DNA of 64,000 nt, taken from the NCBI GenBank assembly GCA_964016885.1, contig OZ024740.1, positions 62,372,001 through 62,436,000 of the forward strand, read 5' to 3'. Below the pieces are notes generated by a model. That model saw only the letters and a program-made list of their open reading frames with translations, searched no databases and was not told where the DNA came from. Numbering within the stretch: the stretch's first letter is position 1; every line of letters begins with the position of its first letter. The translations under genes were made by a program, and so were the position numbers. This stretch comes from Eledone cirrhosa (taxonomy: Eukaryota). Shown piece after piece: positions 1 to 64,000 of the stretch.

Positions 1-1178
1 ATTTCCTTCAGCGACACAAATTTTCTCTGAGAAGATCAACAACACTGTTCAAACTAGACGATACTGAGATTATTAAACGTGCACTCACATTTAAGTCTTT
101 TGTTGATGGAATAGACTTTTCTAACTACCGTCTCTCCAACATGATTGCTATGGATGGGTCAAAGCTCTCAATCTACAATTGATCAAAGGGGTGCGTCGTC
201 AATTTACATTCCATCCACTGGTTACAAACGTGCACGAGTTACGTGTATCTTGGCAATTCGTCTCGACAGAAGCAAAGCTCCACCTCTTATCATCACTAAA
301 GGCAAGAAAGATAAAATTGAAGGCGTTTCAGGTATCTGTGTTCTGGAAACTGAAAAGGCATGGTGCACACAGGCAGTTTTAAGGAAGTGGGTCGATTTGA
401 TGCTGCCATTAATTTTGCGTGGAACCCAAAGAGGTCTCATAGTCTTGCATTCAGCCAGCACGCACCGCGCCAAAGATATGAAGAACTTTCTTGCAGAAAG
501 AAGAATCAATCAAATCATGATTCCCGCAGGAATGACCGCCTATCTCCAGACTCTTGACATCGCACTGAATAAACCATTCAAGGACCATCTGCACATGGAA
601 ATAAATGACTACATCGAAAACAGAATGGCGAGAAATGAGCGGGGAAATTTTGTGAAGCCCAGCCTTCAAGAGATCGTGACTTGGGTGGGAAATTCATGGA
701 ACAAAATCACAGATAGCTGTGTCATGAATGCACTACGAGCAGGCTATCTGGATAAGGACTCTCCATTCAATTCGACCTCTATCGCTCAACATGAAAGACT
801 AGGGACGAAAATTCTGCAGGCAATTGAGTCACAAGAAAATTCCACAGGAATCATTGAATCCACTGATTTGGAAAACAATGACATTCCAGAGTAGGATGAC
901 ATGATTATTTTTGAATAAATTAGTGGATTATTTCGCTCATGAGTTTTTGAATTAAAGGGTGTATTAATTTTTAATAAATTTGATCTTTCAAGTAAACGTT
1001 GCGCGTAAATGCCGATTGTTTTTTTTCGTAATTTCCAATCATTTAGCGAATTTGTAATTTTCAGTTTCGTAGTGTCATTTTTTCGGTATATGAATCCCCT
1101 CCCCCGAAAATAAGCCGTAGTGGTACATTTTGGAGTAAAAATTAATATAAGCCATGGCTTATAATTGGGGAAACATGG
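1..1178 (+). mobile_element. Tc1/mariner-superfamily pogo/Tc2-like DNA transposon, 3' part (DDE_1-type transposase remnant, ORF 145-894)
   Basis: ORF has pogo-type motifs (RVTCILAI, LIVLHSASTH with the expected Asp lost, IPAGMTAYLQTLDIALNKPFK, IVTWV..SW). Terminus ...GGCTTATAATTGGGGAAACATGG followed by TA at 1179-1180. The left end lies outside the window. Confidence 0.85.
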
Positions 1179-1556
1179 TAATAGTAGAAGAGACAAAGAC
1201 AAGATAGCGTGTATTTGCTAACTAGTTATTGTAGCATGTTGCTTAGTGAGTGTTTGTCAGTTAGTAAATGACTTTGTTTTGGGTGTGGTCCAGGATGTGT
1301 GTATAGGAGCTGTGTCAAACCAGATACGTAAATCACATGTTGGATAGTTAGCAACCTAACAGGAAGACTAATATATGCGTGACATTACCACAGGTGTTGA
1401 AGAAAATTAGTTTCTTATGTCTTCATGAGAGGATGATTTCAATGTCTCTTTTCTTAATGGTAATGTAACTCTGGAGTTAAGTGAATAACATTTGTGTGCT
1501 GAAGGTTTTGAACTCACTATCCTAGTGAGTTCAAACCAGTTTTACCACCAAACCAG

Positions 1557-1738
1557 TTTTCCGGTACCAGTAATGTTTGATTATATCCCACCATCTCAGT
1601 AGTCCAGTACCATCAAGATATTTGACTATATCCCACAAGCTCAGTATTCCAGTCCCAACAAGTATTTGATTATATCCCACCATCCCAGTATTCCAACACC
1701 AACAATATTTGACTATATCTCACCAGCTCGGTATTCCA
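1557..1738. repeat. Degenerate minisatellite, about 4 copies of a 43-45 bp unit
   Basis: TTTGA(T/C)TATATC(C/T)CAC recurs near 1576, 1621, 1665 and 1708. Confidence 0.8.
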
Positions 1739-3259
1739 CGGTGGTGGTGTCAGCAATATATAATAAAGTAAATAGATTTCCGTCTGATGCAGAAGAGGAT
1801 AGATTGACGCAGAGTCTTGGACAATTTATGTTTGAGACACTTTCACCTCTCTCTTTGATCAACTGATCAATTCTTAAGGTGCTGCCTATTTTCATCAAGT
1901 GCCAAATTCTTAGGGGTCGATATTTTGTCCATGGCCAACATAGGTGGCCTACGCAGTCAGGATAAGCTCCACATTTCAATTGTATTCAGAGTTGGAGCCA
2001 AAGTGTGTGGGGGATTTAAATGTTACAGGTCTTCATAGGTTGTCTTGCCATCTAAATGCAGGTGTCATACTGAGCTAAACCTAATTTATGAAGTAGCTCT
2101 AACTTGAGCTAATAGTGCCTCAATTCTGGACCCAGCTGGATTGTCCAAGGTTGATGAGAAGAGGCCAGATGGTATGAGGTAAATATCTCATTTGGGACAC
2201 CAGAGTTAGTGACTCATTTGCTTTTTCCCACATCATGGATACTGTGAAATAAAATTTTAAAATACCAGGAATTATTGGCGAACTATTTTTTCCAGCCTAT
2301 GGCATGCAAGATGCCTGGGGTAGCTGGACCACTGACAACACTGCTAATCATTGTAGGCGGCTCACAATGGTGCTTGGTTATTCTCGCTTTTAGCCTCACT
2401 ATTACCCATGGCAATGCTGTGGGTGTGTTGACTTGCCTTAAAAATGATTAGTGGGAAGCTCTAGTGCCCTTTGTGCCTGATTGTGCTGGTCTTTTCCCCT
2501 TTATCTTTGTTCTTTATCACCCCCCCCCCCCACAATTTTTTCTTCCTTATTCCCCTCTCCACTTTTTTAGTACCCTATATATCTGCATTGACTTATTCAT
2601 TATATAAATTGTATTGATAAATAAATTTCACGTTGAGTGTTCACGTTCGATCAACTGAGCTACCTTATTGAATTAGTGTCAGTGACTTGAGTATTCAATT
2701 GGCCTATATAGCCTGAAGGTAATCGGTGGGCGGAAGCATCATGACACTGTGTGACAAAAGCTGAACCTTTTAATTAAAAGTACACGAATGCGACAGGCTT
2801 ACACACACGCACACATGTATATATGTGTGTGTGTGTGGGGGGGGGGGGGTGTAATTATGCAGACACATACACATGGCCACCCACAAATCAAGGAATGCGT
2901 TGTTTTCATACCTAATCGAAGTTGTGCAGATGTAATTTAATAAAATTAAACATATATGTATATATTTTCTTAAATGTTTTTTTACATGTTAAGCGTCTGG
3001 TCAAAACACTGCCTTTTCAGGTTTAAACGCTTTCTAACGAGTTTTGTTATCAGCAACATACAGTTTGTGGCATTCTGGATTTGTAGGTCACGTCTGAAAA
3101 TAGAACGAGCCGAGTACTTCCTATATTCACATAATTTTTTCAGCAGCTGAATAAACTTTCTTACAAAAATAACTTCAATAATTTGATGGGAGGTAACTGC
3201 AGATTAAAAATAATCTCTATAATTATCTCCCTTATTAATTGTAATTATGGAGCATTATT

Positions 3260-3448
3260 GGTGGATTGGCAGTATCGGTAGAGGGTTGGCCCCATGCTTT
3301 GACGCATAGAGTTACGGCTCTTGCCATTCTGAGTTCAAATCTCGCCGAGGTTAACTTTGCCTTTCATCCTTACGGGGTCGATAAAATAAAGTACCAGTAA
3401 TGCGCTGGGATAATTTCTGGCCTTGTACCAAAAGTAGAAACAATTATT
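3260..3448 (+). mobile_element. tRNA-derived SINE with a Deu/Nin-like core
   Basis: A-box-like head, B-box GAGTTCAAATC, core GCCTTTCATCCTTACGGGGTCGATAAAATAAAGTACCAG and an ATT-type tail. Near-identical copies occur elsewhere in the window. Confidence 0.8.
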
Positions 3449-3887
3449 GCTATCTAATCTCCCTTTCACCCCTCTCCGTCTATATATAAGTACTCACTTA
3501 AAAATGTAGTAGTAAGGTCGATTTTAAGAAACCCCTCAAAGGACTGCTGGCCAATTAGAATTCCCTTGTTCAGAATTTGGTAGTTATGGATTTATTATTA
3601 ATCATGACCAGCTGATTCTCAACGAAATTTGAAAGAGTACTGTACTAGCTTAAACATGGATTTTTGTGTTAAACTAGGAGGATACTGGCTATTTCAATTA
3701 ATGAAATTGTGAGTACTTTAACGTTTCCATATGTTAACTGATTTCATGGGTTAGGCTTCTGACTGGGTGTGTTGTCTTACAATGAATCCTATGCATATGC
3801 TCCAAATGAATTGAGCAAATTGTAAATGAGATGGAAATGACTGGATATTGATCTAAACTCCTATTATCGTTATATATATATATATAT

Positions 3888-4181
3888 AGGGTAAAGGGTA
3901 GAGACTCCTTCGGTCATGACTGACCATGCTATTTGCACCTAGAAAGTTCCCCTCCAAGGCACAAATCTGGGCAAGGTTGTTTGTGGAAGATCACCAGTTG
4001 CATACCACTCTTCCCTCTCCATGCCACTGATGTTGTCCAAGGCAAAAGGCAATGGCCGATAAAGCTTGGCACTAGTGATGCTGCAACTCATTTCTACAGC
4101 TGAGTGAACTGGAGCAATGTGAAATAAAGTGTTTTGCTCAAGGACACAACACAAAGCCCTGTCCGAGAATCAAACTCACTT
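3888..4181 (-). mobile_element. tRNA-derived SINE, second family
   Basis: Minus strand reads B-box-like GAGTTTGATTC then TGTTGTGTCCTTGAGCAAAACACTTTATTTCACATTGCTCCAGTTCACTCAGCTG. The same core appears near 13970, 33620, 40480 and 46160. Confidence 0.75.
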
Positions 4182-4183
4182 TG

Positions 4184-4228
<45 letters not shown>

Positions 4229-4811
4229 AATCGAGAAAAGTCCGTCATCAGTAATCTGCTGATTCTCATTGGTATTTCTTCGCATTAAAGAGTAGATACC
4301 TAAAATCAGTGCGAGCGATAACTAAATTAAGTTATCGGGACAGAGGAAAGTGAACAAACAACATGGTAGTAAAGAGAGGAAAAGAGAGACAAGTCAATGA
4401 ATCTTGTGGGCTTAAGTCCGACAAATCAAATGACGAGAAGAAAATAGACACGTCCGAGCCACGAAAAAATTGAGGGAGGAAAGAATTAACGCAGGTCAGA
4501 CGGGAGGAAGTGAGAGAGGAGGAGTAGCAGAGAGTGAGTGAGTGAAAGTGTGCTGAAGGGGCCAGCTGAGTGTGTGACCAGCAGCGGGGATAGAGGAAAG
4601 TAAGAGGTAAGGGGGAGAGAGAGAAAGAGGAAAGCAGTAAGGTAACAGAAAAAAAAGAACCACAGCGAATATATATATATATATAAGGAAAAGAATTTGA
4701 AAATGGAACTGGAGTCTTTTAAGAATATTTATTTACTTTACCTGTTTCATAGTTCTTATGATTTTCAAAAGATCATTTTTGATCTTTTGACTCTACTTAT
4801 ATATATATATA

Positions 4812-6231
4812 TACTTGATGGATTAGGTTATGAAAGTGGCAGAGAGAATATTAGCACAACTGATTAGAGAAAAGGTCAAATTAGATGAGATGCAGTTTGG
4901 TTTTGTGCCTCGGAAAAGTACAACAGATGCCCTCTTCTTAGTGTGACAACTACAAGAGAGGTTCTTAGAGAAGAATAAGCCACTATACTTAGCTTTTGTT
5001 GACCTAGAGAAGGCCTTTGATAAGGTACCCCAATCTGTCATCTGGTGGTCCCTAAGGAAACTAGGTGTAGAGGAATGGCTTGTGAGGACAGTGCAAGCTA
5101 TGTACAGGGGTGCTGTCAGTAAAGTGAGAGTAGAAATGGAGTTTAGTGAGGAATTCCAGATACAAGTAGGTGAACATCAGGGTTCGGTCCTCATAACAGA
5201 GGAGTTTAAGACTGGATGTCCATAGGAACTTCTCTATGCTGATGATCTGGTTCTTATAGCAGAATCAGTAGAGGAGCTAGAGAATAAATTCTGGCTATGG
5301 AAACAGCAGTTGGAAGCAAGAGGACTGAGAGTGAATCTAGCTAAGACAAAAGTGTTGATGAGTAGAAAAGAGGACAAAACCCTGATTCCGTCAGGGAAAT
5401 GGCCATGTTCGATATGTTGGAAAGGAACTGGCATAAATTCCATAAAATGTACGCAATGCAGATCCTGGGTACACAAGAGATGTAGTGGGATAGCAGTTAA
5501 ACTAAGAGGTAGAGAAAACTACATATGCAGTAGATGTACAGGAAAAGTTGGCAGTAGTAAATACAGTGAGAGACACATTTTTCCAATGCAGGTGGGTTCT
5601 ATAGAAGTGGTTGATAGCTTCTGGTACCTAAGTGATCAGACTAGCATGGGAGGGGGGTGTTCCGAGGCCATAGTATCTAGAATATGGACGGGTTGGAAGA
5701 AGTTTAGGGAGCTGCTTCCTCTGTTGACAAAGAAGGGTTTCTCCCTGCATACAAAAGGATGGTTATATGATGTCTGTGTGAGATGCGCGGTGCTGCATGG
5801 TAGTGAGACATGGGCAGCAACTGCAGAGGATATGCGACAGCTGGAGAGAAATGAAGCAAGCATGCTCCGTTGGATGTGCAATGTCAATGTGTGTGAACGA
5901 CTAAGCATAGAGGAGTTGAAAAAGAAACTGGGAATAAGAGGGATAAGTTGTGGTGTGCAAGAGAGAAGACTGAGATGGTATGGACATGTGATGCGCATGG
6001 AGGGTGACCGCTGGGTAAAGAAGTGCCAAGAAATCCCAGTAGAAGGAAGACGCAGTAGAGGTAGACCACGAAAAACATGGGCGGAGGTGGTGAGAGCAGA
6101 CCTCAGATCGCTGAAACTCACGGAGGAGATGACGAAGGACCGTGACAAGTGGAGAGATGCTGTGCTGAATAGGACCCGTCCAACCCTTGCAAGCAGGGAA
6201 AAACGGACGTAAAATGATGATGATGATGATA
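4812..6231 (+). mobile_element. 5'-truncated RTE-clade LINE (RT C-terminal half with PHD finger), disrupted
   Basis: QFGF, FVDLEKAFD and LYADD motifs with stops. ORF 5310-6212 has C4HC3 and LHGSETW...RLRWYGHVMRM...GRPRKTW. 3' tail GGACGTAAAA(TGA)n; flanked by (TA)n. Confidence 0.92.
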
Positions 6232-6426
6232 TATATATATACATATTAATTAGTCAAGGAAAGAAGATTTCAGTAATTGCCATCACATAAAAATACCTGT
6301 AAACAGGTTTTTGTAAATCAGTAATCCTTTCCTTTTATATAAAGTTTAGTTTTAATACATATATTATTGTTTTGCATCTATAATTTAATTTAAGGATGTT
6401 TTTACTTTTTCTTTTATATAGCAATT

Positions 6427-6498
6427 ATGCCGACCAAATATTTAATTCAGAATAAACGTAAGAGCTTTGACCAGGATTTTTTTGATGATTGCATGCAG
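6427..6498 (+). CDS. Host gene, coding exon 1 (MPTKYLIQNKRKSFDQDFFDDCMQ)
   Basis: Polypyrimidine tract with AG at 6420-6421, ATG at 6427, donor CAG|GTGAGT at 6498/6499. Phase 0, in frame with the next exon. Confidence 0.7.
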
Positions 6499-6812
6499 GT
6501 GAGTTGGAAACTGAAATATGTGTTATTTCAGATAAGTTTTCAAATATTGTTATATTTGTCCATGGAATTGACACGTCAGGTAATTGGTGTACCCTATGTC
6601 TGGAACTTTATGTATTGTCAAGTATGAGATCAACCTATGACAAGGTCACATGTTCTAAATTAGCAGTGACATCTATTTATTGAGAAGTGAGACCCTTCAA
6701 AAACTTGTAGTCTGTGGGAAAATCCATTTAAATAAAAGTGCTCCTTGATATTGAAAAGTTTGAGAGCCACTTAGTTGGCTGAAGGCTGAATGGATAGAGT
6801 ATCATATTTATT

Positions 6813-6982
6813 CAATGCTAGATTTAGGACAAATGAGGCCCTTTGCTAGTTAAGTTATGAGGCCCCTTACATTTGAAAAATTCATTGTAAAAACTTTTTT
6901 TATGAGGAAGATGCCACCCATCCCCCGGCCAATAGGGCCCTGTGCTTAAGCACACCTAAGCACAATGGTAAATCTGGCACTG
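6813..6982. mobile_element. hAT-like MITE
   Basis: Imperfect TIRs CAATGCTAGATTTA / TAAATCTGGCACTG. 8-bp flanks TATTTATT and GATTTATT match at 7/8. Confidence 0.55.
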
Positions 6983-7651
6983 GATTTATTAATGAAGGAT
7001 CCCTAGTTTGTGTCTTCATACGCCACTAAATCCTTAGCCAATGCACTGTGTATACTTAAATATAAGATGGCACTAAACATAGTATTTTAATAAACATCCC
7101 ATTTTAATAATATAAGAACAGTGAGATAATTTGTAAAGACATTTTCAAGGGATAGTTTTTGTCATATAGAAAGACTATTCTATATACATGGTACAGCTGT
7201 ACGAGTAAAAGTCACTACTTATAAGGTAGATTTAATTCATTGCCCAGTTTAACACCACTTCTTGGCCCTAGGATGTCTTTAGCAGAATTCACACTGTTGC
7301 AATTATTTGAGCCAGATCCCTGGCTTGCAGATACGATCCTCTCTTTCCCTCCCACTTGTTGTATGGACTGGGAATCGAACTCACAACCTCATTGTTGTAT
7401 GGACTGTTAAATTCGATTTGTTCAATTTACACGTGCTCACACATTTGCATATGCATCACGTGACCTGGGCAGTCAGTCAGCGTTGGTATTAAAAACTCGG
7501 TCACAGACTGCTACTGACTTACTTTATGTTATTCTGCTACTGCGAGGAAGGGCGTTTTAGTTGTTTCGCAAATTACACAAATTATTTGATATAACTCGTT
7601 GTGTTTTCTCTGCGAGTACCGAGAGGAATACAACAGTTTATTGGCGTCGAC

Positions 7652-7826
7652 GATAGGATTTACCTACATTGCCGATAGGATTTACCTACATTGACGATAG
7701 GATTTACCTACATTGCCGATAGGATTTACCTACATTGCCGATAGGATTTACCTACATTGCCAATAGGATTACCTACATTGCTGATAGGATTTACCTACAT
7801 TGCCGATAGGATTTACCTACATTGCC
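7652..7826 (+). repeat. Tandem array of 8 x 22 bp (GATAGGATTTACCTACATTGCC) in the LTR element leader
   Basis: Directly visible. One copy is 21 bp. The array starts inside the PBS. Confidence 0.95.
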
Positions 7827-7849
7827 GGGCAATTGTTTATAACAAAAAC

Positions 7850-8893
7850 ATGGCGGAACAACAAACAGCGGAGCTAATAAAGTTGTTTAGAGAACAGATG
7901 GAACAACAAATGCAACAGCAGGAACAACAAATGCAACAACACAAGAAAGATATGGACACTCTGATAAAACTGTTTGGTGCTCGAGATTCTGAACAACAGA
8001 GTTTATTGGCGTCGCCAGTTGCTTCGACACCAACAGCATTCATCCCACCATTTGCTGCTTTTGATTCAACAACAGAACTATGGCCTGATTACTGGTCAAG
8101 ATTCTGCACGTTTGTGGCTGCTAACGCTGTACCCGAGCAACGCATGGCACAAGTGTTCCTGACTAATCAGATGGCTGCTATCTACAAACAACTTGCAAAT
8201 CTGGCTGCTCAACAAAATCCGCCTAAGAATATCAACAAGTTGACAATGGACGAAATTGTTGACTTCATGAAAGAACAGTTCGACCCAAAACTTTTCATTG
8301 TGAGAGAACGTTTCAAGTTCTGGAGTGACATGCAACGGAAGCCAGGCGAAACTCTCCAGGAGCTGGCAGCACGTATACGTCAGGATGCAGCTACCTGTGA
8401 TTTTCCTTCGATCACAAATCCACAAGATGAAGCTCTAAGACAGAGATTTATATGTTCTGTCAATAATGAAGCTGTGTTGAAGGCTATTTTCAAGATCAAG
8501 GATACAGAACTAGATTTCGCCCGTGCTGTCCAAGTTACCATCGGGACCGAAGACGCAGCAAAGGTTGCCAAGGAAACTGTTTACGGTTCCAAAACCAAGC
8601 AAGTCTACAAGGTCCAGCAGAACAAGAACAAGGGTCCTCGAAAGAACCATCAGCAGTCTTATTCCACAGACCAGGAGATGTGCTACCGATGTGGAAAGGC
8701 CCACAAAGCGACAGACTGCCCCTTCAAAGAAGCCAAATGTCATTTTTGTGACAAAAAGGGACATTTGCAAGCGGTGTGTAGAAAGAAACATCAGCAACGT
8801 AATCATCGCTCACAGAATTACGTGAAAAGAATCACGAAAGCTGAGCTAGTCAAGGCGATCCTTCTGAAGTTCCCCACGATACTCATAGTTTGA
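7850..8893 (+). CDS. Gag of element 1
   Basis: Likely ATG at 7850. Q-rich coiled coil, ERFKFW..QRKPGETL motif and two zinc knuckles (CYRCGKAHKATDC, CHFCDKKGHLQAVC). Confidence 0.9.
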   Translation: MAEQQTAELIKLFREQMEQQMQQQEQQMQQHKKDMDTLIKLFGARDSEQQSLLASPVASTPTAFIPPFAAFDSTTELWPDYWSRFCTFVAANAVPEQRMAQVFLTNQMAAIYKQLANLAAQQNPPKNINKLTMDEIVDFMKEQFDPKLFIVRERFKFWSDMQRKPGETLQELAARIRQDAATCDFPSITNPQDEALRQRFICSVNNEAVLKAIFKIKDTELDFARAVQVTIGTEDAAKVAKETVYGSKTKQVYKVQQNKNKGPRKNHQQSYSTDQEMCYRCGKAHKATDCPFKEAKCHFCDKKGHLQAVCRKKHQQRNHRSQNYVKRITKAELVKAILLKFPTILIV

Positions 8894-11800
8894 ATGTGCC
8901 AATAACAATCCAGAACAGACTTTTCACAATGGAATTGGACACAGCTACTACAGGCAATTTTGTTTCCTTGTCAGTTTGGAAACAATTAGGAAAACCGAAG
9001 CTGCAAGATGTCAAACATCGGTTTGAATCTGCCAGCAAGCACGACCTACCCGTTCTGGGAACTTTCATGGGCCAAACCAAGGATCCAACGACCGGTAAAC
9101 GGAATTCAATACCCTACATCGTCACCAAGATCCCTGATCTTAATTTGCTGGGACGAAACGCTATCCAGACTCTGGGAATTTCCGTGGACAATGCTCTAGG
9201 ATTGAAAAGCATAGACAGCCAGGCCAAGAGTGAGGGTGCAGAAGTGATGCATCCAAAGACCTCAAATGAGCCCTATATTTCCATGCAACGAGATTGTCAC
9301 AACATGTGTGATGAATTCCCAGATCTCTTCAAGCAAGAATTGGGATGTCTTAATGACTTCGAACTGGAAGTGAAGTTCAAGTCGGACGCGACACCGGTCT
9401 TTCACAAGGCACGCTCGGTCCCGTTTGCTCTTCGTGATGACCTGGCCAAAGGTTACGAAGAAGGCATCGCCAAAGGAATCTGGAAGCCAGTACAGTTCAA
9501 CGAATACGGAACGCCAGTGGTACCGATTCGTAAAGCACATACTTCAGGACCTGAAGCCCAAACTACGGATTTGTGGTGACTACTCTGTGGGAATTAATGA
9601 CCAACTTGCAGATCATCGTCATCCAATGCCACTCCCAGAGGAACTGATGCAGAAGCTCGGAGGTGGATTCGGATACACAAAGATTGATCTTGCTGATGCC
9701 TATAATCAGATCAAGCTGGCTCCAGAAAGTCAACGCAGGCTTGCACTCAGCACTCACCGTGGGGTGCTCCTGCAGGAACGACTCCCTTTCGGAATCAAGT
9801 CAGCACCTGGTTACTTTCAGATCATGGAAAACCTGACTCAAGATCTACCTGGTGTGGCCGTCTTCCAGGACGACATGCTCGTCAGTGGGAAAGATGCAAA
9901 CGATCACCTGAACAACCTAAAGTGTCTGCTCGCACGTCTGTGCGACAAAGGACTCAGATGTCGCCGTGACAAGTGCCAGTTTGCACTACCCAGTGTGGAA
10001 TACTTTGGACACACCTTGTCGGCTGAAGGGATCGCGAAGGGATCCAAGGGCGAAGTAGTTTTAAAGATGCCACCTCCAACGAACGTCTCAAGCTTGAAGT
10101 CTTTCCTGGGTTCAGTTCAGTTCTATGGAAAGTTTATCCCAAACCTGGCCAGCATGGCAGAGCCACTCTATTGCCTTACGAAAAAAACGACTACTTGGAA
10201 GTGGGGAGATGAAGAACAGTCATCTTTCGATCAGTTGAAAAATGTGCTTTCATCGGATCGAGTTCTGATACACTTCGATCCAAACAAAACTTTGGGACTG
10301 GCTTGCGACGCGTCAAACGTTGGTATTGGAGCAGTCCTGTTTCATCGCTATCCTGATGGAAGCGAGCGCCCAATATCCAATGTGTCCAAGACTCTTACTT
10401 CTGCACAGCGTAACTACGGCCAAATTCAAAAGGAAGCCCTGGCCATCATATTTGGCTTGCAGAAGTTCTATCAGTATCTGTACGGACATCAGTTTATACT
10501 CGTAACTGACCACAAGCCACTGACATCACTGTTCAGTCCGAGGAAAGGGACGCCACTTCTCGCTGCTAACCGACTAGCACAGTGGGCCCTGTGGCTGAAC
10601 CAGTTTGACTACACCATCGAATATCGGAAAACAGCGGATCATGGAAATGCAGATGCCCTCAGTCGCTTGCCATTTGGTAATGACATCGACTTTGACAGGA
10701 AGGAAAATGGTGAAGACATGGACATGGTGTGCGCCATCAAAGCTCTCAGTCTTCAAGTCCAACCTATCGATTCTAACGTCCTCCGTCAAGAGTCAGGGAA
10801 AGATCCAGTAATATCTACAGTGATACGCTACGTCCGTGAAGGCTGGCCACCAAAGAATACTGAGATCAATGACGAAGTCAATAAGTTCCGGAAGTTATCG
10901 GATTCACTCAGTATCTGCCACGGATGCCTTATCCATGGATCGACAGTTGTGATTCCACATAGCTTACAGCCAAAGATCCTCAATCTTCTGCATCTTGGAC
11001 ACTTTGGCATGGAGCGCATGAAACAATTGGCAAGAACTGCTGTTTATTGGCCTGGTATCGATGCTGCTATAGAGAAAACCAGTCGACAAAGTGATTCGTG
11101 TGGTGAACATCAAAACCAGCCATCCAAGTCTCCAGTTCACCCATGGATGTTACCTGAAAAGCCGTGGAGCCGCTTACACCTGGACCACGCAATAAATTTC
11201 ATGGGCAGTAATTGGTTGGTGATCACGGATGCTTATTCCAAGTATCCATGCATTCATCCTACGTCATCCACGTCCTCCAGAGCCACTTTAGATCTGCTTG
11301 AAGAAGACTTTGCGCACTTCGGATTTCCTCACATGCTAGTCACCGATAACGCACCAACTTTTATTTCTGAGGAGTTCCAGAGCTGGTGCAAAGAACGTGG
11401 GATCATGCACCTGACAGGGGCACCTTACCACCCAGCTACTAACGGAGCAGTGGAACGTTTGGTGCAGACCTTCAAACAAGCTCTGAGGAAGACTTCTCTT
11501 CCACCGAAGTGAGCACTTCAAGAGTTCTTGATGCAGTACCGGAGAACACCGACATCCAGTGGATTCTCTCCGAGTGAACTTTTGAATCACCGGCAGATAC
11601 GGACAAGGATTGATTCTCTGCTGCCCTCGCCAGCACACATCGCTCAAGGCAAGCAGTCTAAGGAAGCATATAAGTCTCAGATGACTCCGGACTCGGCAGG
11701 TGTCGCTAAGGTTACCAGGCAGTACAAGGCTGGAGATCCTGTGTATGCACTGTACTACGGACCTCGCCGAGACAAAGATCCCCGATGGGTACCAGCAATC

Positions 11801-12102
11801 ATTAAGAAGTCATTGGGTACTCGCTGCTTCAACGTGAAGGTCATACCTCATGGCCCGGTGTGGAGATGACACTGGGAACAGCTGCAACCGCGGTACACTA
11901 CTGAGGAAGACAATGAACCTGGTGATGCAGTAGACACTGTTTTTGAATTTGCAACAGATCACCTGATGGAGATCTCGGAAATCGTGCCACTAACTCCAAG
12001 ACAGACCAGACCCAAGACCTTATTGCCCGTTCCAGAGTATGGACCAGACAATCGAAGACGGTCCAAGAGAACTCGTAAATCCCCAGAGAGACTTTGCTAT
12101 TG
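8890..12102 (+). pseudogene. Pol of element 1 (protease, RT, RNase H, integrase), with frameshifts and stops
   Basis: Protease ELDTA; RT KIDLADAY, LPFGIKSAP and FQDD; RNase H CDAS...TDHKPL; integrase LHLGH, TDN and VER. Breaks near 9550, 11510 and 11867. Confidence 0.92.
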
Positions 12103-13348
12103 ATGCTTCTTTTGTCACATCAATTTCGGTGGGGAGGTGTTGTATGGACTGGGAATCGAACTCACAACCTCATTGTTGTATGGACTGTTAAATTCGATTT
12201 GTTCAATTTACACGTGCTCACACATTTGCATATGAATCACGTGACCTGGACAGTCAGTCAGCGTTGGTATTAAAAACTCGGTCACAGACTGCTACTGACT
12301 TACTTTATGTTATTCTGCTACTGCGAGGAAGGGCGTTTTAGTTGTTTCGCAAATTACACAAATTATTTGATATAACTTGTTGTGTTTTCTCTGCGAGTAC
12401 CGAGAGGAATACAACACCACTAGTCTTGCAGGTCTTGAAAAGGGCCATGGATAACCTTGGTCTCTCCTTGACATGAAGAAAAAAATAAAAGAGAATGTTT
12501 GTTGCATGGGCAAAATATTATGTTTTCTGACTTGAGAAACCCCAGGTTAAGTTTTCTAGTTTGGAAAATATTATTCAGATTGTACCATTGTGGTGTGCAC
12601 TGATTCTAATCAACATTCTGTAAAGTCTGGTGTACTCAAGTTTGCCTTTCATTATTTTGAGGTCAATGAAATAAATTAGAACCAGTTTAGAGCAGTCAAT
12701 TGACAGAGTTGTTACGGCATCAAATGAAATGCTTTGCGTTATTTGTTCTGGCTCTTTGTGTTCTGAGCTCAAATCTTGCTGTGGCCTTCTTAATCTGTCA
12801 CCTGGTTTAACATTACTAGTTGGCCATTGGGTGCTTTTGATGGAACCCAATCTGTTGCAAGTCAAGTTTCCAGTTTCAGGCTATCTTCCTCTTTCCCACT
12901 GGTTTTGAATGCAGGAAAGAAAGATCATGGACACAACCTTTCCTTCCTTGACTATACAGTAAAAACTTTTTTTAAAAGGGATGAGATATAAATATCCCCC
13001 TTGATGAGAAGCCAGTCTATCACATGTGACTTCCCTTGCTGATTTGATACTCACTAAATTTTTTGAACAGTGTGTGAGGTTGGCAAATATGGCATGGGCC
13101 TACTCTAAGCATACTTCTGTAGGTAAAGAAAATCACAGTAAAAAGAAGGCACTTGGCCTTGGCGGTCAGAGTGATCTGTTGGAGTCTTTGATTGGCTTTA
13201 GGCAGCTGGTTCCCATCCCCTGTTGGTATTCTTTTGTTATCTCTTGTTTTTGTTAATTTCATTTTACATGTATGTCAACCCCTGTCTTTTGTACGGCTCT
13301 ATTTGTCTTTGATCCCTTGTGGCTAATAAAGAAATTCTTATTTTTTAG

Positions 13349-13411
13349 AATGACCAAAAACGGCAATGTTTAGGACTTCTGAATTATGACAGAGGTTGTG
13401 AATGGAAACAG
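13349..13411 (+). CDS. Host gene, coding exon 2 (NDQKRQCLGLLNYDRGCEWKQ)
   Basis: TTTTTTAG acceptor, CAG|GTAAGT donor, 63 nt open, phase 0/0. Confidence 0.72.
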
Positions 13412-13888
13412 GTAAGTTTGATGCACACATATACACACACACACCTATATTGATTAAGTATGTTGAAATCTTGTTTGGAATCTGGACTCATACTGTAAAA
13501 ATATGTATGTGTAGGAAAAAAGATAGTGTAGAAAACAGATATGTGCATTTTTGACTTGAATTTTTATGGTGTTATATCTGAAATCTTAGAGTGAGAGGGT
13601 GAAAAAAGTAAAAGTATGATGGGAGAATCAGTAATTGGGGTGAGAGGGTGGTAGAGAAGGGGTAATGGGAAAGAGACAATGATGGTAGGAAGTATTGAAA
13701 GAAGCAGTATCATAATTTTGCTTTCATGGTAAATAAATTTGAAGCCATGTGGCTGTGTTAGAAATCAATAATCTGGTTCTATAATCACCCAGCTATTATG
13801 TTATTCAAGAGGATGGATGGTCAAATATCAAGAATAATTCAGTAAGAGGCCAGGAGTTAGTATTTTGCTGTCATTGCTGTGCTGTGTG

Positions 13889-14140
13889 TGAAGGTATGTA
13901 GCCTAGTGGTAAGGGTGTTGGACTTACAATTGTAATGTTGTTGGTTCGATTCCTGGGCTCGGATGTGTGTTGTGTTCTTGAGCAAAAACACTTCATTTCA
14001 CGTTGCTCCAGTATACTCAGCTGAAAATAAGTATGAGTAAAAGCTGAGGGTTTAACTCTGTGTCCTCTCCAGGAGGGAGTTTTGTACTCTCAGTTGCTTC
14101 ACGCCATGAAACTGGGATAAGCACTGACTCAACATGTTGC
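13889..14140 (+). mobile_element. tRNA-derived SINE, second family
   Basis: A-box TAGCCTAGTGG, B-box GGTTCGATTCC, then the TTGTGTTCTTGAGCAA core. Confidence 0.8.
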
Positions 14141-16239
14141 TTGCAGGCATGAGAGCATGCATACTGTGCTGTGTCCTTCAAGACATTTCAACTTGTGTAA
14201 TCTCTCGTGGGTATTATTTTTTTCTTTTACTGGTTTCAGTCATTAGATTATGGTCATCATGGCGTGCTATCTTGAAGGGATTTAGTCAATCACATGGGCA
14301 CCTATACTTATTTTTTCCATATCTGTTACTTATTTTATTGATCTCTTCCTTTGTCAAACTGCTAAATTACCAAACATAAACAAGTAGTAAATGTAAACAC
14401 AAGCATAGGCACATGCTCACACATACATTAGACTTTCACTTGTTTTCCGTGTACTAAATTCCATTCAGAAGGCATTGGTTAAACCAAGGCTATAGTCAAA
14501 GATACTTGTTCAAGGAAGATGCAGTAGAACTGAACTCAAAACCACATAGTTGTGGTGCAAACTAGTTAGCCACACAACCATGTCTGTAATTTATTTTTTT
14601 AAGCAGTGGTAGCACACCTTATAATTAAAGGATTATTTGTTAGCTTAAAGATTTGAGTTTATTTTTATCCCTGGAAAATGATTACCTACACTAGACCAGT
14701 GTCATCTATAGAGGAATATTCTTTTCTCATCTGTCTAATGTTACAGAAACCAGTATTTAGCACTGGCCAAGCAGATCATGCAGGTTTATGAAAGTAAATA
14801 ATATGATAAAAGCACTTAATACATTCTGTATGTATGTGTATAAGCCTGTCACATACAGAATTTCCTAACTGAACACCATTAGTTCATTTTACATCAATAT
14901 TTCTATTATAATTATTTAATGACTGAAGAGATGTAATGTCGGATATTTTAACTTATAAAAAGTATATAACTAATGCATCTTCATTAGTGTTGCTATCCTA
15001 ATAACATGAACCTGTGTACACACAAAGATAGTGTAGAGTTGAGAGAACCCTTTAGTTCTGCTAAGGACACAATAATCTCCCTAGTGTTGGTGCCACGATA
15101 AAATGTACACTGTAAAGTGGTTTGTTTTAGGTAAAGCCTCCATAGAAACCATGCCAAAAAACAATATACAAGTAAGACATGGTGCGTTGACTCATCTCGT
15201 AGGGTTGTAACTCAGAATAAGAACTGACTTGAATTGTTATGATCCATTCAACCACTGACAGCATGAAAGATAGACATAAAAAAATGATGATGATGACTGC
15301 AAAGTATTTTGTCTTGTGATTTCCTGATTCTGCCATTCACTGTCTATACAAATGTAGTAATAACCTGTCCGAAACCGCCATAATTTTATGATACAAAACT
15401 GTACATTTTAAAATGTTTGTACTAAATATTCAAACTTTCCATCATAATTATATTTAAGAAGTTTAGTTAAGTAATGTTTCAAGCATCCTGAAAAATTTAA
15501 TTCTTTAAAATTTTAAATTATTGTAAAACACATGTATTTCAATGTTTCATTAAAAATACTGTTGCAAAAGGGCTAAGCACACCACAGCAGGCTTTAGAGG
15601 AGGTTGTATTCGATTAAATTCGTTCAACAATTTGTCTGATGTTTCAATTTTTAACGACTCTCAGAACAGAATGCTGAAAAGCAAAGTTCATCCCAGTGGA
15701 CTTTCAATTCAAAACAAAAAGGGACGTAATAATGTGTTGCACCTTTCAGTAAGGGACATAACTATTGCTAGAATAGTTTCCGTTTTACATGAAGAGGGAC
15801 GATAGGCTGTTATCACAACTACTTCAGCAAATAAATCTGCTCTCCAACCACTGATACATATTTAACAATGTAGTAAATAAGCATAAAACAACAAAAGCAA
15901 AACCAAAAATTGCAACAATAAAGAAGTTTCATTTTATTGTTAGGTTTTTCTTTTCCTTTTTAAATTCACTTTCATTTCATCATCTTATTTTACATACCTA
16001 AAGCAAAACATCACCTGTAATTTTATTATGCTTAAACATTTTGATACCAAACTACCTGAAACCACCCCTGTTTATACAATTCAAAACTGTTTATTTTGAT
16101 GGGTTTATATTTATCTAAAAGCCTTCCATCTTAATTTTATGTAAGAACCTTGGTTAAGTTTTGTACAAAATTTTTAATTTTTAATTATCTTATCTGGTGA
16201 TGCTTAAGCTGTGTGTGTGACCGTGAAACATACATATAT

Positions 16240-16370
16240 ACCAGGTTCGAACACAAAAGGACCAAACTCCCACTGTCACTGCCTCCGTCTCTCATGCTCT
16301 TCCCATCTCTCACTATTGTGAGCAAATGGGGGCCCACACGGTGGCCACCCTGTTGCCCTAGAGGACAGAA
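16240..16370 (-). mobile_element. 3' end fragment of the CRE-like non-LTR element
   Basis: Similar to 47010-47135 (CCAGG..AACACAAA.GGACCAAA.TCCCA.TGTCACTG.CTCCGTCTCTC). Confidence 0.7.
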
Positions 16371-16510
16371 GTTATGCTTCAAAACAGAGAAAGTTAGAAC
16401 TAAATTCATTCAAATTTTTTATTATTTTCAAAATGCTTTGAAAGTCACGGCCACTGTATTTCGTAATTATTATTGTTCTTTTTCTTACATTTAAGCACTC
16501 ATCAGTTTAA

Positions 16511-16719
16511 CCCTTTAGCATTTAAACTGGCCATATCTGGCTAGATTTCTCTCACCTCTTTCTGTTCAAACTGGTTGTAACCAGCCACTCATGCTGATGT
16601 TAAGATATTGTTCTTAAAATAAATAATATCAAAATCTCATAGATTCAATATTATGGGATATAAAGCCTTTATCATGAAAATATAATAGTAAATATAGAGT
16701 AAATGTAAATGCTAAAGGG
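16511..16719. mobile_element. piggyBac-like MITE
   Basis: TIRs CCCTTTAGCATTTA / TAAATGCTAAAGGG with TTAA on both sides. A second copy lies at 54984-55177. Confidence 0.88.
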
Positions 16720-16776
16720 TTAAATGAACTTCATCAGTGAAAAACATTAAAACCTTGTTTTGGTTTGTCTTTTTAG

Positions 16777-17034
16777 GAAGAATCTGTTGCAGAAGTAAAC
16801 CTAGCTGTAGATATGGAGGAGAATATGGAAGAAGATGAAGTTAGCAATGGCTGTGGAATGATGCAGTTAGAAAATAGCAACAACGGTATTAGCAACAACA
16901 ATATTAGTGGTGTAAACAATAATAATAATAATTGTTATCACCATCAACAGCATCAACAACATCAGAAGAATGCATCAACAGATATTACTTCATTTGAGGA
17001 AATTCCATTCGTCCAGGATCCAGAGCCCCATGAG
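16777..17034 (+). CDS. Host gene, coding exon 3 (acidic and N/Q/H-rich low-complexity segment)
   Basis: TTTTTAG acceptor, GAG|GTGAGA donor, 258 nt open (EESVAEVNL...QDPEPHE), phase 0/0. Confidence 0.8.
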
Positions 17035-17261
17035 GTGAGAAGTCATACTCTGTTAACCCTTGCATGAAACCATCCCGGGTTCTGTGATGCATTTATATCA
17101 TCATCATCACCGTTTAACATCTATTTTTCCATGCTTGCATGGGTTAGTTGGGTTGTCCACATTATGAGACAAGTCTGGCCACTTGGCCACGCCATACCTT
17201 GCTCAAATGAAACTGTATTTTGACTGAGATTTTTACAGCCAGATGCTCTTCCTAACACGAA

Positions 17262-17292
<31 letters not shown>

Positions 17293-17310
17293 AATATATA
17301 TATATATCAT

Positions 17311-20300
17311 CATGGACCCCACTCAATCATTACCTTCTTGCTAGCTATTTTCAAACCTTAATTCCTAACGTATTTTCAAACCTCAATCCCAAATTCTAGC
17401 GTATCTTCAAAACAAAAAAACAAAATCCTTTCCTTCTTCCTTCTTCGAAGGCACGGGGCGGTCAAACGCCTAACACTCACAGCCATCATATGGCCCCCTC
17501 CCCTCGCTCTCTCTCACTCTCTCTCTCTCTCTATAAATATATGATAGGAATTCACTTCGCCAAATTTCATTTCATTGCTTGCTGGCCACGATATCCATGT
17601 AAACGTAATGTACAGACTTCATCTCTCTCCCTCCACAAATCTTAATCCTAGCGTATTTTCAAAACAATCCATATTTCGTATCAAGTCCAAATAGCCAATC
17701 TATCGCTAAAACAAACTACATTTTCTGTTTCTATTAATTGCTAAATACGTAGGTTTTTGGACGTATTTAACAGAACAAATTTTGTATTTTTGTTAATCGC
17801 TTGTTAAATGCATGGACCCCACTCAATCATTACCTTCTTGCTAGCTACCCAACACCCCTCCCTCCCACCCCCACGCACCACCATTGCTATTACGTGGACC
17901 AATCATAAAACAGAGCCCCCACGCATCACCAGTATTATTACGCGGATCAATCAGAAACCAGAGGCCTATACTATCGCTTGCCTGGTTGCCTTTCGATATA
18001 CGATATATGATGGATGGATGGACTGCGGAATCCTGGAGAGTGGAGGTGAGAGAGAAAAATCTGGACGCTCAGCGACAATGCCAAAGATAAAGACAAATTC
18101 ACCTCTTGGACGAGAATGCGAGCACTCCTCATTGTTTCGACCGCGGACGGCTAACATAACCCCATCGCCCCCCGCCCCTCACCGCCCCCAACCCCCAAAC
18201 GCAATCCAAAACTTCAGAGTTGGTACCATAAATGTAGGCACCCTAAAGGGTCGCGCTAACGAGGTTGTAGAAATGCTTGAACGTAAGGAGGTCGATGTTT
18301 GTTGTATTCAAGAGACCAGGTGGAGGGGTGGGTCTGCTAGGTTCATTGAGGGTAAAAAACGATGTTATAAGCTTTTCTGGGTGGGAAACGATGATGGGCT
18401 GGGTGGAGTAGGAATCATGGTAGCAGAAAAGTGGGCAGATAAGATAATAGACGTAAATAGAGTGAACGACAGAATAATTAAAATACGACTTGTCCTCAAT
18501 AGAACTACGGTGACAGTAATATCTGCGTACGCACCCCAATCCGGACTGCCCGGCACTATAAAAGACAGATTCTATGAGACACTGATGCTAACTACCTCCC
18601 AAATATCCGACAGTGACTATATAATTATCGCAGGCGACCTAAATGGTCACGTTGGACAACATTGTGACGGCTACGACGAAATCCATGGAGGCTATGGGTT
18701 TGGTACTAGAAATGAGGAAGGCGCCAGAATCCTGGAATTCTGTGATGCAAATAACCTAACTATCTGTAACACTAACTTCAAAAAACGTGACAATCACCTG
18801 ATCACCTATAGATCCGGGGAACACACAAGCCAGGTAGATTATATCCTTACCAGAAGACGTGACAGAGTGTCTGTTGTTAACACTAAATCCCTCCCCCATG
18901 AAGAATGCACCTCCCAACATAGACTGATAATTAGCGACCTCATAGTCAGGACGAGACGTACTCGACAACAGAAGAGGACTATCCTCAGGAGGAAAATATG
19001 GAAGCTAAAGGACCCCACAGCCAGGAATAAATTTCAAAGCATATTACTTGATGCTTTCGACAGTAAGGAAGAACATTTAGAGTCGGACAATATAGAGGGA
19101 GAGTGGGAATTTCTGAAAGCAAACCTGCTGTTGGCGACAGACGAGGTCTGTGGCTGGAGCAGGCCTGTAGGCAGGAGGAGAGTAACATGGTGGTGGAACA
19201 GTAAGGTGGAGGGGTCAATTAAGGCCAAAAAGCAGGCTTGGAAAGTATGGCGGGATGGGGGAAGTAGAGAGGACTATCAAGTGGCCAGGAGGGAAGCTAG
19301 GAGACAAGTGTACTTAGCAAGAAGGGAAGCTGAGGAAAGAAAGTTCAAGCATGTTCTACAACGCGATGACCAAAAACGTGAGGTGTTCAGGATTGCTAGG
19401 CAATGCGTCAAGGAAAACCGTGATATTGTCGGGGAGAAGTGTGTACTAAACGACGATGGCACACTTGCCATCACCGACGCTGATAAGAAGGTAGCTTGGA
19501 AGTGTCACTATGAAAGGCTACTAAATGAGGAGAATAATTGGGAGAAAGGCAGTCTCCCCCATATCGACCCAATAGAGGGACCAGCAGTGTTAGTCGAGGG
19601 GAGTATAATAAGTAAGGCAATCAAGGATATGAAGACTGGTAAGGCGGCTGGGCCTTCGGAAATAGTTGCTGAGATGCTGAAGGCATCTGGCACGGTGGGA
19701 CACACCATGGTCACCCGCATAGTTAACCAAGTCGTACAGAATGGGGTTGTTCCGAAGGACTGGCATAGCAGCATCATCGTTAACTGTTATAAGGGTAAAG
19801 GAGACGCCCTAGATAGGAGTAACTATAGAGGCATTAAATTAATCGACCAGGTCATGAAGGTCACGGAAAAAGTAATAGCGCAACTAATCAGAGAGAGAAT
19901 TGACCTAGATGAAATGCAGTTCGGGTTTGTGTCAGGCAAAAGTACCACAGACGCTCTTTTCATAGTACGACAACTACAGGAGAAGTACCTAGCTAAAGGT
20001 AAACCCCTCTACTTAGCTTTTGTCGACTTGGAGAAAGCCTTCGACAGAGTCCCCCGCTCCATTATCTGGTGGGCTCTTAGAAAACTAGGCGTTGACGAAT
20101 GGCTTGTGAGGGCTATACAAGCCATGTATAAAGAAACAGTCAGCAAGGTTAGAATTAACAACGAATATAGTGAAGAGTTTAGCGTAAAAGTTGGCGTCCA
20201 TCAGGGCTCTGTTCTCAGTCCACTACTATTTATTATTGCCCTTCAGGCTATAACAGAGGAGTTCAAGACAGGCTGCCCATGGGAACTCCTATACGCAGAC

Positions 20301-21337
20301 GACCTGACACTCATAGCGGAATCAATGGCCGAGCTAGAGAAGAAATTCCAAACATGGAAGCACGGCCTAGAGTCAAAAGGACTTAAAATTAACCTGGCTA
20401 AGACCAAAGTACTAGTTTGTAGGAAAGAAAACAAGGCGGCGGTCCCTTCTGGGAAATGGTCGTGCTCGGTGTGTAGGAAAGGCGTAGGTAGAAACTCCAT
20501 TTTATGTCCTAAATGCAAAGTATGGGTGCATAAAAGATGTAGTGGGATCACAGGTAAGCTAACTAAGAACATAGATTTTACATGTGGCCGGTGCTCTGGT
20601 GCAATAAGTAGCAGCAAGTGCCCACAAACTACTAGCTCTTTCAATTGCGCAGAGGGTTCTATAGAAATAGTGGACAGCTTCCGTTACCTGGGCGATAAAA
20701 TCAGCAGTGGGGGAGGGTGCTCTGAAAGTACTGTAGCTAGAGTCAGAACTGGTTGGAAAAAGTTCAGAGAGCTTATACCACTATTAGCTGCTAAAGGGTT
20801 CTCACTAAAAATGAAAGGCAGGTTGTACGATGCCTGCATACGAACAGCAATGCTGCATGGCAGTGAGACCTGGGCATTGTGTGCAGAGGATATACGCAGA
20901 CTAGAGAGGAACGAAGCTTGCATGCTCCGCTGGATGTGTAACAGTAATATACGTGAACGGCAAAGCATAAACGAACTAAGGAAAAAATTAGAGATAAGAG
21001 GGATCAGATGTTGTTTACTCGAGAGAAGGCTACGTTGGTATGGACACGTGATGCGCATGAAAGTCGATAGCTGTATAACAAAGTGCAGGGCAATAAAGAT
21101 AGACGGTAGTCACGGAATAGGCAGACCTAGAAAAACCTGGGACGAGCTGATAAACTCCGACATCACACACTTACACCTCTCCAAGACAATGTCACTGGAC
21201 CGAGACCTTTGGCGGTACTCAGTAACAGAGAAGACCCGCCTTACCTAAATATATAGTAAAACCTACTCCAGCCAGTAGGCATCTCTAACAAAATACACCC
21301 CGTCCCACCACCACCACCCGATCCACACCACCCCGTT

Positions 21338-21409
<72 letters not shown>

Positions 21410-21542
21410 AATGAGGGTTTTTAGAATAGGCACACCATATCTCTGCATGTGGTAAGAGGTGACAAACGAGGTTGGCATCAGGAGAGCATCCAGCTATAAA
21501 ACATTGTCTGAAACCAACCAATTCAAACCCATGCTAGCAAGG
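17311..21542 (+). mobile_element. Apparently full-length RTE-clade LINE (ends approximate)
   Basis: Starts after (TA)n with a duplicated 37-bp leader motif, has a single long ORF, and carries 3' sequence shared with RTE/SINE tails in the window. Confidence 0.85.
17808..21248 (+). CDS. Intact RTE ORF: APE endonuclease, reverse transcriptase and embedded PHD finger (1146 aa)
   Basis: EN motifs: GTINV, IQETRW, SAYAPQ, AGDLNGHVG, VDYIL, SQH. RT motifs: QFGF, FVDLEKAFD, GVHQGSVLSP, LYADD, FRYLG. C4HC3 at 20463-20594. No stops or frameshifts. Confidence 0.97.
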   Translation: MHGPHSIITFLLATQHPSLPPPRTTIAITWTNHKTEPPRITSIITRINQKPEAYTIACLVAFRYTIYDGWMDCGILESGGEREKSGRSATMPKIKTNSPLGRECEHSSLFRPRTANITPSPPAPHRPQPPNAIQNFRVGTINVGTLKGRANEVVEMLERKEVDVCCIQETRWRGGSARFIEGKKRCYKLFWVGNDDGLGGVGIMVAEKWADKIIDVNRVNDRIIKIRLVLNRTTVTVISAYAPQSGLPGTIKDRFYETLMLTTSQISDSDYIIIAGDLNGHVGQHCDGYDEIHGGYGFGTRNEEGARILEFCDANNLTICNTNFKKRDNHLITYRSGEHTSQVDYILTRRRDRVSVVNTKSLPHEECTSQHRLIISDLIVRTRRTRQQKRTILRRKIWKLKDPTARNKFQSILLDAFDSKEEHLESDNIEGEWEFLKANLLLATDEVCGWSRPVGRRRVTWWWNSKVEGSIKAKKQAWKVWRDGGSREDYQVARREARRQVYLARREAEERKFKHVLQRDDQKREVFRIARQCVKENRDIVGEKCVLNDDGTLAITDADKKVAWKCHYERLLNEENNWEKGSLPHIDPIEGPAVLVEGSIISKAIKDMKTGKAAGPSEIVAEMLKASGTVGHTMVTRIVNQVVQNGVVPKDWHSSIIVNCYKGKGDALDRSNYRGIKLIDQVMKVTEKVIAQLIRERIDLDEMQFGFVSGKSTTDALFIVRQLQEKYLAKGKPLYLAFVDLEKAFDRVPRSIIWWALRKLGVDEWLVRAIQAMYKETVSKVRINNEYSEEFSVKVGVHQGSVLSPLLFIIALQAITEEFKTGCPWELLYADDLTLIAESMAELEKKFQTWKHGLESKGLKINLAKTKVLVCRKENKAAVPSGKWSCSVCRKGVGRNSILCPKCKVWVHKRCSGITGKLTKNIDFTCGRCSGAISSSKCPQTTSSFNCAEGSIEIVDSFRYLGDKISSGGGCSESTVARVRTGWKKFRELIPLLAAKGFSLKMKGRLYDACIRTAMLHGSETWALCAEDIRRLERNEACMLRWMCNSNIRERQSINELRKKLEIRGIRCCLLERRLRWYGHVMRMKVDSCITKCRAIKIDGSHGIGRPRKTWDELINSDITHLHLSKTMSLDRDLWRYSVTEKTRLT

Positions 21543-21734
21543 TCATTTACATTATAAAAATTCTTTACCTAATGGCTAAGCTTAAATCGTATTGAAATAG
21601 TTAAGCTTATCCAGCAGACAAAAATCCCTATGATAAAATCTACACTCTACTTTCCTTAAGTATCGGGTAGTAAATTGAATAATAGTCTTATTGGTCTTAA
21701 CTACTTACATTTCATCCATATATATATATATATA

Positions 21735-21796
21735 CGTCCCACCCTTGCAAGCAGGGAAAAGCGGACGTAAAATGATGATGATGATGATGATGATGA

Positions 21797-21797
<1 letters not shown>
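21735..21797 (+). mobile_element. Extremely 5'-truncated RTE 3' end inside (TA)n
   Basis: CGTCCCACCCTTGCAAGCAGGGAAAAGCGGACGTAAAA(TGA)n is nearly identical to 6176-6231. Confidence 0.85.
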
Positions 21798-21854
<57 letters not shown>

Positions 21855-21992
21855 ATGTGTGGATGAGATGTTATTAGTCAAAACAGGTAAGCCCATTATT
21901 CAATATATATATATATATCAGAAAGGGTGTGGTAAAATACCAGGTGGACCATAACCAACCAGAGTACTCGATACTTGGGGTAGTAGAGTGGG

Positions 21993-22112
21993 TATATGAA
22001 AAGATGCAGGACCCGGATGGCTGAGCTCTGGCCGTTTTGACAGCTAGATCCATTCGGATCTAGACCCCAATGGCTGAGCTCCGGCCGTCAGAGTCCTGAA
22101 TCTTTTCATATA
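21993..22112. repeat. Inverted repeat built from hammerhead/pLTR-like sequence
   Basis: TATATGAAAAGATGCAGGACCCGGATGGC pairs with GCCGTCAGAGTCCTGAATCTTTTCATATA. The internal GGCTGAGCTC.GGCCG motif is shared with 51833-51870. Confidence 0.7.
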
Positions 22113-23304
22113 TATATAAATATAAACCTTCCATGATAATTGTATGTAAGAAACTTTGTTTAAATAAGTTCCAATTCTATATTATAAAAGAAGAGCAGTT
22201 TCTCTGTCTGTCACATTTATAAGTATATATATGTATAGAAAATATATATATTTTTAGACAGTGCAACACAGACTTAAAAAAAAGCTTTCACAATGACAGG
22301 TTGTAGTTGTTATTGAGAGAGAAATACAGTGAGAGAAAGAGGGAGAGAAAGATAGATAGAATTAAAATTTGTTTCAAGAAAAACAACAGGTTCTTGTTGA
22401 AAAAGAAATACAGTGAGAGAGAGTGTGTGTCTAAAAGATAGATAGATAAGTAGAGAGTGTTGTCACCATAGTAACTAATGAGTTTTGATTGAAATCAGAA
22501 TTTTAAGTGTATGTTTGCCAACATGTAGAAACTTGTGTGTGTTTATGTTTCTGTGTGTCCAGCAACATATAGACAACACAACACAGACTTCGATAAAAAG
22601 ACCATGTAATTTGTCCATCACACTTATATTCTTTTACCTGTTTCAGCCATAAAATACATATAGTTATTTTTGGTTGTTTGTGTGTGTGTATTTTACCAGA
22701 AGTGTAGTGACCTAGTACCAGATAAATAATGAGAAAGTTAGTTATATTTCTAAATGCCTCTTGATCATTTAACCAGTTATTTGAAAATTATCGATAATGT
22801 CTTTCATTAAAAATATGTTAGAAATATAGTAAATAATGGGGTTAAACCAAAAAATGTTACTACGGTCAGGTTGTCGCCCAACTTTAGTCCGCCTTTCTTG
22901 TTATGCTACAGCCGGCAAGTGCTTAGTTATGGTTCCTTTTCAATGTATGAAATAAAAAAAATCAAATTTGCTCTTATAATATTACATTTTTTCAGTGTAA
23001 TTTATTTTGATTTAATATCACCATCATCATTATTTTGCATCTGTTTTCCTTGTCTGAGACAAGAAATGTTCAGATAACCATGCTTTGCTCATATGTTTCA
23101 TCTTAAGACATTGTTTCTATGGCTGGATGCCTTTTATAATGTCAACCACTTTATCAAGTATACTCTGGGTACATTTAATTGTGGCACCAGCACTACCACT
23201 TTACAGAATATAATGTAATATTAACAATATTTGATTTAAAACAAAATTTTTTCTTTTCTTTTCTTATCTATTAATTCATTAATTGCTTTTGTTTTGTTTT
23301 GCAG

Positions 23305-23426
23305 CAGAAAACAGAGTTCAAACCAAAAGAGTCTTATCAAATACAATCTGCGACTTCATCATCTTCAACACCAACTTATTATCAGAAATTTAATACCACT
23401 TTAGGGCCAGCAGATAGGTTCTGTGT
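23305..23426 (+). CDS. Host gene, coding exon 4 (QKTEFKPK...GPADRFCV)
   Basis: Long pyrimidine tract, GCAGCAG (NAGNAG) acceptor, GTAAGT donor at 23427. Phase 0 in, phase 2 out. Confidence 0.8.
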
Positions 23427-24889
23427 GTAAGTTCAGTTTTTCTCTTCACATTGTTAGTTTATTTCAATGGTTTTAAAACTTGTCGGCCCCATCAATCTGC
23501 TGTGCTGCAAAGGGCAAGATATTATCTCAGAATGTGTAAAATACAAATTGAAATTCATAATAAAATTCACAATAATGATAATCATCATCATCACTGTTGG
23601 ACGTCCAATTTTCCACACTAACATGGGTTAGATGGGTTAGATGGGTTGTCCTATTGTGAGACAAGTCAGGTCAGATGACCGTGTCTTGCTCATAGAGAAC
23701 TGTTTCTGACTCGGTTTCTACAGCTAGATACCCTTCCTAAGTTATCTATATTTCTACTTTATGCTCAGTTAATATTTATAGATAACTTTTTTGAATAAAT
23801 TTTCGAATTTAGATACTAAGTATGCTGAAATATTTTTACTTGTTCTAAAATGCTCTGCTAGTAAAAAAAGTTTGGGAACCCCTCCCTGGCTTATTGGATT
23901 TTAAGGGCTTTTTCTCTTTTGGTTTTGATATTGTTGCTGTTTTAAAACGATCTTCACAGGTGCTGACATGGCTGAAACATTATGGCATGACAGGCTTCAA
24001 TAGAGTTTCTGTCTACCAAATTCATTCACAAGTCATTGGCTAGCTCAAAGCTGTAATGGGAGACACTTGTCCAAGGTGCCATGCAATGGGGCAGGACCTG
24101 CAACCATGTGATTGTGAAGTGAACTTTTTAATTACATAGCCATACTTGTTCCTTAACAGCTATGTCTGCACTTTCACAGCTGTGTGTGTGTGTGTGTGTA
24201 TGAAGGTATGTGGCCTAATGGTTAGGGTGTTGAACTCAATTATAAGCTCATAGGTTTGATTCCTGGAACAGGCAGCACGTTTGTGTGTATGTGTGTGTGT
24301 ATCTCCACATGTCTTCATGATAGCATGTGAGCAAGTATTGTGGTTTGTTTCTATCCCACAGCTTAGCAAGTGGTCATAAATCAGCAGAAATATATATATA
24401 GGCGCAAGCATGACAGTGTGGTTAAATTATCACAACACTGTGGTATTGGCTTCAGTGAGTAGCACTTTGGGCAAGTTTCTTTTACTACAGCTTTGGTTTG
24501 ACCAATGCCTTGTAATTGAAGTTTGGTAGACTAAAGCTGCAGAAGTCTGTTGTATATATATAGGCTCAGTGTGTGTGCCTCAGCATTGTTATCATCATTT
24601 AAAGTCCATTTTCCCTGTTTATGTTTATGCTCATTATACGCTAGTAGCTAGAGCTTTACAAGCTTCTAATGTATTATAGGTGACCTGGTATCACCTTTTG
24701 TATCAAAACCATATTATTTATGTAGCTGATAGGAGTGGCTGCATTGTTTCCTATGTTGTATCTATGTCTTATATATTTTTGTCCTTGTACTATATCACAC
24801 ACACACACGCCTCAGCACGTAAAACTAACTTGGAAGACGGACGACGGATCGGCAGCGTGTAACACACACAGACACACACACACACACAC

Positions 24890-26376
24890 GCCGGGCTCTT
24901 AGAAAACTAGGAGTAGATGAATGGCTTGTGAAAGCTGTACAAGCCATGTATAGGGGAGCAGTCAACAAAGTTAGGATTAGCAATGAGTATAGCGAGGAAT
25001 TTAGCGTACAGGTTGGTGTCCACCAGGGCTCTGTTCTTAGCTCTCTCCTGTTCATCATAGTCCTGCAGGCAATAACGGAGGAGTTTAAGACCGGATGCCC
25101 ATGGGAACTCCTGTATGCAGATGACCTCGCACTTATAGCTGCATCTATGGTAGAACTAGAGAAGAAATTCCAAACTTGGAAGCAGGGACTAGAAAGAAAG
25201 GGTCTCAAAGTCAACCTGACAAAGACTAAGGTCCTTGTAAGTAGACTAGAAAACAGAACCCAGATCCCCTCAGGGAAATGGCCTTGCTCAGTATGTAGGA
25301 AAGGTGTAGGTAGGAACTCCATTCTCTGCCCCAAATGCAAACAATGGGTACACAAGAGATGTAGCGGGATCTCAGGAAGCTTAATTAAGAATGTAGGCTT
25401 CACATGTAGCAGCTGTGCTGTGACAGCAAGCAGCAAACAGCCACAGGAAACAAGTACCACCAATCTCTGGGAGGGCTCTGTAGAAACAGTAGACAGCTTC
25501 TGCTACCTAGGTGACCGAATTAGCAGCGGAGGTGGGTGTTCAGAAAGTACAATAACTAGGGTAAGAACGGGATGGAAGAAGTTCAGGGAACTACTGCCAC
25601 TGCTTGCTGCAAAAGGCTTTTCCCTCAAAATGAAAGGCAGACTGTATGATGCGTGTATACGAACAGCAATGTTACATGGTAGTGAGACCTGGGCGCTGAA
25701 GGTGGAAGACTTACGTAGATTGGAAAGAAACGAAGCCTGCATGCTCCGATGGATGTGTAATAGTAATATGCGCGAGCGGCAAAGCATAAATGAATTGAGA
25801 GAGAGACTGAGCATAAGAGGAATCAAATGCTGTGTGCAGGAGAGGCGGTTGCGTTGATATGGACATGTGATGCGTATGAAGGATGACAGCTGCATAAAAA
25901 GGTGCAGAGCACTAGAAGTCAATGGAAACCTGGAGTGGGGAGACCAAAGAACACCTGGGATGAGGTGATAAAAGCTGACCTTACCCAATTACACCTCTCA
26001 AAGGCGATGACACACGACTGTGACCTCTGGCGTCACGCAGTAATACAGAGTACCCGACCTCCCATGGGTACAAGCTGAAGCATATAGACAATATGCCCTC
26101 ACACCCTCCCACTGTAAAGTGGTCGTGGAGGTGCCACGGCAAAAAAGCACCCAGCCCACACTGTAAAGTGGACGTGTAGGCGCCACGGAAAAAAGCACCC
26201 AGCACTCACTGTAAATGAGGTTGGTGTTAGGAAGGGCATCCAGCTGTAGAAATCAAGCCAAAATCAGTTCCTATATGAGCAAGGCATGGTCAGCCGACCA
26301 GACACTGCCCACAACAGGACAACCCGTCTAACCCATGGAAGAACGGACGTAAAACGGTGATGATGATGATGATGAT
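24890..26376 (+). mobile_element. 5'-truncated RTE LINE with PHD finger, disrupted
   Basis: ORF 24928-25857 is closely similar to the C-terminal part of the intact ORF. Stop codon at the W of RLRW. 3' UTR ends GGACGTAAAACGG(TGA)n. Confidence 0.93.
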
Positions 26377-26670
26377 AAGTGTAAGTCCAAAGAACCATTA
26401 GATAAACTATATACAGTATTTCCTCTCCTAATCAGTATAAATCAACCACATAAAAAATCATTTAAACGAGGCTATAAGTTTAAAATGTACTTATGAAGAA
26501 ATAATAGACAAGTGATACAGATTATTTTCCACGATGTCCATATGACACTTATCTAATTATTTCTTTTAGCCTGTAGAAATTGACTAGACAAATAGTTAAC
26601 TACACGGAAGTAGGTACAAAATAGAAGTTTGAAGAAAAAATGCACATAAATTTTACCAAAATTCTCTTAG

Positions 26671-26754
26671 TCTCTACCAACCGATGATTTCGTTCCGCTT
26701 TTTGGATATTCCCGGTCTTGGATAAATCCACGAGGATTGGAACTCATCAGGAGA
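26671..26754 (-). ncRNA. Type I hammerhead ribozyme (predicted)
   Basis: Minus strand reads TCTC-CTGATGA-GTTCC...GGAAC-GAAA-TCA TCGGT TG-GTA-GAGA. Stems I, II and III can all pair. GUA cleavage triplet. Confidence 0.75.
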
Positions 26755-27197
26755 TACCCCAGACTGGACTAAGTTTCTTCTACCATGATCCCCACCAGAA
26801 ATGAATTCAAAATGGCTAAGAACTATCACGTGGCTAGCGGTCAAGACAGAAAGTTTGTGATTGGTGACTGTCGGCGAGTAGGCTGGTTGCTAGAAAGTGC
26901 AGCCGAATACTGCCTAAAGTTTTACTCAACCTTACGGGAGTATATATTAAATTCAAAGGGTATATATATATATATATACTTAGACATAGTCACAGATACA
27001 TATGTGAGTTTGGCAACCATTCACGGTGTGGCTCAATGAAGAATTAATTAAGCAAATAATTATTAATCAGAGCTATATATAAAAATGTAAGTCCAAAGAA
27101 CCATTAGATAAACTATATACAGTATTTCCTCTCCTAATCAGTATAAATCAACGACATAAAAAATCATTTAAACGAGGTTATAAGTTTAAAATGTACT

Positions 27198-30100
27198 TTT
27201 AGGAGAGATGGTCACCATTTTAGAAGGCTGCGTTGTTTTATGATTTAGAGGGGAGTTCGTTTCCCTAGCTTGGCTGCTAGGACATCTCTTCTATTTGTTG
27301 TTAGGTGTAGGTAAACAATTAAGCAAAAAGAACATACCTCGAGATTATATGTACATGAGCATTTTAATCAGAGCAATAAACAAAACAGGTTATTATATCA
27401 GTTGCTCCTTGATTGGTAATTCGTAATTATCATTAAGTGGTGGTGTTCAAATATCCCGTGACCGCATGGTGCAATATCGCTGTTGCACCACAGTGAAATG
27501 CGTCTGGTCTTGTCAAGACACAAAGTCGAAGAGAGTGTATTCAGCTACTGACGTCAGAACGTGACGTCAGAACTAAGGGCAGTTAATTGACTGCCTCCAA
27601 AGTCAAAGCTAGGTGGCGTGATCTTCTACATGGCCTCCCACCAGATTTTTAGAAAAAGAAATAAAAATCGGTTCATCGGACCATGTATGTAGAACAATGA
27701 TGAGCAACTAGCAAAAACCCCAAACCAAGGAGCAATCAGCCCAACCGAGCATGAAGGGCACAACAAATTTCAAAGGAACATATCAAACAAGCATGCAAGA
27801 ACGAGAAAGAAAAAAAAACAAAAAAACAAACAAAGAATTAATGATTACCAACATTTTTGAACATTTCTTTTTAAGCAAACAAACCAAAAGAAAAAAAGAA
27901 TTCTTATCTTTTGTAATGGCCGATAATTTTCCCGCCAATTGTCTTCTCCAAAATGCAGCCATCTGATTGGCTGAGACGCATCATGTGATGCCGTCTTTTC
28001 CTGACCTTAACTGAGCAGTGTGATATGCTGTCGATATATATTTTTTTGAGAGTTCTTGTCATGATGTGATTTGACTTGTCGACTTCTGATTGTTTTTTTA
28101 CAAATTCGCTGGATTATTTTCCCTGTTATGGACACTTGAGAACATTTATTTTTTTTTCTGTTCTTTTGCCTTTATGGATGTTGAGGGAAATTTGTGCTGT
28201 TTTCCCGTTGTTCTGAACATCTAAAGAAATTTCTGCATTCTTTTTACGTGAATACCACTTACTTTTATACATCCAAGTTGATATAGATTGCCAATGAGTG
28301 GTCCTAATTTACCTGCATTCTCAGGTGATCCCAAACTCTGGTTTGCACAACTCAACGCATATTTCGCTGCGAACAGAGTGAAAACAGAGCAGAAGCTCAA
28401 CGTTTTAATAAGCGGCATTCCTTCTTCACTCGCTACAATGGTGAAGGATTTAATAACGGACCCGCCAACCAGTACGTCGTATGATTCGTTGAGGACGGAA
28501 ATATTAAGGAGAAACTGCCGTTCTGCTGAGAGCAGGTTTCGTGCATTATTGGAGGACGAGTGTTTAGGCGACAGGTCGCCATCCGAATAGTTATGCCACA
28601 TTCGGGACCTCAGCGAATCGCCCGATCAGGATAGTTCATTTATCAAAAAGCTATTTTTCTCTCACCTGCCAAACAACATCCAGATTATCTTGGCGAATAT
28701 TGTGGGTACCAGCTCTTTGGAGCAGATCGCTGCCTCCGCTGATCGGATCGTAGAATTTTCTCAAAAGGCTACCGCCCTGGATTTGTGTATTGCTTCTTCA
28801 ATTTCGAACCAGCCCGTCTTGACACACGAGGATGCCATGTTAAAAGCTATTGACACTTTGACGTAGCAAGTCGCTCATTTATGCAGAGAAAATAAGCCAA
28901 ATTCCGGGCGGCCTACGAGTCTTTCGCGACTCCACGTTGGCATACTACTTCGCCCGCCAGCAATCCATTATTTTGCTGGTATCATGCCACCTTCGCGGAT
29001 AAGGCAAAACATTGCCGGCCTCCATATAAATATTCAGCTTCGGGAAATGCAAATCAGAGTCACTAAAGGCAGCAAGTGAACTCTGCGAGACACAACAGAA
29101 CCGCCATTTCTTCATAGAGGACCTCCTGTCTGGAAGAGCCTTCTTCGTAGACACAGAAGCTTCGTGCAGTATTTGGCCTGTTAATTGTATGACAGTAACT
29201 CCTCCCGAGTCGTCGATTGAATTGCAAGCTGTCAACCAGTCACCAATCTGAACTTTTGGACAGATCTCGCTTCCTCTTCAGTTTCAAAATCTGTGTCGGG
29301 ATTTCAAATGGGTTTTCACTGTTGCCGACCTGCCATACCCGATTTTGGACGTGGACTTCCTGCACAATTTTTCTTTGATGGTGGACGTCCCTCACCAACG
29401 CCTAGTCGACGATATGACTGGTTTTTCTCTTTGTGGCAGGACAGCAGAAGTTTCTAGTTAGCCCGACATTCTTCATCGGTAACTCCGGAAACCCATATCA
29501 TGGATTGTTGAAATCATTCCTGCAACTGACTCATGGAAATTTTAGAGTCACTGATCCAAACCACGCCACGGAGCATTTTATTACTACTACTGGTGCCCCG
29601 GTTTTTTCGTGTCCCTGTCGATTGCCAGCGGACAAACTGAAAGCAGCATGGTCTGAGTTCGATCATATGCTACAGCTCGGAATTATTCATCCTTCCACGA
29701 GCCCGTGGGCATCTCCATTACATACGGTGCCAAAATCTTCTGGCGATTTGAGATTCACAGGGGATTATAGACGATTGAACTCGATGACCGTACCGGATCG
29801 GTATCCTATCCCTCATCTGCAGGATTTTGCATCCTCGTTGCAAGGTTGTAAAATTTTTTTCAAAAATCGATTTGATATGAGCCTACAACCAGATTCCTGT
29901 CAACAGAGACGACATCCCGAAAACGGCTATAACTACGCCATTTGGATCTTTTGAATTTCTCACCATGCCTTTCGGGTTAAGAAATGTTGCTAGCACCTTC
30001 CAGCAATTTATGGATGAGGCCACTCATGGCCTCGATTTTGTATACATATATATTGATGATCTTGTTGCTAGCTCTTCTCCAGAGCAACATTTGCGCCATC

Positions 30101-31050
30101 TGGACCTTTCATTTTGTCGTTCGAGGGATTACAATGTTCGGATTAATACATCAAAATGTGTTTTTAGTTCCGAATCTCTGAATATTTTGGGCCACGTCAT
30201 TGACGCTGACGGTATTCGACCTATTCCTGAGAGCGTTAAAGCTATAGAGGATTTGCCTCCACAACCTCACTCCGTCAGTTGCACCAATTCTTGGGGCTGA
30301 TTAATTTTTATAGGCAGTTTGTGCCTAATTGTGCTAAGCTACTTTTCTCTTTGACGGAAATTTTGAAAAATTGCTGAAAGAAAAATAAAGACATTTCTTT
30401 GAATGAAACTCAGTTCAAGGATTTTGAGAATGCGAAAATTGCTCTAGCCAATGCATCTTTGCTGGCTCACCCAGTGTCTAATGCTAAGCTTTCGCTTTGT
30501 GTTGATGTGTCGGATACTGCCGATCAATAACAGTCCATATCACACCTGAGCCACAAACGCCCCCATCTTTTTCTTTCGCACACACACCTGCTTCTTCGCC
30601 CCCCCCCCCCATATCACCAAGATATAAGACTACGACCCGTTCCGGTTGGAGAGTTCATTGGCCCAAAAAACTGTGTAGCACTATATTTTTAAGCTGCTAT
30701 TGTGTGGCGCTTTAAACCTGTATTTTCTATTTGAACTTTTAAAAATTGTATTTACATTTTTTATTTAAAAAAATTTTTTTTTTATATGTACATGAGCAAT
30801 AAACAAAACAGGTTATCATATCAGTTGCTCCTTGATTGGTAATTCGTAATTATCATTAAGTGGCGGTGTTCAAATATCCCGTGACTGCATGGTGCAATAT
30901 CGCTGTTGCGCCACAGTGAAATGCGTCTGGTCTCGTCAAGACACAAAGTCGAAGAGAGTGTATTCAGCTACCGACGTCAGATCGGGACGTCAGAACTAAG
31001 GGCAGTTAATCGACTGCCTCCAAAGTCAAAGCTAGGTGGCGTGATCTACA
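27198..31050. mobile_element. Ty3/Gypsy LTR retrotransposon (element 2), degenerate; LTR polarity minus, gag-pol plus
   Basis: TSD TACT(T) at 27194 and 31051, with an empty-site copy near 26488. LTR copies at 27219-27630 and about 30783-31050. Internal gag-pol remnants. Confidence 0.88.
28294..30680 (+). pseudogene. gag-pol remnant of element 2
   Basis: gag LPAFSGDPKLWFAQL...LGDRSPS; protease FFVDTEAS; [23 protein letters not shown] and YIDD; start of RNase H. Integrase is largely deleted, but the C-terminal TTRSG.RVHWPKKL is kept. Confidence 0.88.
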
Positions 31051-31181
31051 TACTTATGAAGAAATAATAGACAAATGATACAGATTATTTTCCGCAATGT
31101 CTATATGACACTTATCTAATTATTTCTTTTAGCCTGTAGAAATTGACTAGACAAATAGTTAACTACTTGGAATTAGGTACA

Positions 31182-31228
<47 letters not shown>

Positions 31229-31430
31229 TATATGTATGTATGTATGTATGTCACTGTAAATGTGGTTGGTGTTAGGAAGGGCATCCAGCCGTAGAAAACC
31301 CACCAGACAGTCCTATACGAGCAAGACAACCAATCTTGCCTCAAGTGGGAAAACTCCCGTCCAAACCCATGCAAGCGTGGAAGATGGACGTTAAACGATG
31401 ATGATGATGATATATATATATATATATATA

Positions 31431-31578
31431 TATATTTTCATTTTATTAAGGCTGAACACTTAGTCTTGTTACTCTGTAGTTTTGCTTCTTTATCACATGG
31501 TTGTCTGATGACCATGTGATAAACAGGCAAAACTCCAGAGAAACAAGACTCACAGTTCAGCCTTAATAAAAGGAATAT
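31431..31578. repeat. About 65-bp-arm hairpin; right arm has a degenerate hammerhead-like CTGATGA...GAAAC
   Basis: TTTTATTAAGGCTGAAC...TATCACATGGT pairs with ACCATGTGATA...GTTCAGCCTTAATAAAA. Confidence 0.75.
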
Positions 31579-31779
31579 TAAAACTCTGTTTCGGTATTGA
31601 GTACTTCTTTCTCTCAGCTGTCAACCACATACAGATCATACACACACATACACAATGTTCTACCTTGTCAGGGTAGGATGTATAACCATTTTAGAACTTG
31701 ATGTAGTGTTGATGTGAATATTCAATTAAAGCAAATATATTACATGTTATCAGTAGCGTTCAAGAGCAGCCTGGCAGCT

Positions 31780-32081
31780 GAAGCTGAAGCATATAGACAA
31801 CATGCCTCCACCCCCTTCCACTGCCAAGTGGTCGTGGAGGTGCCACGGCAAAAAAACACCCAGCCCACACTGTAAAGTGGTTGTGTAGGCGCGACGGAGA
31901 AAAGCACCCAGCACTCACTGTAAATGAGGTTGGTGTTAGGAAGGGCATCCGGCTGTAGAAATTGAGCCCAAATCAGTTCCTGTATGAGCAAGACAAGGTC
32001 AGCCGACCGGGCACTGCTCACAACAGGACAACTCGTCTAACCCATGCTAGCATGGAAGAATGGACGTAAAACAGTGATGAT
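31780..32081 (+). mobile_element. RTE 3' UTR-only copy
   Basis: Highly similar to 26072-26376. Related tail copies at 17098-17262 (-), 23580-23740 (-), 31250-31410 (+) and 54490-54745 (-). Confidence 0.85.
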
Positions 32082-32313
32082 ATATATATGTACTCTCTCT
32101 CTCTCCCTATATATTGGTTAATGGTATGTCTTGTTATGACCCCCCCCCCCCAACAAAAAAGACCACTATATAGTAACAGTTGATAATGCTTTTGTCCGGT
32201 GTTGAAATAATGGTTTGTTTAAATTATTTTACTCTGTTTTCTAAGGAACAGTAGATAACACTATTGTCCAATAATGAAATAACATTATTCCCTTTTTTCT
32301 TTTTGATTTGCAG

Positions 32314-32416
32314 TGGTGGTGCATTTGGTTACCAGCTTGGGTTGAACCGTTCCTACTGCAAGCCCTCTTGGGACGCTATAGCTGATATGAGAACTTATGT
32401 GTCAGATTATTACTGA
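32314..32416 (+). CDS. Host gene, terminal coding exon 5 (GGAFGYQLGLNRSYCKPSWDAIADMRTYVSDYY*)
   Basis: Pyrimidine tract with TTTGCAG acceptor. Phase 2 matches exon 4 (GT+T = Val). TGA at 32414-32416. Confidence 0.8.
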
Positions 32417-32603
32417 GATTAAGTTGATGTTTAATTTTTTGTTGTTATTGTAATATTTTTTCTCCCTCTTCCATTTCTGTTTTCTTTCATTCCTTTATAT
32501 TGTTTAGGTCTTCATTATGTTTTTATTAAAAACAACCAGATGATTTTATTATATGCATACACCCATCCACACATATATAAACTCACACATATATACATGA
32601 ATG

Positions 32604-32651
<48 letters not shown>

Positions 32652-35088
32652 GTTTTATTACTATACAAAATCATATTTTCATACTTTTAAATTCATATTA
32701 TTCATATTGGAGAAGAAATATTCAGATACAGATCTCTATAAAATTACATTTTCAATGGTTCCAGGTGGTTTGTCATTTCATATTTTTGGGTATGGGGAAA
32801 ATAATAAAAAAAATATAGGAAAGATTGTGTGGTGACACATTGACCATATGATTAAGGCAAGACCTACGACAAAATTTTCCAAGGAGTAACAACGTAAGAC
32901 TGCTTTTCGGCCCTGAAGAGAGTAGGGGAAACTCCATATCAAATTTCAAGTAGAGGTTAAGAGATTTTTTAAATTATAAAAAGGTGTTGTTGGATAGTAC
33001 CCCCACTACCTTGACTTTGAACTAAGGTATCAAATGAACCTCGGCTTTATTGGCCCTGGGTTAAGGTGCTATACACAACTGGTTATTTGGGAATATGTTC
33101 AAACATTGGTATGTCTGTTGTATTGTATCTTTGGTTGTTAATGGGCTGAAAACACATTCCACTCTTGTTTCACAAATGTGTTGTATTCCAATACAACAAG
33201 CGTTTTAAGGCCATTTTACTATATTAAACCATGACTTAGCCTTGTGAACTCCTTGACAGTCTTCATACTCATCATGGGCCATTCTTGACACCAATCCATT
33301 TACAAAAGACAGGGTGTACCTATTCTAAAACAGATATAGTATACTTATTTCCAACAATATGCAAAAATATTAAAATTTCTAAAATATCCATCTTAACCTA
33401 TATATATATGTCAGAAGAAAAAACATTGAAGAAAAGAATTAAAAAAAAAATGACAGTTTGAATTTCACCTAAGTCAACTTTGCTTTTCATCTTTTCGGGG
33501 GTCAGTAAATAAAATAACAGTCCAAGGTGATAGCTCAGCAGAACTGTTTATGTGGCCTTGTGATTAGAGTGTCGGGCTCAATATTGTAAGGTTATGGGTT
33601 CGATTCCTGGACCAAGTAGTGTGTTGTGACCATGAGCAAGATATTTCATTTTACATGGCTTCAGCCCACTCAACAGAAAAATCAGTAGCATCTGGAGGTT
33701 AAACTTACAATGAAATAGTGTCTTGTTTAGGGGAAGCCTTGTATTTTCTTCTATTTGCTTAACACCTATGAAAGCAGGATAAGATTTTGCCTGATGAACT
33801 GCTTGACATGTGACAGACCTTATATATATATATATTATCATAATCATCAGCATTTTAATGTCTGGTAGGTTAGGTCCATACAGACCAAGTCAGGACTGTC
33901 ACTGCAAAAATAACAGTGACATGATAGGCCTAGGATTTTTATCATTAAACCACCCAAGAAACTTTTCCTCCGAGATGCAACCTTGAAAAAGGCTAGCTAA
34001 ACTTATGCAGGTGTGAGTCAAACAACTGAAACTGTACTGTGCTTGGACAAGTCCACCTAAATATAAAGGGTCACTGTGGAGCTGCCTAGTTAAATGCTGA
34101 AAAAAGATGGCAGCAGTATATTAATTAAAGAGTGTCTTGTTAACCTGTAGTAGTATATAACTGAAAAATGTTATTCTTAGCTTGGAGAAAATATCTTCAA
34201 GTGGTGTTCATACATACAGCAAACTCCCCGAAAGTTATGAGATTGACTTGCTCATTCATTCCCCACATATTTTTATGTTTTATTTTTACCACTGTCATTT
34301 GCTTTTAGTTTATTTATTTTATTTGATATTTTTCCCACCTTTTGTTTGGTTTTTCTTTTTTTGTTTTCCTATGTAAAAGGGAAAAGAAAAAATTGAAATC
34401 ACTCAGTTTCAGTAATATTCTGCATTGGGAAAAAATATCGAAAGAAAAAAAATGTGTTTCAATGTAAATAGATTAAAAATGTTCATATTAAAAATTATGT
34501 ATAAAAAAAAATGGCATTTGACTCTTCATATGTGACAGTGGAAGTAGTTGGAAGAAAATAAAAAAAAATTATTTATGCTTTACATTACTGTTATTATTAT
34601 TAATAATTATATATAATAAAAGAAATCATTGTTATTATAAATATTTGGTTTCTAATTTAAGCACAAGGCCAGTGTTTTTTTTTTTTTTAGGAGAGGGGTA
34701 AATCAATCAAATCAACCTCAGTACTTGACTGGTACTTTGATATATCAACCCTGAAAGGATAAAAGACATAGTTGAACCTAGCAAAATTTGAACTCAGTAA
34801 TGGCCTTTCATATGATTTCAAATTCTGCAGAAGTCACATTGTTTTTCATCCATAAGATAAGATAAAATACCAGTCATGTATCATCGTCATTGATAGTGTT
34901 GGATAAAATGCCTTGCAGTATTGGTTCCCGTTCTCTGCATTTTGAATTCAAATTTTTCTGGTGTCAATAAATAAAATACCATTTAATGACTGCCATTAAT
35001 TCAATCAACTTACACCCCTTCCTCAATTTCTGGCTTTTTATATATGTTAGGAATAACATTAATTATCATTATTATTAATTAATAATTA

Positions 35089-35500
35089 GGGCGGTGGATT
35101 GGCAGTATTGGTAGAGGGTCGGACACCATGCTTTGCAGCATAGAGTTATGCCCCTTTACGGTCTGAATTCGAATCCTGTAGGTAAACTTTGCCTTTCATC
35201 CATACGGAGTCAATAAAATATAGTACCAGTAATGCACTGGGGTAATTGCTGGCCTTGTGCCAAAAGTAGAAACAATTATTAATTAATAAAAAAGGGTGGT
35301 GTCAGTAGAGCGTCGGACACCCTGTTTCATGGCATAAAGTTCCGGTCCTTTATGTTCCGAGTTCAAATCCTGCCTAGGTTAGTTTGCTTTTCATCCTTAC
35401 GAGGCCAATAAAATAAAATACCAGTCACACACTAGGGCCGATTTAATCGACATTCCCCTCTCCCAAAATTGCTGGCCTTGTGCCTAAATCAGAAACCATT
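35089..35500 (+). mobile_element. Two tandem Deu/Nin-core SINEs
   Basis: Two consecutive copies (35089-35280 and 35293-35500) of the 3260-3448 family. Confidence 0.8.
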
Positions 35501-35501
35501 A

Positions 35502-36879
35502 TCTCCTTATAATATATAACCAGCAATTTCTCTGTCTGTCTGTCCGACAGTGGAAACACGAGCGTAGAGAGAGAGCGAGAGTGAAAGAAAGAGACAGACT
35601 ACGAGAGGGGGATAGCGGGAGGGAGAGAGAGACGCTGGAAGAGGGGAAGGAAAGCTATGTCTTGCTGTCTGGATTACGATACATATATATATACACACAC
35701 ACACTGAGTGCGTCATAATGACGTAATGCAGACAGCCAGACAGATATTATAAGGGCGCAACGTTATATCTATGTATCTATCTAAAAAGAAAGACTAAGAA
35801 TTATATAGAGAGAACGTTAAATCGCCTAGGGCATTGAAAAATTGAAATAATTTTTGCTCAAAACACTCACAGGACCATAAGTATTACATGTCTAAAGTTT
35901 GAAAACAATCGGTTGGATGGTTCTCAAGTTTTAGTGAGCTGACAGACAGACATACATTCTCTGTTTTAGATATATAGACTAGCAGAAAACCAACCGTGGG
36001 CGGTTTTCTGCTAGTCTATATATATAAAACTGAGGATGTCTGTCTGTGTGTGTGTGAGTTTGAATCCCTAAAACTCGAGAACCACCCAACCGACTATTTT
36101 CAAACTTTACACATGTTTCAGGGAAAGTTCTGAGCAAAACAAATTTCAAATTTTCAATTTGCCCTAGGGATCGCATTAGGCGATCTCTATCTATAATTCT
36201 TAGTCTTTCTCTTTTTAGATAGATACATACATATAACGTCGCGCCCTTATAATATCTGTCTGTATGTCTGTCTGCATTACGTCACTTCCCTGAGGATGTC
36301 TGTCTGTGTGTGTGTATGCGTATGTCTGAGTTTGAATCCCTAAAACTCGAGAAGTACCCAACCGACTTTTTTCAAACTTTACATGTGTATTACTTATATT
36401 TCATGGAGTGTTATGCACATACAAATTCAACTTTTTAATCCCCTAGGGCCCGCATTAGGTGAAAAACTGCGTTTTTTCAGGTTTTTAGGGGTTTTTTTTT
36501 TGAGTCGTTACGTCAGACTGATTTCCTTGAAATTGTAACTATGTATTAGTCAGTCTCTTCTTCATACCATGAGCAAAGAAAATCCAACGCATTAGGTGAA
36601 AAACTTCATTTTTTCAGGGCTTTTTTGAGGCGTTACGTCTAGCCGATTTTCCCGAAATTTCAAGGCATATTATGCGCATAAAAAAAAAATCCATTTTCTT
36701 GACCCCCTAGGGCCCGCATTAGGTGAAAACCTGCATTTTCCCTGCTTCATCGAGGAAAATCTTAAAGATTATCCAGCCATCAGAATATTCAGCTTATTTT
36801 CTTTACATATTGTCCAGGTATGCAATCTTTCCACGTTCCAAAATACCTTATCCCGTGCAACGCCGGGTACCACTGCTAG
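35502..36879 (+). mobile_element. Composite non-autonomous Helitron
   Basis: Inserted between A and T. 5' TC; 3' GC-rich hairpin CCCGTGCAACGCCGGG followed by CTAG. Internal (TCTG)n motifs and a second TC start at 36015 directly after CTAG. Confidence 0.8.
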
Positions 36880-37469
36880 TTATTAATATTTCTAACATAG
36901 GTATTGGGTCGTCAAGTATGAAATTTGTAGAAATTTGTCTTTTTTTTTCTACAAATTTCATACTTGACGACCCACTACAAGACCAGAAACAACAGTACTA
37001 GAACCACCGTCACCCCTGCCACTAGAACCACCGTCACCCCTGCCACTAGCAACACCACCACTACCACCACAACTACAAAAATACAATGCAAACATAAAAA
37101 CAAAAGTAACAATAACAACATCATCAACAACAATAAAATAGTTGCTGCAAAAGCTACAGAAATATTTAATATAGACTTAATAGACAAAGACTCGTGTTTG
37201 GCACAAGTAGCCAAACTTGTCAGATTAGACAAAAATTTGCTCGACGTAGCTGTCCTTCTCGACGTGTTGGCAGCAACCGGCAAAAACTTTGGTAACAATC
37301 AGACGGCTGGAGGCAGCTCCCACACAAGAGGTAGAGAGATTACTTGCTGGACATGAAACACATTGCTAGAGCCAGGTAATTTGGAACTATTTCAGTGCTC
37401 TTTAAAAGTGAAGTCTTGGCTGTAAAACAGTCAGTGGTCTCCTATCGGATAACAATACATTCTGTAACC

Positions 37470-37800
37470 AGCGTATTTGGAGACAAGGACTGTGAAGGTC
37501 AGTATTACAGGAATCCTGCCAGAGTTCAATATCTGGTGGATCCTGGTCTGCATGTTCCTGGTGGGAAGTGACATCCTCCTCATAGTGAAGAGAACCTGGC
37601 AGGAAAAGTGGTTAGGGATCAGTGGAAGTGTTTTTCCACATCAAACCAGACAAGATCGATAAGATCCCATACTTTATTTGCTTACAAGGTGGAGTGGAGT
37701 TGCATGTTATGATTGAGGGCAAAAGTTCTTGTTGCTACCTGTGTGGTGAGAATGGCCTCTTGAAAGCTTTCTGCTCCCAACAAAAGACTAGAAACTACAG
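37470..37800 (+). pseudogene. Degenerate non-LTR ORF1/gag-like fragment with a zinc knuckle
   Basis: Frameshifted fragments ending in CYLCGENGLLKAFC, a CCHC-like motif with the His lost. Confidence 0.45.
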
Positions 37801-38199
37801 ACCCCCCCCCCCTCGCCACTAACTCCAACAACAGTCTAATTGAGTTGTCTCTCTTGTCATTCAACTACCGACATCTGGCGCATTCTCACTATAACCATAC
37901 ACGAGTTGAAAAATTCTTTGCGTGAAACACTTGATCTCGACTATGGTTTGTTGTGGAGTAACCCTCCCCCGCCCCCTCTCTCTCTCTCTATATAATAATA
38001 ATAATAATAATAATTGTTTCTACTTTAGGCACAAGGCCAGCAATTTTTGGGGAGGGAAAGTCGATTATATCAACCCCAGTGCATTACTGGTGCTTTATTT
38101 CATCGACCCCGTACGTTCCTCCATTATGTTATACGACTGCTCAACATTCTGGATAGGTTTCTTGCCGAATGCTGCAAAGAATGACATTCGTCTTCTCAA

Positions 38200-38790
38200 G
38201 AAAGATTGCACAGTACACTCTAAATTTAAGTGGAGCTCCACAAAAGTAGGTGGAGAAGTTCAAATATCTCAGGGCCGTTTTCACGACGCTAGAAGCCTGA
38301 ATTAAATGCAAGAATTGCTGGAGATGGCGCAGTAAGAAGAAAGGAGCTAGGTGCTAAAGCCAAACTCATTATCTTCAATTCGATGTTTGTGCCTACCTTA
38401 CCTATGGTCGTGAATCTTGTGAAATGGTCGCGAATACAAGCGGCTGAGATGGGGTTTCTCTCAAAGGTCTTTAGGATAATATTACTTGATACGGTATATA
38501 GATCGGGGATCAGAGAGTCGCTCTAGGTAGAGCTTCTCCGAATTGAAAGACCACAGCTCCGCTACTACGGGCATGGTTTTAGAATGTCTAAGAACAGAAT
38601 CGTTCGACAAATTTTACGAGTAAAGTCAACCAGATCAAAAGGTAGATCACGAGCAGGATGGTTGGATAACATCAATGAGCTCGGTTGGAGTTGTTTGGGG
38701 ATCCAGCCGGATTATTTATAGATGGTTGCTTCTGATAGGACCTGCTGGATGGACTCTCCCTCCACAATCCTCTCAGAAATATGTGGGCGA
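38200..38790 (+). mobile_element. Old RTE-clade LINE 3' fragment
   Basis: Degenerate translation KELGAKAKL..F.S.FVPTLTYG.ES...IQAAEMGFL...LRYYGH. Confidence 0.65.
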
Positions 38791-38799
38791 ATGATAATA

Positions 38800-39140
38800 A
38801 TTGTTTCTACTTTAGGCACAAGGCCAACAATTTTTGGGGGAGGGGCAAGTCGCTTAAATCGATACCAGTGCATTACTGGTACTTTATATTATCGACCCCG
38901 TAAGGATAAAAGGCAAAGCTAACCTCGGCGGGATTTGAACCCAGAACGTAAAGGGCTGTAACTCTATGCCGTAATGCATGGTGTCCGACGCTCTACCGAT
39001 TCTGCCAATCCACCGACCTCACCGCCCTATAATAATTGTCTCTACTTTTGGCACAAGGCCAGCAATTACCCAGTGTATTACTGGTACTTTATTTTATCGA
39101 CCCCGTAGGGATGAAAGGCAAAGTTAACCTCGCCCTATAA
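38800..39140 (-). mobile_element. Deu/Nin-core SINE copies (tandem)
   Basis: Reverse complement of the 3260-3448 family. Further pieces at 38013-38110 and 55368-55508. Confidence 0.8.
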
Positions 39141-41399
39141 TAATAATAATTCAGTGTTCATACATTTGTCACTGAAAACATTTCTATGGAAAGAATAGCT
39201 GGGCAGATTTTACGAGCAAAGACAACCGACAGATGATCTACAGGTCAACCACCAGGAAGATGGGATAATATTTCTGAGCTCGGATGGTCTCGTTTTGGAA
39301 CGGTTGTTTCTGATAGGACCCTATGGATGGCGTGTCTGAGGAATCTGCCCCTACCACCCTCCCAGGAATAGGCGAGCGAAGAAAAAGACGATATTCACCC
39401 CAGTACATATGTTTTCAAGTCTGGTACTTATTTTATTACAGAATACCGGAAGAACTAGTTTTGCTGGGTCTCACATATAACAAAGTTTACAGACAACATG
39501 TGGACCCGAGTAATTGCTGAGTGGAATCCAAGAGATTAAAGACTAATCAAAAATATTTCAGGACAATGGAGAATGGAAAGCCGACATGATCAAATGATTC
39601 AGTCGATATGGAAGAGAAGGGTACAATCAAGGGAAGAATGGAAGCGCATTGTGACCAGCAATGTATAAGGGTATCTGAAAGTCTGGTTGATCAATTGTGA
39701 GCCTCGGTGTATCAAGACATCTCATTGTCTGGTCGATCTATTATGACCAGGGTTATATGAAGACATCTGTTTTTTCACTGGATCTCTTGTAATAAGAGTT
39801 GTATAAAAATTCTGATAGTTTGGTCGGTTCAGTTTTTATCCATTACGACCAGCGATGTATAACTGATATTCTGGTTGATTCAAAGAAGATTGACTAATGT
39901 TATAATTTGCCTATGATAAATGAATGCCTCACTCAAATTCTAATAAACCAATTCCATTTACATCAATCACTGATTAATTCTTTTTATCACAACAATGACA
40001 CCAACTCTGCTATCAGTACCACTGACACATAACCTATCCTTCCTGCTCAATTACGTGTCACAGACATGTCTGGGTTCATTCAACTAACAGAACTACTAAG
40101 GCTTTGCTTGAAGTTCATAAAAAAAAAAAACGACTTAACAATAAGCTTATATTTGATATAGAAATATAAACTAAGTGTTGAACAACTGCTGACCCCCGAC
40201 AGCTGCCTCATCCTCTCAAACACGCTGGTTTTCAAATAGTTCAGATACACAACTATGTGTGTGTTAGAGTAGTGCCAGTTCTGACAAGTGTTCCAATTGT
40301 TTGAACAACGAAACAGCCTGTTCATGAAATTAACGTGTACGTGACTGAGTATTCCACAGAAACGTGTACCCTTAACGCAATTCTCAGGGAGATTCGGTGT
40401 GAAACAGCGAGCGAAAACGCTGTCTCTTTGATTTACAGATATAACTCATTTTTGCCAACTAAGTGGACCGAAGTAACGAGAAATAAAGTGTCTTGATTAA
40501 AGACACAACGCACTGCCAGATTTGAACTCACAAGCTTACGATCGTAAGCCGAACACGCCAGGTGCCTTCACTTAGATAATACAAGTAACAACCCAATCAC
40601 AACATAAATTTTCTTTATTTCCGCACTAAACCTATCTCATGCCAATTACAGCAAGCTTTCTCCAAATAGCATGGCTGTTTCGCATACGCAACTACCAAAA
40701 CCATTTGGCAAACATGGCATATTATATACGATGAACATACACACAAACACACACACACTTTCTTTCTCTGTCTCTTTCACCCCCACCTACACACCCTCCT
40801 CCCACATATACCACTGGTGCCACAATAAAATGCATCCAATATACTCTGTCACGTGGTAATGCTGGTACCAAAATAAAATGTATCCAGTCAGGATCAGATT
40901 AAGTCCTTTTGAGGCCTTAAACACACAAAGATTATATTATAAAGTATGCAAAAAATCTTTTTTGAATGACTAATACAATTAATTTGAATAAAATGGTGCC
41001 CTTCTTTCCTTGCTGTATATATAATCAGTTACAACAGCGGCATAAGGAGAGACGTAAGTTTCGTTGGGTTTAACGCCAACTCATTCAGTCTCTCAAATTG
41101 TAATAGTTACTTCCGGGGAGATTCTTGATCGTATAAGAGAGTTCTAAAACTAAGAGCAGGGAAATCTAAACAAAATCTCAATTAATTAAATAAACAAATT
41201 ATGATTATTGTTATATTTGGGGGTAGGGGGTCATGTTGTTATAGTATTGCCAGAAATATATAGTAAAACACATTCACTGTTTAGTTTGGATTGGTTTTCG
41301 CTTCAGTATGTTTTATATTGCTATAATTAATTCAGCTGGCAATCAATGTTTATCATTGATTAACCAACCGTTAAAAATATAGATATAAATATAGTTTCT

Positions 41400-43495
41400 C
41401 AGAGTACTTTCATCACACTATATCATCACAGATAAGCAAACAGCTGAGAAAAAAAAAGAGTTTGGGTGTGTGCTGAGCAACTCCTAATTAACAAAACCAC
41501 GATGTCAGAGGTCCGGCGACATAGGAGGATCTTGGTTTCTGTCTGGCTGGATTATAGGAGACCCTTCGATTCTGTTCTCCACCCTTGGATGCTAGAGGCC
41601 CTTCGACTTGCTATAGTCCCTGATACCATTATTAGAGTCATAGAGAACCTATCTTCTTGGGCCTCTATCCCGAAGTTAAAAACAAAGAAGGAGGACTTTA
41701 TTTTTTTTGATAAAATAAAATATAGCAGGGGTATATTTCAAGGAGACAGTCTCTCCGTAATGCTATTTATACTGTCAGTAAACCCTTTGTCCTTTATGCT
41801 GTGGAAATGTGAAGGATATGTAATTGGTTCACAGGAGGCCAGAAATACAATCCTAAGACATAGCTTCTTTGTGGATGACCTGAAACTTTATGCCAAGAAT
41901 ATAAATGGGATAAACCCCCCCCCCCCCCCCAAAAAAAAAAAATCACGACCAGGTTACGACGTTCTCAGAAGATATAGGAATGGAGCTCAATCAAGATAAA
42001 TGTTCTCATATGATTGTAAAGCGAGGAAAAGCTACAAGTCAATTTAGCAACATCTCTATCACTGGCCTGACTGAGCGGTATCTGACGAGGACTGCTACAT
42101 ATTGTTAGGGACAGATGAAAATATATCCTATGATGGAATTTGTGACAAGGAACGAGTAATCAGGGAATATAACATCTGAATAAGAAAAATATGGTCTTCT
42201 GAACTCTCTGCATACAATAAATCAGCAGCCTATAATATGTTTGATGTACATGTGCTAACACCAACATTAGGACTAGTTTACTGGACGCTAGATGAGATCC
42301 ATGCCATTGATGTTAAAACCCGAAAAGTTCTAACCGGAACCACGCCAACATTGTCAGAGAGCGCCTCTACCTGAAACGGAAACAGGAAGGGAGAGGCTTG
42401 ACATCAATCCAAACAGCATTTGAGTGTCGTATCGTAACTCTCCGACAACATCTTCGAATCACCAAGCATAGAAGCCCATCTATAGAACAAGTTTGCCTAT
42501 ATGAGGCAGCAATACTGCAACAAATCCATGGATGAAAAACTGCATGCTTATCAGCAAAAAATCAGGCATAGCTATGTTGCCAGGAAGCTCCAGAGTGAGA
42601 GTAATATAGATAATCAAAGTAATCAAACAAACAGTATATTAGCTCTCACTTTGAAGGTATGCTTCTGCAACCCATGAACAGGAAGTAACAACGAAATATT
42701 TATTGCACAAAAGAGATAGGGATGCAGGCAAAACACATAGATGTGACAACAGATGCAGACTGTGTAGAATAACCATCGAAGATGTCATCCATGTCATAAA
42801 CAGCCGTCCAAAGATGTCATCACGGTACTATCTACCTACGAGGCAAGATGAAATAGCCCAAACACTATAAAATGTAATCCGTAGAAAGGATAACCCTGAG
42901 AATAAACAAATAAAAAGTTACAGTGATGTGGAGGACATATGCATATATATGAAAGAGTACTGGTGAAATGTTCCAATCAAAATCCCACTAAAATGCAAAC
43001 ATAAAAGACCAGGCATAGTGATATGGGACAGAGAACATGAACAGTAGTGGAAATCAGCTGCCCAGCAGATATCAATATAATGCTAAAGATTAGTGAAAAG
43101 GAGGATATTTATGCTGAACTAATGAGGAATCTACAGATACACTACTCTGACTATATCTTTAGATTTGTATCTGTGATCTTTGGGGCTCTGGAATATGTTA
43201 GAGACTGCTTCAGTACAAATCTTGAGAATCTGGGCTTCACAGAACCAGAAAGGGCAGGGCTAGTTTGGAAGTTGCAAGTACAGTCCGTTAATGGAACTGT
43301 AAAAATATGTAAAACATTTTAGAAATTCTGTATGTAATAACTGCATATACACGTGTATAGATATAGAAACATATGCACGTGTACACATCATTTTAGTTGA
43401 TATTGTCTAAATTCCATTAAACGAGACTTGCTTCTATGTTAAAAACCGGCTCTCTCTCTATTGGTGGAAATTTATGAAATAGAACCAGTCGAACA
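41400..43495 (+). mobile_element. R4/Dong-like non-LTR retrotransposon (RT plus restriction-like endonuclease), degenerate
   Basis: WLDY..FDSV, GIFQGDSLS and FFVDDLKLY; CRLC...H zinc motif; RP.IV.WD and VEISCP endonuclease motifs. The 3' end abuts (CATA)n. Confidence 0.85.
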
Positions 43496-43587
43496 TACAT
43501 ACATATCCACACATACATACATTCATACATACATACATATCCACACACACATATTCATACATACATACATACAAACACACATACATT

Positions 43588-45529
43588 TATAGCGAGGATA
43601 TAGCGAGGATACTGGGTTGTATGAATGTAACAAGGAGACATGGTTTGTGTGTATAATATTTAATCAACAATTTAACAGTATAGTTGACATGTCAATGAAT
43701 AAACGAAAGAATGAAGCAAAGTTAGTAGTTACCGTTTTGATTGCCAGGCAAACGCGAGACGCCTTGCGAAGGCCAGGCGCCGGAAGGGCAAATGAGAGGG
43801 AGAGAGCCGAAGGCTATTCGTTTTATAGGGCTCTGCCGGAAGTTACAGAAAGGGTTCTACTTCCCGTCTAGATGTTGTTAATCTATTGGGGTTGTGAGTC
43901 ACAACAAGGGAGACAACCGCTACATAACCTCCCGCCAGAATTTTAGAATATAAAAATCGAATGAAATAGTTGGCGAGAATGTTGTAACAGGCATGAAAAT
44001 TACGACAAAAGAATGTTTGCAAAAATCAATGATAGATATCAAGGTAGCCAACCGCTCTTGGCCAGAGAACGACTGGACATCTATCTATCCATCACCCAAA
44101 GATACAATGTAATAAAGTAAGAGAAGGGCTCAAAGTTCAAATGTACAAAATATAGTTCACAGGTGTGCAATCATATGACAGCAGGAAAGAAAGTGTGTTC
44201 CAGAGAATGAATGCAGGTGGTTTCTGTTCTGTGGTATAACGTGAAATTTCGAACCTCCGAATGGATTTTCTCACAGGAAGAGTGCTGCAAAAATAAATTC
44301 TCTGGCTTGTTCTGCTGGTTTTGGTTGTTGGTGAAGCTGTGTTGCTGTTGATGTCTCGCTGAGTGAGCGTATTCGGTGTTTAAATTCACAGTAAAAAAAA
44401 AATTTTTTCCGGAAAAAATGAGTTGTGCAAAGTGCCAGAAATAGCAGCCGAAGTTGATGGTCGATGTTGAGAATGCGTTGACCTGGAAGGGTCAAGAGGC
44501 CAGCGACCAAAGAAATAAGCATTCTGAATAAATGCGCAGTTTTCAACGGCAAATTTACGTGGTAAATTTTTAAACCGGCAAATAGGAGAATATAGCTTAA
44601 GGCTGAAGAATCCTTGGCGAGAAACGTTATCTCTGGCGTGCGGCTATCTCTGTGAGTTGAGAATTTGTGCAGCCTACACGTGCCAATACAAGGATAAGTT
44701 AGGTTGAAAAAATAATATTTCTAACGCGCGAGAAAATGATAGTGCAAGTGTGAAAGTGACAATGATGAAAAAGAAAGGCTTCACTCGGCATAATTATTGG
44801 TGTGAACTTTTGAAAAAAAAAAAAAACTTGAACGATGAAGAAAACGATGAAAAAAAAGGCAAGGGTTCATCGAAAATAAATGTTCCTGTTGAAATGTTTT
44901 TTAAAAAATATCAAATTTCTTTTTTGTTTTGAAAGTGTTCGTTGTAAGAAACGAGAAACATATATATATATCGTGAAATGCGACAGTTAGTTGATGCGTG
45001 AGAGAAAAAGTCTGTCTGTGCGAAAATTTCACATGTGCGAGGTGTGTTCGTTTCTTTGAGTATTTTCATAGTTTGTCAATAAATTTGCTGTGTATTCGTA
45101 ATGTTACTCACACAACACCAGATTATGCTATTTTTTTCTTTTTTCGGGGTGACCACTTATAGCGATGGACGGCTGCGTGTTCGTATCACGTCAGGGTTAC
45201 CAATATAGCGAAGATACTGGGTTGTATGAATGTAACAAGGAGACATGGTTTGTGTGTATAATATTTAATCAACAATTTAACAGTATAGTTGACATGTCAA
45301 TGAATAAACGAAAGAATGAAGCAAAGTTAGTAGTTACCGTTTTGATTGCCAGGCAAACGCGAGACGCCTGGCTAAGGCCAGGCGCCGGAAGGGCAAATGA
45401 GAGGGAGAGAGCCGAAGGCTATTCCTTTTATAGGGCTCTGCCGGAAGTTACAGAAAGAGTTCTACTTCCCGTCTAGATGTTGTTAATCTATTGGGGTTGT
45501 GAGTCACAACAAGGGAGACAACCGCTACA
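43588..45529 (-). mobile_element. Non-autonomous Gypsy-type LTR element (element 3), tRNA-Trp primed
   Basis: 326-bp LTRs at 43599-43924 and 45204-45529 (about 5 differences), 4-bp TSD CATT. On the minus strand, PBS TGGTAACCCTGACGTGAT and PPT CTGGCGGGAGG. No intact ORF. Confidence 0.93.
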
Positions 45530-47007
45530 CATTCATACATAATACATACATACATATACATACACACACATTCATACACACATACGTACATACACACACA
45601 CATACATACATACACACACACATGCATATATACACACATAGATACAAAGCCAATTCTTGTGAGTACATGCACAATTTATCAAAGCATTTCATTCAATATA
45701 CATTTGTTATTTCGATAAACTTACCAGTATTTACATATACAAGTTTCGCAGTATATCTGATTATAGATCAAAGTAAGGCAAATTAAAACAGCATGCAGGG
45801 GGAAAGGATTTTACTTTCATACAAATTCGAGATGTTAGATATTTTGAATTACAAATCAAATTATCGTTTCATTTGGTCTTGTTCCATAAACTGAAAAACA
45901 AAAACAAAACAATAATAACAAAAACATTAAGAAAGATTAAAACTAAAAAGAAAGAAAAAATATAAATATCTGAAATTATAAAAAGGATGTTTCTTAACTC
46001 TTAACATTCTGTAATTATTTAGCAGAACATATCTAAACATGGGTTCGTTTATTCAAATGTTTATAGCATCTATACTATAGGACATGTGTGGGTTAGTGAT
46101 TAGTGTGTTGGTCTCACGATTTAATGCCTGTGAGTTTGTTCCATGGAAGGAGTGGCGCATTGTGTCGTTGAGCAAGAAACTTTATTTCACGTAGCTTCAA
46201 CCCACACAACTGACCCCCCCCCCCCCCCAAAAAAAAAAAAATACAAAACAAGAAAAAAAAACCCAACAATGGTGATGACAGAGTTAAGCTGTGTTGGCCT
46301 TTGCCTTTCCATTAAACGTTATTGGTGAGACTGGCATGATATAGACGACTGCTGGTTTTTCAAAATACATCATTGGAGAGGAAATTTCCAAGTGAAAAGC
46401 CATATTCTCATGTTCCCTGAAACATTGCAATATTAAAAAACAACAAACAAACAAAAAACAACAACAATAAAATAAAAAACAAAGCAAACTTATATTATGA
46501 GCTAAATAGACATTAGGAGTAATAAATAAATCATGTTTCAGAAGAAGGGAGGTAGGTGTAAAAGCCAAACTCACTGTCTTTAATTTGGCTTTCGTGCCAA
46601 CCCTTGAATACGATCGCGAATAGAAGCGGAGGAAATGGTATTGCTCCGAAGGATCTTTGGAGTAACGAAGGATCTTTCCGTAACCCGGAGATCAGAGAGT
46701 CACTCGAAGTAGAGCCGCTACTTCTCAGAAGAAGAAGAAGAAGAAGTTTCATTTAGTGTTGCGATTCGAGGAATATCTTAATTGAGGAAAGTGACAATAT
46801 GCACGGAACACGGTTGCTAGATTGAGCTAAATGTAGCAGATTCGGGTGAAATAACTAGCAACATTTTTCATGGTTGGAATATTTCTTTTTATCATAGATT
46901 TATTTGATCAAGGTTGACAAAATAAAGTACCAGTCAATTTGTACCCATAAATAATGAATGAGCGATGTGTATGTAACATGTGGTGTGATAAATAAATATA
47001 TACATAT

Positions 47008-47838
47008 ACACCAGGTCCTAACACAAAGGGACCAAATTCCCAATGTCACTGTCTCCGTCTCTCCCGCTTTCCCCATCTACTATTATGAGTAAATGGGGCT
47101 CACGCACTGGCCGCCCCGCGACCCCGGAGGACAGAACAGAGAAAGCGTTTACCCGGAGGAATGTGAGGGAGACATGCTGGAAGAGCCATTCCAGCTCGCG
47201 AGCCTCACACCTGTAGGTAGTCAAATGTGTGCTGATGGTGGTGAGCAGGGAGGTGACCCTAAGACCAAGGACACAAGAAGTCTCTACTGCCATGGGCTCC
47301 ACCGCAAACCTGTCGAAGGGCCACCGATATTTAGAGAGTTTACCCTCCCCGGCCCGAAGAGCAGCAGAGCCTGGGGTAGAGGCAGAAGAAGTGTCACTGT
47401 ATGTGGCATACCAGATGAGTGGTTTACCATCGCGGAACGGGAAGTTAATCATACCGTCTGGTCTTTTTCCGTCCCCTCGGTCCAGCCCCACCCGATCGTG
47501 CTGGGAGGGGAAGCCTGCAGCATCCAAGCCATGCTTTATGACCTCGTTGAAAGCAGCATGGTGTGGGAGGCGACCGGCACTGTAGCGACAGGACAACAGG
47601 TGGAACCACAGCGACATTTGTGTGGCTCGCAGATCCGGAATTCGAACCTCAGGGAAACTCCGATTTGTAGGCTATCATTATCTAGCTGCGTGCTGGTCAA
47701 AAAGGAGGCTAAGACATTGAGCCAGGCACTGCTGTGGGGTTGCGAGGCCAAGCGAAAACATGCGAGGTTGTGCTGGTCGGGCTGGTGCGCTAGACTTTTC
47801 GTGGCCACGTCGCACAGGATGGCATCCCACATGGTCTA
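47008..47838 (-). mobile_element. CRE-like non-LTR retrotransposon 3' fragment (RLE domain)
   Basis: SAWLN...SLRF..RICEPHKCRCG, HAAFNEVI, GKRPDG...GKPLIWYAT.SDT and PMAVETS; frameshifted. Confidence 0.8.
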
Positions 47839-48628
47839 GGAGTATTTAATGTATCACTATACGCTATTCTTTTCTTTTTTCAATTTGGGCTGCGCACGAC
47901 TTTAAAATTCGAATTTTTAAAGGTAAGGATCTTATTGATTATTATATCAAATTATTTATCAAGTAAATTAGGACAGAACAACTACGCTCAATTGTCCACG
48001 CATTTGTCTGTTTACTATACTACTCTCACGTGTTTTTTAATGATATTATCATTGTAGCTGCACAGCTAATTATTAAAATCAAAGTATGTATGTATCCCAA
48101 AAATGTGTAAATATGTATATACGTGTATGCATGTGTATGTGTGTATATATATGTATATATGTATATGTGTACACGCATTCATGTGTATGTATATACGCGG
48201 CGACATAGAAATAATCGGGCTGGTTACCCAATCGCGCGGTTAAACCACTGTGAGTGAAGAACCCCTAACCTTTGTCAGGGCATTCTTCTAGAAGGCAGCT
48301 CAGGAAACTGGGATAACTCCGACATAAAACCTGCGGCTCAGTAGTTACCGATGATGTTGATCTTTTCTTATTTTCGGGTTATAGCTACTGTCGCTCAGAG
48401 AGTGGGATTGGCTCAGTGCACAGTCTTTCCTCACTTAAAAAAAAATCTTCACGCACAGGCATTGCTCGATAGCATTAATTGATAATTAATAATAATGTTA
48501 TATCGTGCAATGGCCATACACAATAACGAGGGAGCAGCCATCATGTATGTATGTATGTATGTATGTATGTATGTATGTATGTATGTATGTATGTATGTAT
48601 GTATGTATGTATGTATGTATGTATGTAT

Positions 48629-50497
48629 GTTATCTCTTTCTCTTAATTTCGAGTACATTTTTTTGACCGGCCACCTTCCTGGTGGCAAGGTTGTAAAAGA
48701 AAAGAAATTGTCATCCCTTGAATCGCAAGAATGTTTTGCAAATTTTGAAGGTGCCAGCTATCGCAGCCATTTGTAGACTATGAATTAGGGAGCTGCGCTC
48801 TTTGTCCGCAAATCCAAGTTCAGTCATACTTTGGTCCAAACGGGTTGGTATATAACCCGTAGCTCCAATAATGATGGGTATGAAGCTAAAGGTGTATCTT
48901 GGATACTGGATTTGTAAACTCCTCATCAATGGTCCGTAGATGTCCTCCTCCTGTATTTTTCTGACAACGTTTACATCAAGTGGGCAGCTGATCTCCACAA
49001 CAGAACACGTTTTCAATGTGTGGTCCCAAACAAAAAATATCAGGCCGGTTGTGCTTTAATTTGGTGGCAGTTTTTTTTTTCAGGTTCTACCAGTATTCCT
49101 TAGTGCCATCTGTCTCAATATATTCTTCCTCGTTTGTTAACTTTGTTTTCCGAAGTGCGTTCTAGATGGTTCTAGCTATCCCATCGTGTCTCATGGGGAG
49201 GTAGTAGCGAGATGACATTCTTTCGCAGCCGGCAACAATGTGGCTTACATCCTCGATCTTTGTTTTACATAGCCTACATTTATTGTCAGCTGCTGGCCCT
49301 CCTCTTTTGTGCAGCAGATATTTGGTAGGGAGTTGTTGTTCCTGTATTGCATAGAGATATCCCTCAAGGTGTGATGTCATAAACTTGTCGGAACTCCATG
49401 CCAGGCTTTTTGAGTGGTTTATCCCCTTTATGGTCTGTGTTTTACGTCTCAAGTATCCATGCACAACTTTTTCTGTAAATTGGTCAATTTTTTAAATCTT
49501 GTTTGAACAATGAATAGGATCTTCCGATTTCTCTGGGTGAGAGATTTATATCAGGCTTTATTCCATATCTCTCCTCCAGATCAGTCGCTATTCTAATGAT
49601 ATTTTTTTTTTCATGCTCACAAACCTGGGCAAGATGGTTGCCAACCTTTTTCCTCTGTTGAAGGTGTTGCTTCAGTGTTACTATCCGGGTCTCATATGTT
49701 GTTAATATTGATTTTAGACCCCGGCCACCTTCCTTGCGTGAGAAGTATAGCCTATCCACATCACCATTGATGTTAAAGTTCTCAGTAACACTGAGAAGTT
49801 TTCGAGTTCTAACATCCATCTCACTTAGTTCTTGCAATGACCAGTTCAGCAGGCCAAATGTTGGCGTTAGAATTGGCACAGCATAAGTATTGTGGGCAAT
49901 GTATTTGTTGTACGCTGACAGTTCTGATGACCATATTTTCTTTACTCTTCTGAGGTATTCAGTTCTGGTTCTCTCCTTATTTATGGGTCCATCATATCTG
50001 ACATTCTCATCCTGTCCAAGATATCTGTAGTTGTCACCTGACTGTAGAGGTTGTATTGTCAGGCCGTTCATCTCTAGATTTCTAGAGGAGGGCACAGCTC
50101 TTCCACGTTTTACTGCCAAATATGCACACTTGGACTCACCAAATTTCATTTTGATGTCGGCTGAAAATTGTGTAATGAGGTCCAATTGTTTCTTGATGTC
50201 ATTGATATTTGGCCCATACAACTTCAGGTCATCAACAAAGAAAAGATGGGAGATACTTCTGGGCCCACTTCTTTGTCCACCTTGTTTCCTGAGTAGGTAA
50301 GATAGTGGATTCAGTGAGAGAACGAAGAGTAGCACTGACAAGCTATCACCCTGAAAGATGCTCTTCTGGTAATGTATCTTATCAGTCTTAACTTGCTCCT
50401 TCTCACCTCTAAGGATCAAATTGTTGTACCAGTTCTTGGTCAGGCGTTCAACAGCAGCTACCAATGGTTGTGGGACTTTAGCTAACTGTAAAGCCTA
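48629..50497 (-). mobile_element. R4/Dong-like non-LTR retrotransposon, 5'-truncated, inside (TATG)n
   Basis: ORFs 49484-50464 (IFQGDSLS, FFVDDLKLY, YRYLG), 49162-49464 (CRLC..H..C, RHD) and 48711-49016 (VEISCP). (TATG)n on both sides. Confidence 0.9.
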
Positions 50498-50726
50498 TGT
50501 ATGTATGTATGTATGTATGTATGTATGTATGTATGTATGTATGTATGTATGTATGTATGTATGTTCTGGTTTTATAATTTCACAAAGTTTTACCAATAGA
50601 GAGAGAGTCGGTTTCTAACATAGACACAAGACTCTCTCATTGGAATTTACACAACATCAACTAGGTAGGTATGTATGCATGCATGTGTAGATATGGATGT
50701 TATTGTATGTGTGGATGTGTATGTTT

Positions 50727-51714
50727 TGGGCCCCTGTATGAAAACTCCAGCTGCTTCGTGCGGACTGAGTTCTTTGACATTGTCTCCGGAGTCAGACAGG
50801 GTTGCATTCTCTCTCCACTGCTGTCCCTGCTGGCAGCCGATTCGACTAAGGCGAGTGGATGAAGGACCCGGTCGAGGAATCCCATGGAGAGGGCAGTCGA
50901 GGCTGAGGGACCTGGCATTCGCCGACGATATCGCTTTTATCGCTGAAAACAGTGCAGATCTGCAGGCCCTAACAACATCCCTACAAGAGAGTGCGGAAAA
51001 GATCGGCCTGAGAATCAACACCAAAAAGACCAAGGTCATGAGAACGGCCAGCAACACAGGTCCAGTGATCAGAGTCAATCAACAGGACCTCGAGGAAGTC
51101 GATCACTTCACCTATCTGGGCAGCATCCTGACAAGCAGCGGCGACGCGGAGCTCCACATCAACTGTCGGATCGGCAAAGGAGCCGCAGTTTTCCAGCGGC
51201 TGTGCCCAGTCTAGTCGTCTTCATGCATTAGCACCAAGACCAAGCTCTGCCTGTACAAGAGCATCGTGCTGTCGACAGTACTTTATGCGAGCGAGACCTG
51301 GAAGAGTACAGCAAAAATAGAAAGACGGCTGAACGCTTTCCACCAGCGGTGCTCGCGAAAGATCCTTCGTGTGTCCTGGTGCGACCGAGTGCGAAACGAG
51401 GAGATCCTGCGGAGAGCCGAGTCGTGGCCGCTACAGAGAGAGGTCACGGAGCGTCGGTGCCGTCTGGCTGGCCACTTTCTGCGTCTGCCAAATGAACGGC
51501 ATTCGAAAACAGCGATGAACTGGACTCCGCCTGGCGGTAAACGGAGGCGGGGTTGCCCAAGGATCACCTGGCGACGAACGTTCCGGAAGGACCTGATGGC
51601 AGCCAACTTCACCTGGCACGGTCTCGAAAAAGTTGCCGCTGATCGTGACCGTTGGTGAATTATTACTGCTCGATGCGCCGAACGGCGCGGAAGAATCTAA
51701 GACTAAGACTAAGA
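50727..51714 (+). mobile_element. GC-rich RTE-clade LINE 3' fragment (no PHD insert)
   Basis: GVRQGCILSP, LAFADD, FTYLGS, LYASETW and RRRG.PR.TW motifs; tail (CTAAGA)n. Confidence 0.88.
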
Positions 51715-51727
51715 TATATATATATAT

Positions 51728-51820
<93 letters not shown>

Positions 51821-51822
<2 letters not shown>

Positions 51823-54088
51823 AACAAGTAGGACCCCGACGGCTGAGCTCAAGCCGTTTCGACGGCTAATTCTGGACTAAATAAAATTTTTTAGCCTGGT
51901 AAATGAATAGCCGAACTTCTCAGGGGGTAATTCCATATATGGTAAAAGTGATTGTCACAAGGATTGGTCAAAAGTTTGTTGTTAAGACATATAATTCTAT
52001 CATGGCATTTGTGGAAGGTAGGGGTAGCTGAACTTGCCAGTAGAAGAAAGATGGAGAGGGAGTGGAGGAAACCCAGTCAAGCGTTGAAAGTGAAAAATTC
52101 AGCAGATTCTAAGGATAATGTATAGAAGGTCGAGAACAGTATACTAGAGAAGGGGACGGGGGAAGTTGAAACAATAAGTAAATCTAAAGGGAGTAAACAA
52201 AAAAGCCATTATAAAAATGAGGAAATATATAAAAAATATAAAAAAATATAAAAAATATAAAAAACAATTTTGGTTACTACTCCCCTTCCACAATCATCAA
52301 ATCTCTCACTGGTACTGCTAAGCTATAGAAAAGTGTAATAGGTGGGAAGGAATACTAAATACGAGATTGTAGTGAAAGAATTTTATGAGGCCATCATTAC
52401 AGGGGGTCTACCACCACTACGATAGTTAGTAGTAATCAGCCAATGCTATCTTACAATAACAGGTTAATAAGTTGAGGACCAACGTACTAAAAAAAACTAA
52501 TACGAAATATTAATTCAGAATCCCGAAACTAATACGAAATATTAATTCAGAATCCCGAAACATGAATACTAATACAATATATATAAAAGTACTGCTACAA
52601 TGTATAAATTCTAATACAATCTACATAAATACTCATACAATATATATAAAAAAAACTAATACAATATATATAAATACTGCTACAATACATAAATTCTAAT
52701 AAATCTACATAAATACTCGTACAATATATATGAAAGACTAATACGAAATATGAATTCAGAATCCCCCCCCCCCCCCAAAAAAAACCCAACTAGTATACAA
52801 GAAACTAAAGGAGAAATACCACTAAGAAATCTAGAAATCACGGAAATGGGGCAGCAACCAGAGAAGAAAAGCAAGTATCTGGGGTCTAGCACATGTGCTA
52901 TAAAAATCGGCCAATTCTATCATAAAATAAGGGCGGGGGGTACTGAGGCTACAGAGGACCGAAGGGCTGCATCGGGGTGGGCGAGAAGGTGAAAAGAACG
53001 ACGACAAATAAGGAGATTTGGGGTGGAAGGACTAGGAAGGGATGGGGGGGGGGAAGAAGGAAATATAGAGAAAACGATAAAAAATATATAAAAAAGAATA
53101 TATAAAAAAGTTACGTCTACCTTTGTAAGCAGGGGTTACCCCTTACAAAGTCGGCAAGTGGGGTGTTTCATCCTTTGTCTATCCCCCCTCCGGGTCATTA
53201 TGGGGTTTGAGGGCAAGGTAAGTCCTACGCAATCTGTGTTTGCATGCAGTTACCAGTTCGTCTTTCTTGTTTAGGAGTTGGTCCGTCGAAAACAACATTT
53301 GTAATGTTTCCTCCGAGCATAAGTTACACGGACGGCGCCCTCCCGTGTAAGAGTTGGCTCTGGACAGTAAGCTCCAAGTGAAATTGTAGGTTATATTATT
53401 ATCTTTGAGGTCCTAGATGTGGCCCGAAAGTGTAGTGGCCGGACGCCGGGCCGGGTTTCGGAAAGTATGTCTGTGTTGGTAGAGCCGGGTCTTGAAGTCA
53501 CAAGCGGTTAATCCTATATAAGCTTTGTTGGAGGTGTCCGTCCTCACGTTGGACTGGTAGATCACATTACGATCTCTACATCTGTTGTCGAGGGGGCAAA
53601 GGGATCCATCAGGACAATTGCACCCCTAGTCGGCTCTCCACTGCTATCTAGGTTATTTCTTCCATAGGGGTTGAGTTTTTTGTTGTTAGAGGAGACGATG
53701 TTTTGTGCAAAGTTAGGTGTGGTGCTATAGGAGAGTTTGATGGTGTTTTTGTTGATCATGTTGTGGTAGCGGTGTTGTAGTGGGAAGTGTTTTTCGATGA
53801 GCCTAAAGAAGATTTTCCCGATAGGTGTTGTCACCTCGGCATTGTGGGGAGGATTGAACCACGTTACGTTGCGTGAGCGGCGGTGTCGCCTGCTGGTTCC
53901 GCTAATGGAAGCTGGATAATAGGATATTTCCTCCCGGAAGCCACTCCGCTTGAGGGCCTGGTTGTAATAAGGCGCATGTTCCTCGAATATCTGCTTATTA
54001 GCTGACAAGCGAGATATGTGGAGGTAGATGTTTTTAACCAGGTTATTGGTGATGTTTCTAGACGAACTGGTAACTGCATGCAAACACA
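51821..54088 (-). mobile_element. Penelope-like element (Naiad-like C-terminal GIY-YIG), 5'-truncated with an inverted 5' stub
   Basis: WFNPP...FFRLIEKHFP...IKLSYS thumb; CNC..CPL..C linker; VIY..YIG endonuclease; CNLC.EE and CKH. Long 3' pLTR ending in a hammerhead. 28-bp inverted copy at 54061-54088. Confidence 0.88.
51833..51928 (-). ncRNA. Type I hammerhead ribozyme with variant core (CUGAGAA)
   Basis: ACCCC-CTGAGAA-GTTCGGCTA...TAGCCGTC-GAAA-CGGCT TGAGCTC AGCC-GTC-GGGGT. Stems I and III are perfect. Confidence 0.7.
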
Positions 54089-54490
54089 ATAATATGTGTT
54101 TGTGTCAGTGTGTATATTGTATATATTATATATATATTTCAGATAAAATTTACTTGGAGACTTGGCAGTATGAATTTCAAGAGAACAGTTGTATGTCTCT
54201 CGCTAATCTAAGTCTGCCAGAGGCTATTAATTCTATCCTCACTTCCATTGAGGCCTCATTCAATGACCAAAGCAACCGCCGCATCACTGAAATTAACGAA
54301 TCAAGCTCTACTGAATGAATATATACGCCAAGTACACATTGCACACATGTGCACAATGCTAATCAAACATTGCACAACACCAGTTACACATTGCACACAT
54401 GTGCAGAAGAGTGCACTCTCGGTTCTCTTTGTTCCAGTTGTCGTACGTTTGTTTTCTTTCCTGATTTCATTCAACATTTGATTGTAATGT

Positions 54491-54542
<52 letters not shown>

Positions 54543-54983
54543 GCATCACCGTTTTACATCGATGTCTCCACGCTAGCATGGGTTAGACGGGTTGTACTGT
54601 TGTGGGCAATACCAGGTCGGGTGACCTTGTCTTGCTCATACGGGACTTATTTTGGCTTGATTTCTACAGCTGGATGCCCTTCCTAACACCAACCTCATTT
54701 AGAGTGAATGTTGGGTGTTTTTTTTACCGTGGCGCCTACACGTCACCATACTCTCAGGTCCCAAATAATAGGGTGGGGCTAGGGGCTAGGAATAAACAGG
54801 GGCTTGAAATAGGCGGGAGGGAGGTTGGAAAAATTAGTAATTTTCTGTTGTCTCTGTTGATTTAAGAAAAAACTAGAATTAGTCATTTAGTTTACATATT
54901 GTCACGCCAGACAATCCTTTTTATTTTATAACATATTGGATTTCTAGTAAGGTACTCTTTTTGTCATGTATAATGTTTTTTAA

Positions 54984-55177
54984 CCCTTTAACATTTAAAC
55001 TGGCCATATCCGGCCAGAATACTCTCACCTCTTTCTGTTCAAACTGGTTGTACCTGGCTGCTCATACTGATGTTAAGATTTTGTTCTAAAAATAAATAAC
55101 ATCAAAATCTCATAGATTCAATATTATGTGAATTATGTAGTAAAATCTTTACAATAGTATATATAGTATATAAAGGG
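54984..55177. mobile_element. piggyBac-like MITE, second copy
   Basis: TTAA-CCCTTTA...TAAAGGG-TTAA. The internal sequence matches 16511-16719. Confidence 0.85.
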
Positions 55178-55950
55178 TTAAGCTATTCATCTCAAAATAA
55201 TTAATATCAAAAACTCATGGATTAGATATTATGTGAGATAATTATGTAGTAAAATCTGTACCACAAAAATGCAATAGTATATATAGAGTAATGTAAATGT
55301 TATGTGAGATATTATGTAAGTAAAGTGTTTACCATGAAAATACAATAGTATATATAGACTAATGTAAGAGTTACGGCCCTTGCCATTCTGAGTTCAAATC
55401 CCGCCAAGGTTAACTTTGCCTTTCATCCTTACGAGGTCGATAAAATAAAATACCAGTAATGTACTGGGTAAATGCTGGCCTTGTGCCGAAAGTAGAAACA
55501 ATTATTACCTTTGAATGGTTTGAAAAATAATAGTTTATCTTTATAACTGAATGACGCAGTCAAACTTTTTATATCCATTATTAAAAATATATTTTGGAGA
55601 TGTATTTTTTATATTTTTAAATTTATATTTGAACTGCACACCTGCTCTTATTAAATTTATAAACTTTTGTAATGCTTATGATATATGTTTATTTACTAAT
55701 TATGATATATGTCTTGCACTATACTTAACCTCTCTATACCAGTATGTTTTTAGAATTTTTAACGCTTTTAGCTGCTCCTAATTTTATTTTATTGCATTTA
55801 TATGCTCATATTTTTCATTTGCTTCTTCTGCTTTTGCTATCTTTTCTGATATAAATGTTGATACTTATGCTTACTTCCCATATTATGTATCCTCATAACG
55901 TTCTTGTGACAAACTTCTGATATTATATTTGTGTTTCAACCTTTATTGTA

Positions 55951-55996
55951 TACTCCGATGACTCAGCCTTGTGCTAGGATGAAACGATCGTAAGTG
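55951..55996 (+). ncRNA. Minimal type I hammerhead-like motif
   Basis: TACT-CCGATGA-(weak stem II)-GAAA-CGATCG-TA-AGTG. The palindromic stem III is typical of Penelope minimal hammerheads. Confidence 0.55.
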
Positions 55997-56148
55997 ATTA
56001 AATGTTCTAAACACTCTTTGATTGGTGTTTATAAAGTATTTCGGCTCTGTAGTATACTTGTTATTTTACATTGAACTATTCTCATACTTGTAATTGGATA
56101 ATATTTGATATTACCCACATTATATATATATATATGTGTGTATATCTA

Positions 56149-56199
<51 letters not shown>

Positions 56200-56265
56200 A
56201 TATCTATCTATCTATTTATCTATCTATATATATCTATATATATATATGTGTGTACACACGCATAT

Positions 56266-56289
<24 letters not shown>

Positions 56290-56302
<13 letters not shown>

Positions 56303-58275
56303 CATACTATCGTACGTCTGTATACATATGTGTATGTACGTATACATACTTATATTTAAGTAACAGCCGTACTAAGAGTGGGAAATGAAATTTCGTTTCA
56401 TTTTTCCGTTTATATATATATATATATATGTGTGTACACACACACACACGCGCGCACGCACACACACACACACACACATATATATATAAACGGAAAAAAT
56501 GAAACGAAATTTCATTTCCCACTCTTAGTACGGCTGTTACTTAAATATAAGTATGTATACGTACATACACATATGTATACAGACATACGGTAGTATGTAT
56601 ATATATATATACATACATGCACACATATATATATATGTACGTATGGATTCACCGAACATTTATTATAATGCTCGGTGTGTTTGTAAACAAACATCCCGTA
56701 TTAAGCCGTAGTGTCTATCAACCACCGTTGCTCGTTTGTTCAACACTGACAAAGGAACGCTGTACTAGTTTCAAGCTTGTTAGCTATCGTCAGCAACGTA
56801 TACCTTCCTGCCAGATAGTTGAACGTCCGAAAGTATATACTTTCCCTATGCATATTAACGGCTGAGTAGCCCAATTTGCATATCGAGTGGGTTAATCGGC
56901 CGGGTGCACCGAAAACGATAAACGGAAAAAATGAAACGAAATTTCATTTCCCACTCTTAGTACGACTGTTACCTAAATATAAGTATGTACACGTACATTC
57001 ACATATGTATACAGACGTACAGTAGTATGTATATATATATACATACATGCACACATATATATATATGTACGTATGGATTCACCAAACATTTATTATAATG
57101 CTCGGTGTGTTTGTAAACAAACTTCCCGTATTAAGCCGTAGTGTCTAGCAACCACCGTTGCTCGTTTGTTCAACACTGACAAAGGAACGCTGTACTAGTT
57201 TCAAGCTTGTTAGCTATCGTCAGCAACGTATACCTTCCTACCAGATAGTTGAACGTCCGAAAGTATATACTTTCCTTATGCATATTAACGGCTGAGTAGC
57301 CCAATTTGCATATCGCGTGGGTTAATCGGCCGGGTGCATCGAAAACGATAAACGGAAAAAATAAAACGAAATTTCATTTCCCACTCTTAGTATGGTTGTT
57401 ACTTAAATATAAGTATGTACACGTACATACATATATGTATACAGACGTACAGTAGTATGTATATATATATACATATATGCACACATATATAGATGTACGT
57501 ATGGATTCACTGAACATTTATTATAATGCTCGGTGTGTTTGTAAACAAACATCCCGTATTAAGCCGTAGTGTATAGCAACCATCGTTGCTCGTTTTTTCA
57601 ACACCGATAAAGAAACGCTGTACTAGTTTCAAGCTTGTACAGCGTTCCTTTGTCAGTGTTGAACAAACGAGCAACGGTGGTTGCTAGACACTACGGCTTA
57701 ATACGGGAAGTTTGTTTACAAACACACCGAGCATTATAATAAAAGTTTGGTGAATCCATACGTACATATATATATGTGTGCATGTATGTATATATATATA
57801 CATACTACTGTACGTCTGTATACATATGTGTATGTACGTATACATACTTATATTTAAGTAACAACCATACTAAGAGTGGGAAATGAAATTTTGTTTCATT
57901 TTTTCCGTTTATCGTTTTCGGTGCACCCGGCCGATTAACCCACTCGATATGCAAATTGGGCTACTCAGCCGTTAATATGCATAAGGAAAGTATATACTTT
58001 CGGACGTTCAACTATCTGGCAGGAAGGTATACGTTGTTGACGATAGCTAACAAGCTTGAAACTAGTACAGCGTTCCTTTGTCAGTGTTGAACAAACGAGC
58101 AACGGTGGTTGATAGACACTTCGGCTTAATACGGGAAGTTTGTTTACAAACACACCGAGTTATAATAAATGTTTGGGGAATCCATACGTACATATATATA
58201 TGTGTGCATGTATGTATATATACATACTACTGTACGTCTGTATACATATGTGTATGTACGTATACATACTTATAT
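56290..58275. repeat. 430-432 bp repeat array with two inversion points (fold-back)
   Basis: Forward copies start near 56488, 56920 and 57350. Orientation flips near 57630. A partial inverted copy lies at 56290-56410. Confidence 0.93.
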
Positions 58276-58332
58276 ATATATATATATAGACATATATATA
58301 TACATATACATATATATATATATATATATATT

Positions 58333-58416
<84 letters not shown>

Positions 58417-58860
58417 AATATATATATAATAATAATAATAATAGAATATGTGTTCCTACACGCACAAGGCGCTAAGGCACACATGTATTGTCCAACCAAA
58501 TGCCAATGTGGTTCAATGCTGCTCAATGAACCACTCAATGTGGTTCAATGCTGCTGCTAGTTATAGCGGTAGCCGACTGACCTCCCTGCCTCTGCCTCTA
58601 TCTTTACACTCGGCCCTTGAAAAAATTGATTCCACTTCATTTACTCTCATCTCGGGAACAATTTTGAATAGCGCCAGTTCGTAATTTGAATTCGAGAATT
58701 TTATATTCTTCGAATGAAAAGATCCTTCTGACGAGAATCTTTCTTTGCAACGAAGGCCGTATTTTTGAGATTCGAAACCGATTCGGTAAAGGTAACTATA
58801 GTAAGTAAAGTTAATTTTAAAAAATTTATTTTGAAACTTTTTCTTATTTGCTAAACCTTG

Positions 58861-58901
<41 letters not shown>

Positions 58902-58917
58902 TAAGGGAGCTCAATTC

Positions 58918-59968
58918 GTTTTCTCCCCTTAGAATCTCACATGTGCTTTCATAACCTGCGAGATTCTGGCGCAAGAAGAACAAAAACCTGTCGAGAAAGC
59001 GATGCCTTGTTCGATCATTATAGCAAAAGCTTATTTTTTATAAGCAGACAGTATTATTGATTTAGGTGTTGCAGAAACCCAATTTCGGAGTATTCCATCT
59101 TCCCCGGGGTCTGGGTTAATATTTCAATCATATCTTATTTTGTTTGACCTGTTTAGCATGTTCGCTTTTTTGGCTCTGGTGGTTAATGGCTTCTTAACCA
59201 TCGTCTCAGCGTGTATGACCATTTTAACTTATGTTTATAGCTCTGGTATCTTCTTCATATCCATGGAGCGCTTGTCTGCACAATATTGAAGTTGCGTTTC
59301 GCTAATTTTTACCTGCCGAAATGCAATTCTCGCTAAATTTATATTTGTATTAATCTTCCAATTCAAGCGATTAACAAGTTAATTTTTCTTGGCTTTTTAG
59401 TTAATTCTATTGACTGATTAATCGCTTAAGTTTATTTAAAAAACAACTCGGTCGAGAGCTTAATTCGTCTTGTGCGGTTTTTGAAAATTTTTTCAATAAC
59501 TACACATGCTGAATCCACTGACCAAATAGGGGTTTTCTCCCCTTAGAATCTCACATGTGCTTTGATAACCTGCGAGATTCTGGGGCAAGAAGAACAAAAA
59601 CCTGTTGAGAAAGCGATGCCTTGTTCGATCATTATATCAAAAGCTTATTTTTTATAAGCAGACAGTATTATTGATTTAGGTGTTGCAGAAACCCAATTTC
59701 GGAGTATTCCCTCTTCCCCGGGGGTCCGGGTAAATATTTCAATCATATCTCATTTTGTTTGACCCGTTTAGCTTGTTCACTTTTTTGGCTATGGTGGTTA
59801 ATGGCTTCATAACCATCGTCTCAGCGTGTATGACCATTTTAACTTATGTTTATAGCTCTGGTATCATCTTCTTCATATTCATGGAGCGCTTGTCTGCACA
59901 ATATGGAAGTTGCATTTCGCTAATTTCTACCCGCCGAAATGCGATTCTCGCTAAATTTATATTCGTAT
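58918..59968. repeat. About 435-bp direct repeat, 2 copies, period about 614
   Basis: 58918-59350 is repeated at 59532-59968. Confidence 0.9.
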
Positions 59969-59981
59969 ATATATATATATA

Positions 59982-62205
59982 GAAGTGGTTACACAACAGT
60001 TAGTTCACCATTCCGAGAACAATTGTTTCACCTTAGCGGATCCACAGCTCGTAATGGACATGGTTATACGGAACAGGAAGTACAACCGTATGAACGCGCA
60101 TGCGCAGAAACGGTCACTTCACCCAGACAATACTAAATTGCGTGCGAGAGATGTAAGGGAGATAACTGTGAAAGTACGAAAGTTTCAAGTTGATAAGAAA
60201 ATAAGGATGTTGTTATAATTCAATCCGGAGCTTTGTAGTTATGTAAGAGGTGTTTCCAGACGTGTGGACAACGTGTGAAGAATTCATTTCTTGAGTTTAG
60301 GCAATCGCTATTGCGTAATCTCTTTAGAATATTTATTCGTTCATCAATACATAGTCCACACGACGGATTTCCCCTTGCGTATGGCTTGGACTTAGTGATG
60401 GCTTTCCATTGAATGGAGTAGTCTATACTTGAGTCCTTGAGGGACCATACGTGGCTCGCAAGTTTCGTGGATGAACGTTTGTCCGGATACCTAAAGATCG
60501 ACTGGTCGTTCAGGAAGCGTTCCTTAAATCGGCCCTCCGCCATACCCACATAGGATTTGACCTGTGGTTGGTTTGGTCGGTTGGAAGTGACCACAGCTTC
60601 ATAAACTACAGCGGGTGTGTTGCATTGCTGTTGAAGGGGACAAGCTTCGGGCTTTCGGCAAGAACGCCTTGGTGGGGTGTTGCTCTTAGGGCTGTTGGTG
60701 ATGTGGGCCTTCATGTTCTTAGCGCAGGAGTATCCTAGTTTTACTTTGTGTCTGTTAAAGATGGAGCGGTATTTGTGACCTATGGGAAAGTGTCTAAGAG
60801 GGCTAGAAATCTTTTGCCTACATTGGTTTTAACGTTGAGTGAGAAGGGAGGAGAGAACCAGATAGTTTGTCTATTGTTACGATTTCTTTTCTTATTGCTG
60901 TTGTTGTTAGTGGGGGAGTAAGTAATTGGTTGCGAGAAGCCGCTGTTAGATAACTGTTTCTACTTTTGGCACAAGGCCAGCAATTACCCAGTACATTACT
61001 GGTACTTTATTTTATCGACCCCATAAGGATGAAAGGCAAAGTTAACCTCGGCGGGATTTGAACTCAGACCGTAAAGGGACGTAACTAGTTAGATAACGCC
61101 GTGTAATAGTAGGGTGCCGCTCTGTCAAATATAGCCTTATTAGAGGAGAGGTTAGAGATTCTAGAACTGATATTATTTACGAAGTTCCTAAAAACAGCAG
61201 GAGGGTGGCATGAGTCCTTGTAATTGAATTTTTCGTTTAGCTTATGGAAGGGTCTGTAGGTGTGTGTGCAAAGGTATAAATTAATGTCTAAGAAATCTAC
61301 GCTAGAGAGGTTGGTAGCTATTGTTATCCTAAGACCTAACTCATTGAAGGTAGAAGCTAAGTCTTTTTTAAACCGGTCGAGGTCGTGACCACTTTTATGG
61401 CTCGATAAGGTCAGTCCATCGTCGCGGTTTATTCCCGTGTGGAAGTCTGGGAATCTAACACGTAATATGTCTAAAATAAATAGGCCAACCAAGTCGCATA
61501 CATCAGCACTGATGTCGAATAGTTCTGAAGTTGTTGACTTCTTTGCCCAGGCTACTCCGTTGTTGAAGAGGAGAGTTTTCTGGCAGTGAGCGATGATTTC
61601 CCTGTCTAAAACATGGACGGTAGTGTAAATGGTAGCAAACTCCAACGCTTTGTTTAACAGGGTCTCTGAGATCGACGGGTAAAAATCTACAATGTCAAAC
61701 TGTCTGAACCTTCACTTTTTTGGATTTGAAGGAGTTGAACCACTTAATTACGGAGTCGCTGTTCTCCTACTGGGACAGGTTGGACTTTATCCTAATGGTC
61801 TTAACTATGTTTCTAAGTATAGCCTTGCTGACTAGTCCCATATCTGTGCGTGTCGGGTTTAGTAGTCTACATGTGGGGTTAGAAGTAAAGTCTACCTTGT
61901 GATCTTTCAGGGTGAGGAACGCCTCCCGCTTAGCTAGAGATTGTAGCTTCTTATCTACCTTAAGGCCGGCGGCAAGTTCTTTGCCTTCTGTATTAATGTC
62001 GTGGTAGGCCATATTTGGAAGTAATAGCGTTATGGGCCAAGTGACTGTAAGTGGTGTTGTCGACTTCGTAAACATTATTGGTTTTGTCGGAAAGAACGAA
62101 AGTGTTATTAGAAGACCTAAATTTCTTAATATCATTTCTAAGTTTAGTTTGAAAGGTGTTAGGGTGATTGCAAACGGAAATGTTAGCAACTAAGTCAAGA
62201 AGGTG
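59982..62205 (-). mobile_element. Penelope-like element (RT plus GIY-YIG), degenerate
   Basis: LSDKTNNVY, TLKDHK..F..NPTCRLLNP, FDIVDFYPSI, RDDGL and DFLD in the RT; VVY..YVG..FKER, CGLC.DE and RCPH in the endonuclease. Confidence 0.9.
60955..61087 (-). mobile_element. 5'-truncated SINE inserted into the Penelope-like element
   Basis: SINE core with a perfect 10-bp TSD GTTAGATAAC at 60945-60954 and 61088-61097. Confidence 0.88.
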
Positions 62206-62670
62206 CTCTACCACTACGGATATTACCTTCCAGTGTTCTACCGCTATATATATATATGTTTTTTTTCTTCCCATCCCTAAATTTTTTCCGTTTCTTCGTC
62301 TTCCCACTCTCCTCTATCTTTTTATTTCTTCTTTTACTTCTCATTCTATCTTCTGATGATGAATTACCGCCCAAAACGTTAAGACACTTTTCCTTCTATA
62401 TCAAGCATTAAACTGATATTTTTATTGATTGTACTATAATGCTTAATATAGTAGGAAAAGGGTCTTAACGTTTTGGGTAATAGTCCTTCATCTGAAGATA
62501 AATGCGAAATAAAAGAAGAAATGGAAAAGTAGAGAGGAAGAAGAGGAGGGAACGGAAAGAAAAAGAATTTAGAGAAAAAGCACGTGTCTTCAACCAGTCA
62601 TTTTGTGGAAATGCTGATCAGTGAGTATCTTAAATAGTAGAGAGGTTTTGAAAGGGAAATAATCCTTGTA
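62205..62670. repeat. Tail-to-tail inverted pLTR-like pair, each arm with a degenerate minimal hammerhead
   Basis: TCTTCTGATGA...AAAACGTTAAGA at 62349-62384 (+) is mirrored at 62463-62498 (-). The flanking pyrimidine/purine tracts are also mirrored. Confidence 0.7.
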
Positions 62671-63440
62671 TATTTTGAGTAGAAGTATGTGTCTGTGTGT
62701 TAGTTTGTTTGTCTGCTGAAAGAGGTGATTGGGTGTGTTTTAGACTGTAAGAAAACTAGCTGCTAAGAGAATGTAGAGTGCCAATGAGCGCACGCGAGTT
62801 GACCAAGGCAGGGAGATATACGTATGTATGTAAAATTCTGCGTGTACACACACACACGCATGCACACACACATGCGCGCGCACACACACACAGACACACA
62901 CACGCACATATGGACACACACACGCACACATGCACACACACACATACACGCACACACACATACACACACACATGCGCGCGCGCGCACACACACACACACA
63001 CAGACACACATACACACACATGCATACAAACGCGCACACACACACATGCGCCGCGCGCGCACACACGTAGGGGGGGGGGGGGGTTGGCGTAGTAAATGTT
63101 GGAAACGTTCAACACCAACGGCCTCCCAGCACCGGAACTGGGTGTCACGTAAATACAACCGCATGCACCCTCAAGCGAGAGCCAATGAGGGTTGTATCTC
63201 TGTGGTGGTTGATGCTTGAGGGCGTGTATATGTGTACGTGCATACATGCACGCATACGTGTACATCTTAAAGTGTAGGGGCAGTGGAGGTGGTGGGAGAG
63301 GTATAGTTGGCGTTATAACGATTGTTGAGGCAGATGTTTGCTCGGAGAGGGAGAGAAGTAATTATGCACAAGAAGGTCGCTGAGATTACGGGCTGAAAGG
63401 TGGGTTAGGAAAGAAACCAGAGGAAGCACGTTTGATATAG

Positions 63441-63476
63441 TCTTAGCGTTTCGGTCACTAGACCTTCATCACAAGA
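63441..63476 (-). ncRNA. Minimal hammerhead-like motif (C3 mutated) in a pLTR-like fragment
   Basis: Minus strand reads TCTT-GTGATGA-AGGTC TAGT GACC-GAAA-CGC-TA-AGA. Confidence 0.55.
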
Positions 63477-63547
63477 TAGAGAGTAAAAAGAGGAAGTAGC
63501 GGAAAATTATTTTTGGAGAAAAAGCACCTGTGTGTTCAGTCAGCCAT

Positions 63548-63594
<47 letters not shown>

Positions 63595-63853
63595 TTTTAC
63601 TGATTTCAGACTGTGGCCACACTGGGGCACCACCATGATTTAGTCACTTATTTGTTTCTTTAAGTTTGCATCTATTCCCGAAGACGCAAAAAAGTTGAAC
63701 AGAGGCAATTTATTCCGCCTCCTAAGGTAATGTACTCGACTTCGCTATTTTATAGTAACTAGGAATTCTGATGGCTTTTCGTAAACTTATCAGTTTATAG
63801 AAATATTTACATTTCTTTACTAACCAGTTTTACGCACGCACACACACACACAT

Positions 63854-63885
<32 letters not shown>

Positions 63886-64000
63886 TGATCCATTGACTCG
63901 AGTAGTAGTAGTAGTACTTATTATTATTATCTACAGCAGCCAAAAGTAATATGTTACATGAAGACACATAAATAGGCAGAGCGTAAGAAAAATTTAGTCA

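Follow-up and report, generated by a model that had tools for sequence, protein, structure and literature searches.

The window analyzed here, a 64-kb stretch of the 3.0-Gb genome of Eledone cirrhosa, contains at positions 43588-45529 a 1.93-kb non-coding LTR element on the minus strand (Table 1). With two LTRs, a primer-binding site, a polypurine tract, a 4-bp target-site duplication, and no coding capacity, this is a non-autonomous LTR retrotransposon. The complementarity of its primer-binding site to tRNA-Trp and the 4-bp duplication, which was also seen in several relatives of the window copy and in L180 and L186, are two characteristics of the CsRn1 lineage of Ty3/Gypsy elements. The CHCC gag motif was found in the Trp-primed coding relatives L180, L181, L185, and L186, and the GPY integrase motif in L181 and L184; the window element itself has no coding region. 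CsRn1-lineage reverse transcriptases (RTs) group with CsRn1, Kabuki, and Boudicca in trees. Searches with pol matched Gypsy pol relatives, none of them labelled as CsRn1-type references. No coding helper for the window family was found among nine 10-kb loci, and the viral contig collection contained no match. Elsewhere in the window, three related LINE-type fragments (4800-6212, 17808-21248, and 24829-25857) contain endonuclease and/or RT sequences followed by a PHD finger.

Table 1. Features of the LTR element in the window
Feature	Position	Strand
Left target-site duplication, CATT	43584-43587	+
Duplicated U5 end of the 3' LTR, 11 nt; seen in the window copy only	43588-43598	-
3' LTR, 326 nt; 98.5% identical to the 5' LTR	43599-43924	-
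Internal region, non-coding; polypurine tract adjoins the 3' LTR; longest stop-free frame 149 codons	43925-45144	-
Older primer-binding site, 11 nt, tRNA-Trp positions 66-76; one difference, C72G (at 45151)	45145-45155	-
Old spacer CT (45156-45157), 8-nt stub of the LTR U5 end, and 5-nt linker	45156-45170	-
Extended primer-binding site, mature tRNA-Trp(CCA) positions 45-76; A58T (45184), G67A (45193), C72T (45198)	45171-45202	-
Position 58, T; family founder trait	45184	+
Spacer A, between the tRNA copy and the 5' LTR	45203	
5' LTR, 326 nt	45204-45529	-
Right target-site duplication, CATT	45530-45533	+

The first-pass annotation had described two stacked units, each composed of a primer-binding site and an LTR end, next to the 5' LTR. 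The sequence reads as claimed, and the stack is present, together with T58, in all of the 30 best relatives that were fetched. In the stub at 45158-45170, the first 8 nt are identical to the LTR end TATAGCGA, and the remaining 5 nt form the linker. The stretch at 45171-45202, which was said to comprise 32 nt with CCA and the T-arm, was aligned as proposed with the species' own tRNA-Trp genes and corresponds to positions 45-76 of the host tRNA-Trp(CCA) gene L051, with 29 of 32 letters matching, CCA included. The change of A58 to T in the T-loop was confirmed, whereas the differences at positions 67 and 72 had gone unflagged. A single T-arm motif is present in the window, where 0.01 would be expected by chance, and ARAGORN, which confirmed the tRNA-Trp(CCA) genes taken from this genome, detected no tRNA gene within the 64 kb. 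CCA is absent from the host tRNA-Trp gene copies whose sequence was inspected, a degenerate pseudogene-like copy being the one exception; at the junction, as in a reverse transcript of a mature tRNA, this non-templated triplet is joined to the tRNA 3' sequence. Judged by its letters, the 32-nt stretch is a copy of the mature tRNA-Trp primer.

A tRNA-derived SINE or a Helenus-type source was rejected, as the tRNA copy sits outside the LTR, at the primer site. In the Helenus-type element, as described in PMC10886601, the tRNA-like sequence is located inside the LTR. A SINE source is further at odds with what follows the CCA-ended copies, namely, a spacer and then LTR ends of various kinds, not a repeat of their own.

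The first-pass annotation had also named what would undo its reading, a host tRNA-Trp gene or a SINE encoding both T58 and CCA. None such was found. One of the 62 host tRNA-Trp gene copies, the intact-looking L187, does carry T58, but on an A57 allele, unlike the window family, which is G57; a G57-T58 tRNA-Trp gene was not present among the 62 copies. The T58 gene copies, L187 for tRNA-Trp and L326 and L341 for tRNA-Ser, lie in or near large tandem tRNA arrays, with dozens of copies for Trp and 249 matches for Ser. The T58 matches for tRNA-Ser were ruled out as read-through products, being gene copies without CCA.

History of the stacked family

A linker-anchored pattern retrieved 557 family units, to which some elements contribute two and among which 549 carry T58 and eight C58, with neither A nor G at this position; in the window copy, the linker itself is altered. 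The number of units with a perfect tRNA match at positions 61-76 was estimated at fewer than about 90 from the best 100 of 119 matches. A further 144 relatives are unstacked, the 11-nt site being their sole primer site and abutting the LTR, and 18 of the 30 unstacked relatives fetched have the adjacent internal segment in common with the family. These unstacked relatives establish the stacking order that had been proposed, in which a new primer-binding site was added in front of an older site and LTR-end stub. In L075 and L086, stacked copies of the oldest type, the stub repeats the spacer and LTR end of the copy itself. Both primer sites are perfect but for position 58, the sole difference from the tRNA within 32 nt.

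A tree built from 81 internal segments places five oldest-type copies, as well as the separate A58 stack L107, within the unstacked copies. Its resolution is weak, long-branch rows are present, and a single origin of the stack was neither shown nor rejected (p-AU 0.17). Later in its history, the family fixed other primer-site changes: most copies differ at 67 and 72, and 7 of 30 carry C56G. In the three-unit stacks L071/L072, L074, and L137, the third unit arose by duplication of the whole unit, T58 included, and not by new read-through. In L074, the unit nearest the LTR agrees with the tRNA at 59-76, the older one is mutated, and T58 is kept in both. A window-family copy in L179 (4628-6748) is nested in a coding element, and its LTRs are 100% identical, indicating that the family moved recently.

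T58 arose once, in the founder of the window family, and about 550 units inherited it. Recurrent overwriting of this position among family members was ruled out, none of the 557 units carrying A58. The tabulation of position 58 across the family, which the first-pass annotation had recommended, thus revealed a base other than A throughout, but the copies are not independent. Since T58 traces to a single event, they carry no statistical weight, and such weight has to come from other families and single insertions.

Primer copies at independent junctions

The genome was searched for tRNA positions 42-76 plus CCA with a pattern that specified A58 and tolerated two mismatches at any site, a design that leaves out the window family and family B. 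Of 45 matches, one gene was removed, and the remaining 44 copies were merged into 37 junctions by collapsing six copies of family C, two copies of family D, and two palindrome arms. Position 58 is altered in 9 of these 37 junctions versus 35 of 1,258 other cells (2.8%; binomial P = 6e-7, or 2e-5 after correction for 35 sites), and other A positions are altered in 4 of 222 cells. That position 58 changes more often than its neighbors, as the first-pass reading demanded, therefore holds across independent junctions. The altered alleles are T (five), C (three), and G (two), and transversions make up 8 of 10 changes at position 58 versus 11 of 36 elsewhere (P = 0.009), A-to-T transversions being rare at other sites. 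Leaving out three A57-T58 single insertions, position 58 is altered in 6 of 34 junctions (P = 3e-4; 0.011 after correction for 35 sites).

The copies end in a structured manner: none of the 37 ends before position 27, seven end at 27-29, none at 30-34, and 30 at 35-42. G37 is replaced by C or T in two of the seven long copies versus none of 84 neighboring cells (rough P = 0.005), and L146 skips 5 nt in the region of position 37. Ends and wrong bases at positions that are methylated on the Watson-Crick face in fly and human tRNA-Trp, as expected of a reverse transcript of a mature tRNA, were thus found in independent junctions. The claim that RT read past the modified base and misincorporated there gains genome-wide support from the excess of changes at positions 58 and 37 and from these end positions.

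Several observations bear on how far this signal extends. Most of the changes at position 58 fall in A57 junctions (7 of 14, compared to 2 of 23 G57 junctions; P = 0.014), which weakens the case for the G57 window lineage. G49A occurs in five of the 37 junctions (L102, L103, L153, L173, and L165) and in none of the 62 genes, and would convert the G49-U65 wobble to a standard pair; the counts of changes at positions 58 and 49 do not differ significantly (P = 0.37). The T-dominated signature seen in vitro is not reproduced at the junctions, 28 of 37 of which keep A58; the primers may have been unmethylated, or the correct base inserted.

Dozens of the CCA-ended copies are one-off insertions with unique flanks. 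A stub of the element's own LTR end is present in 6 of the 37 junctions (L166, L171, L141, L103, L164, and L147). These mini-elements consist of this short stub together with a single LTR and a tRNA copy. L166 and L171 are bounded by clean 4-bp target duplications and were thus likely integrated by integrase. Target duplications flanking single insertions were also sought more generally, with nothing reliable found, as the LTR ends are mostly undefined. Ty1 cDNA carrying tRNA sequence is known to be captured at DNA breaks. Beyond the six stub-bearing junctions, two others are fold-backs. L138 is a palindromic insertion in which an LTR end and tRNA copy are folded back at the anticodon stem, with T58 in both arms; in the L154/L068 insertion, an inverted LTR adjoins tRNA position 28, and positions 58 and 37 are both C.

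Ordinary primer sites were surveyed as exact 18-nt matches. The genome contains 410 of these, and the survey covered all 81 on contig C1 plus three from C2; sites below this length escape the search. Among the 38 junction groups obtained, 24 end at position 59, five at 58, one at 57, and eight reach further, so that the normal strong-stop halt leaving an 18-nt copy is apparent as the main end. Three of the eight longer groups end at position 45, two of them belonging to the window family. By eye, one-base insertions or deletions at position 58 were noticed in extended or slightly extended primer sites (L272, L305, L308, and L312), and 5 of 26 junctions without A58 match the tRNA at 55-57. A second stacked family (L258, L269, L298, L307, L320-L322, L324, and L325) combines a new site with an older primer site and an LTR stub; its short match is at 55-57, and position 58 is T. 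In paired LTRs (L236-L255), the last 30 nt of U5 differ more than the rest (28/480, 5.8%, versus 93/4,320, 2.2%; 16 of 21 elements). This excess is clustered in few copies and is suggestive of a U5 end sometimes taken from another template.

Extended primer sites are also found in the Trp-primed coding families B (L180) and C (L185 and L186), both with the Ty3/Gypsy domain order and CsRn1-type motifs; in family C, the tRNA match reaches 37-38. In the window, a coding Ty3/Gypsy element on the plus strand (7357-12416; LTRs 99% identical), which has pol domains, is primed by tRNA-Ser(AGA), and its primer site at about 7642-7660 is followed by about eight tandem 22-nt units, which start inside the site and extend to about 7830. 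Its relative L342 has an extended Ser primer copy of about 30 nt, indicating that read-through is not restricted to tRNA-Trp. A metagenome scan returned 11 loci, 10 of them distinct and one gene-like. Two candidate loci end at exactly position 27 and one reaches 28 with G37T; C or G occupies position 58 in three of nine, in a search whose pattern left only position 58 free, so that neighboring positions are not comparable. DNA of other organisms thus appears, from these sequences, to show the same pattern.

Origin of the extended primer copies

In fly and human tRNA-Trp(CCA), m1G9, m2,2G26, m1G37, and m1A58 are listed in Table S2 of PMC8062790 (mim-tRNAseq), and misreading of the fly tRNA in that data set gives T in about 76% at position 58 and A, C, and T about equally at 37. 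By analogy with the fly and human data, tRNA-Trp is probably methylated at these sites in the host species as well. The ends at positions 59, ~38, and ~27 would then each lie one base before m1A58, m1G37, and m2,2G26, allowing for a short overlap by chance or microhomology. Shared stops and changed letters likely record the methylation sites of the primer tRNA at the time of copying in the germline.

Plus-strand strong-stop DNA would normally end at position 59. In the founder of the window family, a Ty3/Gypsy RT likely ran past the methylated A58 of its mature tRNA-Trp primer and probably inserted a wrong base opposite it, giving rise to T58. The leaked extra tRNA copy would find no partner on the minus strand, and plus-strand transfer may have been mis-aimed onto a minus-strand end still carrying U5. 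The predicted product, LTR, long tRNA copy, U5 stub, and old site, has the observed order. Ahead of the old 11-base primer site, the over-long DNA end was likely linked to the LTR-end stub; this molecule would have founded the family of about 550 copies, whose expansion the longer primer site may have helped. The end at position 45 and the 5-nt linker do not follow from this route. We consider this explanation as a whole, including an origin of the T58 of the window lineage from read-through misincorporation, to be quite probable.

The misincorporation in the window lineage itself, as asserted by the first-pass annotation, is likely, but an early neutral mutation could account for one event. 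Under this alternative, read-through is real, and T58 arose in the family as an ordinary mutation preceding its expansion, as might be argued from its status as a single founder event, from the other primer-site changes that the family fixed, and from the rarity of altered position 58 in G57 junctions. The oldest-type stacked copies, however, differ from the tRNA at position 58 and nowhere else in the 32 nt, A-to-T transversions are rare at other sites, and T is the commonest change at position 58; we therefore regard an ordinary mutation as unlikely. Faithful copying of a rare T58 tRNA-Trp allele, which would be unmethylatable at position 58 and hence present no stop, could draw on the gene copy L187, on four A57-T58 junctions resembling it, and on the T58 gene copies of tRNA-Ser. 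It appears very unlikely, given that the known allele is A57 and the window family G57, and that such an allele cannot yield the C58, G58, or G37 changes (five junction alleles at position 58 and two at 37).

The extension might instead be an evolved second pairing site for the T-arm, comparable to the Ty1 boxes or the lentiviral over-extension sequence, built by selection or by recombination with a tRNA gene in the absence of read-through. Whole families, namely, the window family, B, and C, keep extended sites, and stacked units outnumber the unstacked relatives (557 versus 144), as would suit such a function. An origin of this kind is contradicted by the contiguity of the copies with CCA, which the genes lack, and by their ends at 59, 38, and 27, and the many one-off insertions speak against it too. 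Selection may have kept the product, yet this leaves its making unexplained, and we find this origin scarcely credible. Read-through of a methylated primer with misincorporation thus stays our preferred explanation.

Read-through itself is already known in vitro; an inherited genomic record of it appears to be new within the literature searched. Our search found no description of primer copies that arose by read-through, became integrated, and bear modification signatures, although older subscription literature may hold one. We lean, with some reservation, toward the broader notion that animal genomes constitute a fossil tRNA-seq, preserving at which positions (58, 37, and 26) and, allele by allele, to what level germline tRNAs were methylated, as well as how the methylated bases were misread in vivo, and that the errors rebuild eroded primer sites and launch families. 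If this is true, modifications could be mapped from assemblies alone, and the present data suggest that tRNA methylation sites may be readable from assemblies of species without RNA data. The plus-strand stop at m1A58 has so far rested on in vitro and mutant-cell work with few retroviruses; in the Eledone genome, this stop, the frequency with which it leaks, and the two stops that follow would be preserved in heritable DNA that an animal Ty3/Gypsy enzyme wrote in the germline. Mis-aimed transfer of a read-through product would also provide a concrete route to long or doubled primer sites.

Relation to known systems

The pattern at these junctions resembles the retroviral strong stop, for which m1A58 is established as the plus-strand stop (PMC8599865 and PMC13191261). 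In HIV-1 and M-MLV, as here, the main end lies one base before position 58, and minor stops occur in the T-loop (55 and 54) and at 37. Read-through in these viruses was observed in vitro or in mutant cells, and the long products fail to complete transfer, whereas the copies in Eledone are integrated and inherited. A primer over-extension sequence of lentiviruses and spumaviruses, described in PMC13191261, is likewise a tRNA-complementary stretch directly behind the 18-nt site. It reaches about position 54-55, whereas the match in the window element reaches 45 and carries a changed position 58; that in family C reaches 37-38.

In yeast Ty elements, the minus-strand 3' end retains U5 sequence according to PMC5371799, as the stub of the window element requires, and in Ty1/Ty3 strong-stop DNA that copies the primer accumulates as a dead end. 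The primer copy of Ty1 and Ty3 is 12 nt long and reported there not to be inherited; the copies described here are inherited and 18-50 nt long, which makes primer sequence heritable in Ty3/Gypsy elements, contrary to the yeast model. With the CsRn1 lineage (PMC3630058), the window element shares the tRNA-Trp primer site and the 4-bp target duplication, and its coding relatives share the CHCC gag and GPY motifs; the window element itself is non-coding, and its assignment to this lineage is putative.

In mouse ETn/MusD elements, the commonest primer site differs from the tRNA at two positions, and apparent reversions are attributed to copying of the primer (PMC7472051). Those mismatches lie inside the 18 nt and, according to the authors, do not coincide with modification sites; an origin from modification was considered and rejected by them. 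Signatures obtained by tRNA sequencing (PMC8062790, PMC5066629, and PMC4787781) are similar to ours in that stops and wrong bases occur at positions 58, 37, and 26; the same sites act as RT stops and as mutations (PMC5066629), and the m1A signature is context dependent (PMC4787781). Such sequencing employs laboratory enzymes on purified RNA, whereas the junctions in Eledone would have been written by the element's own enzyme, with A58 mostly kept.
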